NCBI GenBank assembly: GCA_049512315.1
Contig: JBEKXF010000003.1
Span: 62,001 to 126,000 of the forward strand
Direction of reading: 5' to 3'
Source of the DNA: Candidatus Aminicenantales bacterium
GTDB lineage: Bacteria > Acidobacteriota > Aminicenantia > Aminicenantales > Saccharicenantaceae
DNA length: 64,000 bases
A program made the translations under genes and the position numbers. This document shows, piece by piece, positions 1 through 64,000 of this stretch. Below the pieces are notes generated by a model. It was not told the DNA's origin and did no database searches. It worked only from the letters and a program-made list of their open reading frames with translations. How positions within the stretch are numbered: position 1 is the stretch's first letter; the number at the start of each line of letters is the position of its first letter.

Positions 1-1
1 C

Positions 2-1303
2 AGCCTCATCATCGGCATCGGCATCTTCCGGACGCCGGCCATGGTCGCCACGGCCGCCCGCACCCCCGCCCTTTTCTATACCGCCTGGATTCTCGGCGGA
101 CTCGCCGGCTTCCTCGGCGCTCTGACCTTCGCCGAGATCGGCGGCCGCTTCCCGAAGCCCGGCTCCTACTACAAAGTCGTCGCCGAGAGCTACAACTCGA
201 TGGTCGCCTTCATGCTCAACTGGGCCAACGTCATCGTCCTCAACGGCGCCGGGGCCGCCGCGGTGGCCCTCATCGGGGCCGAATATCTGACCCCGATTGT
301 CTTCCCGGGGACGACGCCCACCCGGCTCCAGGTCCAAGTCACCGCAGCCGTCCTCATGCTCATCCTCCTCACCATAAATTACCTCGGGATCAAGACGGGC
401 GCTTGGGCCCAAAACGTCCTGAGCTTGCTCAAGATCGGGATGATCGCCGTCATCGTCGCGGGCGCGTTTGTTTCGACCAAGGCCCCCCTCACCGCTGGCT
501 CGTTGCCCCCCGAGCGCTCCTGGTGGCTGGCCCTAGGCGCGGCCTTCATCTCGGTCTTCTACGCCTACGGCGGCTACCAGAACACCATCAACTTCGGGGC
601 CGACGTCCAGAACGCCCGGCGCAATGTCCCGCGGGCCATCTTCTTCGGCATCCTCATCGTCCTCGCCTGCTATCTCGCCATCAACGTCGCCTATGTGAAG
701 ACTCTCGGCATCCCGGGCGTCGCCTCCGCCAAGCTCGTCGCCGCGGAGACGGCCCGGGCCACCTTCGGTGGCGCCGGCTGGCTCGTCGTCTCACTGGCGA
801 TCTTCCTCTCGGCCATGGGCTTCCTCAATGTCACCCTGATGCAGATCCCGCGGGCCTACTATGCCATGGCCGAGGATAAAACGCTCCCGGCAGCCTTCCA
901 GAAGGTCAATCCAAAGACCCAGACCCAGGAATTCGGGCTGGCCTTCCTCGGCGGGCTGATCCTTCTTTCACTTTTCCTGCTCGGGACCTTCGAGAACATC
1001 ATCAATTACGTCATGTTCCTCGACACGATCACCGTGGCCCTTGTTGCCTCGACGATCTTCGTCCTGAGGCGGAAGGCGCGCCGGGCGGGCGAGGAGTACA
1101 CGGGCTACCGCGTCCCTCTTTATCCTATCGTCCCGATCGTCTTCATCGCCTTCCAGCTGACGGTGTCGGTGAACGTCCTCCTGAACAAGCCCCGGGAGGC
1201 CCTCTACAGCGCGCTCTTCTTCGCGGCCGGCTTCCCGGTCTTTCTCATCATGCGGCGGGTGAGCAGGAAGCGGCCGCAGTCTGAAGAGAAGATCCAAGAT
1301 TAG
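2..1303 (+). CDS. APC family amino acid permease (5' partial)
   Basis: Frame is open from the window start (SLIIGIGIFRTPA, the GxGIF motif of APC TM1). Contains the FAEIGGRFPKPGSYY motif, about 12 hydrophobic segments and a C-terminal YRVPLYP motif. Confidence 0.9.
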   Translation, partial: SLIIGIGIFRTPAMVATAARTPALFYTAWILGGLAGFLGALTFAEIGGRFPKPGSYYKVVAESYNSMVAFMLNWANVIVLNGAGAAAVALIGAEYLTPIVFPGTTPTRLQVQVTAAVLMLILLTINYLGIKTGAWAQNVLSLLKIGMIAVIVAGAFVSTKAPLTAGSLPPERSWWLALGAAFISVFYAYGGYQNTINFGADVQNARRNVPRAIFFGILIVLACYLAINVAYVKTLGIPGVASAKLVAAETARATFGGAGWLVVSLAIFLSAMGFLNVTLMQIPRAYYAMAEDKTLPAAFQKVNPKTQTQEFGLAFLGGLILLSLFLLGTFENIINYVMFLDTITVALVASTIFVLRRKARRAGEEYTGYRVPLYPIVPIVFIAFQLTVSVNVLLNKPREALYSALFFAAGFPVFLIMRRVSRKRPQSEEKIQD

Positions 1304-1385
1304 CCCGCAAATTATTCTTATATTGTCGCTGCCAGCGGCCCCCTTCATTTGTCGGTTTTGGTAGAATAGAAGAAGGGAGGCATCC

Positions 1386-2303
1386 ATGAAAAACGCGAGA
1401 AAGATCCGGAGGGTTCTCAAGAGCCAGCCGACGCTCGAGGGGGCGGGCGTCCATCTCCACCGCGGCTTCGGCTTCCGCGAGGTACCGATGTTCGACCCCT
1501 TTCTCATGTTCGACGATTTCCGCCAGGACGACCCGGCGAAGTACCTGCCGGGATTCCCCTGGCACCCCCACCGCGGCATCGAGACGATCACCTATATGCT
1601 CCGCGGCACGGCCGAGCATGGCGACAGCATGGGCAACAAGGGTGTCATCGGCCCGGGCGACGTCCAGTGGATGACGGCCGGCAGCGGCATCATCCACCAG
1701 GAGATGCCCAAGGGTGGGAAGGACGGCCGCATGGGCGGCTTCCAGCTCTGGGCCAACCTGCCCGCCGCCCAGAAAATGATGGACCCCCACTACCGGGACG
1801 TGAAGCGGGCGGATATTCCCGAGGTCGTCCTCAAGAGCGGGGCCAAGGTCGGTGTCATCTGCGGCCGCGTCGAACGGACGATCGGCCCGGTCAGGGACAT
1901 CGTGACCGACCCCGAGTTTCTCGATGTCACGGTCCCTCCCGGCTCGGCGTTCAGCCATCCGACGACACCCGGCCATACCGTGATCGCCTACGTCATCGAC
2001 GGGCAGGGCTGCTTCGCCGGGGCCGGCGAGGCGACGGCCGTGAAGGTCGAGCCGGCCAGCTATTTCGATCTCGACAAACCCGCCTTCTTCGGCGACCGCA
2101 CGGTCGTCCTGTTCGAGGACGGCGACCATGTCCGGGTCACCACGGGTGAGGCCCCGGTCCGCTTCCTCCTCATGTCGGGGAGGCCCCTGGGCGAGCCCGT
2201 CGCCTGGCAGGGCCCAATCGTCATGAACACTGAAGCGGAACTCAGGACGGCCTTCAGGGAATACCGGAACGGGACGTTCATCAAGCACGCTCAAGCGGGC
2301 TGA
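1386..2303 (+). CDS. Pirin family protein
   Basis: Pirin motifs DPFLMFD, GFPWHPHRGIETITY, VQWMTAGSGIIHQEMP and GPIVMNT; GGGAGG RBS upstream. Confidence 0.95.
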   Translation: MKNARKIRRVLKSQPTLEGAGVHLHRGFGFREVPMFDPFLMFDDFRQDDPAKYLPGFPWHPHRGIETITYMLRGTAEHGDSMGNKGVIGPGDVQWMTAGSGIIHQEMPKGGKDGRMGGFQLWANLPAAQKMMDPHYRDVKRADIPEVVLKSGAKVGVICGRVERTIGPVRDIVTDPEFLDVTVPPGSAFSHPTTPGHTVIAYVIDGQGCFAGAGEATAVKVEPASYFDLDKPAFFGDRTVVLFEDGDHVRVTTGEAPVRFLLMSGRPLGEPVAWQGPIVMNTEAELRTAFREYRNGTFIKHAQAG

Positions 2304-2350
2304 GGCCAAGATTACTGCTCGGATACGGCCCGGGACGAGAAAGACCAAAG

Positions 2351-2438
2351 ACTCGTTTCAGATATTTACCAGAATTGCGGCTTCGAGCACCTCCGCCGCA
2401 ATCCTGCCGGACGCTCCCATGAGTCCGCTCCCTGCCGG
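2351..2438. repeat. Dispersed structured repeat, copy 1 (shortest copy)
   Basis: Ungapped match to 27411-27498 (73/88 by manual count) and to the reverse complement of 54463-54550. Intergenic; ends just before a TTGCAA-17-TAATCT promoter-like motif. Confidence 0.9.
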
Positions 2439-2446
2439 CCCCGTTA

Positions 2447-2475
2447 TTGCAAACAGGCTGCAAAATGGGTAATCT
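2447..2475 (+). promoter_or_regulatory. Putative sigma70 promoter of the URO-D/sugar porter operon
   Basis: TTGCAA(2447-2452)-17 bp-TAATCT(2470-2475), followed by a GAGGAGG RBS. Confidence 0.5.
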
Positions 2476-2498
2476 GGGAAAAACTGAGGAGGCCCAAG

Positions 2499-3755
2499 AT
2501 GACGAGTCGAGAACGCCTGGACGCCGCGCTCAGCCACCGCCAGCCCGACCGGATCCCCGTCGATTTCAACGGGACGGCCGTCACCGGCATGCACGTCAAC
2601 TGCGTCATCGGCCTGCGAGAGCACTATGGCCTCGAAAAGCGCCCTGTCAAGGTCCACGAGCCCTACCAGATGCTCGGCTGGATCGACGAAGATCTCCAGC
2701 GCGTCCTCGGGATCGACGTCGAGGGCGTCTGGGGGTTTGAGACGATCTTCGGCTTCCGGAACGAAAACTGGAAGCCTTGGCGCATGGATAACGGCCGGGA
2801 GGTCCTCGTCTCCGAACATTTCAAGGTGACAAAGGACTCGAACGGCGATACCCTCATCTACCCCAAGGGCGATATGTCCGCCCCGCCCTCCGGACGCCTC
2901 CCCAAGAACGGCTTCTTCTTCGACACTATCGTCCGCCAGGAGCCGGTCGACGACGCCAGGCTCAACCCCGAGGACAACCTCGAGGAGTTCGGCCCCGTCT
3001 CCGGCGCGGCCCTTGACTATTTCGACTGGTCGAGCCGGGCCTCCGCCGCCACCGGCCGGGGTGTCATCGCCAATTTCGGCGGCACGGCCCTCGGCGATAT
3101 CGCCCTTGTCCCCGCGCCTTTTCTCAAACATCCCCAGGGCATCCGGGACGTCGAGGAATGGTACGTCTCGACCCTGACCCGCCGGCCCTACGTCCGCGCC
3201 ATTTTCGAAAAACAGACGGAGGTCGCTCTCCAAAACCTCGAGAAAATCCACGCCAGGGTCGGTGACAGGGTCCAGGCCGCCTTCATCTGCGGCACGGATT
3301 TCGGCACTCAGCAGTCAACCTTCTGTTCACCCGCGACCTTCCGCGAGCTCTACCTGCCGTATTACCGGCGAATCAACGACTGGATCCACAAACACACGGC
3401 CTGGAAGACCTTCAAGCACTCCTGCGGCGCGGTCCGGACCCTCATCCCGGCCTTCATCGACAGCGGCTTCGACATTCTCAACCCCGTCCAGGTTTCGGCC
3501 GCGGGAATGGAGGCCGAGAAGCTCAAGGCCGACTTCGGCAAGGACGTCGTCTTCTGGGGCGGCGGCGTCGACACCCAGAAGACCCTCGCCTTCGGCGCGC
3601 CCGAGGAGGTTCGGGCCGAGGTCCTGCGGCGGTGCGAGGTCTTCGGCAGGGGCGGCGGGTTCGTCTTCAACGCCGTCCACAACATCCAGGCCAACGTCCC
3701 CATTTCGAACATCGTCGCCATGTTCGACGCCGTCAAAGAATTCAACGGAAAATAG
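2499..3755 (+). CDS. Uroporphyrinogen decarboxylase (URO-D/MtaA-like) family protein
   Basis: N-terminal MTSRERLDAALSHRQPDRIPVD, plus GTDFGTQ, KHSCGAV, DILNPVQ, FWGGGVDTQ and GGFVFNAVHNIQ motifs. Confidence 0.9.
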   Translation: MTSRERLDAALSHRQPDRIPVDFNGTAVTGMHVNCVIGLREHYGLEKRPVKVHEPYQMLGWIDEDLQRVLGIDVEGVWGFETIFGFRNENWKPWRMDNGREVLVSEHFKVTKDSNGDTLIYPKGDMSAPPSGRLPKNGFFFDTIVRQEPVDDARLNPEDNLEEFGPVSGAALDYFDWSSRASAATGRGVIANFGGTALGDIALVPAPFLKHPQGIRDVEEWYVSTLTRRPYVRAIFEKQTEVALQNLEKIHARVGDRVQAAFICGTDFGTQQSTFCSPATFRELYLPYYRRINDWIHKHTAWKTFKHSCGAVRTLIPAFIDSGFDILNPVQVSAAGMEAEKLKADFGKDVVFWGGGVDTQKTLAFGAPEEVRAEVLRRCEVFGRGGGFVFNAVHNIQANVPISNIVAMFDAVKEFNGK

Positions 3756-3758
3756 GGC

Positions 3759-5096
3759 ATGAAGAAGGCCACGTTCTATGTCATCGCCGTCACCGTGGTC
3801 GCCGCCATCGGCGGCCTGATCTTCGGCTTCGACACGGCCATCGTCGCCGGCGCCACCCGGTACATGAAGGAACAATTCTCGCTCAACTCGCTCCAAGAGG
3901 GCTGGGCCGTGAGCGTCGTCCTCATCGGCTGCATGTTCGGGGCGGGGCTGGCCGGCCCGGTCAGCGACCGGATCGGCCGGCGACGCTTCATGCTCATATC
4001 GGCCGTCCTCTTCTTCATTTCGGCCGTCGGCTGCGCCATTCCGCGGACGATCACCGAGTTCGTCATCTTCCGGTTCATCGGCGGCCTCGGCATCGGGTCG
4101 GCGGCAGTCCTCTCGCCGCTCTATATCGCCGAGATCGCGCCGGCGAGGGTCCGGGGCGCGCTCGTCTCGGTCAACCAGATGGCCATCGTCACGGGGATCC
4201 TCCTCGCCTACTTCGTCAACTGGATCTTTGCCGGCTCGGGGCCGTCGAACTGGCGCTACATGTACGCGACGGGGGCCATCCCGTCCGTTATCTTTTTCCT
4301 GCTCCTCCTCCGGGTGCCGGAGAGCCCGCGCTGGCTGTTGAAGCGCGGCCGGGAGGAGGAAGCCGGCCGCGTCCTCGCCCGGGTCAATACCGCCGAGAGC
4401 GCCGCGCGGGAGATCCGCGAAATCAAGGAAACCCTGGCCATGGAGAAAGGGTCTTTCGGCGAGCTCTTCCAGCCCGGCTTCCGGCGGCCGCTTTTCATCG
4501 CCATCGTCCTGGCCGTCTTCCAGCAGATCACGGGCATCAACGCCATCCTTTATTACGCGCCCAGGATCTTCGAGAGCGCCGGGTTCGCCCGGCTGTCGGC
4601 CATCGGCCAGTCGACGATCGTCGGATTCACGAACATGATCTTCACGGTCGTGGCCATCGTCCTGGCCGATCGCGTCGGGCGGAGGCCGCTCCTCCTCGTC
4701 GCCACGGGCGGGATGGGATTCTCGCTCGTCCTCCTCGGCGCGGCGTTCAAGTCCCAGTTCCTGCCGGCGTCGGCGCTGCTGTTCATCATCCTTCTCTATA
4801 TCGCGTTCTTCGCCTCGGCCATGGGGCCCCTGGTGTGGGTCGTCATGGCGGAGATCTTTCCCATCCGGATGCGCGGGGCGGCCATGGGCATCGCGACGCT
4901 CCTCCTCTGGCTGGCCGATTTCGCGGTGACGCTGACCTTCCCGGTCATCTCAGACAAGCTCAGCTCATCGGCGGCGTTCTGGCTCTACGCCGTCATGTGC
5001 GGGCTCGATCTCGTCTTCATGATCTTCTACCTGCCCGAGACCAAGGGGAAGACTCTCGAGGAAATCGAGCGCCAATGGCTGAAGGAAAGAATCTGA
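3759..5096 (+). CDS. Sugar porter family MFS transporter
   Basis: GGLIFGFDT, DRIGRR, PESPRWL, QQITGINAILYY and PETKGKTLEEI sugar porter motifs. Confidence 0.95.
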   Translation: MKKATFYVIAVTVVAAIGGLIFGFDTAIVAGATRYMKEQFSLNSLQEGWAVSVVLIGCMFGAGLAGPVSDRIGRRRFMLISAVLFFISAVGCAIPRTITEFVIFRFIGGLGIGSAAVLSPLYIAEIAPARVRGALVSVNQMAIVTGILLAYFVNWIFAGSGPSNWRYMYATGAIPSVIFFLLLLRVPESPRWLLKRGREEEAGRVLARVNTAESAAREIREIKETLAMEKGSFGELFQPGFRRPLFIAIVLAVFQQITGINAILYYAPRIFESAGFARLSAIGQSTIVGFTNMIFTVVAIVLADRVGRRPLLLVATGGMGFSLVLLGAAFKSQFLPASALLFIILLYIAFFASAMGPLVWVVMAEIFPIRMRGAAMGIATLLLWLADFAVTLTFPVISDKLSSSAAFWLYAVMCGLDLVFMIFYLPETKGKTLEEIERQWLKERI

Positions 5097-5109
5097 AGGA
5101 GGCTGGCCC

Positions 5110-6034
5110 ATGACCGGCAACGCTTCGGACGCGGGTCTAAAAAAGATCTTCTTCGGGCCCTGGGGCCTCCGGGCCGGCTGGCGTCTTCTCATTTTCAACG
5201 TCGCCTTCAATCCCTTCGGCGTTTTGATGAAGCTCATCCTTGTCCCCGCAGTGGGAAAGGAGCCGGAATGGACCGCGGCCAACTTCATCCTCATTGAGGC
5301 GGTGTCGCTCGCGGGGTCCGCAGCCTGCGTCTTTCTCATGGCCAGGATCGAGCGCCGCCGATTCGCGGACTACGGCTTCAGCCGGCGGAGGGTCGTTCGG
5401 GCGCCTCTTCTGGCAAGGGGGCATCTGGGGACTGGCGACGATCGGCGCAGTGGCCGGCCTGATGGCCCTGGCCGGCGGATATTCGGTGCGCGGCCTGGCC
5501 CTGCGCGGTTCGGATATTCTCCTTTATGCCCTGCTCTGGGCCGCGGCATTCCTGCTCGCATCTCTCGTCGAGGAGCTCGTCTTCCGCGGCTATGAGCTCT
5601 TCACCCTAGCTTCCGGGATCCGTTTCTGGCCGGCCGCGGTCGTCCTGTCCGCGCTTTTCGGGTTCTATCTCCATTACGCCCAGAAGCCCAACGAGACCCT
5701 GGTCGACGGCCTGAGCGTCTCCCTCATCGCCCTCTTCTTCTGTGTGACGGTCCGGCGCACGGGAAACCTCTGGTTCGCCATCGGCTGGCATTGGGCGTTC
5801 AACTTCGGGTCGATGTTTGTCTTCGGGTTTCCAAACACCGGCAACAAGGGCGGCCTGCCGGTCCCAAATCACCTTCTTGATTCCGCAACGAGGGGGTCCA
5901 AATGGCTGACCGGAGGGCCGATGGGCGCCGAGGCCAGCCTGATCATATTTCCCGTCCTGGCCGTCCTCTTTGCCGTCTTCCATTTCCGCCACCGGAGAGT
6001 CGAGTATCCGGTAGACGACCGCCGCGGCCTTTAA
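5110..6034 (+). pseudogene. CPBP/CAAX intramembrane metalloprotease, frameshifted near 5380
   Basis: The N-terminal part (GLRAGWRLLIF...ERRRFADYGF) is in the 5110 frame. The C-terminal part with EELVFRGY, H and GWHWAFN motifs is in the +1 frame. May be a sequencing error. Confidence 0.75.
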
Positions 6035-6627
6035 TCGCTTTTTTTCTCGAGCGCCCGGGCCAGCTCCCAGACGGCCTTGCCCAGCTCCTCGTCGAGGATC
6101 CTCGCGCAGACGGGCGGGAATTCCCCGACCTGCTTGCCCGCCATCTTCTCCTTCCTGTCGAAGGACCGGACTAGGAGCGCCTGCCCCGACTTGGCATCCA
6201 CGAACTCGATGTCCATCGCCAGGCGGGCCTGCCAGCCATCCGGGTTGTCGATCTCCTCGAGGACATGGACCCGCGTCCGGAGAATGATCTCCGGCACTTC
6301 CTTCATCGGTCCCTGCGCGATCGACAGGAAAACCTTCTTTTTCCGGAGATACGCGGCCATCGCGGCGCTCACCTGTTTTCCCGGCCGTTCCGCCCAGAAC
6401 TCGTAGGGATAGTATTTGACCTCGAAAGGCGAGACCCGATAGAGGATCCGGGTATCGTCGTAGAGGGGCTCGACCGCCGTCGGCTCGACGAGCAGGTGCC
6501 GTTCGATTTTCGGCAGCGCGGGTTCAGCGGGCGCGACGCTGCGGATTTCGAAATACCTTTTGACGTGCGTTGACCCGCACGCGATCATCAGGCCGGCGGT
6601 CAGGATGCAAATCGCGGTTTTCCTCAT
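6031..6627 (-). CDS. ABC-type transport auxiliary lipoprotein (PqiC-like)
   Basis: Lipobox-like LMIAC and YYPYEFWAERP motif; last gene of the MCE operon. Confidence 0.85.
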   Translation of the reverse strand: MRKTAICILTAGLMIACGSTHVKRYFEIRSVAPAEPALPKIERHLLVEPTAVEPLYDDTRILYRVSPFEVKYYPYEFWAERPGKQVSAAMAAYLRKKKVFLSIAQGPMKEVPEIILRTRVHVLEEIDNPDGWQARLAMDIEFVDAKSGQALLVRSFDRKEKMAGKQVGEFPPVCARILDEELGKAVWELARALEKKSD

Positions 6628-7571
6628 TTTTTCTTTTCCTTTCGGGCCTTGATCAACGCCGTCGGGTCCTCCGAGATCTCCCGGGTGAAGCGCGACAGGT
6701 TGTCCATGGCCAGGGCCAGGCTCGCGACGGCCTGCTTCAGGTCGCCCTGCTGGGCGAGGAGGCTGTCCTCGATCCTCTTCAGGCTCACGGAGGTCGTGTC
6801 GATGAACGTCCTGACGTCCTTGATGACCTGCCCCATCTCCTCGTCCGAGAACCGCTTGGCGACATTATCGATCGCCGCCTCGGATCGGGCCACGATCTTC
6901 TCGCTCATGTCGCTGACATTGGTCGAGATCTTGCGGAGGTTCTCGGTCACGGAGGCGAACTCGGTGGCCGCCTTCTCGACGTTGTCGAAGGAGTGTTCGA
7001 GCTTGCCCCGCTTGGCCTCGAGGACCTGGGAGATCATCGCCGAGCTCTTCTCCGCCTTTTCCAGGAAGCCGTTGATCCTGTCCAGGTTTTCGCGCGACAG
7101 CAGGTTGTTGAAGCTGTTGACCGCGGTATCGATGTTGCTGACGATGTCGCCCGCCTTCTCTTCCAGCCCCCGGGCCATCTGGATCTCGCCGCGCGGCGGG
7201 AGGCGGACCGACTCGCGCGTCCCCCCCTGCAGGTCGATGAAACGGATGCCGGTGATCCCCGCAAGCATCAGGGTGGCGGTGGTGTCTTGCTTGACCGGAA
7301 ACCCCTTCTGGACCTTGATGTGGACGAAGACGGAGTCGAGGTCCCCATGGTTCACCTCGATCGACGTAACCTTGCCGATGTCGACCCCCTGGTAGCGGAC
7401 GGCGGAGTCGCGGAGCAGCCCGTTCACCGAGGTCTTCCGGAAATTGATGTAGTAATAATCCCCTGTTTCCCGGAGCTTGGGCACGAGGAAGAAGCCCAAC
7501 CCTACCAGGAAGGCGACCGTGGCGATCGCCAGGAAAATTCCCAGCCGGGTTTTTTGTTCATGCGTCATCAT
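6624..7571 (-). CDS. MlaD/MCE family protein
   Basis: Single N-terminal TM, MCE motifs SVNGL..DSAVRYQGVDIGKV and GITGIRFIDLQGG, long helical tail. Confidence 0.92.
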   Translation of the reverse strand: MMTHEQKTRLGIFLAIATVAFLVGLGFFLVPKLRETGDYYYINFRKTSVNGLLRDSAVRYQGVDIGKVTSIEVNHGDLDSVFVHIKVQKGFPVKQDTTATLMLAGITGIRFIDLQGGTRESVRLPPRGEIQMARGLEEKAGDIVSNIDTAVNSFNNLLSRENLDRINGFLEKAEKSSAMISQVLEAKRGKLEHSFDNVEKAATEFASVTENLRKISTNVSDMSEKIVARSEAAIDNVAKRFSDEEMGQVIKDVRTFIDTTSVSLKRIEDSLLAQQGDLKQAVASLALAMDNLSRFTREISEDPTALIKARKEKKK

Positions 7572-8307
7572 GATCAACCTTCCTGAGGAAAAATGTCCGG
7601 ATGAACTTGTCGTCCGAGTTCAGGATCTCCGCCAGCCCGCCAGCCAAGTGCAGCCCGCCGCCGTTGAGGACGATGACCCTGTCGGCGACCCTCTCGATCG
7701 AGCGCAGCTCATGGGTGACGACGACGAAGGTCATCTGGAACGTTTCCCTCAGACTGAGCAGCACCTCGTCGAGATGGCCCGACGTGATGGGGTCGAGACC
7801 CCCCGACGGCTCGTCGCAGAGGACCACCGCGGGGTCAAGCACCAGGGCCCGGGCCAGGGCCGCCCGCTTGCGCATCCCGCCGGAGAGCTCGGCCGGGTAC
7901 TTCGCGGCGCCCTCGATCAGGTCGACCTGGGAGAGGCGGTCATGAACCATTTCCCGGAGGACCGCATCGGGCATGTCCGGGTACCTCATGCGGACCGGCA
8001 GGGCGACGTTCTCGAAGAGGGACAGGTTGTTGAGCAGGGCGCCGTCCTGGTAGAGGACGCCGATCCCCCGATAAAGGGTAGCGAGCGAGGCCTCGGACTG
8101 GTAGTCCACCTTTTCCGACCGAAAAAAGACTTCTCCGTCAAGGGGCGGGATGAGCCCGGCGAGGGTTTTGAGAAGGGTGGACTTCCCACAGCCGCTCGTC
8201 CCGACGACGGCCGTGATCTTCGCGGCGGGGATCGTGAAATTGAGCTCCTTCAGGACGGGGAAAGACCCGTAGCCGGCGGTGAGATCGCGGACGGAGATGA
8301 TATCCAT
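7558..8307 (-). CDS. MlaF-like ABC transporter ATP-binding protein
   Basis: Walker A GTSGCGKST, ELSGGMRKRAALARAL, CDEPSGGLDP and VVVTH; start taken at MDIISVRDL. Confidence 0.95.
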   Translation of the reverse strand: MDIISVRDLTAGYGSFPVLKELNFTIPAAKITAVVGTSGCGKSTLLKTLAGLIPPLDGEVFFRSEKVDYQSEASLATLYRGIGVLYQDGALLNNLSLFENVALPVRMRYPDMPDAVLREMVHDRLSQVDLIEGAAKYPAELSGGMRKRAALARALVLDPAVVLCDEPSGGLDPITSGHLDEVLLSLRETFQMTFVVVTHELRSIERVADRVIVLNGGGLHLAGGLAEILNSDDKFIRTFFLRKVDHDDA

Positions 8308-8311
8308 GGCG

Positions 8312-9388
8312 CTAATCGTACAGGATGAGGGCAAAAATGCAATCGATCAGGATGATCAGGGAAATGGACAGGACGACGGACTCGGTCGTGGCCCGGCCGA
8401 CCTCCCCGGCGCTCCTCCCGACGGTCAGGCCCTTGTAGCCGCTCCCGACGATGACCGCCCATCCGAAAACAAGAGATTTTTCGAGGCCGATGAGGAAGTC
8501 TCCCAGGCCGACGGCGGTCTGCATCTCCCGGATGAAGGCCGAGGGAACGATCCCCAGGGAGAACCGGGCGACGAGGATCCCGCCGCCGATCCCCGCGAAG
8601 TCGGCCAGGGCGACGAGGAGCGGTACGACGAGAGTGACCGCCACGAGCCGCGGGACCATCAGGAACTTTTCCGGGATGACCCCCATGGTCTTGAGGGCGT
8701 CGACTTCCTCGAGGACGGTCATGGTCGACAGCTCGGCGGCGACGGCGGCCCCGACCTTGCCCGCGAGGATGATGCCCACCATGAGAGGCACGAGCTCCCG
8801 GATCATGCCGTAGCCGATGAGATCGGCCAGGTAGATGTCGGCCCCGTAGAGCTTGAGCTGGGCGGCGGACGAGAGGGCGACCGTCACGCCGATCAGGAAG
8901 ACCAGAAGGCAGGTGATCGGGAAGGATTTGTACCCCATGAAGAAGATCTGATTCCAGATCTCTCCGGGATAGACGCCCCTCCGCTTCCTGAAGAACGAGA
9001 TCGTGTAATAGATCTCGTCCCCGAGCAGAGCGACGAACTTCGAGACGCTCCTCATCTGGGCGAGGAACCTGTTGGAGAAGGAGTGGAGGACCCGCGTCGG
9101 GAGGTCGAGCTCGGCCACCTCGCAGGCCGCCGGCGGGGTCCCGCCGAGGAACGCCTTGAAAGAATGGTCGACCGTCCCCGGGATGTTGGCAACACGGACG
9201 TCGGCCGTGCAACCCTGGAGATAGCTCAGAAGGGCGAGCGCGGAGGAGTCGAACTCCTCGACCCCCCCGAAATCGACAATTACGGGCCCCTCCTCGCGAC
9301 GGGCCTGGATCTCCTTGAAGGCCGCCGGGATGTCAGGGGCGCGGAGCCTCCGGGGCAGGAATACGACAGACAGGCCCTTCTCTTCCAA
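8312..9388 (-). CDS. MlaE family permease with N-terminal STAS-like domain
   Basis: RELVPLMVGIILAGKVGAAVAAEL and VGRATTESVV MlaE motifs; N-terminal VDFGGVEEFDSSALALL STAS motif; TTG start with GAGGAGG RBS. Confidence 0.92.
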   Translation of the reverse strand: MEEKGLSVVFLPRRLRAPDIPAAFKEIQARREEGPVIVDFGGVEEFDSSALALLSYLQGCTADVRVANIPGTVDHSFKAFLGGTPPAACEVAELDLPTRVLHSFSNRFLAQMRSVSKFVALLGDEIYYTISFFRKRRGVYPGEIWNQIFFMGYKSFPITCLLVFLIGVTVALSSAAQLKLYGADIYLADLIGYGMIRELVPLMVGIILAGKVGAAVAAELSTMTVLEEVDALKTMGVIPEKFLMVPRLVAVTLVVPLLVALADFAGIGGGILVARFSLGIVPSAFIREMQTAVGLGDFLIGLEKSLVFGWAVIVGSGYKGLTVGRSAGEVGRATTESVVLSISLIILIDCIFALILYD

Positions 9389-9492
9389 ACCCGAGCCTCC
9401 TCACCGCTCTGTTGTGCTTATCAGCATACCTAAAAACAAGTCTGTTTTCCAGCGTTCTGCGGTATCCCCCGGGCGGCGATGTGGGGAGATCA

Positions 9493-9526
9493 AGGGATAG
9501 CCCCCTCCGCGGGGGACTGTCCCTCT
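9493..9526. repeat. REP-like hairpin (possible terminator of the upstream minus-strand gene)
   Basis: AGGGATAGCCCCC-TCCGC-GGGGGACTGTCCCT stem; near-identical to 62591-62616; its 3' end is the reverse complement of 27377-27391. Confidence 0.7.
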
Positions 9527-9529
9527 TAA

Positions 9530-12496
9530 TTAATAGACGATCACCGTCTGGTTCAGCTCGGGAGCCGTCGCCGGGAAAAAGACCTCCTGGCCGTCGGCCC
9601 TGACCCGGATGTAGTACTCGATGTCCGAGTTCCCGTTCGAAACCGTCACCGTATAGACACCCCGGGCCACCTTATTCAGCGGCACGGGCGTGAACTTCCC
9701 TTTTCCGAGCGGCCGCCAGAGAAGCTCCGCCGAGGCCGGCTGCCCCTTGGCCAGGACGATGACCTTGAGGTTGAGCTTCTCCCCGTCCTCGAGGCCCGCC
9801 CTGAGGGCGGGGACGATGATCCGGGGCGAGCCAAGATAGACCTTGGAGAGGAAGGCCTCTTCCCGCGTCTCCTCTCCCAGGATCTTCCGGAGCTCCGCCC
9901 CCGGCTTGTCCCAGGCGGCGGGCAGCAGATGCTGCTCCCAGTTGGCGACGGTGCCGAGCTCGCCGGTCGTGCTCACGGTCCCAAGCAGGCCGTCGAAAAT
10001 CCTCCTGAGCGAGGCCGCCATCTCGACCCTGACGGGGACGGCGGTGAGCTTGGCCAGGTCCGCCTGCGCCTGCCGGTCCTTCTCCGCCTTGACCTTCTCC
10101 ATGGCCTGGTTGTACTGCCCCCAGAGGCAGTCGAAATGGGCGACCTCCCGCATGTACTCGAAATTCGCCAGCCAGTAGCCGAACCTTTCCCTGGCGCCCT
10201 TGCCTTCGATCTTCGGCTCGAGGGCCTTCAGCTCATCGACGAAGACATAGCTTTTCTCCATTTCGTCCCAGGGCCTGGTGTCCGGGAGGACGCTGCCCGG
10301 CCCGCCGATCCATGCCACGGGCACCGGGTGCCGGCTGTCGATTCGGGCGAAGATCGCCGCGGCCCCGTCGGCCGCCGCCGGGCCGAACTGGTTCGCCGCC
10401 CAGTCCCGGTAGAAATCGAGCGAGGCCATGGTGCGGTCCGTCTCCGGCCAGTCGGCTTCGTAATCCCCGGCGGCCGGTCCGCCGCAGTTGACCTTCCGCT
10501 TGAAGTCCTTCCCCTCGATCGCGATCCCGGCGATGGCCGGGTAATGGATGCGGTCGGCGAAATCGATGGCCAGCCGGCCGTTGGCGACCTCGATATTCTT
10601 GAAGGTGAAATCCAGGGCCCGGAATTTCCCGACCCGCTCGAAGATGTCCAGGCCGTCGATGACCTTGCGGCCCTGGAGGAGGACGTCGAAAAGGCGGCCC
10701 CTTTTCTGGTCGATCTGGCCTTCGACGAACTTCAGCGTCACCGTGTACCGGCCGTTCGGCACGGGGATGTAGTAGGCGAAGACCCGGTCGCGGACGTCCC
10801 GGTAGACGGCTTCCTCGTCCTCGGAGGCGCCGGCGATCTTCTGGTCCTTGAAGGCCGCATACTGCCCGGTGATGGGCCCGACGTCGTCGGCGACGTTCCG
10901 GGGCAGCGTGTTCCACCCCTGGTCCCAGGCCGCCCGGGCCAGGGCGGAGATATTGGCCGAGAGGATCCGCGTCCGCCAGTGGATGCCGAGGAGCCCGTCG
11001 CAGCCGTAGCGCAAGGCGTCGGCCGCGTCGCGCCGCATCCGCCCGACCCAGAGCTGGGGCGACGTCAGCGAGGGGTCGTCCTCGAGCCAGGGGATGGCCC
11101 ACTTGGAGCGCCCGGAGATCTTCGCGAAGCCGGGGTCGACCGGGGCCTTGCCGACTTCCCTGTTGATGCAGCTCACGGCCACGTCCTTGGGGAGGACCTG
11201 ATCGAAGAGGGTCCGGTTGGACGGCGGCCCGAGCACCCAGCCGCAGGTCGCCAGGCTGAAGGGAGGCGTGACCTCCCCCCAGGCCTTGACCGCCGCGTCG
11301 AGGTCCATGGTCACGGCCTTAATCTCCTCGGGCTTGGCATCGCTCCAGGTCCAGCCTTCCCAGCTCCAGAACCAGTAGTAATCGACGGGATAGGCCTTGG
11401 CGATGCGGCTGAAGATCCCTTTGTACAAGTCCTTGATGACCGCGGGGTCCTGGGGATTTTTCCTGACGTCCTTGAGGCGTTTCTGGACGAGGTCGGGCAC
11501 CGTTAGGGCGGTCTCCGTCCCGACGCACGTTTTCACGCCGAGCTTCCGGGCCAGGCTGAAGGCGTTCCGGAAGACGGCGGCTGCGCGGTTGAAGACCTCA
11601 TTCGAATCCTGCGGGGTCTTCGGCTCGGGGCACAGGCCTTCCATGACGTCGTTCCCGTAGTCGTCCCGGTCGAAGAGGAGGCTCGCGCCGAAATGGAAGT
11701 CGCCGGTCTTCTTGGCTTCATAACCCCAGTTCCCGCGGAGGGTGTTCTGGTAGCTCGCGGGGTAGCTCGCATGGACCGTCCCGTCCTCGGCCGAATCTCC
11801 GGCCGGTCCGATCCAGACCGTGGGTTCGGCGTTCGGGCCCTTCTCGGGGTAAGTGTGGAGGCCGAAGAAGTTCATCCGGAGCTTGGGGAGCTGGCCGATG
11901 ACGGCCTTATAGTTCTCGAGGCTCCACCAGTCCGGCCCCTCGGGAAAATCGTGGAAGGGCTGGATGCCCCGGGTGATAAAGAGGGGACGGCCCGTCTCAT
12001 TGAGGTCGACACTCAGGCCGGAGATCTTGCCGTCGGGGACGACATCGCCGTCGAGATAGAAGCGGATACCGAGCTTTTCGGCCAGCTGGTAGGCGCCGTA
12101 GAGAACCGCCGGCCCGCTGCCGCCAACGACCAGGACGAGCTTCTTCGAAAGGAACGGGACCGTCCTGAGCAGGTAATCCTGGGCCCCCAGGCCGGAGATC
12201 TTCCGGAGGACGTCCGGGTCGGTCAGGCCGTCGAGAAGGGGCGAGTCCTTTTGGACGACGACGATGCTGTCCCGCCGGATCTCGGAGAGCAAGGAGGGCC
12301 TGTTCATGTTGGGAAGGGCACCGGTGCGCAGGTAATAATAGCGGCGGATCTCCTTGGCCGCGGCCAGGTCGTGCCAGGACGCGTTCTTGTCGACGACGAC
12401 GTCGGGGCCCGAGCCTTTGGGGGCGCACGTGTCGAGGCTCAAGGCCGCGAACGCAAGGATCAAGAGGATCCCGACCGGAAATTTGCTTGCTACCAT
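9530..12496 (-). CDS. Secreted putative glycoside hydrolase with an internal malectin domain
   Basis: Signal peptide; GH67/GH20-like N-terminal domain (LYGAYQLAEKLGIRF); TIM-barrel-like core (RGIQPFHDFPEGPDWW, GLLGIHWRT); malectin motifs YTVTLKFVE and RLFDVLLQG; GGAGGA RBS before MVASK. Confidence 0.7.
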   Translation of the reverse strand: MVASKFPVGILLILAFAALSLDTCAPKGSGPDVVVDKNASWHDLAAAKEIRRYYYLRTGALPNMNRPSLLSEIRRDSIVVVQKDSPLLDGLTDPDVLRKISGLGAQDYLLRTVPFLSKKLVLVVGGSGPAVLYGAYQLAEKLGIRFYLDGDVVPDGKISGLSVDLNETGRPLFITRGIQPFHDFPEGPDWWSLENYKAVIGQLPKLRMNFFGLHTYPEKGPNAEPTVWIGPAGDSAEDGTVHASYPASYQNTLRGNWGYEAKKTGDFHFGASLLFDRDDYGNDVMEGLCPEPKTPQDSNEVFNRAAAVFRNAFSLARKLGVKTCVGTETALTVPDLVQKRLKDVRKNPQDPAVIKDLYKGIFSRIAKAYPVDYYWFWSWEGWTWSDAKPEEIKAVTMDLDAAVKAWGEVTPPFSLATCGWVLGPPSNRTLFDQVLPKDVAVSCINREVGKAPVDPGFAKISGRSKWAIPWLEDDPSLTSPQLWVGRMRRDAADALRYGCDGLLGIHWRTRILSANISALARAAWDQGWNTLPRNVADDVGPITGQYAAFKDQKIAGASEDEEAVYRDVRDRVFAYYIPVPNGRYTVTLKFVEGQIDQKRGRLFDVLLQGRKVIDGLDIFERVGKFRALDFTFKNIEVANGRLAIDFADRIHYPAIAGIAIEGKDFKRKVNCGGPAAGDYEADWPETDRTMASLDFYRDWAANQFGPAAADGAAAIFARIDSRHPVPVAWIGGPGSVLPDTRPWDEMEKSYVFVDELKALEPKIEGKGARERFGYWLANFEYMREVAHFDCLWGQYNQAMEKVKAEKDRQAQADLAKLTAVPVRVEMAASLRRIFDGLLGTVSTTGELGTVANWEQHLLPAAWDKPGAELRKILGEETREEAFLSKVYLGSPRIIVPALRAGLEDGEKLNLKVIVLAKGQPASAELLWRPLGKGKFTPVPLNKVARGVYTVTVSNGNSDIEYYIRVRADGQEVFFPATAPELNQTVIVY

Positions 12497-12643
12497 CGGA
12501 TCCTCCTCCTTCGGGGTTGCCTTCATTCTAATACGGGGACGGGAGGGTTTTCAATGACTCCCGCCGGAACTCTCCCCTCCTCCTATTTTAGTCGCGGATT
12601 TGGCCTTGGGAAACGCTTTTTGATAAGATGGGGTGGCGCCGTC

Positions 12644-13720
12644 ATGACGATCCGAGAACGATTTAACAAGGTCTTTCGTTGGGAGAAGCCGGAGTGCGTC
12701 CCCGACATGGAGTTCGGCTACTGGGATAAGACGATCGCCGTCTGGCACGAGCAGGGCCTGCCGCGCGACTGCCGGACCAACGAGGACGTGGAGCGGCATC
12801 TGAGATTGGAGGGGATCTCCATCATCCCCGAGGTCCCCATCCAAAGGGGGCTATTTCCGGCGTTTGAGGAAAAGACGATCGAGCGGCAGGGCGAGCGGCG
12901 CCTTGTCCGAACCAAGGATGGCGCTCTCACCGAAATGCTCGACTATGATTCGTCCATGCCCAAGTTCATCAAGTTCGCCGTCGAGACGCGGTCCGACTGG
13001 GAAAAGCTTCGTGACGAGCGCCTCGATCCCCGGCGCCCCGGCCGGGTCGGCGACGTGAGGGCGGCCGTCGACAAAGCGCATGCGGACGGCATGCCGATCC
13101 TCTTCCACTGCGGGTCGCTGTACGGCTGGCTCCGCGACTGGATGGGCCTCGAGAACCTGTCGATCGCGCTCATGACCGACCGCGACTGGGTCGAAGAGAT
13201 GATGGAGCATATAACCAGGATGGACCTGGATTTCATCGAGAAGGACATCCCGGCGGGCGCGGTCGACGTCGCCTGGTGGTGGGAGGATATGTGCTACAAC
13301 CACGGGCCGCTCATGTCGCCGAAGCTCTTCGAGGAGCTCATGGTCCCGCGCTACAAGCGGATCACGGACGCCCTCAAGACCCGGGAGATCGGCGTCAACG
13401 TCCTCGATTGCGACGGCCGGATCTACGAGCTCGTGCCGGGATGGCTCAGGGGCGGCATCAACTGCATGTTCCCGATCGAGGCGGCCCACACCGACCCGTG
13501 GCGCCTGCGCGAGGAATACGGCAAGGACGTGCTGCTTCTGGGCGGGGTCAACAAGCTGGCCCTTATCGCGGGTAAGGATGCCATCGACCGCGAGCTCGAA
13601 CGCCTCCATCCGCTCGTCGGGCGCGGCGGGTACGTGCCGTGCGTCGACCACCGGGTCCCGCCCGACGTCACCTATGAAAACTATCTCTATTACTTAGAAA
13701 AAAAGAAAGCCATTCTTTAG
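12644..13720 (+). CDS. Uroporphyrinogen decarboxylase family protein
   Basis: MTIRERF start; WEDMCYNHGPLMSP, DCDG, LLGGVNK and GGYVPCVDHRVPPDV motifs. The upstream part of ORF 11693 is an antisense shadow. Confidence 0.88.
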   Translation: MTIRERFNKVFRWEKPECVPDMEFGYWDKTIAVWHEQGLPRDCRTNEDVERHLRLEGISIIPEVPIQRGLFPAFEEKTIERQGERRLVRTKDGALTEMLDYDSSMPKFIKFAVETRSDWEKLRDERLDPRRPGRVGDVRAAVDKAHADGMPILFHCGSLYGWLRDWMGLENLSIALMTDRDWVEEMMEHITRMDLDFIEKDIPAGAVDVAWWWEDMCYNHGPLMSPKLFEELMVPRYKRITDALKTREIGVNVLDCDGRIYELVPGWLRGGINCMFPIEAAHTDPWRLREEYGKDVLLLGGVNKLALIAGKDAIDRELERLHPLVGRGGYVPCVDHRVPPDVTYENYLYYLEKKKAIL

Positions 13721-13752
13721 CAGGGGGACACGACACTCTGTGCCTCATTCTG

Positions 13753-15522
13753 CTACTCCAGCTTGACCGTCTTTTCCAGCGTCCCGGCGTGCCGTGATTC
13801 GTAGCGGACGGTGATCTCGCCCTTACCCCGGACCAGGAATTGGTACTCCGTCTTGCCGAAACCCGGGACAAAGAGGAACTGCACCTCGGGCCGGTACTTC
13901 TTGTAGACCACCTGGTCGGTGTAAGGATTGGCCAGAACGCCGCCGGCCACGACCTTGGCGCCCCCGCCCGAGACCCGGAGAGTATCCTTAGGATAGAGCC
14001 GCGTCTTCTGGGCCTGATAGGTCATCGTCGGCATGGCCTTGCCGTTGGCCAATCTTGTCCGCACGCGATAGAGGTCGCTCCCGACCTTTTTGACTTCCGT
14101 CACTTCCAAGCTGACCTCCGGCACGTGCTTGGCCGAGAAAAGGACGGCCATGGAGTTGCGATGGACCAGGTCCGGAAGCATGAACGGCGCGGGCAGGCGG
14201 CTGCTCATCTTGACCCAGCCTCCGATCTCGATGTCCCCGTACGTCGGATGCTTGAAAGGTTTCCAAGGTTTGTAGAGCTCGCCCTGGGTCAGGTTGTCGC
14301 TGTACTTGAGCCGTTCGCGGTCCGTCATGTCGCCGAACATGAAGCCTCTCGGCCCTTCCTCGCCGGCCGCGGACGGTTGTTCGCTCTTCTTCTCGCCCTG
14401 CCCCTTGAACGTCTCGCTCTCGGACTGAAAGACCTCGCCGCAATAGCCGTAGGCCCCGAGAGTCTGGCACAGCCATTCGAGAGAATCGCCGTAGGTCGTG
14501 TAGAGGTCCTTCCAGCTGATCATGTATTTGTAGCCGGGCGTGATCCGTTCGGCCTGCTTGCCGATATAGTCGTAAACCGCCACATCCCCCTGCGGATACT
14601 CGCCGAGGCCCTTACGGCTCGGCCCGCGCAGGTACATCCCGCCGAAATTGTGGAACGTCCAGCCGATGCAGATGTTGGCTTTCGTCTGCGTCCAGAGCGC
14701 CAGCGCCTTGAGCCCGACCGCCTGGAACGGATAATCGCCGGAGCCGCTCTGGACGTAATCCGGCGCCCAGTCTAAGCCCCATTGCCGGTTGGGGTCGACA
14801 TAGCCTTCGGCGTCCTCGTTGATCAGGCCGTCTCCGTCGTTGTCGATCCCTTCCTCGCCGAGGATCGTCCATTCGCCTTTCTCGCCCGGCTTCACCGGGA
14901 CCATGAGCCGAGGGTCCTCGGGGTCGGTCTTGTACATGCCGTAGGGATCTTTTTTCCGCATCATGCAGATGTTGCCGTCGCCGTCGAGGTCGTCGGGGAA
15001 ATCCTCATCCACCAGGCCGTCATGGTCGTCGTCTCTCGGGATGCGCAGGCTCCGGTTGGAGCTCGGGGTGTTGGCGTCATGGAAAAAGTGCCAGCGGCCA
15101 TCCGTGTTAACGACGGGTACGACGTAAAACACTTTTTTATCGAGGAGCTCGGTGACGTCCTTGTTTTTCCCGTAGTTTCCCAAAAGATAATCCAGAAGGT
15201 AAAGACAGATCTCCCCGCCCTGGATCTCATTGCCGTGGATGTTGCCGTCGACATAGATCCCGGGCTTCGCCAGCGAGGGTCCGGTCTTCGGGTTGTTGAC
15301 CGTTACGGCGTAAAGGGGGCGGCCTTCCTCGCTTTTTCCGACCTCTTCGAGCGTGGTCATATCGGGGTAGGCTTGATGGATCGCCTGGACGGCCTCGTAG
15401 ACCTGCTCCAGGGTGTAATAGTGATCGAACCGCAGCGGAACGGTGATTTTCACGTTTTGGTTCTGGGCCGGGACCGATGCCGCCAGGATCAGGACCAGGG
15501 ACAAGAACAGGATCTTCCTCAT
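13753..15522 (-). CDS. M14 zinc carboxypeptidase family protein (catalytic motifs intact)
   Basis: Signal peptide; GNIHGNE (HxxE), VVPVVNTDG, PNRQW and TFHNFGG (third Zn His); DxDxDG acidic repeats. Confidence 0.9.
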   Translation of the reverse strand: MRKILFLSLVLILAASVPAQNQNVKITVPLRFDHYYTLEQVYEAVQAIHQAYPDMTTLEEVGKSEEGRPLYAVTVNNPKTGPSLAKPGIYVDGNIHGNEIQGGEICLYLLDYLLGNYGKNKDVTELLDKKVFYVVPVVNTDGRWHFFHDANTPSSNRSLRIPRDDDHDGLVDEDFPDDLDGDGNICMMRKKDPYGMYKTDPEDPRLMVPVKPGEKGEWTILGEEGIDNDGDGLINEDAEGYVDPNRQWGLDWAPDYVQSGSGDYPFQAVGLKALALWTQTKANICIGWTFHNFGGMYLRGPSRKGLGEYPQGDVAVYDYIGKQAERITPGYKYMISWKDLYTTYGDSLEWLCQTLGAYGYCGEVFQSESETFKGQGEKKSEQPSAAGEEGPRGFMFGDMTDRERLKYSDNLTQGELYKPWKPFKHPTYGDIEIGGWVKMSSRLPAPFMLPDLVHRNSMAVLFSAKHVPEVSLEVTEVKKVGSDLYRVRTRLANGKAMPTMTYQAQKTRLYPKDTLRVSGGGAKVVAGGVLANPYTDQVVYKKYRPEVQFLFVPGFGKTEYQFLVRGKGEITVRYESRHAGTLEKTVKLE

Positions 15523-17537
15523 TTCGCACCTCCCAAGTTCAGGGTCTTGGAGTCGCCCCAGGCGATCCGCGTGGATGCCTTGACTTCGACCCGGACCGGT
15601 TTCTCGGCGTGGACAAGCCAGCGGACGACCTGCGCGCCGTTTCCGTCGATCGCGGAGACCAAACTCCGCTTCTTTCCCTCCACGATGGTGAAATCCTTCC
15701 CCTCGAGGGTGACGATCGCGGGGATGATCCGGTTGTTCCGCCGGCCCATGGCCGTCGGATAAGGGAGGTAGCCGGCATTTTCGACCCAGACCTCGATGGC
15801 ATAAACACCTCCGCCGAGGGACTTGACCTCGGTCTTCCCGAGCTTGATCCGGGCCATTTTGGCCGCGATCTCGAAGACCCAGGGGACCTGCCCCTTGAGG
15901 AGGGGTTCAATCTTCGCGGCCGGCGGCGTGGTGTCGGTGAACGGCACGGCGCCGCCGATTTCGACATCGCCCAACTGGGGATGCGTGAAGGGCTTCCAAG
16001 TGACGAAGCCCTTGCCCTCGAGCTCCTTGTCGCTATAGGCGAGGAGGGCTTTCTCCTTCGGGTCCGTCCCTTCCTCGCTCGGCGGCTTGGGCAGCTGCCG
16101 CATCATCTCGGCCATCTGCTTGGTCGTCATCTGGCCGGCCTTGAGGCCCTCAAAGAGCTGTTTAGCCTTGAACTGGGGCGGCGCTCCGGACGACTTCAGG
16201 AAGGCGTCGACTTTCTCCTCGCCGAGGGCGATGAACTCGTCGTTCGTCATCTTCTCCAGCTTCTCGGGCGTGATGTCCGCCTCCTTCTTCTCCTCCTTGA
16301 CCTCGGGCAGCGTCCAGAAATCCAGGCTGAAGGACGGGAGGCCGAGTTGATAGTAGGAATAGAGTTCGAACGAGCCGTCCTTGTCAGCGGCGGGCTCGAG
16401 GCGTTTCTCGTCGAGCTTGGCCTTCTTGAGAAATTCCTTGTACTTGTCGGAGAGCTCCTTGTAGAACTTGAGGTCCTCGGGGAGCGGGTTGACGACCGCG
16501 CCCAGGCCCAGGAAGCTCGCGATCATGGACTCGTTGACCTGCATGCCTTCGGGCACGAGCGGCTTGACCATCTCCATGATCTCGGCCATGGTGTAGGTCT
16601 TGGTGGGGTCGGCGCCGATGAATCCGGCCATGTTCTCCGGGATTTTGATCTGGTTGAGGTCGGCGTCGCCCTTGCGGCCGCCCCGGGGAGGATTCAGGCA
16701 GAAGTTGGTCGATCCGAGGACGAAGGTCAGGCCGATCTCCTGGTGCTCGTTGACGAATTTCATGATGGCGAAGCTCTCGGGCTCGCTTCCGGGCCAGGGA
16801 CCGCTCTCCGACGTAAAGGGGTGGAACAGGTGCGGGAACTGGATGCCGATGTTGACCCCGCCGGGCGGGTCCTCGTTGTACTCGCCGTCGCCGTCGTTGT
16901 CGATACCTTCCGTATATAACTTATAAATACCCTTCTCGCCTTTGGACCAATCGGCCTTCTTCATGAGGCGGGGCTCACCGGGGACGGGAAGCCACTCCCC
17001 CGCCGGGTCCTTGACCCTCATCATCGTGATGACGCCGTTCCCGTCGAGGTCGTCATAGCCGTCTTCGTCGACCGCGTCGTCCATGTCGTCGTTGGACCGG
17101 CGCAAATTCCTCGGGTCCGAATAAAGAGGCTTGGCGAAAAAGCGGGCCGCCGCGTCAGGATTGGGACAGGGCAAGATGTACCAGGTGAGGTTCTTCCGGA
17201 CGTCCGGCTTTTCGATGAGCTGTTTCACGAGGTAGAGGGCAGCCTCGCCGGAGATCGGGACAACGCCCTCGAAATCGGCCCCGACGAAGACCGCGGGAAC
17301 GGTTTTATCCGCCTTCCCGACTTCGGGACCGATCTCGATCAGGAGGACGTCCCGGCCGCCGGGGCTCTGGGCCAGCCTGTGGACCTTCGCGACCGCGGCG
17401 TTGGTTGCGGCGTATTCCTGGAGGGCCGTGGCGAGCTCAGCAGGAGTGTGATACTTGTCGAACGCCACGGCGGCGCTCAGCCCCGACGCCAGGGCTAAGA
17501 GACCGAACAAGAAGACAACCCAGCGCTTGTGGTTCAT
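15519..17537 (-). CDS. M14 carboxypeptidase-fold protein with degenerate zinc site
   Basis: Signal peptide; paralogous to the neighbour (ILPCPNPD, DxDxDG repeats, WKPFTHPQLGDVEIGG), but HxxE is replaced by ADFEGVVP and the third His by FVLGS. Confidence 0.85.
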   Translation of the reverse strand: MNHKRWVVFLFGLLALASGLSAAVAFDKYHTPAELATALQEYAATNAAVAKVHRLAQSPGGRDVLLIEIGPEVGKADKTVPAVFVGADFEGVVPISGEAALYLVKQLIEKPDVRKNLTWYILPCPNPDAAARFFAKPLYSDPRNLRRSNDDMDDAVDEDGYDDLDGNGVITMMRVKDPAGEWLPVPGEPRLMKKADWSKGEKGIYKLYTEGIDNDGDGEYNEDPPGGVNIGIQFPHLFHPFTSESGPWPGSEPESFAIMKFVNEHQEIGLTFVLGSTNFCLNPPRGGRKGDADLNQIKIPENMAGFIGADPTKTYTMAEIMEMVKPLVPEGMQVNESMIASFLGLGAVVNPLPEDLKFYKELSDKYKEFLKKAKLDEKRLEPAADKDGSFELYSYYQLGLPSFSLDFWTLPEVKEEKKEADITPEKLEKMTNDEFIALGEEKVDAFLKSSGAPPQFKAKQLFEGLKAGQMTTKQMAEMMRQLPKPPSEEGTDPKEKALLAYSDKELEGKGFVTWKPFTHPQLGDVEIGGAVPFTDTTPPAAKIEPLLKGQVPWVFEIAAKMARIKLGKTEVKSLGGGVYAIEVWVENAGYLPYPTAMGRRNNRIIPAIVTLEGKDFTIVEGKKRSLVSAIDGNGAQVVRWLVHAEKPVRVEVKASTRIAWGDSKTLNLGGAK

Positions 17538-17878
17538 GGTCACCTCGACATTGAAATACCAACGAGCCGCTCGTCCAGCGATCCGGGCGGGCGGCTTTCC
17601 ATAAGCCCGTATTCTCCCACTTCCCCAGGAAGACGGCAAGAGGGCGAAAAAGGGACAGAATTCGAACGCACATCCGATTATACGTATACCGAAATAAAAA
17701 AGTTTCGCCGGACATCGAGATCATTTTTCATTCTTCACAGATTGGCGGTCTCTAAAGCAACTGAATTGTGATATCCTGCGTAATGAATGGGGAGTATTGG
17801 TTGATAATTCTCTGACGCTTGATCGCCGGCCGGGGAACTCTGCGGAAGCCGGCCGACGTCGTGCCGAAAGGAGCCCGG

Positions 17879-19369
17879 ATGAAGACAAAAGCCCTCATTC
17901 TCAGCCCTTTGATCGCCTGTCTTCTGCTGGCCCCGGCGGCCCGGGCCCAGCAGCCGGCCGCGCCGGCTTTCCAGGACACGACCGTCCTGCCGGAGGGCCA
18001 AAAAGGGGCGCGCGTCCGCTCCCTCATCGAGGCCATCAACTCCGGCGACCGGGACCGCATCCGCCGCTTCCTCGACCAGGAATGTGCCAGCGGGTTCCAG
18101 CGGGCCGTCCCGATGGACGACCACATCTCCACCCTTCTCGGTTTTTTGAGAGATACGGGCGGCATCGAATTTTGCAGCGTCCGCACCTACACTCCCGAGC
18201 GCCCGGGCGCGACCGTGGTCATCGTCAAGGACCGGAACATGGGGAGCTTTTGGGGCCTGAGCTTCCATTTCGCCGAACTCTCGGGGTACCTCGTGGCGGG
18301 CCTCGAGTTCAGTCCCGCCCGGCCTCCGGCCGGCCCTCCGGAAACGCCGCTGACAGAGAAGGAAGCCATCGACGAGATCCGGAGCCTCACGGCCGGACTT
18401 ATCCAGAAAGGCTGGCTCTCTGGGACGTTGCTCATCGCTAAAGGGCCCGGCGTGCTCCTGACGATGGCCGCCGGGGAAGCCAGCAAGTCCTATCACATTC
18501 CGAACAATATCGACACCAAGTTCAATCTGGGCTCGATGAACAAGATGTTCACGGCCACGGCCGCCGCCCGGCTCGTCGAGCTCGGCAAGATCTCCTTCGA
18601 CGACCCGATCAGCAAGTACATCGACGAAACATGGCTCCCGAAGGACATCACGGACAAGATCACGGTCCGGCAGCTCATAACTCACACCTCCGGGCTGGGG
18701 AGCTATTTCAACGAGCTCTTCGACCGGAGCTCCCGCACTCTGTTCCGGAAACTCGACGACTACAAGCCGCTCATCAAGGACGACAAACCCGCGTTTCCGC
18801 CGGGCGAGCGCTTCCAGTACAGCAACACCGGCATGTTCCTGTTGGGGGTCGTGATCGAAAAAGCCACGCGTGAAGACTACTTCGACCATATCCGCAAGGT
18901 GATCTACACGCCGTCCGGGATGACGGACACCGACTGCTACGAGATGGATTACCCCGTCGAGAACCTGGCCATCGGCTACAGCCCCGATTGGAATAGCCCC
19001 TATCGCTGGCAGAACAACCTCTACAAGCACGTCCTCAGGGGCGGGCCGGCCGGGGGAGGCTTTTCGACGGTCAAGGACCTCCACAAGTTCGCCCTCGCCC
19101 TCCTCGCCGGCAAGCTCATCTCCAAGGAGATGCTGCGGACACTCTGGACGGACTACAAGGGTGAGGATTACGGCTACGGGTTCGGGGTCAGGCAGAGCCC
19201 CGCGGGGAAGATCGTCGGCCACAGCGGCGGTTTCGACGGCATCAATTCGGAGCTCGATATCTACGTCGACTCCGGCTACATCGTCGTCGTCATGTCCAAC
19301 TATGACAACGGGGCCAGCCCGCTGGCCACGCGGATCGGCCGGACCCTGGCCCGGGTGAAAGCTCCGTAA
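17879..19369 (+). CDS. Serine hydrolase (beta-lactamase class C / peptidase S12 family)
   Basis: Signal peptide; FNLGSMNKMF (SxxK), LITHTSG, YSN and GHSGG motifs. Confidence 0.92.
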   Translation: MKTKALILSPLIACLLLAPAARAQQPAAPAFQDTTVLPEGQKGARVRSLIEAINSGDRDRIRRFLDQECASGFQRAVPMDDHISTLLGFLRDTGGIEFCSVRTYTPERPGATVVIVKDRNMGSFWGLSFHFAELSGYLVAGLEFSPARPPAGPPETPLTEKEAIDEIRSLTAGLIQKGWLSGTLLIAKGPGVLLTMAAGEASKSYHIPNNIDTKFNLGSMNKMFTATAAARLVELGKISFDDPISKYIDETWLPKDITDKITVRQLITHTSGLGSYFNELFDRSSRTLFRKLDDYKPLIKDDKPAFPPGERFQYSNTGMFLLGVVIEKATREDYFDHIRKVIYTPSGMTDTDCYEMDYPVENLAIGYSPDWNSPYRWQNNLYKHVLRGGPAGGGFSTVKDLHKFALALLAGKLISKEMLRTLWTDYKGEDYGYGFGVRQSPAGKIVGHSGGFDGINSELDIYVDSGYIVVVMSNYDNGASPLATRIGRTLARVKAP

Positions 19370-19376
19370 GGCCCGC

Positions 19377-21059
19377 TCAGGCGCCGGCGGCTTTCTCCAG
19401 GCGCTTCATGATCGCGAACATGAAGCCGCCCGAAAGGACACAGGCCACGACCAGGATCGTCCATAGGGTCCAGAGGGGGATCCGCATCCACAGATACGCC
19501 CCGACGCCGACGAGCTGCAGGCCGATGGCCGTCGACGCGAACCAGCCGCCCTGCATCAGCCCCTTGTACTTCGGCGGGGCGACCTTGGAGACGAACGAGA
19601 TGCCGATGGGGCTCAGGAAGAGCTCGGCGATCGTCAACAGGAAGTAGGTCGAGATCAGCCAGTAGACCGAAACCTGGGCCGAGGCCGGGGCGACCAGCCC
19701 GCCGAGGGACTTGGGGCTGGGGAGCCCGAGCGACCCGATGGCCAGGATGGCAAAGGCCACGGCCGTGAGGAGCATGCCGAAGCCGATCTTGCGCGGCGAA
19801 GACGGCTCCCGGCCCTTCCTGTTGAGCGCGGCGAAGACGGTGATGGCGACCGGGGTCAGGGCGACGATGAAGAACGGGTTGAAGTGCTGGAATTTCTGCG
19901 GCGCGAAGGAGTTGACGTCGGCGTAGCCCCGAAACCTCAGGTAGGTCAGGACGCCGAAAACGGCAAAACACAGCCCGCCCAGAGTGCGGGCCGTCGGACG
20001 CGAGCCTTTCCTGATGAGAAAGATCAGGCCGACGACGGACATGAAGAGAGGGAGGAGGCCGAACAGGTCGAACCAGAGGTTCGAGACCTTCCCGACGTGC
20101 GGCAAGGTGTAGTCCCTGGCGAAGAAGGTCATGGTCACCGCGCTCTGCTGGAAAGCCATCCAGAAGAAGATGACGACGACGAAGATCAGGCCGAGGACGA
20201 TGAACCGTTCTTTCGTCTCCCGGGGCGTGAGCTCGACCATCTGGCCGCGATGCGCTTCGGATTTCGCCTTCTGCATCTCGTTGAGATCGGCGTGCTTGTA
20301 GTATTTCCGGAAGCCCCAGAAGATCAGCATGGAAATGACCATGCTGATGCAGGCGACTCCGAAGCCGTAATGGTAGGACTTGCTGAGGGCGTTGATGTAT
20401 TTCTCGGAGAACGCCTTGAGGGTCCCGAGGGCCACGCCGGGGTCCTGGGCCTGGGCGATCGCCAGATAACCGCGGGCGTCGGCCAGCGTCCCCTTCAAAA
20501 AGCTGTTGGCCAGGGCCGGGATCCGGGCGTCATAAAAATAGTGGGACGCGGCGAGAATCCAGTTGCTGACCTTCTCCGAGGCCGTCGGGGCGAACATGGC
20601 GCCGATGTTGATGCCCATGTAGAAGATGTTGAAGGCCCGGTCGCGGAGGGGGCTGTATTGGGGGTCGTCGTAGAGGTTCCCGACCAGGGCTTGGAGGTTC
20701 CCCTTGAAGAGCCCCGTGCCGAGGGCGATCAGGACCAGGGCCGTGATGATGAGGCCGAAGCCCGTCCCGATCGTGGACGGCACGGCCAGCACGACATAGC
20801 CGAGGAGCATCGTCACGAGGCCGATGCTGATCGTCTTGCCGTAGCCGAGGACCTTGTCGGACAGGAAGCCACCGAGGAGGGGGAAGAAATAGACGCCGAA
20901 CATGAAGGTGCTGTAGATGAACCCGGAGGCGCTCGCGGTCATGCCGTACTTCGCCTGGAGGAACAGGACGAAAATGCTGACCATCGTGTAGAACCCGAAG
21001 CGCTCGCCCATGTTGGCCATGAACATGACGTACAGAGCTTTGGGATGTCCTTTAAACAT
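19377..21059 (-). CDS. POT/PTR family peptide:H+ symporter
   Basis: GHPKAL, ERFGFY, GTGLFKGN, FYMGINIG and ELFLSPIG motifs. Confidence 0.95.
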   Translation of the reverse strand: MFKGHPKALYVMFMANMGERFGFYTMVSIFVLFLQAKYGMTASASGFIYSTFMFGVYFFPLLGGFLSDKVLGYGKTISIGLVTMLLGYVVLAVPSTIGTGFGLIITALVLIALGTGLFKGNLQALVGNLYDDPQYSPLRDRAFNIFYMGINIGAMFAPTASEKVSNWILAASHYFYDARIPALANSFLKGTLADARGYLAIAQAQDPGVALGTLKAFSEKYINALSKSYHYGFGVACISMVISMLIFWGFRKYYKHADLNEMQKAKSEAHRGQMVELTPRETKERFIVLGLIFVVVIFFWMAFQQSAVTMTFFARDYTLPHVGKVSNLWFDLFGLLPLFMSVVGLIFLIRKGSRPTARTLGGLCFAVFGVLTYLRFRGYADVNSFAPQKFQHFNPFFIVALTPVAITVFAALNRKGREPSSPRKIGFGMLLTAVAFAILAIGSLGLPSPKSLGGLVAPASAQVSVYWLISTYFLLTIAELFLSPIGISFVSKVAPPKYKGLMQGGWFASTAIGLQLVGVGAYLWMRIPLWTLWTILVVACVLSGGFMFAIMKRLEKAAGA

Positions 21060-21161
21060 GGTTCACCGTCCTGGAAGGGATAGGCTCAAAGCGCCCGGAT
21101 TATAGCAAAATCGCCCGGCCCAAGCCATAAGGAAAAAGAGGACCGTCCCCCGTTCCCGGCC

Positions 21162-22685
21162 TCAGCGGCGGCCGCCGAGGATCGAGCCCAGGACCCCGCG
21201 CAGGATCTGGCGGCCGAGCGAGCTCCCGACCGAGCGGGCCGCGCTCTTGGCCATGGCCTCGAGGAGCGTGTCCCGGGAACGGCTAGCAGGCCGCCGCGGC
21301 TCGGCGGGAGGCGGCTCGCGCCGGTCCCAGGTCGGGGGCGGCGAGGACGGCGCGCCGTCATTCGACGGCCCCGGCATCCCCGCGGGCTGGCCGGCGGCCG
21401 CCGTTCTCTCCGCCCTCCCCTTGAGCATCTCGTAGGCGGACTCCCGGTCGATCGTCTGTTCGTAGTGGCCGAAGAGGACGGATCGCCGGATGATCTCCTG
21501 GCGGACCGGGGGCGCGATGGGCCCGATCTGGCTTCTGGGAGGCAGGACGAAGGCCCTGTCGACGATCCCGGGCATGCCCTTCTCGTCGAGGAACGAGATG
21601 AGGCCTTCGCCGACGGCGAGCTGGGTGATCGCCGTCTCCACGTTGATCTTCGGGTTCTGCCGGAAGGTTTCCGCGGCGGCTTTCACCGCTTTCTGGTCCC
21701 GCGGCGTGAACGCCCGCAGGGCGTGCTGAATGCGGTTGCCGAGCTGGCTCAGGGTGACGTCGGGGACGTCGAGCGGATTCTGGGTGACGAAGAACACCCC
21801 GACGCCCTTGGACCGGATGAGCCGGACGACCTGCTCGATTTTCTCGAGCAGGACCGGCGGCGCGTCCGTGAACAGGAGGTGGGCTTCGTCGAAGAAAAAG
21901 ACGAGCCTCGGCTTGTCCTGGTCTCCGACCTCGGGCAGACGCTCGAAGAGCTCCGACAGGAGCCAGAGGAGGAAGGTCGAGTAGGCCTGGGGGGTTTGCA
22001 TCAGCTTGTCGGCGGCCAGGATGTTGATCATGCCCCGGCCTCGCTCGTCGGTCTGGATGAGGTCATCCAGGTTGAGGGCGGGCTCGCCGAAGATCTTGTC
22101 GGCGCCCTGCTCCTCGAGCGTGAGCAGGCCCCGCTGGATGGCGCCGATGCTGGCCGTCGAGACCCGGCCGTATTCCGTCTCGAACACGTCGGCGCGATCC
22201 CCGGCGTACTGGACCATGGCCCGCAGGTCCTTGAAGTCGAGGAGGAGGAGGCCGTTGTCGTCGGCGAACCGGAAGACGATCGTCAGGACTCCGCTCTGGA
22301 TGTCGTTGAGGTTGAGAAGCCGCGCCAAGAGCAGAGGCCCCATGCCCGAAACCGTCGTCCGCACCGGATGGCCCTGTTCGCTGAAGACGTCCCAGAAGGT
22401 GACGGGGCAACCCTCGAAGGCCATGGCCCCGAGCTTGAGCAGCTTGGCCCGCTCGAGGATCTTCGGATTCGGCGTTCCGGGCTGGCTGATCCCGGCCAGG
22501 TCCCCCTTGACGTCGGCCATGAAGACGGGGACGCCGATGCGGCTGAGGTTCTCGGCCATGACCTGGAGCGACACGGTCTTGCCGGTCCCCGTGGCCCCGG
22601 CCACGAGGCCGTGCCGGTTCGCCATCCGCGGCAGAAGATAGAGCTCCTTCTCACCCTTGGCGATCAGCAGTCCTTCGGACGACAT
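21162..22685 (-). CDS. DUF853 / YjgR-like HerA-family ATPase
   Basis: [36 protein letters not shown] and the typical C-terminal [10 protein letters not shown]. Confidence 0.93.
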
Positions 22686-22698
22686 GATTCCCTCCCTC

Positions 22699-23457
22699 TC
22701 ACCATTTCAAGCTCTCGAGCAGAAGCCCGGAGACCTTCTTTTGCAGGGCCGCCCGGAACTTCTCGACGGTCTCGACCTCATTCCCACCCCAGTAGTCCCG
22801 GATATACATGGGCGCTCCGACATTGACCCGGATCCGCCCGGGAACCCCCCAGAGAGTGTGGGTCCCGAAGATCGAGAGCGGCGTCACCGGCACGGAGAAT
22901 CTTTCCTCCCGGAAAAGGTTATAGACCATGATGGGCACGCCCCGGCGGAAGCTCTTGACGTACGGGTTGGGGTCCTTGGGATGGACGCGGCCCCGGCCCT
23001 GCAGGGCGATCACGGCCCGGCCTTTTTTCAGGTATTCCTGGCACTTGAGGATCGAGGTGCTTTTCCTGCCGTACATGTCGACCGGAATGGAGCCGACCCG
23101 GGAGATGTGGCCGGAGACAAAATCGACCATGTAGGAATAAAAGGGGTTGAGGATGATGTGGAGGAAGCCCCCGAAATTGCCCAAGTGCCGGTGGAGGTGG
23201 CGGAGGACGAGCTCGCTCGCCTCAGCCTTATTGAAGACCATCTTGTTGGCCATGAAGAAGATCATCCCCGGCTTGGTCAGGAGCAGGATGGCGACGTCCT
23301 TGTAGCTCCCGATGTGGTTCGCGGTGATGACGTTGGGGCCCTCCCTGACGAAATTCTCCGTGCCGCGGAGGTCGATCTTCTTGGGGAAGATCATCAGCCG
23401 CGAAAGGAAGAGCACGACCTTCTCGATCTTCTTGTATTCTTCTTCGTAGGTCGCCAT
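22699..23457 (-). CDS. Lysophospholipid acyltransferase (PlsC-like)
   Basis: ANHIGSYKD (HxxxxD) acyltransferase motif and VPVTP..IFG; start taken at MATYEE. Confidence 0.8.
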
Positions 23458-23467
23458 TTGTAGCCCT

Positions 23468-23535
23468 ATTTTACAGAATCCCGCCGGGAAATTCAAAAGC
23501 CCCGGGTTTGACCCCGGCCGCGGAAGCGTGATAAT
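23468..23535. promoter_or_regulatory. Back-to-back sigma70-like promoters (plsC-like gene and iadA)
   Basis: Minus strand TTGAAT-17-TAAAAT 10 nt before the ATG at 23457; plus strand TTGACC-16-GATAAT 8 nt before the ATG at 23544. Confidence 0.6.
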
Positions 23536-23543
23536 TTAGGCCC

Positions 23544-24716
23544 ATGCTCACCCTGATCCGCAACGGAGATGTCTACGGCCCCGAGCCCCTGGGAAAAAAG
23601 GACATTCTGATCGCCGGCGGTTCCATCGAAATCGTCGCCGAGCCGGGCGGGCTCCGCCTGGGCGACCTCGAGGCGGACGTCATGAACGCGGCCGGCCTCG
23701 CCGTCCTTCCCGGGCTCGTCGACCCGCACGTCCACATCCTTGGGGGCGGCGGCGAGGGCGGCCCGGCCACCCGGGCCCCCGAGATCCGCGTCGAGGATAT
23801 CGTCTCGAGCGGGGTCACGACGGTCATCGGCTGCCTCGGGACGGACGGCGTCACCCGGCACGTGGCGTCCCTCCTGGCCAAGGCCCGGGCCCTCGAGATC
23901 GAAGGGATCTCGGCGTACGTTTTCTCAGGGTCCTACGAAGTCCCCGTGAACACCCTGACCGGAAGCGTCCGGAGCGACCTCATCCTCATCGACAAGGTCA
24001 TCGGGGCGGGCGAGATCGCCCTGTCCGATCATCGCTCGTCCCAGCCGACGTTCGACGAGGTGGCCCGGCTCGCGGCCGAGTGCCGGGTCGGCGGGATGCT
24101 CGGCGGGAAGGCGGGCGTCCTCCATGTCCACATGGGAGACGGGAAGCGACGGCTCGAGATACTCTTCCGGATCGTCCGGGAGACCGAGATCCCCCCGACC
24201 CAGGTCGTCCCCACCCATATCACCCGCAACCGCGAGCTCTTCGAAGACGGCCTCGAGTGGGTCAGGGCCGGCGGGTCCATCGACGTCTCGGCCGGACCCG
24301 ACCCGGATCCTGCGGCCGACCCCGACGTCAGCCTCGAGGAGTGCGTCGCCCGGTTCAAGAAGGACGGCCTTCCGCTCGGACGGATCATGGTGAGTTCGGA
24401 CGGGAACGGGAGCATGCCGGTTTTCGACAATTCCGGGAAGCTCGTCCGCCTGACGATCGCCACGGAGAAAGACCTCTTCCGGAAATTCCGGGACCTCGTC
24501 GTGAAGAAAATCCTGCCGCTCGAGGAGGCGGCGCGCCTGTTCTCAACGAATGCCGCCGAGTTCTACAGACTCGGAAAGAAGGGGCGAATCGCGGCCGGCG
24601 GTGATGCAGACCTCATCCTCCTCGACCCGGACCTCGCCCTCGAGGGCGTTCTCGCCAAGGGGAAAAAGCTGATGTCGGGCGGCCGCCTCCTGGTCAAGGG
24701 CACGTTCAGCGAATGA
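23544..24716 (+). CDS. iadA: Isoaspartyl dipeptidase (beta-aspartyl peptidase)
   Basis: PGLVDPHVHILGGGGEGG, GCLGTDG, GEIALSDHRSSQPT and SSDGNGS IadA motifs. Confidence 0.95.
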   Translation: MLTLIRNGDVYGPEPLGKKDILIAGGSIEIVAEPGGLRLGDLEADVMNAAGLAVLPGLVDPHVHILGGGGEGGPATRAPEIRVEDIVSSGVTTVIGCLGTDGVTRHVASLLAKARALEIEGISAYVFSGSYEVPVNTLTGSVRSDLILIDKVIGAGEIALSDHRSSQPTFDEVARLAAECRVGGMLGGKAGVLHVHMGDGKRRLEILFRIVRETEIPPTQVVPTHITRNRELFEDGLEWVRAGGSIDVSAGPDPDPAADPDVSLEECVARFKKDGLPLGRIMVSSDGNGSMPVFDNSGKLVRLTIATEKDLFRKFRDLVVKKILPLEEAARLFSTNAAEFYRLGKKGRIAAGGDADLILLDPDLALEGVLAKGKKLMSGGRLLVKGTFSE

Positions 24717-26149
24717 ACAATCGGGCGGCTCGGCCGGCTGATCCTCCGGTGGCGGAGAGAAGGCCGCCCTTCGGCCTCGCACTGATCCCGCTCGTCTCGA
24801 TGGCCCTCCTGCTCGGCGTCGGCTACGGCGTCTACAAGATCAAGGCCCAAATCCTTCTTGTGGCCGCGGCTTTTATCACGGGCGTCATGGGCCTGCTCTT
24901 CGGATTCAAATGGAAAGACATGGAGCAGGGCATCGTCGACAGCATCCACAAGGCCATGCCGGCCATCCTCATCATGCTTTCGGTTGGCATCCTCATCGGG
25001 GCCTGGATGGCCAGCGGCACCATCCCCATGATCATTTACTACGGCCTGAAGCTCATCTCCCCGAAATTCTTCCTCTTCACGGCCTGCCTCGTCTGCAGTA
25101 TCACGTCGATCGCGACCGGGACGTCGTGGGGAACGGTCGGGACCCTGGGAGTCGCCTTCATCGGGATCGCCATGGGTCTCGGTCTCCCGCTCGGCCCGGC
25201 CGCCGGGGCCATCGTCGCCGGGGCCTATTTCGGCGACAAGATGTCGCCCCTCTCCGACATCCCGAACCTGGCCACAGTCATCTCCGGCTCGAACCTCTTC
25301 GACCACATCAAGCACATGATGTGGTCGGCCGTGCCCGCCTGGCTGGCCGGGCTGGCCATTTACTTCGTCGTGGGCCTGAAATACGGCGCCAAGGCCATTC
25401 AATCCGATACGATGACCCTGATCACGGACACACTGAGGGCCAACTTCCGGTTCAACATCCTCCTTCTTCTCCCCATGGTCATCATCTTTTATTTCGCCGT
25501 GGCCAAGAAGCCGACCATCCCGGCCATGATCCTGTCGTCCATCGTCGCCGGGATCCTGGCTGTTGTTTTCCAGAAGGTCTCCGTGGGCGTCGTGGCCACG
25601 GCCATGAATTCGGGGCTCCCCTCCCGGACCGGGGTCGAGCTCGTTGACAAGCTCCTCTCCAAGGGCGGGATGATGAGCATGATGGAGACCCAGCTCATCG
25701 CCTTTACGGCCTTCTCGTTCGGCGGCATCATGCAGAGGACCGGCTGCCTGGCGGTGATACTCGAGCGGGTCATGAGGTTCACGAAGGAGGTCTGGAGCCT
25801 GGTCGTGACGACGGTCGTCACGTCCGTCCTCTCGGCTATGATCACCGGGAGCTCCTACCTTTCGATGATCATCCCGGCCGACCTGCTGGCGCCCGTCTAC
25901 AAGGAAAAAGGACTCGCCGCCAAAAACCTGTCGAGGATCATTGAGGAGAGCGGCGGGATCATCGTCCCCCTCATCCCCTGGAGCATGGCCGGCGTTTACA
26001 TCACGGGAACGATCGGAGTTTCGACCTTCGCTTATCTGCCCTGGGCTTTCATGAACTACATGTCGGTGGCCATGCTGGTCATCTTCGGGTTCACGAAATT
26101 CACCATGGCCCCGCGTATCCGCGAAGACGAGACCCAGGCCGGAAGCTGA
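24713..26149 (+). CDS. NhaC family antiporter/transporter
   Basis: GTIPMIIYYG, TGTSWGT, GAYFGDKMSPLSD and PLIPWS motifs; ATGA overlap with iadA. Confidence 0.92.
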   Translation: MNNRAARPADPPVAERRPPFGLALIPLVSMALLLGVGYGVYKIKAQILLVAAAFITGVMGLLFGFKWKDMEQGIVDSIHKAMPAILIMLSVGILIGAWMASGTIPMIIYYGLKLISPKFFLFTACLVCSITSIATGTSWGTVGTLGVAFIGIAMGLGLPLGPAAGAIVAGAYFGDKMSPLSDIPNLATVISGSNLFDHIKHMMWSAVPAWLAGLAIYFVVGLKYGAKAIQSDTMTLITDTLRANFRFNILLLLPMVIIFYFAVAKKPTIPAMILSSIVAGILAVVFQKVSVGVVATAMNSGLPSRTGVELVDKLLSKGGMMSMMETQLIAFTAFSFGGIMQRTGCLAVILERVMRFTKEVWSLVVTTVVTSVLSAMITGSSYLSMIIPADLLAPVYKEKGLAAKNLSRIIEESGGIIVPLIPWSMAGVYITGTIGVSTFAYLPWAFMNYMSVAMLVIFGFTKFTMAPRIREDETQAGS

Positions 26150-26164
26150 GCGGGGAAAGCTGGA

Positions 26165-26197
26165 GGGGGATATGTACTTTGGGTACGTGTCCCCCTA
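26165..26197. repeat. REP-like hairpin
   Basis: GGGGGATATGTAC-TTTGG-GTACGTGTCCCCC; direct-repeat partner at 26898-26930. Confidence 0.7.
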
Positions 26198-26227
26198 TGA
26201 TTCTCCCCGTATGATTGAAACCGAAGT

Positions 26228-26761
26228 TCAGAAGCGGAAGCAGAGCCCGCCGCTGAGGCTCGGGCAAACCCTGGACATATCGTTGTCCACTAACCAAAAT
26301 CGCATCATCGCCCGCCCGTACAGACCGAAATTATTCCCGAGCCAGAATTCCTGGCGGAACCCGAAATGCAGCCCGAAGCCATTGAGGTCGACCTCGTAGG
26401 GCTCGCCCTCGCTCCCGCTGAGTCCCAGAAAAATAATCGAAGGGGCCTTGTCGGGCCCAAACGATTTCCAGTATCCCACGTCCGCCACCCCGCCGTGGCC
26501 GTTGAACCAAGACGCCGAGAGGTAGCCGGCGCTGACGTAAATTCCCGCCCTTTTCCAAAGTGAGAAGATGCCCGCCGCCTCAAAGGAGCTCGCCCACCAA
26601 TCGCGATTGATGCTGCAAGCTCCGAAGCCCAGGGATAAGTTCACCCGCCCGGCCGCGCCGATCGGCGCCGCGGAGACGAGGAGCGCGCCCAAAAGCAGGA
26701 CGTGGACGGCGGAGTTTCGGATCGACCGGAGATACGGGGGCCTGATGATTTTCCTTGTCAT
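26228..26761 (-). CDS. Hypothetical small outer-membrane beta-barrel-like protein
   Basis: GGGAGG RBS, signal peptide, alternating aromatic/Gly strands, C-terminal LCFRF ending in Phe. Confidence 0.6.
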   Translation of the reverse strand: MTRKIIRPPYLRSIRNSAVHVLLLGALLVSAAPIGAAGRVNLSLGFGACSINRDWWASSFEAAGIFSLWKRAGIYVSAGYLSASWFNGHGGVADVGYWKSFGPDKAPSIIFLGLSGSEGEPYEVDLNGFGLHFGFRQEFWLGNNFGLYGRAMMRFWLVDNDMSRVCPSLSGGLCFRF

Positions 26762-26897
26762 GTCAACCTCCCTCTGAACCGGCTGGGAGGATATTACTAT
26801 AGATAAGGGCCCGGGTTCAATCCATCGACGCGAACTCAAACCCTCAGGCAAGTGCCGCCGCACGGGTTCGGGGAGACCGCCCTCAGCTCTTCCATCC

Positions 26898-26930
26898 GGG
26901 GGGACATGTCCCTAGGCACGTGTCCCCCTA
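26898..26930. repeat. REP-like hairpin
   Basis: GGGGGACATGT-CCCTAGGC-ACGTGTCCCCC; overlaps the TAG stop of the minus-strand gene 26928-27218. Confidence 0.7.
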
Positions 26931-27218
26931 GGTCTCCTCGTCGTCCTCGCCCTTCCCGGCCTTTTCGAGCGCCTGCTTGAACAGCTCGTCGGCCTTGGCG
27001 TGCTTCTCTTTCTGGAGCTCGAAGGTGGCATCGAACTTGCGGCCGAACTGGTCCGTCCGGGCTTTCTCTTTGACCAGCATGTCGTCGAGCGAGCCCTTGG
27101 CCTTTTTCGCCTTCTCGGATTTCATGACGGCCCGCGTTTCGCCGTCAACCCAGAGCAAGGCCCCGCAGCAGGGGCAGGTCACCTGGAAGACACCGGGCTT
27201 TCCCTCTTTGTCCGCCAT
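26928..27218 (-). CDS. Hypothetical protein (CPCC motif plus charged helical tail)
   Basis: VTCPCCGALLWVD followed by a coiled-coil-like region; promoter-like TTGAAG-18-TAAATT 6 nt upstream of the ATG. Confidence 0.75.
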   Translation of the reverse strand: MADKEGKPGVFQVTCPCCGALLWVDGETRAVMKSEKAKKAKGSLDDMLVKEKARTDQFGRKFDATFELQKEKHAKADELFKQALEKAGKGEDDEET

Positions 27219-27410
27219 GAGCTGAATTTAGCACAATCCAGTCCGGCGCTTCAACAAAGAGGGATAGTCCCCCTGTACTGGGCGGTATCCCCTTCCCGAA
27301 TCGTTATTAGGAGATCAGCGGACGCAGGGGGGATGTCCCGGAGAAAACATTGAGCGCGACGCGGGCACGGTTGGAAAAGAGGGACAGTCCCTGGAATGAA
27401 ATACTCAGAC

Positions 27411-27526
27411 ACTCGTTTCGGATATTTATCAGAAGTGCGGCTCCGAGCCGCTCCGCCACACTTCTGCTGGTCGCTCCTCGGAATCCGCTCCCTGCCGGAG
27501 GGACTCCCCCCGAGTCCGCAACCTCA
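27411..27526. repeat. Dispersed structured repeat, copy 2
   Basis: 90/100 identical to the reverse complement of 54451-54550, with a shared AACCTCA end; contains an AGAAGTG...CACTTCT stem. Confidence 0.92.
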
Positions 27527-27569
27527 AGAATAAACGATGAGGGATTATTGTGATAGGAACCTTTCATGC

Positions 27570-28595
27570 CTATTCCGACGGACAGGCCGGACGCCCGGGC
27601 TGGATATTATGCTTTTTCAGCAGCTTGAACAGCCCCTGGCGGGTCAGGCCGATCTCCGCGGCCGTCCGCGAGCGATGAAAATGGCAGCGCACGAGAGCCT
27701 CGCGCAGGAACCGCTTCTCGAACTCGGCTCGGGCCTCGGCCAGGCGCTGGGAGGCCGGCGAGTAGGTCTCGCCGCCGGGGTTGATCTTCGCGGACAGGAA
27801 ATCCTCCTGCACAACGGGGCCGTCCCCCGCGATGATGAGGCAGCGCTGGATCTCGTTCTGGAGCTCCCGGACGTTGCCGGGCCAGGGGTAGCTCAAGAGA
27901 AGCTCAAGGGCCAGCGGAGAGAAGTGAGGCCGGGACCGCCGCATGGAACGGGAGTATTCGTCCATGAAGTGGTCAAGGAGGAGGACGACATCCTCTTTCC
28001 TCTCCCGGAGCGGCGGCAGCTCGATCGGAATGATCTTGAGGCGGTAGTAAAGGTCCTCGCGGAAATTCCCGCGGGCGACCTCCTTCTCGATGTCCTTGTT
28101 CGTGGCGCTCACGAACCGGACGTCGACGGGCCGGACCTTCGTTTCCCCGACCCTCCGGATCTTCTTCTCCTCGAGGACACGGAGGAGCTTGGCCTGGAGG
28201 GAGAGCGGGAGGTCGCCGATCTCGTCCAAGAAGAAGGTCCCGCCGGCAGCCTCCTCGACGAGGCCGGACTTATCGCGGAGCGCCCCGGTGAACGCGCCCC
28301 GGGCGTGGCCGAAGAGCTCGCTCTCGAGGAGGTTCTCCGGGATGGCCCCGCAGTTGACGGCGACGAACTGCCCGGCCCGCCGGCGGCCCGTCTCGTGGAT
28401 GGTCCTTGCCGCCAGCTCCTTGCCCGTCCCGCTCTCGCCCAGGATGAGAACGGGGGCGTCAGAATCCCTGACCTTCTCGATCATGGTCCGGACCCTCTGG
28501 ACCGATGGGGCCGATCCCAGGAAAGGGCTGCGATAGAGAGGCGGCGGCGGATCGCCCTGGCCCGTTTCCGGGCCCCGTTCAAGGACATTCTCCAT
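27570..28595 (-). CDS. Sigma-54-dependent transcriptional activator (AAA+ and Fis-type HTH, no evident sensor domain)
   Basis: GESGTGKE, ESELFGH, GAFTGA, FLDEIG, FREDLYYRL, WPGNVRELQN and C-terminal HTH; start uncertain (MENVLE). Confidence 0.9.
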   Translation of the reverse strand: MENVLERGPETGQGDPPPPLYRSPFLGSAPSVQRVRTMIEKVRDSDAPVLILGESGTGKELAARTIHETGRRRAGQFVAVNCGAIPENLLESELFGHARGAFTGALRDKSGLVEEAAGGTFFLDEIGDLPLSLQAKLLRVLEEKKIRRVGETKVRPVDVRFVSATNKDIEKEVARGNFREDLYYRLKIIPIELPPLRERKEDVVLLLDHFMDEYSRSMRRSRPHFSPLALELLLSYPWPGNVRELQNEIQRCLIIAGDGPVVQEDFLSAKINPGGETYSPASQRLAEARAEFEKRFLREALVRCHFHRSRTAAEIGLTRQGLFKLLKKHNIQPGRPACPSE

Positions 28596-28701
28596 CGTTG
28601 GCTCAGGTTCCTTTAAAAAGGAAACGTTCCGCGCCGGACTTTTTCTCACGCCCGGCCGTCCTAAGGCAGAGATGAGGCCACCCGAAGACGAAGGAGTGTC
28701 T

Positions 28702-28730
28702 TTGACAGTCCCTTTCCCCTGTGCTATAAG
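28702..28730 (+). promoter_or_regulatory. Sigma70 promoter of the methyltransferase gene
   Basis: TTGACA-17-TATAAG with extended -10 TG. Confidence 0.75.
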
Positions 28731-28764
28731 TTCGGCCGCCAAATCCCCCTTAAGGACCTGACCC

Positions 28765-29532
28765 ATGAATGAGCGGCTTTCGCCCTACGACGCCCCCGAA
28801 CTTTATGACCTGATGTTCGAGGGACTGGACTTCGATATCCCTTTCTGGCTTGAAACGGGCCGGAAGGCTGGAGGACCGGTCCTCGACGTCGGTTGCGGGA
28901 CCGGCCGGGTGCTCCTCCCGCTCCTCGAAGCGGGCGTGGACGCCGACGGGGTCGACCTCTATGAGCCCATGCTCGAGCGGGCCAGGCAGAAGGCCGCCGC
29001 CAGGGGATTTCGTCCCCGGCTCGCCGTTTCGAACATGCGCGATTTTTCCCTGCCGCGCCGGTATGCCCGGGTCATCCTGGCCTTCAACACGTTCGCCCAC
29101 GCCGATACCACGGAAGCCCAGCTTTCGACGCTCCGCAGCTGTCATGGCCATCTTCAGCCGGGAGGGGCCGCCGTGCTTCACATGTCCTATCCCGGCCCCC
29201 GCTATTGGGCCGAGCCCGACGGCGAGCCGGTCATGGAGATCGAAACCGTGCGGGCCGGAGACGGCCATCGGTTCCAGATGTGGGACACCCGCTTCAAGGA
29301 CGTCGTCCGGCAGTCCCAGCGCTCGGAGATCGAGATCCGCGAGCTCGACGCGACGGGCTCCCCGGTGGCCTCCCACCGTTTCCAGGCGACCCAGCGCTGG
29401 GTTTATGGGTTCGAGCTTGAGCTCCTGTTCCGTCTCACGGGCTTCGCCCGGTGGGAGGTTTTCGGCGGGTTCGCCCGGGAACCGCTCGAGCGCGGCGACC
29501 AGCAGATCATCGCCTGGGCCTGGAAGGCTTGA
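28765..29532 (+). CDS. Class I SAM-dependent methyltransferase
   Basis: VLDVGCGTGR motif I, GVDL..PML and HLQPGG. Confidence 0.92.
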   Translation: MNERLSPYDAPELYDLMFEGLDFDIPFWLETGRKAGGPVLDVGCGTGRVLLPLLEAGVDADGVDLYEPMLERARQKAAARGFRPRLAVSNMRDFSLPRRYARVILAFNTFAHADTTEAQLSTLRSCHGHLQPGGAAVLHMSYPGPRYWAEPDGEPVMEIETVRAGDGHRFQMWDTRFKDVVRQSQRSEIEIRELDATGSPVASHRFQATQRWVYGFELELLFRLTGFARWEVFGGFAREPLERGDQQIIAWAWKA

Positions 29533-29586
29533 CGCCCCGCCGTCTTCGGGCGGAGATGAGGCCAGCCGCACGACTCCCGAGTGTTT

Positions 29587-29616
29587 TTGACACCCCGATT
29601 TCTCCTGTGTTATAAG
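29587..29616 (+). promoter_or_regulatory. Sigma70 promoter of the SSS transporter
   Basis: TTGACA-18-TATAAG with extended -10 TG. Confidence 0.7.
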
Positions 29617-29702
29617 GTCAACAGCGGACGAGGGGAGCGGCGATCGGGACCCCTCCAGCCCGCACCGGCCCGCCGCCGGCTTCCCATCGAAAGGAGAACG
29701 AG

Positions 29703-31322
29703 ATGACTCCCGTCATCGCCCTGAACGCCGTCGATTACGCCATCATCGCCGGCTACATCCTGGTCATGATCCTCGTCGGCTACTCCCTCAAGAAATACAT
29801 GAAGACCGGGGAGGACTTTTTCCTCTCCGGACGGTCGCTCCCCGGCTGGATCACGGGCCTGGCCTTCCTCTCGGCTAACCTGGGCGCCCTGGAGGTCATC
29901 GGCATGGTGGCCAACTCGGCGAAATACGGCATCGCCACGGTCCATTTTTACTGGGTCGGGGCCATCCCGGCCATGGTCTTCCTGGGGATCTTCATGATGC
30001 CCTTCTATTACGGGAGCAGGGTCAGGACCGTCCCCGAATACCTCAAGCTCCGCTACAACGAGGCCACCCGCGGGCTGAACGCCATCTCCTTCGCCATCAT
30101 GACCGTCCTGATGAGCGGCATCAGCCTCTACGCCATGGCCCTCCTCTTCAAGCTCATGCTCGGCTGGTCGCTCACCGGGAGCATCCTCTTCGCCGCCGTC
30201 GTCGTCCTTCTCTATGTCTTCTGGGGCGGCTTGTCGTCCTCGATCTACAACGAGGTCATCCAGTTCTTCCTCATCTGGCTCGGACTTCTGCCCATCGTCT
30301 TCCTCGGCCTGAAGGAAGTGGGCGGATTCGCCGGGTTCGTGGCCAAACTCAAGGAACCCCTTCTCCACTCTATGAAGTTCCTCGGCACGAGCAACAATCC
30401 CCTCGGAGTCGACTGGTTCGGCGTCGTCTTCGGGCTGGGCTTCGTCCTCTCGTTCGGGTATTGGACGACGGACTTCCTGGTCGTGCAAAGGGCCCTGGCC
30501 TCGAAAAACATCAATTCGGCCCGGATGACGCCCATCATCGCCTCCTTCCCCAAGATGCTTGTCCCGATCATCGTCGTCATCCCTGGCCTGGTCGCCCTCC
30601 TCGTCCTCCCCGAATTCAGCCAGAGCGCCCTGCCGTCGACGGAATACAATTCCGCGCTCATCCTGCTCATGAAGCATTACCTGCCGAACGGACTCCTGGG
30701 GCTGGCCATCACGGCCCTGCTCGCAAGTTTCATGTCCGGCATGGCCGGGAACGTCACGGCCTTCAACACGATCTGGACCTACGACATCTACGGAAGCTAT
30801 ATCAGGAAGGGAAAGCCCGACGCCCACTACCTGAGGATGGGAAAATACGCGACCGTCTTCGGAGTCGCAATCAGCATCGGGACGGCCTACATCGTCCAGT
30901 CCTTCCCGAACCTGATGGACTACATGCAGCTCGTCTTCAGCTTCTTCAACGCGCCGCTTTTCGCCACCTTCCTCCTCGGGATGTTCTGGCGCGGGGCCAC
31001 GGGCTGGGGCGGGTTCTTCGGCTTGCTCTTCGGCATCCTCACGGCCGCCGGACACTACATCCTCTACAAGCTCGGTGTCCTCCATTACGCGAGCGACATG
31101 GCGGCCAACTTCTACCAGGCCTGGTGGGCCTGGCTGACAGACTTCGTCGTGACGATCGGGGTCAGCGTCTTCACCCGGAAGCGGAACCCGGCCGAGCTCG
31201 TCGGTCTCGTCTTCGGGTTGACGCCGAGGACCAAAGCGGCGGTGCGCTGGCTCGCCCGGCCGGAGGTCTGGGGGACGCTGGCGATCGTGCTCGCCGTCCT
31301 CCTGAACCTCCTCTTCTGGTAG
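29703..31322 (+). CDS. Sodium:solute symporter (SSS) family protein
   Basis: [31 protein letters not shown] and LASFMS motifs; about 14 TM segments; AAGGAG RBS. Confidence 0.95.
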   Translation: MTPVIALNAVDYAIIAGYILVMILVGYSLKKYMKTGEDFFLSGRSLPGWITGLAFLSANLGALEVIGMVANSAKYGIATVHFYWVGAIPAMVFLGIFMMPFYYGSRVRTVPEYLKLRYNEATRGLNAISFAIMTVLMSGISLYAMALLFKLMLGWSLTGSILFAAVVVLLYVFWGGLSSSIYNEVIQFFLIWLGLLPIVFLGLKEVGGFAGFVAKLKEPLLHSMKFLGTSNNPLGVDWFGVVFGLGFVLSFGYWTTDFLVVQRALASKNINSARMTPIIASFPKMLVPIIVVIPGLVALLVLPEFSQSALPSTEYNSALILLMKHYLPNGLLGLAITALLASFMSGMAGNVTAFNTIWTYDIYGSYIRKGKPDAHYLRMGKYATVFGVAISIGTAYIVQSFPNLMDYMQLVFSFFNAPLFATFLLGMFWRGATGWGGFFGLLFGILTAAGHYILYKLGVLHYASDMAANFYQAWWAWLTDFVVTIGVSVFTRKRNPAELVGLVFGLTPRTKAAVRWLARPEVWGTLAIVLAVLLNLLFW

Positions 31323-31351
31323 ACGGGCCGGCAGCCATAAAGGAGTGAACG

Positions 31352-31606
31352 ATGGACGAGAAGATCGAGATCAAAGAACAAGAGACGGGGATGAGCAAGG
31401 GGCATGTCCTGGACCTCAAGCTCCCGATCGGCTGGCTGCTCAGCGCCTACGGCGTCCTGCTCGGGGTCTATGGCCTGATCACGAAGAAAGAGATGTACCA
31501 GAAATCCCTCGGCTTCAACCTCAACCTGGTTTGGGGGGTCCTGATGCTCATCATCGGCGGCGGCTTCCTGCTGACCGCATTCTTGAAAAGAAGGGCGAAG
31601 GGGTAA
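31352..31606 (+). CDS. Small 2-TM membrane protein downstream of the SSS gene
   Basis: AAGGAG RBS; LDLKLPIG and NLNLVWG flank two hydrophobic helices. Confidence 0.75.
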   Translation: MDEKIEIKEQETGMSKGHVLDLKLPIGWLLSAYGVLLGVYGLITKKEMYQKSLGFNLNLVWGVLMLIIGGGFLLTAFLKRRAKG

Positions 31607-31691
31607 TTCCGGCGGGCCCGGGTCAGCACCTTAACTTTTCTCAGCCCGGGGAGGTAAAATAGACAAAGACAACTCGAGGAGGACGATCGCC

Positions 31692-32924
31692 ATGAAGAAA
31701 ATAGCCTTCGTCATCGCCGCCGCTATTTTCGCCGTCGCGCTGATATCCGGTCAGGCCCCTTCCCCAAAGGTCATCCCCAATGACCCCTTCTTCAAATATC
31801 AGGTCAGCCTGCTGAATCCCGGCGGGCAGATCCCGATCGAGCGGACCTCGAGCAAGGCGTCGCCGGTCACGCTCGACGCGGCGGCCGGGATCGACCCGGA
31901 AATCACGCGGGCCTGGACGATCTCGACCGGCAGCAGGAAGGTCGTGGTCGCTGTCCTCGACGACGGTTTCTTCTACAATCATGAAGACCTGACCGGCAAC
32001 ATCTGGACGAATCCCGGCGAGTCCGGACCGGACGCCACCGGCCACCCCAAGGAGACCAACGGCATCGACGATGATGGGAACGGATATGTCGACGATGTCA
32101 TGGGTTGGGATTTCGCCTTCGACGATCCCGACCCGGACTGTTACGTCTTCGACGGCATGCGGAAGGACCGCATCCAGCCTTATTGGCACAGCATCGCCGC
32201 GTTGGGAATCATCGGGGCCCGGGGGAATAACGGGATCGGAGTCGCCGGGATCAACTGGGACGTTTCCATGATGCTCCTCAAGATCGGGGCCCAGGGCATC
32301 GGGCGGGACGAGAAGGACACCGCCCGGCCCGGCCGGGCCGCCAAGGCCATCCGCTACGCCGCGGACAACGGCGCCCGGGTCATCAATTGGAGCGGCTCCG
32401 TCAGCGACCTGACGCCGGAGGCGCTGGCCGAATTGAAGGCGGCCCTCGAGTACGCCGGAAGGAAAAACGTCCTTCTCGTCGTGGGCGCCGGAAACAACAG
32501 CCTGAACATCGACCGCCCGGAGAACTTTACTTACCCGGCCTGCTTCCCTCTCGACAACATCCTGACCGTGGCCATGATCGATTTCAAGGGCGGGCTCGTC
32601 CGCTACCAGGCCGGCGACCGCTGGCTTGGGTCGAACTATGGGGTGCAGAACGTCGACATCGCCGCCCTGGACGAGAATTTCGCGACGGACGTCAAGAACG
32701 GCCGAAGCACCTACCGACTCGGAGCGGGCACGTCCTGCTCGGGGCCGGTGGTCGCGGGGATCGCGGTCCTGACGCTCTCGGTCAAGCCCGACTTGAGCGC
32801 GACGGCTTTGAAGAAGCTCCTCATGGAGACGGCGACGCGTCTCCCAGGGCTCGAGGGCAAGGTTGCCTGCGGCGGGATGGTCAACGCCTATAAGGCTCTG
32901 CTGGCCGCCCGCTCCTTCCAATAG
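31692..32924 (+). CDS. S8 family (subtilisin-like) serine peptidase
   Basis: Signal peptide; VAVLDDG (Asp), DDDGNGYVDD, His in YWHSIAALG, GAGN oxyanion Asn and GTS (Ser). Confidence 0.88.
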   Translation: MKKIAFVIAAAIFAVALISGQAPSPKVIPNDPFFKYQVSLLNPGGQIPIERTSSKASPVTLDAAAGIDPEITRAWTISTGSRKVVVAVLDDGFFYNHEDLTGNIWTNPGESGPDATGHPKETNGIDDDGNGYVDDVMGWDFAFDDPDPDCYVFDGMRKDRIQPYWHSIAALGIIGARGNNGIGVAGINWDVSMMLLKIGAQGIGRDEKDTARPGRAAKAIRYAADNGARVINWSGSVSDLTPEALAELKAALEYAGRKNVLLVVGAGNNSLNIDRPENFTYPACFPLDNILTVAMIDFKGGLVRYQAGDRWLGSNYGVQNVDIAALDENFATDVKNGRSTYRLGAGTSCSGPVVAGIAVLTLSVKPDLSATALKKLLMETATRLPGLEGKVACGGMVNAYKALLAARSFQ

Positions 32925-32949
32925 CGCAGGGCGCGCGCACCGCCGGCTG

Positions 32950-32978
32950 TTGACAGACACCCTCCTCATCGATAATCT
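32950..32978 (+). promoter_or_regulatory. Putative sigma70 promoter of the fucosidase gene
   Basis: TTGACA-17-TAATCT followed by an AT-rich tract. Confidence 0.55.
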
Positions 32979-33104
32979 ATGGGGTCGGGCCACGAAATCG
33001 TATTGATAATAAATAAATTAGCATTATTTTTCGCCCCATTTTCGGCCTTAAGTCGCGCTTTTCAGGCCCGAAAATGAAGACTTAAGAGAAGGAGTGAGGC
33101 CGAC

Positions 33105-34841
33105 ATGAAAAATCGATTCTTTCCCGCCGCCTTTATTGTTTTTCTAGCTTTTCTCCTCACGGGCGCCCCGCCGGGCATTTCCGCTTCGCAAAAGGACGCA
33201 GGCAAGCCCGACAAGACCCAGTGGTTCCGGGACGCCAAGTTCGGGCTCTTCATCCACTGGGGCGTCTATTCCATGATCGGCCGCGAGGAGTGGGCCCGCC
33301 AGCTCCTCCAGATCCCCCTCGCCGAATATCAGTATTACGCCGACAACTTCAATCCGGTCGACTTCAATCCCGCGGAATGGGCCGCCCTGGCCAAGAACGC
33401 CGGCGTCCGCTACATCATCATCACCTCGAAGCACCACGACGGCTTCTGCATGTTCGACAGCGCCTACACCGATTACGATATCGGCCACGCCAAGTACGGT
33501 AAGGACATCCTCGGCATGCTCTCGGCGGCCTGCAAGACGGCCGGCGTGCCGCTCGGCTTCTACTACTCGATCATGGACTGGCATCATCCTGATTACCTCC
33601 CGCGCCGCGAATGGGAGAAAGACCGCTCGACCAAGGGCGCCAGCCTCAACCGCTACATGGATTACGCCATGAACCAGGTCAAGGAGCTCGTAACGCGCTA
33701 CGACCCGGCGGTCCTCTGGTTCGACGGGCAGTGGGAGCATACGGCGGAAGAGCAGCGCACCGGCGAGATCGAAAAGATGCTTCTCGGCCTCAAGCCCTCG
33801 ATCCTCATCAACGACCGTCTCCCGGGCCGCGGCGATTTCGGAACACCGGAGAACTACGTCCCGGCGACGGGCATCCGCAACCCCGACGGCACGCCGCGCC
33901 TGTGGGAGGCCTGCTACACCATGAACTGGAACGGCTGGGGCTACAACCGCTACGAGACCGAGTTCCACAGCGCGAGCCAGCTTATCCGCCAGCTCATCGA
34001 GATCGTGAGCAAGGGGGGAAACCTCCTCCTCAACATCGGCCCGCAGCCGAACGGCAAGATCCCGGCCGAGTTCGTCGACCGCCTCGAGCGGATGGGCATG
34101 TGGCTCAAGCTGAACGGCGAAGCGATCTACGGCACGACGGCCAGCGTCTTCGAGCGGCTCCCCTTCTTCGGCCGGTGCACGGTCAAGGGCACAACGCTCT
34201 ATCTCCACGTCATGGGCTGGCCTCAGGACGGGAAGATCCGCCTGCCCGGGCTCAAGACCGACGTGAAGAAAGCGTACCTGTTGGCGGCGAAGGATAAGTC
34301 GCTCGTGTTCAGGCGCTCGGGGAAGGATGTGGTCGTGACGCTGCCGCAGCGCGCTGTCGACCCTGACGCGACGGTCGTCGCCGTCGAGCTAGCCGGGCCG
34401 CCCCAGGTCGAGCCCTACGTGATCGGGCCAGCCGCGAACGGGCGCGTCAACCTCCCCGTCCACCTGGCCGAGATCAAGGCCGAGATGGGCCAGCGCGCCT
34501 TCCTCGATCATTTCTACAGGACGACCATGCTGGCCAACTGGCAGAGTGTCAGCGACTATCCGGAATGGCAATTCCAGACGTTCACTCCTGGCACCTACGA
34601 AATCCAAATCTCCTACGCCAGCGTCGCGGGCGGCAAGGCCGCGTACGAGGTCGAGGTCGACGGGCAGACTATCGACGCGCTCACCGAGCCCTCGCCGAGC
34701 GGCTATTTCCCGAAGATGTTCAGCTTGGGGAAGGTCACGCTCAAGGCGGGGTCGCACACGCTCCTCGTCAAGATCAAATCGATCATCTACAACCACGCCA
34801 TGAACCTGGAGAAGGTCGTTCTTGTTCCGGCGGCGAAATAA
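33105..34841 (+). CDS. Alpha-L-fucosidase (GH29) with a C-terminal CBM-like beta-sandwich
   Basis: Signal peptide; WFRDAKFGLFIHWG, SKHHDGF, LWFDG and GGNLLLNIGP motifs. Confidence 0.93.
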   Translation: MKNRFFPAAFIVFLAFLLTGAPPGISASQKDAGKPDKTQWFRDAKFGLFIHWGVYSMIGREEWARQLLQIPLAEYQYYADNFNPVDFNPAEWAALAKNAGVRYIIITSKHHDGFCMFDSAYTDYDIGHAKYGKDILGMLSAACKTAGVPLGFYYSIMDWHHPDYLPRREWEKDRSTKGASLNRYMDYAMNQVKELVTRYDPAVLWFDGQWEHTAEEQRTGEIEKMLLGLKPSILINDRLPGRGDFGTPENYVPATGIRNPDGTPRLWEACYTMNWNGWGYNRYETEFHSASQLIRQLIEIVSKGGNLLLNIGPQPNGKIPAEFVDRLERMGMWLKLNGEAIYGTTASVFERLPFFGRCTVKGTTLYLHVMGWPQDGKIRLPGLKTDVKKAYLLAAKDKSLVFRRSGKDVVVTLPQRAVDPDATVVAVELAGPPQVEPYVIGPAANGRVNLPVHLAEIKAEMGQRAFLDHFYRTTMLANWQSVSDYPEWQFQTFTPGTYEIQISYASVAGGKAAYEVEVDGQTIDALTEPSPSGYFPKMFSLGKVTLKAGSHTLLVKIKSIIYNHAMNLEKVVLVPAAK

Positions 34842-34868
34842 CCGGCTTTCCAGGCTGAGCCCAGCCGG

Positions 34869-35969
34869 TCATTTTGCGATATCGAGGAGCTCGATCTCGT
34901 AGACGAGGAGCATGTCCGGGGAGATGACGAAGCGCTTTTCGTTGGGGCGCTGCTTGGCATAGAAGCCGCTCGTCTTGTATCCCAGCGCGGCCGGGACGAT
35001 CGCCAGCCGCTTCCCCCCTTTCTTCATGAGGGCGAGGATGGCGTCCACTCCGGGATTGACCTTGGTTTTCCCCAATTCAAAGTCGAATGGCGTGGGTGTT
35101 TCTCCCCAGTACGGCTTGCCTTCTTCTGCCGTACTGACGAACGTCTTGCCGCTGAGCAGGCACCGGCCTGAATACTGGACTCGGAGCTTTTCGCCCGCGG
35201 CGGGCGGCTTGCCTATGCCCTCTTGGAGGACGATGTATCTCACCCCGTTTTCGAGGGAGGCCGCGTTAGGCCAACTCTGTTGGATGGCAGCATCCTCCTC
35301 ATGCTTCTTCCTTGCGTCGGCGTCGGCGACCCGGACCCTGGCCACCTCGACCATCTCCTTGAACGACTCTGTCGTCGGACGAAAGGCCTTCGCCGCCTTA
35401 CCGATCCTGATGATCCTCACGCTTTGGACTTCGTCACCCTGGACGATCTTGAAGACGACGTCCGTCCCCTCAACCACGTGACCGAAGACCGTGTAATCGC
35501 CATCGAGATAGGAGCGGTCGCCGAGCGTGATGCACCACTGGCTGCCGTTCGTGTGGGGGCCGCCATCGGCCATGTTGACCATCCCCGCCCGGCCGTGGTT
35601 GAGGTCCGGCAGGACGATTTCATTGGGAAACTCGTAGCCGGGACCGCCGTCAGAGCCAGCCTTCGCGCTCTTCGGGATGCCGCACTGGATAACGTGTCCG
35701 GCGACAACGCGGTGCCATCTCGTCCCGTTGAAATAGGGCCGTCCGTGCGGGAAGGCCGCGTTATCGATCGTGCCCTCGGCCAGGCCGACGAAGTTCGCCA
35801 CCGTCATCGGTGTCTTCTCGAATTCGAGTTGGAGGACGATCAGCCCCTTGTTGGTCAGGACCTCGGCGTAAAGCCCCTCGGGATATTTTGGCTTTGCGCA
35901 GGCAGCGAGGAAAAGGACCGAAGCGGCAAGGAAAAGCATGGCAAGGCGGACGTGGTGGATGCGGCGCAT
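34869..35969 (-). CDS. Dual-domain cyclophilin + FKBP peptidyl-prolyl isomerase, lipoprotein
   Basis: Lipobox LAAC; PMTVANFVGLAEG, HRV, TNGSQ and TVFG (cyclophilin); VQYSG, IVPAALGY and LLVYEIEL (FKBP); GGAGG RBS. Confidence 0.9.
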   Translation of the reverse strand: MRRIHHVRLAMLFLAASVLFLAACAKPKYPEGLYAEVLTNKGLIVLQLEFEKTPMTVANFVGLAEGTIDNAAFPHGRPYFNGTRWHRVVAGHVIQCGIPKSAKAGSDGGPGYEFPNEIVLPDLNHGRAGMVNMADGGPHTNGSQWCITLGDRSYLDGDYTVFGHVVEGTDVVFKIVQGDEVQSVRIIRIGKAAKAFRPTTESFKEMVEVARVRVADADARKKHEEDAAIQQSWPNAASLENGVRYIVLQEGIGKPPAAGEKLRVQYSGRCLLSGKTFVSTAEEGKPYWGETPTPFDFELGKTKVNPGVDAILALMKKGGKRLAIVPAALGYKTSGFYAKQRPNEKRFVISPDMLLVYEIELLDIAK

Positions 35970-36054
35970 ATCTGACCTCCTTGAGATCCTCGGCATGAGC
36001 TGATGCTCCTTTTATACTTCCGCCGGGGCGTTTAATAAAGGCGGAATGGCGCTG

Positions 36055-36106
36055 TTGATATCGGCGGGCGGCTCCTGTAGAATATCAATTACTACTAATA
36101 TAGTAA
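36055..36106 (+). promoter_or_regulatory. Promoter plus downstream palindrome
   Basis: TTGATA-17-TAGAAT, then a TTACTA-N6-TAGTAA inverted repeat at 36089-36106. Confidence 0.55.
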
Positions 36107-36117
36107 GAATTAGGTTG

Positions 36118-38190
36118 ATGAACCGTCTGAGCAAAGAGAAAAGTCCCTACCTGCGGCAGCACGCGGATAATCCCGTGGACTGGTATCCTTGGGGCGACGA
36201 GGTTTTCGAGCGGGCGGGCCTTGAAGACAAGCCCGTCTTCCTCTCCATCGGCTATTCGACCTGCCACTGGTGTCACGTCATGGAGAGGGAGTCTTTCGCC
36301 GATGAGGAGGTTGCCCGGCTCCTGAACGGGACGTTCGTCTGCGTCAAAGTGGACCGGGAGGAGCGCCCCGACCTCGACCAGTACTTCATGAGCGTCGGCC
36401 AGGCTCTGAGGGGCGCGGGCGGCTGGCCCCTGACCATCGTGATGACCCCTGATAAGAAGCCTTTCTTCGCCGGGACCTATTTCCCGAAGGAGAGACGCTG
36501 GGGACGCCCCGGGCTGATGGACCTTGTCCCACGGATCGGGGAGGCCTGGCGGACACGGCGGGATGAAATCCTACGTTCGGCCGACGGGATCATCGAAGCG
36601 GTCCGCGTGGCCCAGTCGCGGGCGGATACCCCGGCCCCCGGCCGGCGTGAGCTCACGCCCAAAGTTTTCGACCAGGCGTTTCACGATTTCGAGGCGGATT
36701 TCGACGCGAAACACGGCGGCTTCGGGAGCGCGCCGAAATTTCCCACCCCACACAATCTGGCATTTCTTTTGAGATACTGGAAGCGGACGGGGAACGCGGC
36801 GGCCCTGGCCATGGCCGAAGGAACTCTTCAGGCTATGCGATGCGGCGGCATCCGGGACCACGTCGGTTCCGGCTTCCACCGCTATTCGACCGACGCCGCC
36901 TGGCTGGTCCCTCATTTCGAGAAGATGCTTTACGACCAGGCCCTGCTGGCCGAGGTCTACGCGGAGGCTTTTCTGGCGACGGCGAAGCCGGAATACAGGG
37001 AGACTTCGGCTGAGACCCTCGAGTACGTCCTCCGCGACCTGACCTCGCCGGAGGGAGGATTCTACACGGCCGAGGACGCCGATTCGGAAGGCGAAGAGGG
37101 GCGGTTCTATCTCTGGACGGAGGAGGAGATCCGAAACGTCCTGGATGATCAGGAGGCCGGTCTTGCCATCGAGGTTTTCAACGTCCGGCCGGAAGGAAAC
37201 TTCGCCGAACCGGGGGGGCGCCCGGACGGGCGGAACATTCTCCATCTGAACCGGACGGAAGGGTCCGGGAAAACATTGAAGGCCATCCGCGACAGGCTCT
37301 TTCTCGCCCGGCAAAGAAGGATCCATCCGTTCAAAGACACGAAGATCCTGGCCGACTGGAACGGGCTCGCGATCGGCGCCTTCGCCCGCGCCGCCCGGGC
37401 CACCGATAACGCCCGGTTCCTCAAAGCCGCGGAAAGAGCGGCCCGGTTCATCCTCGAAAAGAGGCGCGGCCCGGGCGGACGGCTGTTCCATGCCTTCATC
37501 GAGGGAGAGGTCCGCGTCCCGGCTTTCCTCGACGATTACGCCTTCCTCATCAGGGGCCTCGTCGAGCTTTACCAGGCTGGATTCGATCCATGTTATCTTG
37601 AAAGCGCCCTCGACCTCGCAGGGGTCGCCCTGGCTGATTTCGCGGACCAGAAGGAAGGCGGATTTTTCGCCGTTCCCCCAGATTCCGAGCTTCCCGTCCG
37701 GACGAAGGGATCCTACGACGGCGCCGTCCCTTCCGGGAATTCGGCTATGCTGATGAACCTCCTCCGCCTGGCGCGACTGACCGGACGTCATGATCTGGAA
37801 GAAGCCGCGGGCCGCACGGCCGCAGCCTTCGCGGACCAGGTCGGCGCGCAGCCACGCGTTCACGCCGAGTTCCTCCGCGGATTGGATTATGCCTTCGGGC
37901 CTGCCGCGGAGATTGTGGTCGTCGGGCAGGCCGAGGAGAAGAGGGCCAGGGCCCTCCTAGCAGCGCTCAACAAGGCCTATCTCCCGAACGCGGTTGTTCT
38001 CTTCAAGCCTGCGGGAGAGGACGCGTCCCGGATCGAAAAGCTTGCTCAATTCACAAAGGGCATGTGTGAGGTCGATGGCGCAGCCGCCGCCTACGTCTGC
38101 ACGGGCGGACGCTGCCTCAAGCCTGTCGTTACCGCCGAAGAGCTTTCTCAAATTCTCGTCGAGGGCAGCTTGGACCGGCCCGGACGGTAG
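36118..38190 (+). CDS. Thioredoxin-domain protein, YyaL/SSP411 (DUF255) family
   Basis: [41 protein letters not shown] and K...DWNGL motifs. Confidence 0.95.
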
Positions 38191-38239
38191 AAAAAACGAC
38201 GAGCTTTTACCTCATCTGATAATTCGGTAATAACAGGTT

Positions 38240-38779
38240 TCAATTTCCGGCCGGCTGAAGGGTTTTTTTGATCAGGGTCAGATCATAGCCCTTGGCCGCG
38301 ATCAGCTTGAGGAGTTCGTCGTAGAGGGCGTCGTCCATCCGCGGCGTCCGGCTCAGGATCCAGAGATATTTCCGGTTCGGGTGGCCAACGATGGCCCATT
38401 GATAATCCGCGTCGAGCCCGATGACCCAATAGGCTCCGGAAAAGGGCCAGAAGAAGCGGACCCTGAGCTTGGCGTTGGTCTTCTTGTCCACGACCCAGGC
38501 CTTGCCATGGATGGCCCGAATCTTGCCGTCGAGCGTCCCCTGCCGGCAGGTGTTGATGACCTCGATGTCCCCGTCCTTCCGGAGCGAGTATTGGGCCGTG
38601 ACGCCGACGCAGCCCTTTTGAAAGCGCTGGGGGATGGTCGCGATCTCATACCAGGTCCCGAGGTATTTCTGGACATCGACGAACGGGACGATCTCGAGGG
38701 GCTTGGTCTCGGCAACGGCACGGCCGGCCGCGGCAACCCCGCCGAGAATCAAGAAGCCCAGAATAATGCCGATCTTCAT
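38240..38779 (-). CDS. blc: Lipocalin (Blc-like)
   Basis: YLGTWYEIA, LRVRFFWPF, YWVIGLDADY and YLWILSRTP lipocalin motifs; signal peptide. Confidence 0.9.
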   Translation of the reverse strand: MKIGIILGFLILGGVAAAGRAVAETKPLEIVPFVDVQKYLGTWYEIATIPQRFQKGCVGVTAQYSLRKDGDIEVINTCRQGTLDGKIRAIHGKAWVVDKKTNAKLRVRFFWPFSGAYWVIGLDADYQWAIVGHPNRKYLWILSRTPRMDDALYDELLKLIAAKGYDLTLIKKTLQPAGN

Positions 38780-38809
38780 GCGTTTCCTCCGCTGATTTCG
38801 ATGGCGCTC

Positions 38810-38922
38810 ATTTCGGTGACACACAACTCGTTACCTAAATTATCACCCCAGATCGATCTGCGTCAAACCCCTGGCCTGGAAGATTATAGCAATTACGGTA
38901 ATGAGTTGTATGTCACGGAAAT
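38810..38922. promoter_or_regulatory. Pair of inverted 31-bp palindromic sites in a divergent promoter region
   Basis: ATTTCGGTGAC-ACACAACTC-GTTACCTAAAT (38810-38840) matches the reverse complement of 38892-38922 at 26/31 positions. Confidence 0.8.
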
Positions 38923-38961
38923 ATTTAATAGAATTCGCCCGATGTGGAAAGGAGGGCCGGC

Positions 38962-39894
38962 ATGAGAAAAACCCATCCGTCGCGTCGCGATTTCCTCAAG
39001 GAGGCTGCCCTGGGAGGGGCGGCGATCGCCACGGCTGCCGCGGGGCTGAAGGGCCAAACGAGCCCGGAGAAGAAAGCTCCGCCACCCTTCAAGCTCAAGT
39101 ATGCGCCGCCGCTGGGCATGTTCGAATGGCAGGCCGGCAAGAATCCGATCGACCAGCTCAAGTTCATGGCCGGCCAGGGCTTCCGGGCCATGTTCGACAA
39201 CGGACTCATGGGACGGCCCGTGGCGGACCAGGAAGACATCGCCCGCGAGTCGGCCCGGCTCGGTCTCGCGATCGGCCCGTTCGTCGCCTACGCGGATTTT
39301 TCAGTGAAGACGTTCGTGACGAAGGACAAGGCCGTCCGGGACATGATGGCCGGGAAGCTGAAGACGGCCGTCGAGACCGCTAAACGCACAGGCTGTCAAC
39401 AGACCCTGGTCGTCCCGGGCCGCTACGACGAGAGCCTGGACTGGGACTACCAGACGGCCAACGTCATCGAGAACCTCAAGTGGTGCGCGGGCGTCGTCGA
39501 GCGAGCGGGCCTCGTCATCGTCATCGAGCCCCTCAACCCCAAGGACCACCCCGGCCTTTTCCTGACGAAGATGGCCCAGGCCTGCCAGATCTGCCGGGCC
39601 GTCGCCAGTCCGAGCTTGAAGATCAACGACGACATCTACCATCAGCAGATCACCGAGGGGAACATCATCCCCAACATCGATGCCTGCTGGGACGAGATCG
39701 GGGCCTTCCATATCGGCGATACGCCGGGCCGGAAGGAGCCGGGGACGGGCGAGCTCAACTACAGGAATATCTTCGAGCACATCCACGCCAAGGGCTTCCA
39801 GGGAGTCCTCTGCATGGAGCACGGCAAGAGCAAGCCGGGCAAGGAAGGCGAGAAGGCCGTCATCGAGGCCTATCGCGCCGCCGACGCTTTTTAA
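38962..39894 (+). CDS. Tat-exported TIM-barrel protein, hydroxypyruvate isomerase-like
   Basis: SRRDFLK twin-arginine signal; IEPLN..DHPG, DIYHQQITEG, GDTPGRKEPGTGE and CMEH. Confidence 0.88.
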   Translation: MRKTHPSRRDFLKEAALGGAAIATAAAGLKGQTSPEKKAPPPFKLKYAPPLGMFEWQAGKNPIDQLKFMAGQGFRAMFDNGLMGRPVADQEDIARESARLGLAIGPFVAYADFSVKTFVTKDKAVRDMMAGKLKTAVETAKRTGCQQTLVVPGRYDESLDWDYQTANVIENLKWCAGVVERAGLVIVIEPLNPKDHPGLFLTKMAQACQICRAVASPSLKINDDIYHQQITEGNIIPNIDACWDEIGAFHIGDTPGRKEPGTGELNYRNIFEHIHAKGFQGVLCMEHGKSKPGKEGEKAVIEAYRAADAF

Positions 39895-39908
39895 TGGGGA
39901 GGGTAAAT

Positions 39909-41213
39909 ATGATCGACAATTTCAAAACGGACCGGAACGGCAATAACGGCAACTGCCCGGGAATCACCCGGCGCGATTTCATCAAGACCTCGGCCGCGGC
40001 GTCCCTCGCCGCCGCCATCCCCGCCGGCCTCGGGCTCTACGCCGCCGGCTCGGACGCCATCCGAGTCGGGATCGTCGCCTGCGGCGGCCGGGGCACGGGC
40101 GCGGCCATCGACTGCATGGAGGCCGCCCCGGGCGTCGAGATCGTGGCCATGGCCGACCTCTTCTCCGATCGCATCCAAAGTTCCTTGATCCGGCTCCGGG
40201 AGAAGCACGCGGACAAGGTCAAGGTGATAGCCGACAAGTGCTTTACGGGGTTCGATGCCTACAAGAAGGTCTGCGCCCTGCCCGAGGTGAACCTCATCGT
40301 CACCGCCGCCCCCCCCGGCTTCAGGCCCCTTCATCTCAAGGCGGCGGTCGAGGCCGGAAAACACGTCTTCATGGAGAAGCCGGTGGCCGTGGACCCGGTC
40401 GGGGTCCGCTCGGTCATCGCCAGCTCGGAGCTGGCCCGGCTGAAAGGCCTGGCCGTCGTCGCCGGCACCCAACGCCGCCACCAGAGGCGCTACCTCGAGG
40501 TCATGAAGCGCATCCATGACGGCGCGATCGGCGAAGTCGTCGGCGGCCAATGCTACTGGAACCAGGGCGAGCTCTGGGTCGTCAAGAAAACCCCCGAGAT
40601 GACCGACATGGAGTGGCAGTGCCGGAACTGGCTCTACTTCACCTGGCTTTCGGGCGACCACATCGTCGAACAGCACGTCCACAACATCGACGTCGTGAAC
40701 TGGGCCTTCCGGGCGACCCCGGTCAAGGCCGTGGGCATGGGCGGACGCCAGGTCCGGACCGCCCCCGAATACGGCAACATCTTCGACCACTTCGCCGTCG
40801 AGTTCGAGTATCCGAACGGCGCCCGGGTCATAAGCATGTGCCGCCAGATGCCGGGCTGCAGCGACCGCATCGAGGAGAAGATCGTCGGGACCAGGGGCTC
40901 GGCCATGGGTTACGGCGAGATCTCGGGACCGGGCGCGTGGAAATTCGAAGGCGAGGAGGTCAATCCCTACGTCCAGGAGCATGCCGATCTCATCGCCAGC
41001 ATCCGCGCCGGGAAGCCGCTCAACGAAGGGAAACGCGTCGCCGAAAGTACGCTATGCGCCATCATGGGGCGGATGAGCGCCTATACGGGGCAGGCGCTCA
41101 ACTGGGACTGGGCCATGAAGGCCTCCAACCTCGACCTAACGCCCCCAAGCTACGCGCTCGGCCCGCTTCCGGTCGAGCCCGTCGCCGTGCCGGGCAAGAC
41201 GCCGCTCATTTAA
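39909..41213 (+). CDS. Tat-exported Gfo/Idh/MocA oxidoreductase
   Basis: TRRDFIK signal; GIVACGGRG Rossmann motif, HVFMEKP and GDHIVEQHVHNID. Confidence 0.93.
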   Translation: MIDNFKTDRNGNNGNCPGITRRDFIKTSAAASLAAAIPAGLGLYAAGSDAIRVGIVACGGRGTGAAIDCMEAAPGVEIVAMADLFSDRIQSSLIRLREKHADKVKVIADKCFTGFDAYKKVCALPEVNLIVTAAPPGFRPLHLKAAVEAGKHVFMEKPVAVDPVGVRSVIASSELARLKGLAVVAGTQRRHQRRYLEVMKRIHDGAIGEVVGGQCYWNQGELWVVKKTPEMTDMEWQCRNWLYFTWLSGDHIVEQHVHNIDVVNWAFRATPVKAVGMGGRQVRTAPEYGNIFDHFAVEFEYPNGARVISMCRQMPGCSDRIEEKIVGTRGSAMGYGEISGPGAWKFEGEEVNPYVQEHADLIASIRAGKPLNEGKRVAESTLCAIMGRMSAYTGQALNWDWAMKASNLDLTPPSYALGPLPVEPVAVPGKTPLI

Positions 41214-41223
41214 TGGAACGAAC

Positions 41224-42099
41224 ATGATTGATCCTGGCCTTCACGGCAAAGTCGCTTTGATCACGGGCGCCAATAACCCGCTGGGGATCGGCGCCGCGAC
41301 GGCCAAGGCCTTTGCCGCTCAGGGAGCCGCCGTTTTTATCACCTCGTTCCGCCGCCCTTCGATCGTGAGCCCATCAGAGATGGAGCAGGCGCGGAAAGCC
41401 GGGACCGGCGGCCCGTCATTCTATGAAGCGGTAGGACAGGAGCCGCCCGAGGCGATCGTCCGCGGCATCGAATCCCGCGGGGGCCGCGCCGCATGTCATG
41501 AAGCCGACCTCGCCGACCCCTCAAGCGTTCCCCGGCTCTTCGACCTCTGCGAGCAGGACCTCGGCCCGGCGGACATCCTCGTCAACAACCACGCCCATTG
41601 GCTTCCGGAGACGTTCGACCCCGCGCTGGTCACGGACGAGGGTTACGGCATGCGCTTGGCGGACGCGGGCTCCATCGATACCCACTACGCCGTCATCGTG
41701 CGCGCCTCGGCACTTCTGATGGCGGAGTACGTCAAACGCTACCTCGGGCGCGGCGCGAAATGGGGCCGGATCATCAACGTCAGCACCGACGCGGCCGACT
41801 CCCACCTCGGAGCCGTGAGCTACGCCGCCTCCAAACACGCCGTTGAGTCCTACAGCCGGTCCGCCGCCATCGAGCTCGGCAAGTACGGCGTCACGGTCAA
41901 CATCGTGGCCCCCGGCCCGGTCCAGACGGGCTGGCTGTCGCCGGATGAAGAAGACGCCATCGGGCGCAAAACTCCCTTGGGCCGTGTCGGCCTTCCCGAA
42001 GACGTCGCCGACGTCGTCGTGTTCCTGGCGTCCGACCAGGCCCGCTGGCTGACCGGCCAGCTCATCTATATCGGCGGCGGCTGGAAGATGCACCAGTAG
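41224..42099 (+). CDS. SDR family oxidoreductase
   Basis: VALITGANNPLGIG, ILVNN, YAASK (YxxxK), VAPGPVQTG and WLTGQ. Confidence 0.92.
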   Translation: MIDPGLHGKVALITGANNPLGIGAATAKAFAAQGAAVFITSFRRPSIVSPSEMEQARKAGTGGPSFYEAVGQEPPEAIVRGIESRGGRAACHEADLADPSSVPRLFDLCEQDLGPADILVNNHAHWLPETFDPALVTDEGYGMRLADAGSIDTHYAVIVRASALLMAEYVKRYLGRGAKWGRIINVSTDAADSHLGAVSYAASKHAVESYSRSAAIELGKYGVTVNIVAPGPVQTGWLSPDEEDAIGRKTPLGRVGLPEDVADVVVFLASDQARWLTGQLIYIGGGWKMHQ

Positions 42100-42163
42100 G
42101 GAGGGAAGAAAAGTAAACGCACGACACGGCTCGAAAGGCGCGTCCGCAATATGAGAGGAGGGC

Positions 42164-43504
42164 ATGATGAGTGAAAAGCGCACGAACATGAACCGGAGAC
42201 AATTCCTGAGGGCGGCCGCGATCACGGGCGGCGCCGCCGCAGCCGGAGTGGCCGGGTTCCCGACGATCGTCAAGGCCTCGGCCCTGGGGAAGGACGGGGC
42301 CGTCGCCGCCTCGAACCGCATCGTCATGGCCGGGATCGGCTTCGGCATGATGGGCCCCGGGAACATGTCGAGCTTCCTTGAGAAACCCGAGGTCCAGTGG
42401 GTCGCCGTCTGCGACATCGACAAGGAGCCGCTGGCCATGGCCCGGGACATGGCCAACAAGAAATACGGGAACAACGCCTGCGCGACCTACCACGACTTCC
42501 GGGAGCTCTTCCTGCGCAAGGACCTCGACGCCGTCTCGATCGCCGTCCCCGACCATTGGCACGCGATCCTGGCCATCTCGGCGCTCCGGGCCGGCCTCGA
42601 TGTTTACGGCGAGAAACCCCTGACCCACAATCTGCGCGAAGGCCGGGCCCTGTGCGACGCCGTCAGGCGTTACGGCCGCGTCTGGCAGACCGGCTCGTGG
42701 CAGCGCTCGGTCGAGAATTTCCACCAGGCCTGCGAGCTCGTCCGGAACGGCCGGATCGGCAAGGTCAAGCGGATCGAGGTCGGGCTTCCCTCCGGCCATT
42801 ACGATTTCGCCAGGACCTTCGGTCAGGAAGCTCTCGTCCCCCCGCCGCCCAATCTCGATTATGAATTCTGGATCGGGCCCGCGCCCTGGTGGCCCTACTG
42901 CAAGGCCCGCGTCCACATGAACTGGCGCTGGAACATGGACTTCGGCGGCGGTCAGTACATGGATTGGATCGGTCATCACCTCGACATCGCCCATTGGGGC
43001 ATGGGCTGGGACGAGACCGGCCCCGTCGAGATCGAGGCCAAGGGCGAATTCCCGACATCGGGCATCTACAACAGCCCGACCCGCTATTACGTGAACGCCA
43101 TGTACGCCGACGGGACACCCATGGCCCTCGCCGGCGGATACGAGGAGATCTGGGGCGGGACGAAATGGATCGGCGAGCACGGCTGGATCTGGGTCGACCG
43201 CGGCCAGTTCGAGACCGAGCCGGAGAGCCTGAAGTGCGAGACGATCGGCCCCGACGAGATCCGCCTCACCAGGAGCCGAGACCACTACCAGAACTTCCTC
43301 GACTGCGTCCGCAGCCGGGCGAAGACGATCGCGCCCGCCGAGACGGCCCACCGCTCCGCCAGCGTCGGCCACCTCGGCGTCATCGCCATGGAGGTCGGCC
43401 GGAAGATCAAGTGGGACCCGGCGACCGAAACGATCATCGGCGATCCCGAGGCCGAACGCCTGCTCAGCCACGCGTACCGGAAGCCCTGGCAGCTGCCCGA
43501 GTGA
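42164..43504 (+). CDS. Tat-exported Gfo/Idh/MocA oxidoreductase
   Basis: NRRQFLR signal; AVPDHWH, YGEKP, QTGSWQRS and DWIGHHLD. Confidence 0.93.
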   Translation: MMSEKRTNMNRRQFLRAAAITGGAAAAGVAGFPTIVKASALGKDGAVAASNRIVMAGIGFGMMGPGNMSSFLEKPEVQWVAVCDIDKEPLAMARDMANKKYGNNACATYHDFRELFLRKDLDAVSIAVPDHWHAILAISALRAGLDVYGEKPLTHNLREGRALCDAVRRYGRVWQTGSWQRSVENFHQACELVRNGRIGKVKRIEVGLPSGHYDFARTFGQEALVPPPPNLDYEFWIGPAPWWPYCKARVHMNWRWNMDFGGGQYMDWIGHHLDIAHWGMGWDETGPVEIEAKGEFPTSGIYNSPTRYYVNAMYADGTPMALAGGYEEIWGGTKWIGEHGWIWVDRGQFETEPESLKCETIGPDEIRLTRSRDHYQNFLDCVRSRAKTIAPAETAHRSASVGHLGVIAMEVGRKIKWDPATETIIGDPEAERLLSHAYRKPWQLPE

Positions 43505-43515
43505 GGAAACACGCG

Positions 43516-45528
43516 ATGAGAAACGAACCCCTGAAGCATTATCAAAAGGCCATAAGAATCGCGGCGACCGGGCTGGCCGTCCTCCTCGGCCTGGTCATCC
43601 TCGCTCCGGCGGCGACCGCGCGTCCGCAAGCAGCGACGGCGCCGGCTTCGGATTCGCTCGACGTCATCCTCAAGGACCTCGCAAGCTACAAGTTCGACCA
43701 GGGCGTCGGCGCGCCGCTCAGGCTTCGGGCCTATGTCTTTTCTCACAAGGATGACCCGGCGGCCAAAAGGGACTGCGAGGCGAAGCTCCTGGCATTCCTG
43801 CAAACCGGGCCCGCGCCGGGCGGAACGATGGCCGCCTGCCGGTCGCTCAGCCTCATCGGAAGCGCCGCCTCCGTCCCCGTCCTCGAGGGCCTGCTTCTTA
43901 AGCCCGAGACGACGGACCCGGCCCGCTACGCCCTGGAGAGGATCCCGGGCGAGGAAATCGACCGGGCGCTCCTCAACGCGCTCGGCAAGGCACAGGGCGA
44001 CGTCAAGCGCGGGATTGTCTCGACCCTCGGACGCCGCGCGGCAGCCGCGGCACTGCCGGCGCTGGAAAAGATCGTCGGCGGAAATGACCCTAATCTGGCG
44101 CTCGACGCGGTCAAGGCCCTTGGCAGGATCGGGACGACCGACGCGGCCCGGGTCCTGACCTCGTACGTCGGCCGTGCGAAAGGCCCGCAGAAGGGCGAAG
44201 CCGCCTCCGCGCTTCTCCTCTGTGCCGGGGCCTGGCGGAAGGCCGGAAAGACGGCCGAAGCCGCGGCCGTTTACGAGAAGCTTCTCGCCGCCGGTTTGCC
44301 CGATGTCGACCGCCAGGCGGCCTTTCGGGGAAAGCTGGCCGCAGCGGGCCGGGATGGCCAAGGGCTCATCCTCAAGACGCTGGCTGGTAAGGACACCGCT
44401 CTCTATGCGCCCGCCATCGCGATGATCCACATGGCGTTCACCGGTTCGGAGATCGGCCAAGTCCTGCCGTTCATGAGCAAGCTCCCCGAGGACGCCCAGG
44501 TCCAGCTCACGGCAGTTCTGGCCGGCTATCCGGCCGGCACCGTCCTCCCCATCATTCTGAAAGCCGCCGACGCCCCTCTGCCCACGGTCCGGATGGAAGC
44601 CCTGCGGACCATAGGGAAGATCGGCAACGCCTCGGTCGTGGAGATGCTCGCGAACCGCGCGGCCCAGGCCGTCGGCGACGAACAGTCTCTCGCCCGTGAA
44701 ACTCTCGCGCGGCTGAAGGGAACGGACGTCGAAACGGCGATCCTCGACCAGCTCAAGAGGGAAAGCGACGACAAGCTCAAGGCCGAGCTCATCCAGGCCG
44801 TGGGCGAACGGCGGATCGCGGCGGGGAAGCCGGTGCTCATGGAAATGGTTCGGTCCGCGGCGCCGTCGCTTCGGCTCAGGGCCATCGGGGCGCTCAAGGA
44901 CATCTCGGCGCCTGCCGACTTGAGGGACCTCTTGGGTCTTTTGTTCACGATCACTGACGACGCAGAAAGAGAGGCGATGCAGGACACGGTGGCATCCGTC
45001 GCCCTGACGATCCCGCGGCCTCTAGCCCGGGGCGAAGCCGCCGAGAACCTGCTCGCCGGCGAGAATGACCCTAAAAAGAAGGCGGACCTCCTCCGCGTCC
45101 TGGGGAAGATCGGCGACGACTCGGCCCTGCCGCTGATGCGGAGGGCGCTCGCCGACCCGGACAAGGACGTGGTCGACGCGGCGGTGCGCGGCCTGGCCGA
45201 TTGGCCGGCCACCTCGGCCCGGGACGATGTCTTCGGGATCGCGGCCGCGTCGGAAAACCTGACGCACAAGGTTCTGGCGCTCCGGGCCTTCGTCCGAATG
45301 ATCGGGCTAGAGTCCTACCGCCAGCCCGAGGCCTCAGTTGCCGACCTCGAGAAGGCGATGGCCCTGGCTTCACGGCCGGAAGAGAAAAAACTCGTCCTCG
45401 GCCTCCTGCCGCGCTTCCCCTGCGAGAAGGGGCTGCGGATCGCCGAGTCTCTCCAGAACGATCCGGCCGTCAGGGACGAGGCCAAAACGGCCCTCGACCG
45501 CATCCGCGAATCCCTGGGGAGAAAATAA
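43516..45528 (+). CDS. Secreted HEAT-repeat protein
   Basis: Signal peptide ending in ATA; repeated helical ALGRIG/LGKIG units; no catalytic domain evident. Confidence 0.85.
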   Translation: MRNEPLKHYQKAIRIAATGLAVLLGLVILAPAATARPQAATAPASDSLDVILKDLASYKFDQGVGAPLRLRAYVFSHKDDPAAKRDCEAKLLAFLQTGPAPGGTMAACRSLSLIGSAASVPVLEGLLLKPETTDPARYALERIPGEEIDRALLNALGKAQGDVKRGIVSTLGRRAAAAALPALEKIVGGNDPNLALDAVKALGRIGTTDAARVLTSYVGRAKGPQKGEAASALLLCAGAWRKAGKTAEAAAVYEKLLAAGLPDVDRQAAFRGKLAAAGRDGQGLILKTLAGKDTALYAPAIAMIHMAFTGSEIGQVLPFMSKLPEDAQVQLTAVLAGYPAGTVLPIILKAADAPLPTVRMEALRTIGKIGNASVVEMLANRAAQAVGDEQSLARETLARLKGTDVETAILDQLKRESDDKLKAELIQAVGERRIAAGKPVLMEMVRSAAPSLRLRAIGALKDISAPADLRDLLGLLFTITDDAEREAMQDTVASVALTIPRPLARGEAAENLLAGENDPKKKADLLRVLGKIGDDSALPLMRRALADPDKDVVDAAVRGLADWPATSARDDVFGIAAASENLTHKVLALRAFVRMIGLESYRQPEASVADLEKAMALASRPEEKKLVLGLLPRFPCEKGLRIAESLQNDPAVRDEAKTALDRIRESLGRK

Positions 45529-45579
45529 AAGCACCAACCGAAGGGGTCGAGTTAATCCGTTGTCAGAGGAAGGCGAACC

Positions 45580-46755
45580 ATGATCGAGGGACAATCGGCG
45601 GGCGGGAAGGCTCCGGAGCTTCGCTACGGCATGGTCGGCGGCGGCCCGGGCGCCTTCATCGGCGACGTCCACCGGAAGGCCATCGCCATGGACGGGAAGG
45701 CTGAGATCATCAGCGGCTGCTTTTCCCAAAGCTACGACAATACGCTGGCCACCGGGGAGTTCCTCGGCCTCCCCAAGGATCGCCTCTATCGGACGTTCGA
45801 GGAGATGATCCGGGCCGAGGCGAAGCGCAAAGACCGCCCCGATTTTATCGTCATCGTCACGACGAACAACGCCCACTACCCCGCCGCGAAGCTCGCCCTC
45901 GAAAACGGCTTCCCGGTCGTGTGCGAAAAGCCCCTCGCCACGAGCTCGAAAGACGCCACGGCCCTCGCCAGGCTCGCGAAAGGCAGGGGCTTGATGTTCT
46001 GCGTCACCTACGCTTATTCGGGCTACCCGATGGTCAAGAATATCCGGGACATGATCGCCGCGGGCGAACTCGGCGAAATCCGCTTCGTCAATGGCGAATA
46101 TCCTCAAGAGTGGCTCGCGACCAAACTCGAGGAGACCGGTCAGAAGCAGGCCGCCTGGCGGACCGATCCTAAGCTCGCCGGGATCTCCAATTGCGTCGGC
46201 GACATCGGCAGCCATATCGAATTCATGACCGCCTATATGACGGGCTTGCAGATCGAGTCGCTGTGCGCCCGGCTCGACCATTTCGGCCCCAACCGGCCGC
46301 TCGACGACAACGCCACGGTCATGGTGAACTATAAGGGCGGAGCCAAGGGCGTCTATTGGAGCTCGCAGATCGCCATCGGCCACGACAACGCCCTCCGCCT
46401 CCGCATCTACGGCACCAAGGGTGCGGTCGAGTGGTTCCAGGAGTTCCCGAACAACGCCCGCGTCTCGTTCCTCGACAGGCCGACCGGCACGATCTCGCGC
46501 GGTCGCGACCCCATGTCGCCCCGGGCCCAGGGCTTGTCGCGGATCCCGTCCGGCCATCCCGAGGGCTACTTCGAGGCCTTCGCCAATATCTATTCGACGT
46601 ACATCACGGCCCTGGCGAAGAAATTACGCGGAGAGCCGCTCTCGGCCGACGACCTCGATTTTCCAGGGATCGACGAAGGCGTCCGCGGCGTCCGCTATAT
46701 CGAGAAGTGCGTTGAGAGCTCGGCCAAAGCCGCCGCCTGGGTGAAAATGGAATGA
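45580..46755 (+). CDS. Cytoplasmic Gfo/Idh/MocA oxidoreductase
   Basis: GMVGGGPGAFIG.VHR, VCEKP, GDIGSH and PSGHPEGY.EAFANIY; no signal peptide. Confidence 0.93.
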   Translation: MIEGQSAGGKAPELRYGMVGGGPGAFIGDVHRKAIAMDGKAEIISGCFSQSYDNTLATGEFLGLPKDRLYRTFEEMIRAEAKRKDRPDFIVIVTTNNAHYPAAKLALENGFPVVCEKPLATSSKDATALARLAKGRGLMFCVTYAYSGYPMVKNIRDMIAAGELGEIRFVNGEYPQEWLATKLEETGQKQAAWRTDPKLAGISNCVGDIGSHIEFMTAYMTGLQIESLCARLDHFGPNRPLDDNATVMVNYKGGAKGVYWSSQIAIGHDNALRLRIYGTKGAVEWFQEFPNNARVSFLDRPTGTISRGRDPMSPRAQGLSRIPSGHPEGYFEAFANIYSTYITALAKKLRGEPLSADDLDFPGIDEGVRGVRYIEKCVESSAKAAAWVKME

Positions 46756-46783
46756 ATGGGGCGGGGAAGTGTCTGGCTTTATC

Positions 46784-46842
46784 GGGGGACACACACCGGA
46801 TTCCGGAGAGATCGGAACATGTTCCCGGTCCGGCACGTGCCC
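46784..46842. repeat. REP-like palindrome cluster
   Basis: GGGGGACAC, GGAACATGTTCC and GGCACGTGCC motifs related to the 26165 and 26898 hairpins. Confidence 0.45.
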
Positions 46843-46876
46843 TTGATTTTCGCGATCATGGTTGATGGAGGAATCG

Positions 46877-47875
46877 ATGTCTAGACCGATCACGCTGTTC
46901 ACCGGCCAATGGGCCGACCTGCCGTTCGAGGAGCTCTGCAAAAAGGCCTCGGTTTGGGGTTACGACGGCCTGGAGATCGCCTGCTGGGGCGACCACATGG
47001 ATGTCCGCAAGGCCGCGGCCGACGCCGCTTACGTCCGCGAGAAGAAGCGCATCCTCAAGAAATACGGCCTCAAGTGCTGGGCCCTCGGCGCTCACCTCGC
47101 CGGGCAGTGCGTCGGCGATGAATATGACGGGCGACTCGACGGCTTCGCCCCGGCCGGCGTCCAGGGGAAGCCGGACGCCCTCCGCAAGTGGGCCGTCGAG
47201 GAGATGAAGGCCTCGGCCCGGGCAGCCCGCGCCATGGGCTCCTATGTCGTCAACGGGTTCATGGGCTCGCCGATCTGGAAGGCCTGGTACTCCTTCCCGA
47301 CGACGACCGAGGAGATGGTGGCCGCCGGCTACAAGAAGATCCACGACCTCTGGACGCCCATCTTCGACGAGTTCGATAAGCAGGGCGTCAAGTTCGCCCT
47401 CGAGGTCCACCCAACCGAGATCGCGTTCGACGTTTATACGACCCAGCGGCTGTTCGAGGTTTTCAAGCGCCGCCTGACCCTGGGCCTCAACTTCGACCCG
47501 AGCCACCTCGTCTGGCAAGGCGTCGAGCCCAACCTCTTTCTCCGCGAGTTCGCCGACCGCATCTACCACATCCATATGAAGGACGTGGCGGTGACGCTCG
47601 ACGGCAAGTCGGGGATCCTCGGCTCGTTCCTGCCCTTCGGCGACATGCGGCGCGGCTGGAACTTCCGCTCCCTCGGCCACGGCGACGTCGACTTCGAAGC
47701 CATCATTCGCGAGCTCAACGCTTGTGGCTACGAGGGCCCGCTCTCGGTCGAGTGGGAGGACAACGCCATGGACCGCGAGTTCGGCGCTGCCGAATCCCTG
47801 GAGTTCGTCCGGCGGATGAATTTCTCGCCGTCCAAGGTCGCCTTCGATAAGGATTTCGGAAAAGATAAAAAATAA
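46877..47875 (+). CDS. Sugar phosphate isomerase/epimerase (xylose isomerase-like TIM barrel)
   Basis: LFTGQWADLP, ALEVHPTEIAFD, NFDPSH, HIHMKD and SVEWED; GGAGG RBS. Confidence 0.93.
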   Translation: MSRPITLFTGQWADLPFEELCKKASVWGYDGLEIACWGDHMDVRKAAADAAYVREKKRILKKYGLKCWALGAHLAGQCVGDEYDGRLDGFAPAGVQGKPDALRKWAVEEMKASARAARAMGSYVVNGFMGSPIWKAWYSFPTTTEEMVAAGYKKIHDLWTPIFDEFDKQGVKFALEVHPTEIAFDVYTTQRLFEVFKRRLTLGLNFDPSHLVWQGVEPNLFLREFADRIYHIHMKDVAVTLDGKSGILGSFLPFGDMRRGWNFRSLGHGDVDFEAIIRELNACGYEGPLSVEWEDNAMDREFGAAESLEFVRRMNFSPSKVAFDKDFGKDKK

Positions 47876-48059
47876 GGAATCCCAGGTTCTTGATCAGGAA
47901 AGCCGGCCGGAATCCGCCCGGGGGTCTTCCTTTTGATCGCACCCTTTGTCGCACGGCAAAATTTCGATCGGGCGGGCCGGGGGGCCTCGAAACGGCCTTT
48001 TTCTCCGGCGCCATTTTATAGTATGATGCTCCCGGCTCAACGGAGCGAGGAGCAGCGCG

Positions 48060-49442
48060 ATGAACACGAAAGCCGTGATAAAAGCGCCGGCGGACGAAGG
48101 GCTGAGCCGCCGGAATTTCCTCAGGACCTCGGCCACAGCGGGCCTGGGCCTGGCCTTCGCCGGAAAAGTCCTCGGCCAGGCGGCCCCTCAACCCGCCAAG
48201 CCGTCCACGGCCAAAAATCCCGACGAGCTGCGCGTCGCCGTGATCGGCTGCGGCGCCCAGGGACGGGTCCTCATCGAGTCCATCCTCCGGATCCCGTCGA
48301 TCCGGATCGCGGCCATCTGCGACATCTGGTCCTACAGTCAGACCTATACAGCCAACTACGTCAAGAAATACGGGCACATCGTCAAGGTCTACGAGGATTA
48401 CCGGGACCTCCTGGCCAAGGAAAAAGACCTCCAGGCCGCGATCGTGGCGACACCCGACTGGGTCCACGCCGAGCACGCCAACGCCTGCCTTCGCGCCGGG
48501 CTCCACGTCTACTGCGAGAAGGAAATGTCGAACTCGCTCGAGAAGGCGCGGTCGATGGTCCTGGCGGCCCGCGAAACCGGAAAGCTCCTCCAGATCGGCC
48601 ACCAGCGCCGCTCCAACCCGCGCTACATCCACGCCATCGACCGCCTCATCCGCGAGAAAAGCCTCCTCGGCCGGGTCACCGCGGCCTACGCCCAGTGGAA
48701 CCGGGCCAAGAGCGACCTCCTCGGCTGGCCCGAGAAGTACACGATCGACCAAGCCACCCTCGAAAAGTACGGCTACAGCTCCATGACGGAGTTCAGGAAC
48801 TGGCGCCTGTACAAGAAATTCGGCGGCGGGCCCATGGTCGACCTCGGCTCGCACCAGATCGACCTCTTCAGCTGGGTCTTCGGGGCGAACCCCCGGTCCG
48901 TCATGGCCAGCGGCGGGACGGACTTCTACAAGAACTGGGAGTGGTACGACAACGTCATGGCCATCTACGAATTCGATGCCGCGCAGGGCGCGGCCCGGGC
49001 CTTCTATCAGGTCCAGACGACGACCCAGCACGGCGGTTTTTATGAGACGTTCATGGGCGAGAACGGGTCGATCGTCCTCTCCGAGATCCCGACGAAGGGA
49101 AATTGGGCCCTACGGGAGCCGACCGCCCCGGAATGGGATTCCCTGGCCAAGGCCGGGCTTCTCCAGTCCGAGACGGCCCCCATCCAGAAGAGCGCCTCGA
49201 AGAATATCTTCGTCGACGTCCGGGTCACGGCCGAGGCGGGCCGCTGGCCGCTGCCCGTGGAGCTGGCCAAGCCGGCCCACCAGCCCCATCTTGAGAACTT
49301 CTTCAACGCCGTCCGGTCCGGCACGCCCCTGACCTGCCCGGCGGAGCTGGCTTACGAATCGTGCGTGGCCGTCCTCAAGGCCAACGAGACCGTCAAGGCC
49401 CGGAGGATCACGGAATTCCGGCCGGAGCAGTTCAAAGCATGA
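48060..49442 (+). CDS. Tat-exported Gfo/Idh/MocA oxidoreductase
   Basis: SRRNFLR signal; VIGCGAQG, ATPDWVH, YCEKEM, QIGHQRRS and DLGSHQID. Confidence 0.93.
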   Translation: MNTKAVIKAPADEGLSRRNFLRTSATAGLGLAFAGKVLGQAAPQPAKPSTAKNPDELRVAVIGCGAQGRVLIESILRIPSIRIAAICDIWSYSQTYTANYVKKYGHIVKVYEDYRDLLAKEKDLQAAIVATPDWVHAEHANACLRAGLHVYCEKEMSNSLEKARSMVLAARETGKLLQIGHQRRSNPRYIHAIDRLIREKSLLGRVTAAYAQWNRAKSDLLGWPEKYTIDQATLEKYGYSSMTEFRNWRLYKKFGGGPMVDLGSHQIDLFSWVFGANPRSVMASGGTDFYKNWEWYDNVMAIYEFDAAQGAARAFYQVQTTTQHGGFYETFMGENGSIVLSEIPTKGNWALREPTAPEWDSLAKAGLLQSETAPIQKSASKNIFVDVRVTAEAGRWPLPVELAKPAHQPHLENFFNAVRSGTPLTCPAELAYESCVAVLKANETVKARRITEFRPEQFKA

Positions 49443-51817
49443 GGGCCGCCGGACGAATCGCCCGCCCGGCCCTGGGCCTTCTCGTCCTCGGGCTTTTCGC
49501 CGCCGTTTCGGCCCATGCCGGAGACCTGAAGCTGAAACCCTGGGACGGCAATCGGACAACCCCCTCTCACTTCATCCCCCTCCGCGACGAGAATAACGGG
49601 CTCATCGTGCCGACTGATACGGGCCCGATGCCCTTTTCAGCCCGCTTCACCTGCGGCCCGTGCCATGATTACAAGACGGTCCAGGGCGGCTGGCACTGGA
49701 ACGCCATGAAAGCGGAGAAAAGCGGACGCCCCGGCGAGCCGTGGATCTGGCTCGACCCGAAGACCGGGACCATCTTGCCGCTCTCCTACAGAAAATGGCC
49801 GGGCGCCTGGGACCCGAGAGTCCTCCGGCTCAACCCTTGGGATTTCACGAAGCTCTTCGGCCGGCATATGCCCGGCGGCGGACCCGCCGAGCCGGGATTC
49901 GAGGACGTCTTCCCCGGCATGGATTCGCGCTGGAACGTCTCGGGCAAGGCGGAGATCAACTGCCTCGCCTGCCACAATAAGTCGGGTCGCCAGGACCACA
50001 GCGAATGGGCGAAACAAATGCTTCGCGAGAATCTGCGCTGGGCGGCCACGGCCGCGGCCGGGATCGGGGAGGTCGGCGGCATGGCTTCGCGCCTCAAGGA
50101 GACCTGGGACGTCTACGACGGGCCCAACCTTGACGACCATGAATGGGCCGTGGCGCCGTCGGTCAAGTACAGGACGGTCGATTTCGACGGCAAGCACCGC
50201 TATTTCTTCGACATCGCCTATCCCCCCGATGACCGGAACTGTCTAGCCTGCCACTCGGTCTCGCCCGTCAAAGAAACGCGGGCAACGGCTGCGACTGACG
50301 TCCATACAGCCAAGGGCATCAAATGCGCCGAGTGCCATCGGAACGACCTTCAGCACGGCATCGTCCGGGGCTACGAAGGCGAAGCGATGGACACCGGCAA
50401 CCGGTCGGCCGATTCCTTCACCTGCCGGGGCTGTCACTTGGGCGAAGACCCGACCGGGAAGAGGATCGTGGTCCCGGGGCGCCTGGGCGCTCCTGACCCC
50501 AAGCATACTGGGATCCCTCTTGTTCACTTTAGGACGCTCGCCTGCACCGTCTGCCATTCCGGGCCGTTGCCCGAGAAGTCCTGGGCGCGGGTCCGGACGT
50601 CGCGGGCCAACCGGCTCGGGGTATACGGGGTCGCCCGGTGGTCGACGGACCTACCCGCCATCATCGAACCGGTCTACATGAAGGATGGGCAGGGCAAGAT
50701 CGGGCCCCAAAGGCTTGTCTGGCCGGCGTACTGGGCCCGGACTGCAGGCAAAGAGATCGTCCCGCTGCAGCCCGGCGTCGTGGAGGCCGCGGCGGGGGAT
50801 ATTCTCAAGTGTGAGGATCGGATCGCGGGGGTCCTCGCGGCCCTCTCCCAGACCTGCGACGAGAATGAAGTTCCCGTTCTGGCGGCGGGCGGATGGCTCT
50901 TCGAGGTCAACGTCGACGGAGGGCTTGACGCATCGCCCATGGTCGCTGCGGAAAAGGCCGGCGGCGGGGATGAGGCGCATCCCTTCTGGGGCACGAAAAA
51001 GGACGGGGTGATATCGCCGCTCATCCCCGATTTCAACCCCTCCGCTCAGGACAAGGACCCCGCGATCGAGCCCAGGATCCAATCCGTCCTCGAAGGTCTG
51101 GGCACGGTCGCCGGCGCGCCGGGGAAACCGATCGTCGTGGTCAGAAAAACGCTTTACCAGATCACGGACGGAAACCTCGCTTCGGCCGGGGCGCCGGCCG
51201 GGCTCGCGGGCGTTCCGGGACCGGGGTGGCTGAAAGACGATCGAATCGAGCCTCTGGCCGCGGAATTCGACATCCGGACGGTGGCGGCCACGGCCGGGAC
51301 CGAAAAAACCCTCACCGAGGAACAAGTCGGGCTCGTCCTCAAGGCCCTGGACCGGGGGGAAGCGCAGGGCAAGAAGCCGGAAAAAGGCGGGTCTTCCCCT
51401 TTCGCCTATATCTCCGGAGGACGGGCCTTCCGGCTGGACAAAGGCGGCCGGCTTGTCTCGGAGGCCGCCGGCAGTGCCGCTCCCGTGACCTGGCCCCTCG
51501 CGCATAACGTCCGCCCCGTCCAGCAATCCCTGGGCTGGAACGGCTGCACGGACTGTCATACGGCCGACTCCAAGTTTTTCTTCAAGACGGTCATGGGGAC
51601 AGGACCGCTTCTGACGCAAAACGTCGCATCGCGGTCCTCGACATCGCTCATGGGCGCCGGCGGCCTCTTCCACCGGGTCTTCGGGCTCACCTTCGCCGTG
51701 AGGCCTTTCTTCAAGGTCGTCCTCGCCCTGACGATTCTCGCGACCGGCGCGGTCCTGCTCGTCTTTTTCGTTGTCATCGCGGGGAAGCTGGCCGGGCTCA
51801 TCGAAAAGAGGTCATGA
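49439..51817 (+). CDS. Membrane-anchored multiheme c-type cytochrome (7 CxxCH)
   Basis: Signal peptide ending in AHA; CGPCH, CLACH, CLACH, CAECH, CRGCH, CTVCH and CTDCH; C-terminal TM helix; ATGA overlap with the upstream gene. Confidence 0.9.
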   Translation: MRAAGRIARPALGLLVLGLFAAVSAHAGDLKLKPWDGNRTTPSHFIPLRDENNGLIVPTDTGPMPFSARFTCGPCHDYKTVQGGWHWNAMKAEKSGRPGEPWIWLDPKTGTILPLSYRKWPGAWDPRVLRLNPWDFTKLFGRHMPGGGPAEPGFEDVFPGMDSRWNVSGKAEINCLACHNKSGRQDHSEWAKQMLRENLRWAATAAAGIGEVGGMASRLKETWDVYDGPNLDDHEWAVAPSVKYRTVDFDGKHRYFFDIAYPPDDRNCLACHSVSPVKETRATAATDVHTAKGIKCAECHRNDLQHGIVRGYEGEAMDTGNRSADSFTCRGCHLGEDPTGKRIVVPGRLGAPDPKHTGIPLVHFRTLACTVCHSGPLPEKSWARVRTSRANRLGVYGVARWSTDLPAIIEPVYMKDGQGKIGPQRLVWPAYWARTAGKEIVPLQPGVVEAAAGDILKCEDRIAGVLAALSQTCDENEVPVLAAGGWLFEVNVDGGLDASPMVAAEKAGGGDEAHPFWGTKKDGVISPLIPDFNPSAQDKDPAIEPRIQSVLEGLGTVAGAPGKPIVVVRKTLYQITDGNLASAGAPAGLAGVPGPGWLKDDRIEPLAAEFDIRTVAATAGTEKTLTEEQVGLVLKALDRGEAQGKKPEKGGSSPFAYISGGRAFRLDKGGRLVSEAAGSAAPVTWPLAHNVRPVQQSLGWNGCTDCHTADSKFFFKTVMGTGPLLTQNVASRSSTSLMGAGGLFHRVFGLTFAVRPFFKVVLALTILATGAVLLVFFVVIAGKLAGLIEKRS

Positions 51818-52512
51818 CCATGTTCGCCGTCATCACGATCCTGGCACTCCTCATCTTCGGGCTCGCGCTGGCCTTCCGCCGTTTCAGAATCCAGCACCCG
51901 TCGGCGGAAGGGAATATTCTCTACGCCGCGATCATCCGCGATTTCCGGCGGTGGCTGGGCCAGAGGATTCCGGCAGTCCTATCGAAGCCCGCGCCGGCGG
52001 GCTGGCCGGCCTGGATTAAAGGCTTCCGGCTGTGGCGGCTCCCGCTTTTCGAGAAATGGCTCCTTATTGGCTTCTACGGAAGCTTCCTCTATCTCGCGGC
52101 CAGCGGGTTTTTCTTCGCCGTCTTCATCAAGCGGGGACTGTACGGCTTTCCCCTGGTCCTTCACGTCATGGGGGGGGCGCTTTTCGCCGTCTGCCTGACT
52201 CTGATCGCCTTCCTCAGGGCGCGGCGGTTTACGTTCAATCCCGGACCTCTCGCGCTGCCCGGGGACCTGGACGCCATAAGGAAATTTCGGATTCCGTGGG
52301 GCGCTCGGGACTGGGCCAAGGGCTTCTTTTGGCTGTTCCTTCTGGCCGGCTTCTCGCTTGCCGCCTCGGCCCTCCTCCCGATGCTCCCCTGGTTCCCCTA
52401 CGAGGGACAGATCATCCTTTTCGGGTGGCACCGCTGGAGCGCGCTGGTTTCGCTGCTCGCGGCCATCGCCTTCGCCGACCTCGGGCTCTTCCGTCCTAAG
52501 CCCGAAGCCTGA
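51814..52512 (+). CDS. Polytopic membrane protein, cytochrome b-like
   Basis: About 5 TM helices with two intramembrane His (LVLHVMGG, GWHRWSA); ATGA overlap with the cytochrome gene. Confidence 0.6.
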   Translation: MTMFAVITILALLIFGLALAFRRFRIQHPSAEGNILYAAIIRDFRRWLGQRIPAVLSKPAPAGWPAWIKGFRLWRLPLFEKWLLIGFYGSFLYLAASGFFFAVFIKRGLYGFPLVLHVMGGALFAVCLTLIAFLRARRFTFNPGPLALPGDLDAIRKFRIPWGARDWAKGFFWLFLLAGFSLAASALLPMLPWFPYEGQIILFGWHRWSALVSLLAAIAFADLGLFRPKPEA

Positions 52513-52520
52513 GCAGGAAG

Positions 52521-52730
52521 TTATCCGGGTTTTTTGAATCCCAAGAGATCCCCCGGCTGGCATTCCAGGACCTCGCAGATCTTTTCGAGCGTCGAGAACC
52601 GGACGGCCCTAGCATGACCCTGTTTGAGGATCGAGAGGTTGGCCATGGTGATACCCACCTTCTCCGAAAGCTCCGTGAGCGACATCTTCCGCTTAACCAT
52701 CATCAGGTCGAGATTGACTTCAATCGGCAT
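52521..52730 (-). CDS. Xre-family HTH transcriptional regulator (YozG-like)
   Basis: MSLTELSEKVGITMANLSILK..ARAVRFSTL..CQPGDLL. Confidence 0.93.
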   Translation of the reverse strand: MPIEVNLDLMMVKRKMSLTELSEKVGITMANLSILKQGHARAVRFSTLEKICEVLECQPGDLLGFKKPG

Positions 52731-52738
52731 GATCCACC

Positions 52739-53269
52739 TCAGACGGTCAGGTCCTGGTCCTGCTGGAGCTTGACGCCGGTCTCGAGGACTTTGGCGATGA
52801 CCAGGAATCCGAAACCCAGAAGCATGGTGCTCAGGCTTCCATAAAGGACCCGGATCGCGGTTTCCGAGAAGAGGGCCCAGGAAAAAACAGCCGGATCCGT
52901 GCCGGTCGACGACAGCGCGGTGCCTACGGCATGAATGAGCACAAGAACAAAAACGGCATATGCGATTCCGCGGATGTGCCGCGGGCTGGCGGGGCTGAAA
53001 GGTTCGCCGCGGGTGATTGAGCCGAGAAGCCGGAAGATGCAGTAGCAGATGAAAAAGTAAACAGGGCCGGCCAAACCGAAGTCCAGCAAAACGCGGAGGT
53101 CGAGTCTGAAGCCGGCGTCGGATGCTCGATGGACAAGACTGGGCGAAACGGTTAACATGATCGTGAAAGCGCTGATGAATACCAAGCCGTAAAGAATGAG
53201 AAGCGTGATGAGGACAATCCTGAGCGCTTTGACCGTCGGAGACACTCCCAAAACCATTTTCTCTGCCAC
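52739..53269 (-). CDS. DUF2975 family membrane protein
   Basis: Four TM segments, GEPFS and C-terminal GVKLQQDQDLTV; adjacent to a YozG-like HTH gene; GTG start with AGGAGG RBS. Confidence 0.88.
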   Translation of the reverse strand: MAEKMVLGVSPTVKALRIVLITLLILYGLVFISAFTIMLTVSPSLVHRASDAGFRLDLRVLLDFGLAGPVYFFICYCIFRLLGSITRGEPFSPASPRHIRGIAYAVFVLVLIHAVGTALSSTGTDPAVFSWALFSETAIRVLYGSLSTMLLGFGFLVIAKVLETGVKLQQDQDLTV

Positions 53270-53291
53270 ACGAGCCTCCTTTTCCGTTATT

Positions 53292-53354
53292 TATCGATAA
53301 TCAATATATGGTCAAACATACTGTTTGTCAAGAAATAATTATTGTTTATCGATA
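53292..53354 (-). promoter_or_regulatory. Promoter flanked by two palindromic operators
   Basis: Minus strand TTGACA(53331-53326)-17-TATATT(53308-53303); palindromes TATCG-N5-CAATA (53292-53306) and TATTG-N5-CGATA (53340-53354). Confidence 0.75.
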
Positions 53355-53480
53355 CATTTTTTCTTTTCCAAGGTTGCCCCTGATCCTGAATTTGCCATCG
53401 GGTTGCAGCGATCTCAACGGAGAATGTGCAACACGCTCCTCGAGGAGCGTGTTTTAGAGATTGAAGAACAGGAGGTTTCC

Positions 53481-54029
53481 ATGAAAAAGGCCATCATCAT
53501 CGTCCCCCTGACCATCACCCTTGTCTTAGCGGTCACCGTAGCCTCTTTCGCCCAGCAGACGGTCAAGATCGTCGTCGTCAATTCCGCACGCGCCTTCGAG
53601 CGGTCGGCCGAAGGCAAGAAGGCCATCGCCCAACTCCAGCAGCGGGACGCGAAGATCAAGGCGGACATCCAGAGCAAGGAAGATGCCATCCGAGCCCTGG
53701 AGAGTCGGCTCAATACGGGCCGGATGACGATGACCCAGGACGCGCTCCTGGCGCTGCAGGTCGACATCGACAAGAAGTCGACCGAACGGAAACGCTACGA
53801 GGAAGACGGCGCCCGCGATTTTGCCCAGTTCCGGGACAACCTCGTGGCCCGGATCCGGGCCGAAATGGTCACGATCATCATCGCTCTGCGCAAGGAAAAA
53901 GGCTACGAACTTGTCCTCGACCTAGCCTCGAGCGGCGTCGTCGATTTCGATCCGGCCCTCGACGTGACCGACGAAGTCATCCGCCGCTATGACGCGTCCA
54001 AAGCCGCCGCTCCCCCGGTCAAGAAATAG
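53481..54029 (+). CDS. OmpH/Skp family periplasmic chaperone
   Basis: AGGAGG RBS, signal peptide, KIVVVNS, long coiled coil, KEKGYELVLD and DVTDEVI. Confidence 0.9.
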   Translation: MKKAIIIVPLTITLVLAVTVASFAQQTVKIVVVNSARAFERSAEGKKAIAQLQQRDAKIKADIQSKEDAIRALESRLNTGRMTMTQDALLALQVDIDKKSTERKRYEEDGARDFAQFRDNLVARIRAEMVTIIIALRKEKGYELVLDLASSGVVDFDPALDVTDEVIRRYDASKAAAPPVKK

Positions 54030-54065
54030 GACGGTCCCTGGTTCCCGTCCCCAGTCCCCGGCGCC

Positions 54066-54440
54066 TTGAATAATCCGGCCCGGGCGATCTATATCTTCGG
54101 AGAGCCGAAAGCGGGGGTCGTCAGCCCGGGCAGTCCCATCAAGCTGGCCGTCCATTTCCAGGGAACCTCCCAGCAGAGGAAAGAGCTCGAGATCTGGCTC
54201 CAAGGCTGGAGCCTGTCGCTGGCCGAGATGAACTATCTGAGGACAGGGTTCCATTCCGAGGGGTTGCTCGACGTCCACATCGTCGGCGGCGAGGACGTCA
54301 AGGGGACCGTCTCCGTCGCCGCCAAGGTCAACGCCCCGCCCGACGACCTCCAGGAGCTCCCGCTCGGCAATAAGCCATCGTTTTTATCAGCGGCTTTACG
54401 TGGCTTTTCCCCTTCCGTCATGGCTTCCGCTACTCAATGA
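54066..54440 (+). pseudogene. Orphan fragment resembling the C-terminal domain of large PEP/pyruvate-binding-domain proteins
   Basis: LEIWLQGWSLSLAEMNYLRTGFHSEGLLDVHIV recalls that C-terminus (recognised from memory); weak TTG start, no RBS, degenerate nucleotidyltransferase-like motif. Confidence 0.55.
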
Positions 54441-54550
54441 GGTTAAGCTCGGGGGATTCCCTCCGGCAGGGAGCGGATTCTGAGGAGCGACCAGCAGAAG
54501 TGCGGCGGAGCGACTCGGAGCTGCACTTCTAGTATATATCTGAAACGAAT
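54438..54550. repeat. Dispersed structured repeat, copy 3 (inverted relative to copies 1 and 2)
   Basis: Reverse complement reads ATTCGTTTCAGATATATACTAGAAGTGCAGCTCCGAGTCGCTCCGCCGCACTTCTGCTGG..., 90/100 identical to copy 2. Confidence 0.92.
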
Positions 54551-54677
54551 CTCGGATCTTCATTAACAAAAGATTGCCGCATCCCCCAAGCCGGGTCCCC
54601 CCTCCGCCACGGGGTCGATCGGGCGGCCTCGGCAGCACCCTCCCGCGTCCGTCGTGCCGTCCGTCCGATTATGATAT

Positions 54678-54706
54678 TTGATAAAAACCGGAATTTTCGA
54701 CATACT
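54678..54706 (+). promoter_or_regulatory. Sigma70-like promoter directly before apbE (leaderless)
   Basis: TTGATA-17-CATACT, 6 nt upstream of the ATG at 54713; no SD. Confidence 0.6.
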
Positions 54707-54712
54707 GCGGGC

Positions 54713-55723
54713 ATGCCGAGGCGACGCGATCTCTCCGTTCATCGCTTCGCCCATGAGGCGATGACCACGGTTTTCGAGGTTTTCATCGCCGGCAAGTCCA
54801 AGGAATACGCCCGCCAGGCGGCCCGGGCGGCCTTCGACGAGATCGACCGGATCGAGCGCCTGCTCAGCCGTTTCGACCCCTCGAGCGAGATCAGCCGGGC
54901 GAGCCGCCTGCGGCCCGGCGAGAAGATGATGGTCGGGGTCGAGACCATCGAGTGCCTGGCGACGGCCGCCCGCGTTCAGGCCGAAACGGCCGGGGCCTTC
55001 GACATCAATTTCCGGGCAGTCCCGCCTCTTACCAGATCCGTCCAGATGCGGGCAGCCCCGCTTCTCAGCGGGGCCGTCCCTGTCCGTCCCGCCCACCCTA
55101 TCGCGACGCGGACACCGAAAGCCGTCTCCGGCCGCAGCGATGGCCCGCCGAATCTCCTCAACCTCATGAGCATGAGGATGGTCGCCGGAGGGTTCGAGGT
55201 CGAGCGGCTCCCCGGCAGAGCCAGAAAAAAAGCACTTCCCCTGGACCTCGACCTCGGGGCGGTCGGAAAGGGCTACGCCCTGGACAGGGTCCGCGAGGTC
55301 CTCGCCGACTGGAGCGTTGGGAACGTTCTCGTCGACAGCGGAACGAGCACGGCCCTCGGCCTCGGGCCCGGGCCCCGCTCCGGGCAGCGGGGCTGGCCGG
55401 TCGGGACCGCCTCGGCCTGGGAATGCCCCGGAATGCCGAAAGACGTCCAGCTCGCGGACCGGGCCCTGAGCGGGTCAGGGACCGAGGTCAAGGGCGCCCA
55501 TATCATCGACCCGAGGACGGGCCGTCCCGCCCGCCGCCACCTGGCCGCCTGGGCCTCCCATCCCTCGGCCGCGGTTTCCGACGCCCTCTCCACCGCATTC
55601 CTGGTGATGAGGACGGAGGAGGTCGGACGCTACTGCCGGACCCGTCCCGAAGTCTGGGCCCTCGTGATTCTCCCGGGGAAAAAGTGTAAAATATTCAATG
55701 CGAACGCCATCGCCCAGCCATAG
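54713..55723 (+). CDS. apbE: FAD:protein FMN transferase (ApbE family)
   Basis: AMTT, LSRFDPSSEI, GAFD, LDLGAVGKGYALD, ALSGSG, HIIDPRTG and SDALSTA; no signal peptide seen. Confidence 0.9.
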   Translation: MPRRRDLSVHRFAHEAMTTVFEVFIAGKSKEYARQAARAAFDEIDRIERLLSRFDPSSEISRASRLRPGEKMMVGVETIECLATAARVQAETAGAFDINFRAVPPLTRSVQMRAAPLLSGAVPVRPAHPIATRTPKAVSGRSDGPPNLLNLMSMRMVAGGFEVERLPGRARKKALPLDLDLGAVGKGYALDRVREVLADWSVGNVLVDSGTSTALGLGPGPRSGQRGWPVGTASAWECPGMPKDVQLADRALSGSGTEVKGAHIIDPRTGRPARRHLAAWASHPSAAVSDALSTAFLVMRTEEVGRYCRTRPEVWALVILPGKKCKIFNANAIAQP

Positions 55724-55739
55724 AGACAAGGAGTCTGAG

Positions 55740-56423
55740 ATGAAAAGAGCGCTTTGTTCGATCTCCATCGCCCTCCTCGGCCTGGCCCTCGTCCTCCCGA
55801 CGGCCGGGACGGGCTCCCAGGACCAGATGAAGGAGACCTTGAAGCTCCAGCTGCCCAAGCCCATGTTCGTGGGGACGCCGAAGAACATCCGCACACCCAA
55901 CCTCGAACCCATCACCGGGAAGCCGCGCGGCCCGTTCCTGGTGCCCGTGGGGACCGTCCTGCTTTCGGCGGGAAAGCCCGTCACCGCGAGCGACAAGGAG
56001 CCCGTCATCGGCGAGCTCTCGTTCATCACGGACGGCAAGAAGTCGGGTGAGGACGGCTATTACGTCGAGCTGGGACCCGGCCTGCAGTGGGTCCAGATCG
56101 ATCTCGGCAAGTCCCAGGCCCTGTCTGCGATCGTGGTCTGGCATTATCACAGCCAGGCCCGTGTCTACCGCGACGTCGTCGTCCAGGTCTCGGACGACAA
56201 GGACTTCATCGGCGGCGTGACGACTCTCTACAACAACGATCACGACAATACCTCGGGCCTCGGCATCGGCAAAGACAAGGAATACATCGAGACCTTCGAA
56301 GGGAAACTCGTCGACGCCAAGGGGGTCAAGGCCCGCTACGTCCGGCTCTGCAGCGCCGGGAATACCTCGAACGACATGAACCATTACGTGGAGGTTGAGG
56401 TCTACGGTCTTCCCGCCAAATGA
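55740..56423 (+). CDS. Secreted discoidin/F5-8 type C-like protein
   Basis: Signal peptide; GKPVTAS, ITDG, WVQIDLG, VVQVSDD, ARYVRL and EVEVYG beta-sandwich motifs. Confidence 0.82.
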   Translation: MKRALCSISIALLGLALVLPTAGTGSQDQMKETLKLQLPKPMFVGTPKNIRTPNLEPITGKPRGPFLVPVGTVLLSAGKPVTASDKEPVIGELSFITDGKKSGEDGYYVELGPGLQWVQIDLGKSQALSAIVVWHYHSQARVYRDVVVQVSDDKDFIGGVTTLYNNDHDNTSGLGIGKDKEYIETFEGKLVDAKGVKARYVRLCSAGNTSNDMNHYVEVEVYGLPAK

Positions 56424-58000
56424 CAAAGAAGGCCTTTTGGGGGCTCTTTGCGTGCGCCGTCGTCGGCGCGCTCTTTCTCCGGACCTTTCGCCTGGACGTC
56501 CGGCCGATGCACAGCGACGAGGCCAATCAGGCGGTCAAGTTCGGCGACCTCCTCGAGCGGGGCGAGTACCGCTATGACCCGAAGGACCACCACGGACCCA
56601 CGCTCTATTACCTGACGCTCCCCGTGGCCAGAGCCCTTGCGGGGAAGTCGCTGGCCGCCGTCAGTGAAACGACCCTGCGACTCGTCCCGGCCATCTTCGG
56701 GACCGGGCTTCTTCTCCTTCTCCTCCTCTTTTTCGGCGGGCTCACCCGGGAGGCGGTTTTCTCCGCGGCATTCCTGGCGGGCCTTTCGCCGGCCCTGACC
56801 TATTACAGCCGGTTTTACATCCAGGAGATCGTCCTCGTCTTTTTCCTGGCCGGGCTCATGGCCGCGGGATGGAAATACTTCCAGACCCGGTCCGGATGGT
56901 GGGCGGCGGCGGCAGGCTTCGCCGCGGGGATGATGTACGCGACCAAGGAGACGTCCGTCATCCTTTTCGGCGCCATCGCGGGAGCCGCCGTGATCGACCA
57001 CCTCCTCCGCCCGAAACCAGCCAAGCCCCAGCCCCTGAAATGGCCTGCTGCCCTCCTTCATGTCGTGCTTTTCCTGGCCTCGGGTTCCATCACGGCCTGG
57101 CTTTTTTTCACGTCCTTCCTGAAGAATCCGAAGGGTCTGATCGATTCGGTCCACGCCTTCGGGATCTATTTCAGCCGGGCCGGAGAGGCCGGGGTCCACG
57201 CTCAGCCATGGTTCTATTACATCAAGACCCTGCTCTATTCGCAGTTCGGGCACGGCCCGGTCTGGAGCGAGGCCTTCATCGTGGCCCTGGCCGTCGCCGG
57301 CAGCATCTTCGCCTTCGGCTCGGAGCCGGGAAAAGACGGCCACCCACGGCTCGTCCGTTTCATTTTCTCCTTCACGGTCCTGGCCTTGGCCGCTTACTCC
57401 GTCATCCCCTATAAGACCCCCTGGAACCTCCTCCCATTCTATCTGGGTGTCATCCTCCTCGCCGGGAACGGGGCCGGATTGCTCTGGCGGGCGGGGAGAT
57501 TCATGGTCGTCAAGGTCATCGTCCTTTCCATCATGGCTCCCGGGATCCTCAACCTGGCCTACCAGGACCACCGGGCCAACTTCGTGGATTACGCGAACCC
57601 GACGAACCCCTACGTTTACGCCCAGACGATTCCCGACTTTATTAAGCTCATCCGGGCCGTCGAAGGGATCGCGGCCGGGCACCCCGAGCATGAGAGGATG
57701 TTGATCAAGGTCGTGGCCCCGCCCGACGAAACTTGGCCCCTGCCCTGGTACCTGCGTCGCTTTACGCGCGTCGGCTACTGGACGGACATCGCACAGGCGG
57801 GCGACCTGCGCGACGCGCCCGTCGTCATCGCCGCGGCCGCTTTTAGCGGGGAGGCCGGCCGGGACCTCGACAGCGGCTACCAGTCGGCGTTCTACGGGCT
57901 GCGGCCCGAGGTTGTTCTCTCGCTCTATGCGCGTCAGGACTTGTGGAATGCCTATCTCAAGGTCCGGACAGCGAAGGAATCGGCCAAGCCCGGCCGGTAA
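56420..58000 (+). CDS. TIGR03663/Agl23-like GT-C (PMT-like) membrane protein
   Basis: RPMHSDEA (DE motif), YDPKDHHGP, YYSRF, ATKE, YKTPW and WPLPWYLR; many TM segments; ATGA overlap. Confidence 0.82.
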   Translation: MTKKAFWGLFACAVVGALFLRTFRLDVRPMHSDEANQAVKFGDLLERGEYRYDPKDHHGPTLYYLTLPVARALAGKSLAAVSETTLRLVPAIFGTGLLLLLLLFFGGLTREAVFSAAFLAGLSPALTYYSRFYIQEIVLVFFLAGLMAAGWKYFQTRSGWWAAAAGFAAGMMYATKETSVILFGAIAGAAVIDHLLRPKPAKPQPLKWPAALLHVVLFLASGSITAWLFFTSFLKNPKGLIDSVHAFGIYFSRAGEAGVHAQPWFYYIKTLLYSQFGHGPVWSEAFIVALAVAGSIFAFGSEPGKDGHPRLVRFIFSFTVLALAAYSVIPYKTPWNLLPFYLGVILLAGNGAGLLWRAGRFMVVKVIVLSIMAPGILNLAYQDHRANFVDYANPTNPYVYAQTIPDFIKLIRAVEGIAAGHPEHERMLIKVVAPPDETWPLPWYLRRFTRVGYWTDIAQAGDLRDAPVVIAAAAFSGEAGRDLDSGYQSAFYGLRPEVVLSLYARQDLWNAYLKVRTAKESAKPGR

Positions 58001-58024
58001 CGCTGGAGGCCGGGGGACCATGTA

Positions 58025-58723
58025 TCATAAGTCGTCGAGATCCAGCTCGAAACCGTCATAGCCTGCCCGGACCGTGACGCCGTTTTTCTTTCCGAGTGTG
58101 GCCAGCATCCGCCTCGATTTCCGGGCACCCTCGTAAAACCAGGCCCCGAAGTGCATGAAGAGGATGTTCTCGGTGAATTTTCCGAAGAGCTCGATCAGGT
58201 TCGGCACGCCGGCATGCCCGAAGGCCATTCCGCTGGCCCGATCGCGCCGGATCATCCCGCCCTTGCGGAGGAAGCTGGCCTCGGTCACGACGAGGTTGAT
58301 CCCCTGGAGGAGCGGATGATACTCTTTGTTGATCCAGAACAGGTCGCCCGTGTAAAGAAGCCGCCGGCGCCCTTTCTCCACGAGGTAGGCGGTGGATTTC
58401 ACCTTGAGACTGTGGTGGGTCGGGATGGCGCGGATCGAGTAGCCGCGAAATGCCATTTCGCCGGGGAAGACCTCGACCTCGGGGACGGCGGGGCGCCTTT
58501 CCGGCGCGTAGACCGGGACGCCGAGCCTCGCAGGCCTCGTGATGAAAAACGCGTGGTCGGGATGGAGATGGGTAATGAAAACCCCCCACGGTTTCGAATC
58601 CAGGAATTCTTTTTCGCCGAGATCGAAAAGCAGGCGCCCGTCGACGAGGAGTCCCGAATGCCGGGAATGGCGGGGCGCGGATTCCTGGATTTCTCCCCTG
58701 GTTCCGAGCACTTTGATTTTCAT
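58025..58723 (-). CDS. MBL-fold metallo-hydrolase
   Basis: KIKVLGT, FDLG, THLHPDH (HxHxDH), THHS and YTGD. Confidence 0.85.
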   Translation of the reverse strand: MKIKVLGTRGEIQESAPRHSRHSGLLVDGRLLFDLGEKEFLDSKPWGVFITHLHPDHAFFITRPARLGVPVYAPERRPAVPEVEVFPGEMAFRGYSIRAIPTHHSLKVKSTAYLVEKGRRRLLYTGDLFWINKEYHPLLQGINLVVTEASFLRKGGMIRRDRASGMAFGHAGVPNLIELFGKFTENILFMHFGAWFYEGARKSRRMLATLGKKNGVTVRAGYDGFELDLDDL

Positions 58724-59670
58724 TCCGGCTTCCTGGCTTTCGGGTCCTCCCTGGGGAGCGTCTTTTCCAGCCGCCCCGTTGACTTGGCGCCGGTCTGGAA
58801 CTTGATCAGCGCCCCGGCGGCCTCGTCGCAGGCCTTGAAGGCGGCCTGCCCGCCCTGGTTGCAGACCACAAGGACCGCGAAGTCGCGGAGGGGCGCGATC
58901 CAAACGACGGCGAAGTTCATGGTGTTGCTACCGTTGTGTGACAGGACCGTTCCGCCTCCCCACTCACGCTCGACGGCCAGCCATCCCAGAGCGTATTCGC
59001 CGCCGAAGGGCGGCGTCTGGAGTTTTTTGTACGTTTCGGGCTTGAACAGGGCTTTCTCGCCCTTGGCGCCCCGGAGCTGGTCGGCGACGAATTTCACCCA
59101 ATCGGCAAGGGGGGCGTGGACCGTGCCCGCCGGCCCCATGACGGGGGGGTTATCCACGTCCGGACCGTTTCTTTCGACGGGCGTGCCGCCCGCGCCGTGG
59201 GGCCATGGCTGGTCGAGCAAGCCGGACGTGTCCACGCCGCCGAACCCGGCGCCCGTCATGCCCAGCGGTTCGAAGATCTGCTTCTTCATCAGGCTTTCCC
59301 ACGAATCATCCGCCACCTTCTCAGCCATCGCCCCGGCGATGACGTAGCCCAGGTTCGAGTAAAGGTAACTGGTTCCCGGTTCGGCGATGGGCTTTATCGA
59401 GGCCAACATCCTGATCACGGCCAGGCGTTGGTTCCTGGTCGCCCCGTTGCGCGGGACGAGGCCCCAGGGAATATTGGCGGGAAGACCGGCGCGATGCGAG
59501 AGCAGATGGAGGAGCGTGACTTTTTGGAGGGCGGGGACTCCGTGTTTCAGCCGGATGGGCTCGAGCAGAGCGTTCAAACGCTTATCGGCGGCCGCGCTCT
59601 GGCCGTGCGCGGACAGCCCCGCTCCCAGCACGAGGACGGCGGCCGTCGAGGCAGCCAGGACTTTCCACAT
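58720..59670 (-). pseudogene. Serine hydrolase (beta-lactamase-like) with an in-frame deletion removing SxxK
   Basis: Signal peptide, then HGVPAL joined directly to QKVTLLHLLSHRAGLP. YSN and HNGS are retained, but the segment with the catalytic SxxK is absent. Confidence 0.75.
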
Positions 59671-59734
59671 TCTCAGGGGCTCCTGGGTTCCGCAGGCCGT
59701 CGCCGGCAGGCGGTTTTCGGAAGGATCACGGGGA

Positions 59735-60958
59735 TCAGGCCTTGGCGGCCACGACCCGGTCCCGCCCCTCCCCCTTGGCCTGGTAGAGACACTCGTCCGC
59801 CTTCCGGACCAGGGCCTCCGGCTCGCGCTCATGGGTCGCCTGGATCGTGGCGGCCCCCACGCTGATCGTAACGTCCTTCGCCACGGTGGACCCGGTGTGG
59901 GGAATCGTCAGGCCTCGGACCGTCTGGCAGATCCGCTCGGCGACATGCTGAGCGCCCTCGAGCCCCGTGTCCTGGAGGATAACGGCAAATTCTTCGCCGC
60001 CGTAGCGGGCCGCGTAGTCTCCGGGGCGACGGGCCGAGCCCTGGACCGCCCGGGCGATCTTGATCAGACACTCGTCCCCGGCCTGGTGGCCGTAGGTGTC
60101 GTTGTAGGCCTTGAAGTTGTCGACGTCGCAGAGAAGGAGCGTCAGCGGGCGGCTGGTCCGGACCATGCGGCGCCAGCCCCGCTTCAATTCCTGCTCGAAC
60201 ATCCGCCGGTTGGGGATCTTGGTGAGGTCGTCGACCTCGGCCAGCCCCTTGAGCTCTTCGTTCCTCTCGTTCAGCTCCTGGTTGGCCCTCCGCCCCTTCT
60301 CCTGCTCCTCCCGGAGGAGGCGGGCCATCACGAAGTCCGTCCGGGCGTATCGTTCGATCGAGTAGCAAGCGAGCATGCCCAGGAGATTCGACCCGATGAA
60401 AAAGAAGTTGTGGGTCCAGATGACCGGAGCCGGGAAATGAAGGGAACCGAGGGTCAGGATCTCGTAGGCCGCGACGATCAGCCAGCCCGTGAGCGTGGCC
60501 CAGATGAAGCGCACCCGGGACCAGGTGTAGAGGACAATGAAGACCATGATCAAGCCCGCGTAATAGGAGTGCTGCGCTTCTCCCTGGACGATTCCGATCA
60601 TGGCCACGATGCCCAGCCCGGCGATCAGGCACCACAGGGAGAGGGCCCCCTGCCAGACCCGGCGGAACGCGCGGACGTACGTCAGCAGGAAAAGGAGGAC
60701 GCTGACCGGCAGGAAGCCGGCGAAACGGATCGCCACGAGCGTCTTGATCGCGGCCGGGGCGACGATCGCGTCCAGGATCCCGAATCCGGAGTAAAACAGG
60801 GCGCCGACGATAATCGTTAGACGGATCTGGCCCAGGGACTTCTCGAGGAAGTCGTCCATGAACTCCCGTTCGGCCGGAGGGTCGAACGAGAGGGTAAAAG
60901 AATGCCTCGGGGGACTCGGGACGTCCCCGGCTGTCGGGTCGCTCATCATCCTTCCCAT
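59735..60958 (-). CDS. Membrane-bound diguanylate cyclase (GGDEF)
   Basis: About 6 N-terminal TM segments, coiled coil, DDLTKIPNRR, DVDNFKAYND.YGH, RPGD I-site and YGGEEF; exact start uncertain. Confidence 0.93.
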   Translation of the reverse strand: MGRMMSDPTAGDVPSPPRHSFTLSFDPPAEREFMDDFLEKSLGQIRLTIIVGALFYSGFGILDAIVAPAAIKTLVAIRFAGFLPVSVLLFLLTYVRAFRRVWQGALSLWCLIAGLGIVAMIGIVQGEAQHSYYAGLIMVFIVLYTWSRVRFIWATLTGWLIVAAYEILTLGSLHFPAPVIWTHNFFFIGSNLLGMLACYSIERYARTDFVMARLLREEQEKGRRANQELNERNEELKGLAEVDDLTKIPNRRMFEQELKRGWRRMVRTSRPLTLLLCDVDNFKAYNDTYGHQAGDECLIKIARAVQGSARRPGDYAARYGGEEFAVILQDTGLEGAQHVAERICQTVRGLTIPHTGSTVAKDVTISVGAATIQATHEREPEALVRKADECLYQAKGEGRDRVVAAKA

Positions 60959-60994
60959 CCTTTCGCGGGCGTCGGGGCGCGGGACCTCACGGTC

Positions 60995-61738
60995 TCATTC
61001 GATGACGTGCGCGGCCCAGAGCAGGCCCCGCTTGACGATTTCCCGTGCTTCCGGGACGTTGAAATCCGCGGCCACGTGGCCGAGCGATGTGTAAAAGACG
61101 CGGCCCTGGCCGTAATGTTTCTTCCAGACGGCGGGCATGACCACCCCCTTGGTCCACGGCGCATACTGTCCCGAGAACGTCGTCGTCGCCAGGACCTCAT
61201 TGAGCGGGTCGACCAGCATGTAATACTGCTCGGATTTCATATGGAACCGCTTCCGGAGACCCTTGACGATCGGGTCGGACGGCTTGGTGATATCGACGTC
61301 GTAATCGATGATCCCGCCCGGATGGGCGACCCACTGGCCGCCGACCATGAACTGGTATTCGACATTGGAACGGAAGGAGTCGGCCAGGCCGCCGTGCCAG
61401 CCGGCCAGCCCGACGCCGTTTTTTACGGCCTCTTCGAGGTTGCGTTCCTGCTCGGGCTTGATGCTGCCCTGCGTGTAGACCTGGACGATGAGATCCAACG
61501 ATTTGAGCTTTTCGAGGTCGAGGTAGGCATCGAGCGAGTTGGAGATTTCGACCTTGAAGCCCTGGGACTCCAGCCAGGGGGCGAAAATGTCAACGCATTG
61601 CTTGGGCTCGTGGCCTTCCCAGCCGCCCCAAACGAAAATGGCGGTCTTTTGTTTTTTCGGTGTCTGGACGGGCCCGGCGAGCGCGATGGCGCCGCACAGG
61701 CCGACGATGAGTACGATCAGGATCAGGCCTTTTTTCAT
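60995..61738 (-). CDS. ThuA domain-containing protein (secreted)
   Basis: Signal peptide; [28 protein letters not shown] and [10 protein letters not shown]. Confidence 0.9.
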
Positions 61739-61817
61739 TTTTCTCTCTCTCAACCGTCCGTTCCTTGTCTGGACGATCTCTGCCGCCCTCTTCACGCCGA
61801 GCGGGCGAACGGGAAAC

Positions 61818-62567
61818 TCACTCCAGGTTCCGGATCCAGATGTTCCGGTAGCGGACGGGGTGACCATGATCCTGGAGGGAAATCGGGAGCTTGTCGGCAT
61901 GCATCTTGTAGGGAGGCCGGGCCTTGTAGGCCGTCGGCCCCGTCAGCTGGGCGCACTCGTGGACGAGGACACCGTTGTGGAAGACGGTCATCCGGGCCGG
62001 GGCGAGGAGCTTCCCGTCCTTGCCGAACCGCGGCCTATGGAACACGATGTCGTAGGTCTGCCACTCCCCCGGAGGCCGGCAGGCATTGACCAGGGGCGGA
62101 AATTGGCCGTAGATGGCCGCGGTCTGGCCGTCTGCGTAGGTCTTGTTGTTGTAGCAGTCGAGGACCTGGACCTCATAAAGGTCCATGAGGAAGACGCCGC
62201 TGTTGCCTCGGTCCTGGCCATCACCCTTGGCCGGTGACGGCGCCATCCACTCGACGTGGAGCTGGCAGTCGCCGAACCCCTTGACGGTCCGGATCGAGCC
62301 GGTCTTGGGCACGACCTCGAAATAGCCGTTCTCGACCTTCCATTGGGCCGGGAGGCCCTTGGCGTCCGACCATTGGTTGAGGCTCTTGCCGCCGAACAGA
62401 ACGACGGCGTCCGAGGGCGGCGGGACGGCCGGCCCGGCCGGGCCAGGCGTGACGACGGGGGCCATGGGACGGTCGGGGTCGTGGACCGGCCACTTGTCTT
62501 GGGCCCCGGCCTGGGAAAACAAGGCCAGCGCCGCGCATACGATCAGAATCCCGCAGCGGTTTTTCAT
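61818..62567 (-). CDS. DUF1080 (3-keto-disaccharide hydrolase family) protein
   Basis: Signal peptide; [35 protein letters not shown] and LQDHG..VRYRNIW. Confidence 0.93.
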
Positions 62568-62590
62568 GCTGTCACCTCGATCGATCAGGA

Positions 62591-62616
62591 GGACAGCCCC
62601 CTCCGGGGGGACGGTC
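62591..62616. repeat. REP-like hairpin
   Basis: GGACAGCCCCCTCCGGGGGGACGGTC, near-identical to 9495-9521. Confidence 0.65.
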
Positions 62617-62640
62617 GTTCGTTTTCTCTCTTTTCTTGGA

Positions 62641-63999
62641 TCACAGGCTCCAGCCGGGGCGGTAGTCGAAGTGGAGGAACTGGTTCGCTTCCGGCAGGTT
62701 CGTGAATTCCATCTTCTCCCCGTTCCAGAGGAGCTTCATGTTCTTGTCCTTGAGCCGGACGGCGACGTTAGCTAGGAGCATGACCTCGGTGAGCGGGCCC
62801 GCATACGAGAAGTCGGTCGTCGACTTCGCCCCTTTTTTGATGGCCTCTATCCACTCTTCCCGGATGCCGGGCGAGCGGGGGATGGTCTTCTCCGGCCGCT
62901 TGTACTCCTGCATCCGGGACTCGGGGATAAGCCGGGGGTTTTCACCGTAGGTGCCGCACATCAGGAGGCCCTTGTCGCCGCGGAAGAGGACGCCGCCGCC
63001 CTCATCGCCCATCAGCCGGCCGTCCTCGAGCTCCGCCGGCCGCGGCGGGGTCAACCCGCCGTCCCACCAGGTCAGCTTGACGGGCCCCATGCTGCCGCGC
63101 GCGGGGAACTCGTATGTGACGACCTCGGCCCACGGATAACAATCCTTGGTAAACGGCGTCGAGCTCGCCTGGACGCTCGTCGGGTAGCCGAGCTTCAGCG
63201 CCCAGAACGGCTGGTCAAGCAGGTGGGCGCCCATATCGCCCAGGGCGCCGGTGCCGAAGTCCCAGAAGCCGCGCCAGGCGAAGGGATGGTAGGCGGGGTG
63301 GTAGGGCCGGAACGGAGCTGGCCCGAGCCAGACGTCCCAGTCCAGGGTCGAGGGCACGGAGGGAATCTCTTTCGGGGCATCGATCCCCTGCGGCCAGATG
63401 GGACGATTGGTCCAGACGTGGACTTCATTGACGTTGCCGATCGCCCCGTCCCAAATCCACTCGCAGATCAGGCGCGCGCCTTCCTTGGAGTGTCCCTGGT
63501 TGCCCATCTGGGTGACGACGTTCGCGTCCTTGGCCGCCTTGGCCAGCATCCGGGCTTCCTTGATCGTGTGGGCCAGGGGCTTCTGCACGTAAACGTGCTT
63601 CCCCAGCCTGATGGCGGCCATGGCGATGACCGTGTGGTTGTGGTCCGGCACGGTCACCGTGAGGGCGTCGATCCCTTTTTCCTTCTCCAGCATCCGGCGG
63701 AAATCGCGGTACTTGGTCGCCTTCTCGTACATGGCCTTTTCTTTGGGCTCGAGCTCTTCGGACCGGAGGAGCTTGGCCATCTGCTCGTCGTCCACGTCGC
63801 AGAGGGCGACAATGTTTTCCGAACGGACGCCGCGGGTGTCGGAAAAGCCCATGCCGCCGACGCCGACGCAGGCGATGTTCAGGGTATCGCTCGGGGCCTT
63901 CTTCTTCTGGGTCGCCCCGACGACGTGCCGCGGCACGACCATGATGCCGGCCGCCGCGGCCGCCGAGGAGCTCAGAAACTTGCGACGGGAATAGGTCTT
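62641..63999 (-). CDS. Tat-exported Gfo/Idh/MocA oxidoreductase (5' partial)
   Basis: Frame open to the window edge with SRRKFL; VGVGGMG, VPDHNH, VQKPL, TQMGNQG and GDMGAH. Confidence 0.93.
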   Translation of the reverse strand, partial: KTYSRRKFLSSSAAAAAGIMVVPRHVVGATQKKKAPSDTLNIACVGVGGMGFSDTRGVRSENIVALCDVDDEQMAKLLRSEELEPKEKAMYEKATKYRDFRRMLEKEKGIDALTVTVPDHNHTVIAMAAIRLGKHVYVQKPLAHTIKEARMLAKAAKDANVVTQMGNQGHSKEGARLICEWIWDGAIGNVNEVHVWTNRPIWPQGIDAPKEIPSVPSTLDWDVWLGPAPFRPYHPAYHPFAWRGFWDFGTGALGDMGAHLLDQPFWALKLGYPTSVQASSTPFTKDCYPWAEVVTYEFPARGSMGPVKLTWWDGGLTPPRPAELEDGRLMGDEGGGVLFRGDKGLLMCGTYGENPRLIPESRMQEYKRPEKTIPRSPGIREEWIEAIKKGAKSTTDFSYAGPLTEVMLLANVAVRLKDKNMKLLWNGEKMEFTNLPEANQFLHFDYRPGWSL

Positions 64000-64000
64000 C

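Follow-up and report, generated by a model that had tools for sequence, protein, structure and literature searches.

A Tat-exported Gfo/Idh/MocA dehydrogenase, an OTR-like heptahaem cytochrome and a cytochrome b-like protein form a conserved module that may deliver electrons to quinone

Periplasm-facing respiratory dehydrogenases, such as FdnGHI, [NiFe] hydrogenase-1, the glucoside 3-dehydrogenase LacABC/ThuAB and Geobacter CbcL, pair a catalytic subunit that is exported with a second subunit for electron transfer and with a membrane cytochrome b of the Ni_hydr_CYTB/FdnI type. NADH is incapable of reducing haem directly, and a flavin is required. The module described here bears on the question of how Tat-exported NAD(P) enzymes pass on their electrons when the surrounding compartment has no pool of free nicotinamide. 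GFOR of Zymomonas regenerates its cofactor by reducing a second sugar, and PMC8121099 proposes the same, with an unidentified second sugar as acceptor, for the BT2158-type glycoside 3-dehydrogenases (NF058561), which oxidise glycosides at the C3 hydroxyl. The original prediction for this locus had started from the need to reoxidise the bound cofactor somehow, a premise that is not forced, as GFOR reoxidises its bound NADP via fructose (PMC8121099). Among multihaem cytochromes, OTR of Shewanella oneidensis (1SP3, TIGR04315) carries a Lys-ligated catalytic haem, haem 2, besides seven bis-His haems, and MmcA of Methanosarcina acetivorans (TIGR04314) is described in PMC11024163 as an OTR-related, membrane-associated heptahaem conduit without haem 2. 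ApbE attaches FMN to Ser or Thr on exposed loops of proteins with a membrane cytochrome partner. An ApbE that has no signal peptide is encoded next to the likely target in Klebsiella fumarate reductase, where it is cytoplasmic, and forms one protein with it in trypanosomatid ApbE-FRD fusions (PMC12052999, PMC8238504, PMC11334425). A 2021 flavinylation survey selected for signal peptides on ApbE or FMN-binding genes, and the words Gfo and DoxX are absent from the main text of two such surveys. Neither the gene trio reported below nor a flavinylated Gfo was found described in the literature searched, which left most subscription papers outside its scope; the large supplementary table of PMC8238504 may list such clusters.

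The window, the whole 64,000-nucleotide stretch that was analysed, contains the following features.

48060..49442, + strand: Gfo/Idh/MocA dehydrogenase, Tat-exported (P0002, 460 aa; from Pfam domains and motifs)
48105..48122, + strand: twin-arginine motif SRRNFL
49152..49280, + strand: family-specific inserted loop, aa 365–407; proposed flavin arm
49227..49229, + strand: codon of Thr390, a near-invariant Ser/Thr in the context D-V-R-V-T; proposed FMN attachment site
49439..51817, + strand: heptahaem cytochrome c (P0001, 792 aa) with OTR fold, signal peptide and C-terminal TM anchor
49856..49879, + strand: remnant of the OTR haem-2 site, FGRHMPGG, read by eye; CGxCHPGG in octahaem sisters
50798..51478, + strand: haem-free variable region, aa 454–680; much shorter in compact homologues
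51814..52512, + strand: cytochrome b-like membrane protein (P0003, 232 aa), related to Ni_hydr_CYTB/FdnI
54671..55723, + strand: ApbE-family FAD:protein FMN transferase (P0004), no signal peptide; start codon uncertain, conserved core from 54761
55740..56423, + strand: secreted F5/8-type (discoidin-like) protein; accompanies the Gfo of the trio
56420..58000, + strand: PMT-like (TIGR03663) membrane glycosyltransferase; accompanies the Gfo of the trio

The three open reading frames of the trio are present as first described, joined by ATGA overlaps at 49439–49442 and 51814–51817, and a promoter and terminator scan gave nothing informative for them. The trio holds up as a genuine module. At loci that carry a close homologue of the cytochrome and offer sufficient flanking sequence, Gfo lies directly upstream in 80/91, bearing out the predicted synteny, and a cytochrome b follows the cytochrome c or is fused to it in 97/101; kin are non-independent in these and in all motif and ApbE counts given below. 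The arrangement spans Acidobacteriota, Planctomycetota and Verrucomicrobiota. Five of the 11 loci without an adjacent Gfo have one elsewhere in the genome. In Planctomycetota the cytochrome was present in 15 of the 17 genomes carrying a Gfo of the loop-bearing family (301 searched), and in Acidobacteriota all ten genomes with a close cytochrome carried such a Gfo (301 searched). The cytochrome family as a whole is not tied to the loop-family Gfo, because a divergent branch occurs without it (0/5 genomes); at more distant cytochrome loci Gfo was adjacent in 0/16, some having one elsewhere.

The assignment of the first gene to the twin-arginine Gfo/Idh/MocA enzymes is confirmed by the SRRNFL motif, by TIGR01409 (22.9 bits, cut-off 16.7) and by the N- and C-terminal Pfam GFO_IDH_MocA domains, both above cut-off, with a NAD-type Rossmann fold (GxGxxG, Asp88); RRxF is found in 79 of 85 orthologous open reading frames. 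Lys154, Asp261 and His265 occupy the usual catalytic positions. The protein resembles GFOR and the BT2158-type enzymes in its Tat-exported fold with bound nicotinamide, and the window likewise holds 3-keto-glycoside catabolic genes (an AP_endonuc_2 lyase, a 3-keto-disaccharide hydrolase and ThuA); its NF058561 score is 84.7 bits against a cut-off of 750. None of the ordinary paralogues examined has the inserted loop: the segment measures 61–113 aa in loop-family Gfos vs 37–52 aa in 20 paralogues, and residues 371–390 are predicted as coil with pLDDT 62–66. Within it, the column of Thr390 is Ser or Thr in 80/80 orthologues, in 120/120 distant relatives and in 45 of 47 dereplicated metagenome relatives, against a background of 11% and a next-best loop column of 20/47; in Acidobacteriota the Ser/Thr stands 1–2 residues off the column in 7 of 33 relatives. 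The counts for the metagenome and Acidobacteriota relatives come from MAFFT alignments, in which loop bias is still possible; hmmalign scattered the loop and gave Ser/Thr in only 59/111. The published ApbE motif D-x-x-[ST]-G-A-[ST] (PMC12052999) is unmatched at Thr390, and [ST]GA[ST] is absent from all four proteins P0001–P0004. At the Thr390 column GA[ST] appears in 9/47 dereplicated relatives, and one relative (locus L320) has the full motif, DGVSGAT, with its Thr aligned on Thr390, so that the link between Thr390 and ApbE is a motif gradient within the alignment of a variable loop.

The ApbE gene lies 2 kb downstream of the trio and is the single one found in the genome (PF02424, 125.8 bits, cut-off 25.6). 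ApbE was found within 3 kb of 31/33 loop-family Gfos, chosen blind to their neighbours, vs 1/7 lower-scoring Gfos, and 16 of 120 relatives are ApbE-Gfo fusions, which probably form one clade and keep an internal RR motif. Where the trio has no adjacent ApbE, a close ApbE was found elsewhere in 12 of 14 genomes and not found in two; among same-order genomes without the module, ApbE gave no match in three of four and a weak match in the fourth. The association is looser in other respects: ApbE is within 8 kb at only 25/44 Aminicenantia-like loci, some loop-family Gfos with AGAT (e.g. at loci L323, L328 and L334) have none in the fetched flank, and in a same-genus genome the trio is intact and ApbE frameshifted. 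A general decay of ApbE was considered and rejected, its frameshift frequency (4/70) resembling that of Gfo (4/80) and of the cytochrome (6/121), which points mostly to assembly errors. Other ApbE substrates, of the RnfG/NqrC and RnfD/NqrB types, were not found in this genome (96.6% complete), and a scan of its proteins for the canonical motif returned four matches, none linked to the trio locus. Taken from these patterns, the converter of hydride into single electrons that the original prediction lacked is probably an FMN on Thr390 of the Gfo, placed there by an ApbE encoded beyond the stretch which that prediction covered. As in the fumarate reductase systems, a signal-less ApbE would thus stand beside or fused to its target; unlike in known ApbE targets, the candidate is a Tat-exported Gfo/Idh/MocA protein and the motif is degenerate here.

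The cytochrome contains the seven predicted CxxCH motifs, at residues 72, 175, 268, 296, 329, 369 and 703 (0.009 expected from composition), and has the hydrophobic N-terminal signal and the single TM helix at the C-terminus that go with the secreted protein proposed. Seven motifs are found in 119/120 close homologues and in 124/150 cluster representatives, many of the exceptions being fragments, and the distal His 44, 86, 289, 306, 356, 363 and 689 are kept in 149–150 of 150 rows. In a comparison of the predicted model with 48,161 chains, OTR (1SP3) was the sole chain with Z≥8 (Z 8.9, rmsd 4.7, 305 aligned, model residues 41–754), and hhalign against OTRs gave 98.7% and E 2.6e-16 over haems 4–7. 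A Foldseek search with the model returned no match at E≤0.001, with 1SP3 at rank 27, and sequence searches of the PDB gave weak haem-motif matches only. The scores are 23.8 bits against TIGR04315 (cut-off 375) and 11.8 bits against TIGR04314 (cut-off 250), the latter at most 34 bits among the proteins scored. The heme-free stretch noted before the seventh haem exists, at 329 aa, but does not set off a domain of its own that carries a stray haem: because the 1SP3 match covers residues 41–754, the last haem appears to return into the OTR core, with ~160 aa as a lineage-specific insertion, the same gap measuring ~170–185 aa in OTRs and ~160–190 aa in compact homologues.

The protein thus shares with OTR its fold, haem order, long gap before the last haem and seven bis-His haems; unlike OTR it has lost haem 2, shows ~20% identity, bears a C-terminal anchor, has its own cytochrome b and is encoded with a dehydrogenase. 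The assignment of the lost haem as haem 2 rests on octahaem sister proteins and the structural range, the N-terminal hhalign against OTR having given no alignment and the global one having misaligned haems 1–3. As it has the OTR fold without catalytic haem 2, as in MmcA, the heptahaem cytochrome looks like a non-catalytic electron wire, on a predicted model and alignments; a family of known but unrelated function, which would have spoken against the conduit, is not what was found. Unlike MmcA, it is bacterial and is not part of an rnf operon; neither RnfD nor RnfG (FMN_bind) was found in the genome. In a tree of 42 rows, a chosen subset aligned over the shared core and without an MmcA sequence, the closer relatives are octahaem proteins, so the loss of haem 2 looks independent of that in MmcA; one long-branch octahaem protein (locus L149) falls among the heptahaems, and several counts of loss fit.

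The third protein has five hydrophobic segments, as predicted, and three His. Conservation is confined to H117 (37 of 39 separate rows) and H206 (39 of 39), with 49/51 among fused rows, and does not extend to H28. The pair sits near the periplasmic face. It gave no Pfam match; a relationship to PF01292 is suggested by a fused homologue (locus L121, E 1.2e-4, below cut-off) and by an Atlas neighbour cluster with 16% PF01292 members. Cytochromes b and c are fused in 49 of 135 near-full-length representatives. The four-helix dihaem core of Ni_hydr_CYTB/FdnI has two His pairs, and several FdnI-like sister proteins keep all four His; P0003 has a single pair. The region of the second pair is where quinone binds in FdnI, which counts against the quinone step proposed below. 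Because only the periplasm-side pair is kept, the module would not itself separate charge and, unlike those sisters, would not form a redox loop. The genome carries cytochrome bd, one cytochrome c assembly gene and a MenA-like prenyltransferase (below cut-off); against a quinone step, menaquinone ring synthesis was not found in it, with MenB exceeding its cut-off in 0 of 21 genomes and no MqnA/D domain found.

From these comparisons we propose, at a probability of about one half, that electrons pass from substrate to bound NAD, to FMN on Thr390, to the c-haems, to a haem b and to quinone, with no charge separation. The signal-less ApbE would attach FMN to Thr390 in the cytoplasm, and the Gfo would fold with its NAD and then be exported by Tat. 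The surrounding 3-keto-glycoside pathway genes suggest that it would oxidise a sugar or glycoside hydroxyl. The bound NADH would hand its hydride to the FMN carried by the flexible loop, and this flavin would release single electrons into the seven bis-His haems of the OTR-fold wire; these would reach one haem b, held by the observed His pair near the periplasmic face, and then quinone, the quinol being reoxidised possibly by cytochrome bd. The heptahaem cytochrome and cytochrome b would be one of at least two exchangeable sinks: DoxX adjoins 20/33 loop-family Gfos. The plan would match FdnGHI, [NiFe] hydrogenase-1, LacABC/ThuAB and CbcL; where the first three use Mo, NiFe or FAD, the proposed cofactors are a captive NAD and an FMN arm. 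The original idea of a conduit from dehydrogenase to membrane therefore keeps its synteny and an OTR fold freed of its catalytic haem; it lacked a converter and has a single His pair. A complex prediction for a compact orthologous Gfo-cytochrome pair (locus L133) scored 0.67, but one unrelated control reached 0.64, so that the prediction carries no weight here.

The direction of flow is not given by the sequence, and electrons might instead run from quinol or a low-potential donor through the haems and FMN to NAD, making the Gfo a periplasmic reductase, or the module might modify envelope glycans together with the F5/8 and PMT-like proteins. The haems of MmcA cover potentials from -100 to -450 mV and operate in both directions (PMC11024163), and the substrate is not fixed by any close structural template, the best PDB identity of the Gfo being ~20%. 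The F5/8 and PMT-like genes accompany the Gfo even where DoxX replaces the cytochromes (loci L193, L194, L234, L237 and L239), although PMT-like genes occur in only 5/33 and F5/8 genes in 4/33 of the fetched flanks of loop-family Gfos. Transfer from menaquinol to NAD+ would be uphill by ~250 mV and, with 3-keto-glycoside catabolic genes in the window, we regard these readings as unlikely.

A conduit in which Thr390 carries no FMN seems a little more doubtful still. The flavin would then be non-covalent, for example on an ApbE-like FAD-binding subunit co-exported by Tat, and Thr390 would be structural or an O-glycosylation site of the co-encoded PMT-like transferase. The non-canonical motif, the tight binding of FAD by ApbE (Km 0.1 uM; PMC12052999) and the ApbE-Gfo fusions, which suit a stable partnership, would all fit. 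Yet ApbE retains its transferase triad (Ser269/His277/Asp304; Ser 62/63, His 63/63 and Asp 62/63 across the family), relatives show GA[ST] or the complete motif at the Thr390 column, and the Ser/Thr of this column tracks ApbE far better than PMT.

Quite improbable is a Gfo that recycles its own NAD(P), like GFOR, which needs no acceptor, or as proposed for BT2158 (PMC8121099), with a merely co-operonic cytochrome pair serving another periplasmic redox partner. Cytochrome and Gfo do lie apart in several Kiritimatiellae and Planctomycetota genomes, and the divergent cytochrome branch does without a loop-family Gfo. But separated genes still co-occur in four of five genomes tested, the bare trio travels as a unit into unrelated neighbourhoods (loci L048–L073), in relatives lacking the cytochrome its position is often taken by a different membrane redox protein, and the only one of 15 Gfo paralogues in the genome with the loop-family signature (516 bits vs 172 for the next) is the cytochrome-coupled one. 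That the heptahaem is itself a catalyst, a tetrathionate, nitrite or hydroxylamine reductase like OTR that couples the dehydrogenase to periplasmic reduction, has very little probability despite its OTR fold and an extra His (H143) at the former haem-2 site in 120/150 rows, as the catalytic CxxCH is gone, seven distal His for seven haems leave no open site, the score against the OTR family is far below cut-off and MmcA, which has likewise lost haem 2, functions as a conduit (PMC11024163).

Returning to the route through FMN, we put forward tentatively, with the odds leaning somewhat against it, that it marks a widespread class of respiratory dehydrogenases of the periplasm, so far undescribed: Gfo/Idh/MocA proteins exported by Tat, with captive NAD and an ApbE-installed FMN on a swinging loop. 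Their sinks would be interchangeable. Many relatives would use DoxX, whereas members in Aminicenantia, Planctomycetota and Verrucomicrobiota would use an OTR-fold heptahaem that has lost catalysis, together with a cytochrome b holding one haem; the divergent ApbE would recognise a new motif, D-x-R-x-[ST], and the FMN arm might dock in the pocket that haem 2 left empty. If this is true, the known substrates of ApbE would be extended by a new class of proteins and by a new motif, a function could be given to several hundred heptahaems that are still unnamed (328 clusters at 50% identity, E≤1e-30), and the conversion of an OTR into a wire would have a bacterial parallel to MmcA. Saccharolytic anaerobes regarded as 'fermentative' would then possess quinone-linked sugar oxidation, and the metabolism of Aminicenantia, Phycisphaerae and Kiritimatiellae would have to be seen differently.

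The three open reading frames of the original prediction, joined by two ATGA overlaps, were found in the window as stated: a Gfo/Idh/MocA dehydrogenase (Gfo; 48060–49442), a heptahaem cytochrome c (49439–51817) and a cytochrome b-like membrane protein (51814–52512). A twin-arginine signal on the Gfo was confirmed by sequence and profile checks, and the seven CxxCH motifs and C-terminal anchor of the cytochrome, as well as the histidine-bearing nature of the third product, were also present. The surroundings are a sugar-catabolic region, with more Gfo genes, AP_endonuc_2 TIM barrels, a 3-keto-disaccharide hydrolase and ThuA. The close homologues that bear names come from Ca. Aminicenantes.

The operon structure is conserved. 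The loci examined comprised 80 from a homologue search, 15 from evenly sampled Acidobacteriota and 40 from Planctomycetota and Verrucomicrobiota, three being duplicates. Among counts that include kin and are thus non-independent, a Gfo gene lies directly upstream of a close cytochrome homologue in 80 of the 91 loci with enough flank (9/9, 49/49, 3/3, 11/17 and 7/12, plus the window), cytochrome b is next or fused in 97/101 loci, and Gfo (E<1e-100) occurs in 17/301 Planctomycetota genomes, 15 of which also encode the cytochrome. The close cytochrome is found in 16 Planctomycetota genomes, 13 with Gfo; in the two with Gfo and no cytochrome, a small membrane protein is encoded upstream instead. 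One Aminicenantes clade has the trio on its own, set in unrelated neighbourhoods. Of the 11 loci without an adjacent Gfo, 10 were tested: five genomes carry a Gfo elsewhere and five gave no match, four of these belonging to a divergent cytochrome branch. No Gfo adjoins the cytochrome at 16 distant loci (0/16). The three proteins are very probably functionally coupled (probability about 0.85).

Variant arrangements were also seen. In L119:4951–7918 a tandem pair of Gfo genes with the inserted loop described below, both with the Ser/Thr, precedes the cytochrome. Three Kiritimatiellae loci with Gfo apart from the cytochrome (L198, L199 and L201) carry genes for ETF and ETF:quinone oxidoreductase (assigned by a Pfam check on L199), followed by Gfo on the same strand. 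In six Planctomycetota loci (L143, L145–L148 and L140), a divergent heptahaem branch has as neighbours an ApbE whose leader is lipoprotein-like and a different Tat Gfo that is without the loop and mostly on the opposite strand, a second link of ApbE and Gfo to this cytochrome family.

The cytochrome passed no curated cut-off of any whole-protein family in a profile search, and its family is large and unnamed (1075 matches among 7999 candidates scored; 328 clusters at 50% identity, E≤1e-30). A confident model (pLDDT 92.6, pTM 0.90), built from 150 sequences, had octahaem tetrathionate reductase (OTR; 1SP3) as its sole match at Z≥8 among 48,161 PDB representatives (Z 8.9, rmsd 4.7, 305 aligned, model residues 41–754), the other rows being single helices. 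Since this Z is just moderately over the usual background, weight falls on a second, independent line of evidence, a profile comparison in which hhalign matched OTR homologues with 98.7% and E 2.6e-16 across 113 columns that span four haems. Eight haems are present in five remoter proteins (L037, L039, L040, L044 and L149), where CGxCHPGG stands in place of the FGRHMPGG of the heptahaem family; this identifies haem 2 as the one lost from the OTR fold. Seven additional histidines, one per haem, are kept in 149–150 of 150 rows. PMC11024163 describes haem 2 of OTR as the Lys-ligated catalytic haem, and MmcA, a Methanosarcina heptahaem cytochrome, as a conduit in which haem 2 is likewise lost. MmcA shares this loss with the present cytochrome, but the latter is not a member of its family. 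A shared-core tree of a subset of loci, with MmcA left out, unites the heptahaems linked to Gfo (support 81/81) within a radiation that includes octahaems.

The OTR-related octahaem sister family, also unnamed (L037:9032–11665, L040:6431–8830, L038, L044 and L149), has a CxxxxCH first haem, retains haem 2 and is fused to a membrane domain, FdnI-like in some proteins; L037 and L038 lie amid genes recognized by eye as ArsR/Acr3/ArsC-like. OTR-like domains also occur in L280–L285, in proteins of ~965 aa with 13–14 CxxCH and an N-terminal membrane domain.

In separate copies of the membrane subunit H117 is kept in 37/39 and H206 in 39/39, and both are kept in 49/51 rows flagged as fused; as the other two are truncated fragments, fusions account for 49 of the 135 near-full-length representatives. 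The positive-inside rule would place both histidines near the periplasmic face. A second pair, kept in several FdnI-like sister proteins, is missing here, and the simplest reading of this single pair is a subunit that would bind one haem b and would transfer no charge across the membrane. The host genome (3.55 Mb, 96.6% complete) encodes cytochrome bd and a cytochrome c assembly gene. It has a MenA-like prenyltransferase scoring below the cut-off, and searches of it for MenB and the futalosine MqnA/D domain found neither; salvaged naphthoate is a plausible source of a putative quinone pool. At another site in this genome (G000:C5:118869–120897), two tetrahaem cytochromes and a cytochrome b-like gene are a possible partner or second conduit.

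Because NAD(P)H donates hydride and haems accept electrons one at a time, a flavin is expected as intermediary. A gene for the FMN transferase ApbE (54671–55723) lies 2.2 kb downstream of the trio, past a few inserted genes, and directly follows cytochrome b at many orthologous loci. The intervening 52521–54440 encodes a DUF2975 protein, an OmpH-like protein, a 124-aa ORF and the following:

52521–52730, minus strand, HTH regulator, between cytochrome b and ApbE

In this gap a genome of the same genus carries a similar HTH together with a toxin–antitoxin-like pair; the site therefore takes insertions. No second ApbE was found in the host genome, nor any FMN_bind or RnfD/NqrB flavinylation substrate. 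The enzyme keeps the Ser-His-Asp triad and is without a signal peptide; a hydrophobic stretch 5' of the conserved start occurs in only 5/61 orthologue ORFs, four of them in the divergent branch. Cytoplasmic ApbEs and ApbE–target fusions are reported in PMC12052999. Where the trio stands alone, a close ApbE is encoded elsewhere in 12 of 14 genomes, and 16/120 relatives are ApbE–Gfo fusions, probably of one clade. At the junction of these fusions (L190:574–2745; P0284–P0302) an internal RR Tat-like motif is kept, for which an internal start, processing or self-flavinylation are each possible.

Ahead of its last helices the Gfo has an insertion, with 61–113 aa between anchors in 67 loop-bearing relatives against 37–52 aa in 20 paralogues. 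It is modelled as a flexible coil (pLDDT 90.8 for the model, 62–66 over residues 371–390). The Thr390 column is near-invariantly Ser/Thr: 80/80 orthologues, 120/120 relatives from a distant-query search and 65/67 metagenome relatives (45/47 dereplicated at 80%; loop background 11%). The four residues up to the site form a gradient, with VRET and VRVT at one end, ADAT and AGTS in between and AGAT and SGAT at the other; DGVSGAT of L320 aligns in register. Among 33 Acidobacteriota relatives that lack the cytochrome, Ser/Thr occupies the column in 25 and lies 1–2 residues upstream in seven (one TGAS), one being truncated; ApbE is within 3 kb in 31/33, and DoxX, an alternative membrane partner, adjoins Gfo in 20/33. 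Against FMN on Thr390 count its non-canonical context here, the ApbE genes not always near Gfo and a broken ApbE in one same-genus genome. On balance, Thr390 is a likely FMN site.

The 55740–58000 region encodes an F5/8-type secreted protein (conserved His135/137/215, NND motif) and a PMT-like TIGR03663 transferase, which accompany this Gfo across phyla, some DoxX loci included; the host also encodes decaprenyl-phosphate phosphoribosyltransferase. In the Acidobacteriota genome G002, genes for F5/8, PMT-like and ApbE proteins accompany Gfo, and no identifiable sink was found. L238:2511–7401 encodes ApbE, a loop-bearing Gfo and DoxX, then a small, unrelated heptahaem and a protein like cytochrome b561, a possible third sink.

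In the mechanism that we propose, cytoplasmic ApbE could reach the Tat-exported Gfo before export and place FMN on Thr390. A sugar would be the substrate, in the oxidative direction; hydride would pass from NAD to FMN, and the Gfo would contact the cytochrome, from which electrons may flow through haem b to quinone. For this whole chain the odds are about even. A literature search, with the large supplementary table of PMC8238504 outside its scope, found no Gfo-fold protein that combines captive NAD with FMN installed by ApbE. The trio is a genuine module, conserved and apparently not yet described. Its architecture is akin to those of FdnGHI, hydrogenase-1 and LacABC; it follows the plan of a periplasmic respiratory dehydrogenase, with a proposed mechanism that is specific and cheap to test.
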